Shown: piece by piece, positions 1 to 64,000 of the stretch
Numbering within the stretch: the stretch's first letter is position 1
How the letters are laid out: every line of letters begins with the position of its first letter
Assembly (NCBI GenBank): GCA_964016885.1
Contig: OZ024761.1
Coordinates: 24,118,001-24,182,000 of the forward strand
DNA from: Eledone cirrhosa
Taxonomy: Eukaryota
Length of the DNA stretch: 64,000 bases
Direction of reading: 5' to 3'
Made by a program: the position numbers and the translations under genes
Notes under the pieces: model-generated
What the model saw: only the letters and a program-made list of their open reading frames with translations
The model's database searches: none
What the model was told of the DNA's origin: nothing

Positions 1-58177: not shown

Positions 58178-58718
58178 CCAACCGCGATAAATGAAAATCC
58201 GCGATATAAAGAGACTATAAAGGCAGCCATTGTTTTAATAGTTTAAGCCTTAAAATACCTCTCCTACATGCTTTAAGTACATATAAACATATTAAAACAC
58301 ACATGTGTATTTAAACACCCAAAACAGCCAGTAACGATCATATAGAAACTACGACCAACGATCGTACCACTAGTTACCAATGACGTCCATGACCAGTCGC
58401 GTTAGCCGCTTGGTAATACACTGCACATCTCCCGTCAATATATGAAGGGTTTGTAGTAGTTTAGAGAAAAACACAATCAGTAAAATATTAATGGAATGAA
58501 AAATAAAAATATGCCCCTTCCTTACAATTTACACTTCAATCACTTTAACACTTATTTAGTAAGTTTAAAATTTAAACACTTTTTATTCAGTCCTACCACG
58601 ATAAGAAAATAATTATATTCTAACGAGAAATCCGCGATGTAGCTAGGATTACCGCGAGAGGAAATTAGATACGTTCCAAAGAAAAATCCGCGATGTAGCA
58701 GGACCGCAAAAAGTGAAA
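58178..58718. mobile_element. Tigger/pogo-like non-autonomous DNA transposon remnant
   Basis: Repeated subterminal motif AAATCCGCGAT / ACCGCGA (58182, 58196, 58628, 58685), as in pogo-type elements; termini lost. Confidence 0.5.
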
Positions 58719-58765
58719 TATATATATATATGTGAGAAAAACCACAGACCCTCCATCTCAACTCA

Positions 58766-58803
58766 CCTTTTGAAAAGCAGAAGAACTGCGAAACCGGTAA
58801 AGG
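58766..58803 (+). ncRNA. Minimal type I hammerhead with compensatory U3-A8 core (family D)
   Basis: CCTT-TTGAAAA-GCAG AAGAA CTGC-GAAA-CCGG-TA-AAGG; all three helices intact, palindromic ACCGGT, GUA site. Confidence 0.7.
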
Positions 58804-58933
58804 AACCAAATAAATATATATATTTTTAAAAAAAATAAGACTTCAGTTGCATTTTCGATTTCATCTCTTTTTTTTATACTTTCACTCGTGTAGGACACCT
58901 CGGTTATTTTTCATTTTGTAAAAAAAACCTCAC

Positions 58934-58994
<61 letters not shown>

Positions 58995-59183
58995 CATATA
59001 TATATGGACATATATACATATATACATATATATATATGACCTCCCTTCCCGTTTGGGGACAGCGTGAAGTTTCTTTTTGAAGGACTACTGGGCTATCAAA
59101 CTTAGCGGTTCTTCTAGCACTGACGGAGACCATCACTGATTATTAATATCGATGTAGTTTTTTATATTGATATTGCATGGGCA

Positions 59184-59306
59184 TCCACTGATGAGTTATA
59201 AGGGCCCACTTGTGTGTATATCTATGGATTATATACAAGTTTCTACATAACTTGGATATTATTTATCCCACCTTGTAGAAATCTTATAACGAAACGATCG
59301 TATGGA
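59184..59306 (+). ncRNA. Type I hammerhead with a 96-nt branched helix II
   Basis: TCCA-CTGATGA-GTTATAAG..CTTATAAC-GAAA-CGATCG-TA-TGGA. Internal hairpins CTTGTGTGT/ATATACAAG and TTTCTACA/TGTAGAAA. A 5'-truncated sister copy lies at about 2562-2610. Confidence 0.8.
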
Positions 59307-59469
59307 AAGAAAGAGAGATTTATTTAATTATATCTCATAATACAACCAATTATCCACGGAATACTGTATAGTTAGCACCCCAAACACATAACTGGGGTTA
59401 TACTCAGGTATTTGTTGAGTGAGATGGAGTTGGTCAGAGTATCGCTTAAAGCTTTCTCTGTTAATGTAT

Positions 59470-59573
<104 letters not shown>

Positions 59574-59612
59574 TGGACATATATACATACATATATATAT
59601 TTTTACATATAT

Positions 59613-59659
<47 letters not shown>

Positions 59660-59702
59660 TGGACATATATATATATATATATATACATATATATACATAT
59701 AT

Positions 59703-59733
<31 letters not shown>

Positions 59734-60057
59734 CACACACATATATATATATATAATAATAATAATAAGGGTTGACGGACCCAGCATATTTATCAATGCC
59801 AGTACCGGTCGTATCTCAGCGCACTCAATGGGCAATGTAAGATACATTACCAGAGTATACAGATAGTTATTTGCCTCAACACAACACACGTAAAACGGGT
59901 GCCTATAAGGTTCCCGGACTCGAATATATATATATATATAAATATGTCTTGAATTTTCTTTATGGACTGAGAAAGTCTCCCGATGATCTGTGATTTCTCG
60001 CGATCCTCTCCTCGAGAGTATTGTTATTTTCTCAATGAAACTGTAGTAGGAACATTG

Positions 60058-60088
<31 letters not shown>

Positions 60089-60099
60089 GATTTCTTTCT

Positions 60100-60210
60100 T
60101 ATCTTGTTTGCTTTACCCATATATGATTTATTATATAATAAATCATACACAAAACTCCAGCACCAACAGTTTTGCAAGAGATGTCAACATGAATGGACCT
60201 GTTATTTTTA
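60100..60210 (-). pseudogene. Possible highly decayed Penelope GIY-YIG fragment
   Basis: Frameshifted [21 protein letters not shown] resembles the PLE pattern ITGP..F.C....VY....YIG. Part of it is a 26-bp palindrome, which weakens the match. Confidence 0.35.
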
Positions 60211-60275
60211 TCTAAAGACATTTTTTTCCAATTCCAACCCGCCCGTCCCCTCAATCTATCTTATTTCTCATTCAT

Positions 60276-60395
60276 TCTTCTGATGAAGTACTAGCGCCCG
60301 AAAAGTTAAGACCCTCTTCCTGCTATATCAAGCGTTAACCTAATATATCCCATATACTGTACCGATTGTGTTGTTATTTCTGTTTACCTTTTACA
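60276..60395 (+). mobile_element. Penelope-like terminal fragment with decayed hammerhead
   Basis: CTGATGA..CGAAAAGTTAAGA followed by TTCCTGCTAT..CAAGCGTT..TGTTTACCTTTTACAC, which is also present at about 36633-36738. Confidence 0.45.
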
Positions 60396-60542
60396 CACAC
60401 ATATATATAAATATATATAAATATATATATATTTATATTTATATATATACATATATATATCTATATCTATATATATACACATACATATTTATATATATAT
60501 ACATATATATTTATATATATGAATCATTACATATACACACAC

Positions 60543-60686
<144 letters not shown>

Positions 60687-61360
60687 TTATTTAGGTTTGA
60701 AGGTTCACCACTGGATAGAGCTGGTCATTCTGTATGGTCAATCTTGATGTAATAATATGGAGAGTACTCAACGTAAAGCAGCTCAACCGTCTTCGTTTGT
60801 GTAGTTGGTGGTGCGAGTACGGAGTTAAATATTATAATAAAATAACAAGAGGCTGGACTTGTGCAAATCATTGAAAGGATATATATATATATAAATATAT
60901 ACACACACACATATATATATATATATATAAGAATGTATGTATAGTATATTTGGCAATATATCGTATGTTTTAATTAAAAACATTTAGAAGACCATACGCT
61001 ATCGGTTTTAAAGTAGTGACTATGTCACTTACATCTTTTCGGCGAAAGAAGGGAGAGAAGCTAGCAGTCTGTTTCACGCTTTTTGGCAAACATCAGAGCC
61101 ACGCACCCCCTGATTCCACCGAAAACTATAGAAGCTGGATTCTTATAGAATTCCAGTAATAATCAGGAGCTGATTACACAGAGCGATTGCCGGTCCAGCA
61201 AAAGTTAGGTATTAGGATTGGTGCTCTGAAATACCGATGTATACATGAATGTATGTATAGTATATTTGGCAATATACCGTGACATAGTCACTACTTTAAA
61301 CCGATAGCGTAAGGTCTTCTAAATGTTTTAAATTAAACATACGGTATATACTCAAATAAA

Positions 61361-61600
61361 TGACAATTGGTTCCCGTCCTTACCCCCACCCGAATAAGTG
61401 ACACGTGGTCTCCCGTCCTTACACCCAGCCGAATAAGTGACACGTGGTCTCCCGTCCTTACACCCAGCCGAAAAAGTGATACGTGGTCTCCCATTTTTAC
61501 ACCCACCCGAATAAGTGACACGTGGTCTCCCATTTTTACACCCACCCGAATAAGTGACACGTGGTCTCCCATTTTTACACCCATCCGAATGTATGACACG
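61361..61600. repeat. 39-bp tandem repeat (about 6 copies) containing an E-box CACGTG
   Basis: Unit TGACACGTGGTCTCCC(G/A)T..TTACACCCA(G/C)CCGAATAAG. Confidence 0.9.
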
Positions 61601-61788
61601 TTTGTTATCTTCGTTATCTCATATCCCAACACTCCACTGAGGGTCACGTGTGATCTTTACGCCCGACACCCAGATAAAGGTCACATGTGCACGAAATAAG
61701 CCCCCACCCCCTCCCGCCTCCCACCATACGTCACTATTCTTAATTAAATATAGAATTAATCTGTTATCTGCGATTAACGTTTTTTTTT

Positions 61789-61972
61789 GGATTGGCAGTA
61801 TTGGTAGAGGGTCGGACGCCATGCTTTGAAGCATAGAGTTACGGCCCTTGCCATTCTGAGTTCAAATCCCGCCAAGGTTAACTTTGCCTTTCATCCTTAC
61901 GGGGTCGATAACATAAAGTACCAGTAATGTACTGGGTAATTGCTGGCCTTGTGCCAAAAGTAGAAACAATTA
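61789..61972 (+). mobile_element. tRNA-derived SINE (family S2)
   Basis: Homologous to 19992-20180. Confidence 0.85.
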
Positions 61973-62748
61973 TACGTTGCTGATGGTCTTGCTGCTGGTG
62001 TCGGTGGTGGTTTCGGTTGTAGTTGCGGTGGTAGTTGTGGTAGTGGTGATCGGGTGTTCGGGGTGGTGGTAGTTGTAGTAGGGTTGGTTACAGTGGTGGT
62101 AGTAGTTTACGGTAGGGGTTATGGTGGTAATGGTAGTGGTAGTTGTGGTAAGTGTTAGTAGTGATGGTTGTAGTAGTGTAGGTAGTAGTGTTGATAGTAG
62201 TGGTGGTAGGGGTAGTAGTGGTGGTTTTGGTGGTAGTAGTGGTGGTATGGTGTTCGGGACGGCGAACAGACGAAAGGCAAAGCCAGCCTCGGCAGGATTT
62301 AATCTCAGATCGTAAAGGGACGTAACCCTGTGCCATGAAGCATATTAGTCCGACGCTCTACCGAATATATTATACACAACAGCACACACCCAATCAGTCC
62401 ATTAGACATTGGAAAACAAAAAAAAATGTTTCTGGTTATAAAAATACTTTATTTAAAGTAATTAAGTAAATTAGTAGATTAATGTGTCGGGGTCGGAGGT
62501 GGGGATGTTTGCGTTTCGATTTTGTTGGGTTTTTTTTTTTTTTTTTCAGAGGAAAAAAAATCAAGGTTGAAAGAGTGAAAATGTATTAATGGTTGTAGTT
62601 TCTTTTTATATATATTTTGTCTATTTTTTTTTATGAATCTCTATTTAAACCCTCTTCTGAATGACTCCGCTAAACTTAATCATGGCAAATTGTCAACAGA
62701 AATTTGAAAAGGAACTTTCGTACAAAATATTGTGAAATCACTTCTGTA

Positions 62749-62804
<56 letters not shown>

Positions 62805-62809
<5 letters not shown>

Positions 62810-62956
62810 TAAATCATGTCCTTAGAATTATTAGATAAAATATATACCATTTCCTCTCCCAATTAGCATAATTAACCATATAAAAAAATCAATTAGACCA
62901 AGCTATAAGAAGAAAGGCTCTTATGAAGAAATCTCCGACAAATAACCGAAAGTTAT

Positions 62957-63016
<60 letters not shown>

Positions 63017-63156
63017 TAAAACATGTCTATAGTATCACCAGATAAAATATATACCATTTTCTCTCCCAATTAGCATAATTAACCATATAAAAAATCGAAT
63101 AGACCAGGCTATAAGAATAAGGCTTCTATGAAGAAATCTCCAACAAATAACCGAAA
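62805..63156. repeat. Local tandem duplication of about 145 bp separated by (TA)n
   Basis: 62805-62952 is similar to 63012-63156. Confidence 0.85.
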
Positions 63157-63228
63157 CCAGCCCTTCGCGCCGGCTGCGACGGAATATTTATCGAATATTT
63201 CGACAGCGTAATCGCCCAGATATACAGT

Positions 63229-63267
<39 letters not shown>

Positions 63268-63395
63268 CAAAAGAGATATTCAATTTGTTGGTAATTCAAC
63301 AAAAATAAATGTTTATAACTGATTTATCCAGGAAAAACTTAAACCGTTATGTTCTTCTTTCTTGGTTATGTCAATATTTATGAAACAAACTTTAT

Positions 63396-63456
63396 ATTTT
63401 ATCTGATGAGGGCTTACCCAACTGTTGGTTCCCTTGAAATATATATATAATAGAAT
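63396..63456 (+). ncRNA. Type I hammerhead ribozyme (family C)
   Basis: ATTTTAT-CTGATGA-GGG..CCAAC T GTTGG..CTT-GAAA-TATATATAT-A-ATAGAAT. Confidence 0.7.
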
Positions 63457-63496
63457 AAATATGGTTTTATGAATATAGTTTCTATTTATTTAATAT

Positions 63497-63549
<53 letters not shown>

Positions 63550-63745
63550 TGTATGTATATATGTATATATGTATGTATATATACATATATGAATGTATGT
63601 ATGTATATATATATATATGAATGAAGTAATTCCGTCGGAAAGGTCCAGGAAAAAAGAGTGCTCTATGTAGGTTTGTGTATTTGTGTGTATGTGTATGTAT
63701 GGATATGTTGATATATATGTGTGTATGTATGTGTATATGTATGTG

Positions 63746-63801
<56 letters not shown>

Positions 63802-64000
63802 TATATGTGTGTGTGTATGTGTGTGTGTATATGTGTGTGTGTGTATACATGTGTGTGTATGTAATTGTGTGTGTGTGTGGATGTGTGTTTATTTTTCCTT
63901 TCCTTCTTCCTTTTCCAGCCTCACTTTCATATAGATTATATTTTGGTTTTAAAATCCAATGTCAATAAATACACCAGGATTTTTTCATTCTGATGATTGA

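What the first reader, a model, noticed from the sequence alone, without database searches (positions are those of the whole stretch)
58766..58803. Natural C3-G8 to U3-A8 compensatory hammerhead cores recurring in three families
Seen: UUGAAAA (58770 and 43673) and UUGAUAA (1112, 3470) replace CUGANGA exactly between helix I and helix II. At 58766 all three helices are perfect. In the family at 3350-3600 / 60960-61205, one copy has TTGATAA and the other CTGATG at the homologous position. Known: C3-G8 is a tertiary Watson-Crick pair in the active HHR fold, and U3-A8 can substitute. Inference: the double change indicates selection on catalysis in the source elements, and standard CUGANGA searches would miss these copies.
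Basis: partly seen in the sequence, partly recalled or inferred. Interest (0 to 1): 0.75.

Follow-up and report, generated by a model that had tools for sequence, protein, structure and literature searches.

The report
Penelope hammerheads with U3-A8 core
These are small hammerhead-type RNA motifs, predicted to cut themselves, in three families of jumping repeats; a U-A pair replaces the usual C-G core pair in over 12,000 copies of one Penelope-type element, a swap already published for such elements, so this is a new example of a known thing.

Summary
Real but already known. 58766-58803 is a minimal type I hammerhead in the terminal repeat (pLTR) of a Penelope-like element: full-length copies carry RT plus GIY-YIG with this motif at both ends. 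U3-A8 is the family norm: 12,388 of 12,534 pattern matches, 146 single changes, no C3-G8, so 'independent decay' is refuted. Helix III is a palindrome for dimer formation, not a perfect monomer helix. The 1111 family is also fixed U3-A8 and probably shares ancestry. Only the 3352-3662/60947-61245 family, a 315-bp retrozyme-like repeat, shows both states (59 C-G, 34 U-A, 7 mismatched of 100 rows), explained by one switch on a tree. Four of the five cited copies are decayed or have a weak helix I. Natural U3-A8 covariation was reported by Perreault 2011 and, in Penelope elements, Cervera and de la Pena 2014. The scan noted the same variant before in at least 7 genomes, including this one. Cleavage is untested; one chimeric locus joined at both predicted cut sites hints at cutting in vivo.

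The parts
58766..58803 (+). Family A minimal type I hammerhead: helix I 58766-69/58800-03, core U3-U4-G5-A6-A7-A8-A9 at 58770-76, helix II 58777-80/58786-89, GAAA 58790-93, palindromic helix III 58793-98, predicted cut after A58799 (GUA)
   Evidence: identical core in full-length elements
58730..58940 (+). Solo, 5'-truncated pLTR piece of a 4.7-kb Penelope-like element (family A), flanked by (TA)n
   Evidence: 97-98% identical to pLTRs of intact elements L182, L185, L187; both ends fall at the family's common end points
43633..43779 (+). Second family A pLTR piece; U3-A8 core at 43673-79, helix I broken, loop II with a 3-nt insertion; likely inactive
1106..1152 (+). Family B hammerhead: U3-A8 core 1111-17, helix II GAUG/CAUC, palindrome ACCGGU, 2-bp helix I; likely the end of a related Penelope-like element
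   Evidence: endonuclease fragment upstream on the same strand in one family B locus, L100
3352..3662 (+). Family C unit, one full permuted turn of a ~315-bp non-coding retrozyme-like repeat; U3-A8 subfamily; hammerhead 3464-3509, decayed
60947..61245 (-). Family C unit of the C3-G8 subfamily; hammerhead 61059-61100 with A9 and U16.1 lost; partial inverted copy beside it at 61279-61358 (+)

Best explanation
The motif at 58766-58803 is a minimal type I hammerhead in the terminal repeat of an abundant Penelope-like retrotransposon whose copies nearly all carry U3-A8 instead of C3-G8, and it likely folds as a dimer through its palindromic helix III and is predicted to cut its own RNA slowly after GUA. 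The U3-A8 pair likely keeps the tertiary 3-8 Watson-Crick pair of the active fold, was fixed in the source element before it spread, and was then copied passively; single changes in genomic copies are decay after insertion. Family B likely shares the state by descent. Family C is a non-autonomous, likely circular-RNA-templated repeat in which one double change separates U3-A8 from C3-G8 subfamilies.
For: Shown: motif in both pLTRs of full-length elements with ORF1 (~410 aa) and a 775-aa ORF2 (L181, L182, L187) with RVT_1 (E 1.3e-6, 28.7 bits, just under the 29.6 cut-off) and GIY-YIG (27.3 bits, over the cut-off), and a CX4CXXC linker seen in the ORF2 sequence; inverted head-to-head pairs and (TA)n flanks. 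Family A: 12,388 U3-A8, 93 non-U3 all with A8 (47 C, 23 G, 23 A by my count of the rows), 53 non-A8 all with U3 (22 G, 17 C, 14 U), 0 C3-G8. Family B pattern: 2,792 matches covering two families; 33 with G8, none with C3. Family C: 93 of the first 100 of 1,059 rows Watson-Crick, 59 C-G and 34 U-A; with core columns masked, one change on the tree, mismatched copies on terminal branches; helices I, II and III also differ between subfamilies while staying paired. Computed: dimer -18.9 kcal/mol for the active pairing, -20.3 for the near-identical minimum, against -6.4 for a monomer that lacks helix III. Literature: same architecture and U3-A8 variant in Schistosoma Cercyon pLTRs, monomer inactive and dimers weakly active for the one min-HHR tested (PMC4209133); U3-A8 natural and active in vitro per Perreault citing Przybilski and Hammann (PMC3088659). 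One locus (L220) holds a family C fragment ending at its predicted cut site joined to family A starting at its predicted cut site, in both arms of a fold-back.
Against: No cleavage data for any of these sequences. Fisher P of 8e-19 for family C reflects subfamily structure, one event, and that branch has modest support (79/57; 80% of bootstrap trees). Absence of C3-G8 in family A is expected without selection (0.08 copies). Family A copies do not pile up at the cut site: 442 matches lacked the intact upstream sequence, and only about 4-6 of the first 30 loci begin or are rearranged there, about 1% of the family; 18 of 33 aligned rows (chosen to hold the motif) start 62-75 nt upstream of it, so the usual template seems uncut. 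In the anole Poseidon element, hammerhead cleavage was not needed for insertion in vitro (PMC11167929). Family C lacks the usual G10.1-C11.1 pair (A-U, U.U, A.A or C.A), which may weaken it.
Confidence: 0.85

Rival explanations
1. The fold is kept as a structural signal (for example for binding by the element's protein or for setting reverse-transcription start sites) and cleavage is negligible; the 3-8 pair is conserved for shape, not chemistry.
For: Most copies were made from RNA that spans the uncut site; only about 1% start at the cut site; hammerhead mutants did not affect insertion by the anole element in vitro and no RNA-seq reads ended at its site (PMC11167929); min-HHR activity is low (PMC4209133).
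Against: All catalytic-core positions, the NUH triplet and the palindrome are kept across unrelated families; the chimera at L220 joins two predicted cut sites; the anole element's hammerhead did cleave with protein present and needed the 3-8 pair.
Confidence: 0.3
2. U3 and A8 are two independent, AT-biased losses (C to T, G to A) in lineages whose ribozyme no longer mattered, and their complementarity is a coincidence.
For: Both changes are the commonest transitions in an AT-rich genome; the number of independent events here is about two.
Against: The rest of the core is intact in 12,388 copies and in intact full-length elements; no subfamily with a mismatched 3-8 consensus among family C rows; by-catch hammerheads in 601 kb of fetched loci gave 40 C-G and 49 U-A hits against 7 others (targeted families included); the same double change recurs in schistosomes and prokaryotic hammerheads.
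Confidence: 0.08
3. The source elements have CUGANGA and the window copies decayed after insertion.
For: Four of the five cited copies are decayed or weak elsewhere in the motif.
Against: 0 C3-G8 among 12,534 family A matches; 0 among 33 G8 matches of the family B pattern; U3-A8 subfamilies of family C are clades.
Confidence: 0.01

Closest known systems
Minimal type I hammerheads (min-HHR) of metazoan Penelope-like elements, U3-A8 variant of Schistosoma mansoni Cercyon (Cervera and de la Pena 2014, PMC4209133; parts 1-2 of 4 of the text read)
   Same: pLTR location at both ends of an RT-GIY-YIG element, 4-bp helix I, palindromic helix III, U3-A8 for C3-G8, mostly solo truncated copies, inverted pairs.
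   Different: About ten times more copies (12,388 against ~1,300 hits), low divergence, 4-bp helix II without the extra nucleotide after A9, two overlapping ORFs; a linker zinc-finger-like motif that points to Neptune/Nematis.
Natural U3-A8 core covariation (Perreault et al. 2011, PMC3088659; section 8 and passages read)
   Same: Same double change; also reports the U10.1-U11.1 mismatch seen in one family C subfamily.
   Different: Scattered examples there; here the fixed state of high-copy animal repeat families. A.A and C.A at 10.1-11.1 are not in the section read.
Non-LTR retrozymes of animals (Cervera and de la Pena 2020, PMC7229834, passages; Li et al. 2026 bioRxiv 10.64898/2026.07.22.740005, abstract)
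   Same: Family C: ~315-bp non-coding unit with a type I hammerhead, head-to-tail dimers with a seamless junction, low GC.
   Different: Mostly dispersed monomers and fold-backs; near-palindromic helix III; subfamilies differ at 3-8 and lack G10.1-C11.1. Circular RNA not tested.
Poseidon element PAc of Anolis carolinensis (Frangieh et al. 2024, PMC11167929; passages read)
   Same: pLTR hammerhead, two preferred 3' end points separated by a tail, AT-rich targets.
   Different: Canonical C3-G8 core, single ORF starting inside the ribozyme, Penelope/Poseidon clade.

Membership tests
Hammerhead ribozyme, type I minimal | Core N3-U4-G5-A6-N7-N8-A9, G12-A13-A14, A15.1-U16.1, H17 with a Watson-Crick 3-8 pair | tested here: met
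   58770-58799 read directly; U3-A8 in 12,388 of 12,534 matches
Hammerhead ribozyme, type I minimal | Helices I and II, G10.1-C11.1 | tested here: met
   Family A 4 bp and 4 bp with G-C. Family B has only a 2-bp helix I; family C lacks G10.1-C11.1
Hammerhead ribozyme, type I minimal | Palindromic helix III allowing a dimer | tested here: met
   ACCGGU; computed dimer pairs all 22 helix positions
Hammerhead ribozyme, type I minimal | Match to an Rfam hammerhead model | tested here: not met
   No hammerhead at gathering score in the window, canonical-core minimal motifs also missed; none among the 150 of 748 rows shown at E up to 5
Hammerhead ribozyme, type I minimal | Self-cleavage after H17 | not testable with these tools
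   No assay possible; one chimeric junction at two predicted cut sites is indirect
C-terminal EN+ Penelope-like element (family A) | RT followed by GIY-YIG with two cysteines inside the motif | tested here: met
   775-aa ORF2, RVT_1 and GIY-YIG hits; YAIKCKGCNEDYIG in the sequence
C-terminal EN+ Penelope-like element (family A) | pLTRs in partial tandem, inverted truncated copies, tail, microsatellite targets | tested here: met
   features as described in PMC8557442
Neptune or Nematis clade | [quoted passage not shown] | tested here: met
   CGRSNCGTC in ORF2; definition from PMC8557442 introduction
Neptune or Nematis clade | Placement in an RT tree with reference elements | not tested
   No reference PLE proteins were fetched
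Non-LTR retrozyme (family C) | 150-450-bp non-coding unit with type I hammerhead in head-to-tail repeats | tested here: met
   315- and 304-bp spacing, seamless junctions in L152 and L153
Non-LTR retrozyme (family C) | Expressed as circular RNA | not testable with these tools
   No RNA reads were available to lay

The most novel reading that the evidence does not exclude
U3-A8 hammerheads cut in the living animal, and cut RNAs of different elements are ligated to each other and retrotransposed (locus L220); family C records a single C3-G8/U3-A8 switch in a ribozyme that also tolerates A.A and C.A at 10.1-11.1, giving a natural series in which to test what cleavage does for Penelope-type mobility.
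Probability: 0.35. Interest if true: 0.45.

Novelty: new member of a known kind. Interest (0 to 1): 0.22.

Why it matters
Mostly as confirmation and for annotation: a variant core once called exceptional is the norm in a 12,000-copy young Penelope-like family, so hammerhead counts from CUGANGA descriptors understate the total. Family C offers matched natural C3-G8 and U3-A8 subfamilies for assays. The role of cleavage in Penelope elements is still open, and these counts do not settle it.

Tried and rejected
Rfam at gathering score found only a tRNA-like hit; the E-value run was swamped by microsatellite matches. The repeat finder was swamped likewise. A DNA search with the family A stretch returned nothing, as the tool skips very common words; patterns were used instead. 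Monomer folding z-scores for the short motifs were uninformative (-0.94, -0.54, 0.90, 0.08). The first family C tree (75 rows) needed 5 changes for U3-A8, which I attribute to truncated and fold-back flanks; 21 rows aligning over under 230 nt were dropped and the 54-row tree needs 1. A pile-up of copy starts at the cut site, a lead from earlier notes, was tested in family A and not found as a dominant feature. More chimeras like L220: 1 match genome-wide. Papers not held: Lunse 2017, Przybilski and Hammann 2007, Martick and Scott 2006; I rely on what other papers say of them. Literature searches: 0 papers; only PMC4209133. No supplements were read; those of PMC4209133 list min-HHR families and may include relatives of these.

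Full report
Setting. The window lies in a 3.0-Gb, AT-rich, microsatellite-rich animal genome (G000:C22:24118001-24182000). I did not identify the organism.

Observation. All cited heptamers are present, with 1112 corrected to 1111. At 58766-58803 the sequence reads helix I CCUU, core UUGAAAA, helix II GCAG/CUGC, GAAA, ACCGGU, A17, helix I AAGG. A descriptor free at positions 3 and 8 found 3 motifs in the window against 0.47 per shuffle. Helix III is a six-base palindrome: the monomer fold lacks it, while a dimer forms all helices at -18.9 kcal/mol, close to the -20.3 minimum. The other four cited copies are each decayed or weak in helix I, helix II, the palindrome or the core.

Family A (58766, 43673). 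A loose pattern has 12,696 genome matches and 0 for the reversed control. With a fixed spacer, 12,388 are U3-A8, 93 differ at position 3 and all keep A8, 53 differ at position 8 and all keep U3; none is C3-G8. Base tallies within those lists are my counts of the rows. So U3-A8 is the state of the source element. The lack of C3-G8 copies is what independent decay predicts (0.08 expected) and is no evidence of selection among copies. A protein search led to intact elements. Of 10 loci fetched, three (L181, L182, L187) show a 4.7-kb unit with ORF1 of about 410 aa, an overlapping 775-aa ORF2 and the U3-A8 motif at both ends in direct orientation; the window piece is 97-98% identical to the pLTRs of L182 and L187 and 91-93% to those of L181. 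ORF2 matches RVT_1 (just under the cut-off) and GIY-YIG and has a cysteine linker motif that PMC8557442 (introduction and passages read) gives for Neptune and Nematis; no tree with reference elements was made. In 33 aligned rows from 30 loci chosen for holding the motif, 18 start 62-75 nt upstream of the predicted cut and most end at +79 or about +150, like the two start sites and tail described for the anole element (PMC11167929, passages). The window copy is such a short piece.

Family B (1111). The pattern matched 2,792 places and covers two families. Of 33 matches with G8, 32 have U3, one A3, none C3. Helix I is only 2 bp as the norm. Endonuclease fragments 46-59% identical to family A lie upstream on the same strand in one family B locus and three loci of the sister family. 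With the shared ACCGGU palindrome this suggests, but does not show, one inherited U3-A8 state for A, B and the sister family.

Family C (3352-3662; 60947-61245). A non-coding unit of about 315 bp with head-to-tail dimers and a seamless junction, matching the description of non-LTR retrozymes (PMC7229834, passages; bioRxiv 10.64898/2026.07.22.740005, abstract). Of the first 100 of 1,059 matches, 59 are C3-G8, 34 U3-A8, 4 C3-A8 and 3 U3-G8 (counted by eye; the pattern allowed only C/U and G/A). With core columns masked, a tree of 54 of 75 copies (21 short or rearranged ones dropped; sample biased to the 3470 subfamily) separates the states by one branch of support 79/57, and the three mismatched copies kept sit singly within the C3-G8 group; the unfiltered tree needed 5 changes. 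The root is not known, so direction is open. Position 10.1-11.1 is A-U or U.U with C3-G8 and mostly A.A or C.A with U3-A8.

Does it cut? Not shown. I tested a lead from earlier notes that copies start at the cut site. 442 places have the sequence after the cut without the intact upstream bases; in the first 30 loci most are small indels or internal deletions and about 4-6 start or are rearranged at the site, roughly 1% of the family. One row led to L220, where a family C fragment ending at its predicted cut site is joined to family A beginning at its predicted cut site, in both arms of a fold-back, with one base of ambiguity. It is unique in the genome at one mismatch, was found after the fact, and could be a template switch; it is a hint only.

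What is known. Cervera and de la Pena 2014 (parts 1-2 of 4 read) report U3-A8 instead of C3-G8 in Schistosoma Cercyon pLTR hammerheads, about 1,300 hits with a dedicated descriptor, palindromic helix III, and low dimer-dependent activity for the min-HHR they tested. Perreault et al. 2011 (section 8) report natural U3-A8 covariation and cite in vitro activity. Frangieh et al. 2024 found that a PLE hammerhead needs the 3-8 pair to cleave but that cleavage was not needed for insertion in vitro. Eight earlier notes of this scan, in at least 7 genomes and one in this genome, describe the same variant; they are unchecked AI notes and count only as leads.

Verdict. It is a new, high-copy member of a published kind, with about two independent switches rather than three, and catalysis inferred rather than shown. 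Interest 0.22.

Noticed in passing
window 22281 (+), 54052 (+), 63403 (+), 21998 (-), 21692 (-): Five canonical C3-G8 type I hammerheads with long A-U-rich helix I and (AT)-palindromic helix III; 21692/22281 form an inverted pair. Rfam missed all.
   Followed up: no
window 3200-3330: Perfect fold-back of another C3-G8 hammerhead-like motif (core at 3271 on + and its mirror), next to the family C unit.
   Followed up: no
window 45433-45503 (-): tRNA-like Rfam hit, 40.9 bits; could be a tRNA-derived repeat head.
   Followed up: no
L220 (G000:C1:339265700-339266900): Fold-back insertion in which a family C hammerhead fragment is joined to family A exactly at both predicted cut sites; unique.
   Followed up: partly
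G000, e.g. L070, L071, L078: A fourth, young U3-A8 family (loop II GCTTTTGCAGACC) with the same ACCGGU palindrome, 2-bp helix I and an upstream endonuclease 59% identical to family A.
   Followed up: partly
L180 and L188: Tandem and inverted arrangements of family A elements with long open ORF2 frames; many 775-aa frames among 150 scored matches suggest recent activity.
   Followed up: partly
family C rows: Position 10.1-11.1 is A-U, U.U, A.A or C.A, never the usual G-C; helix III palindromes of 8, 9 and 13 nt in different subfamilies.
   Followed up: partly
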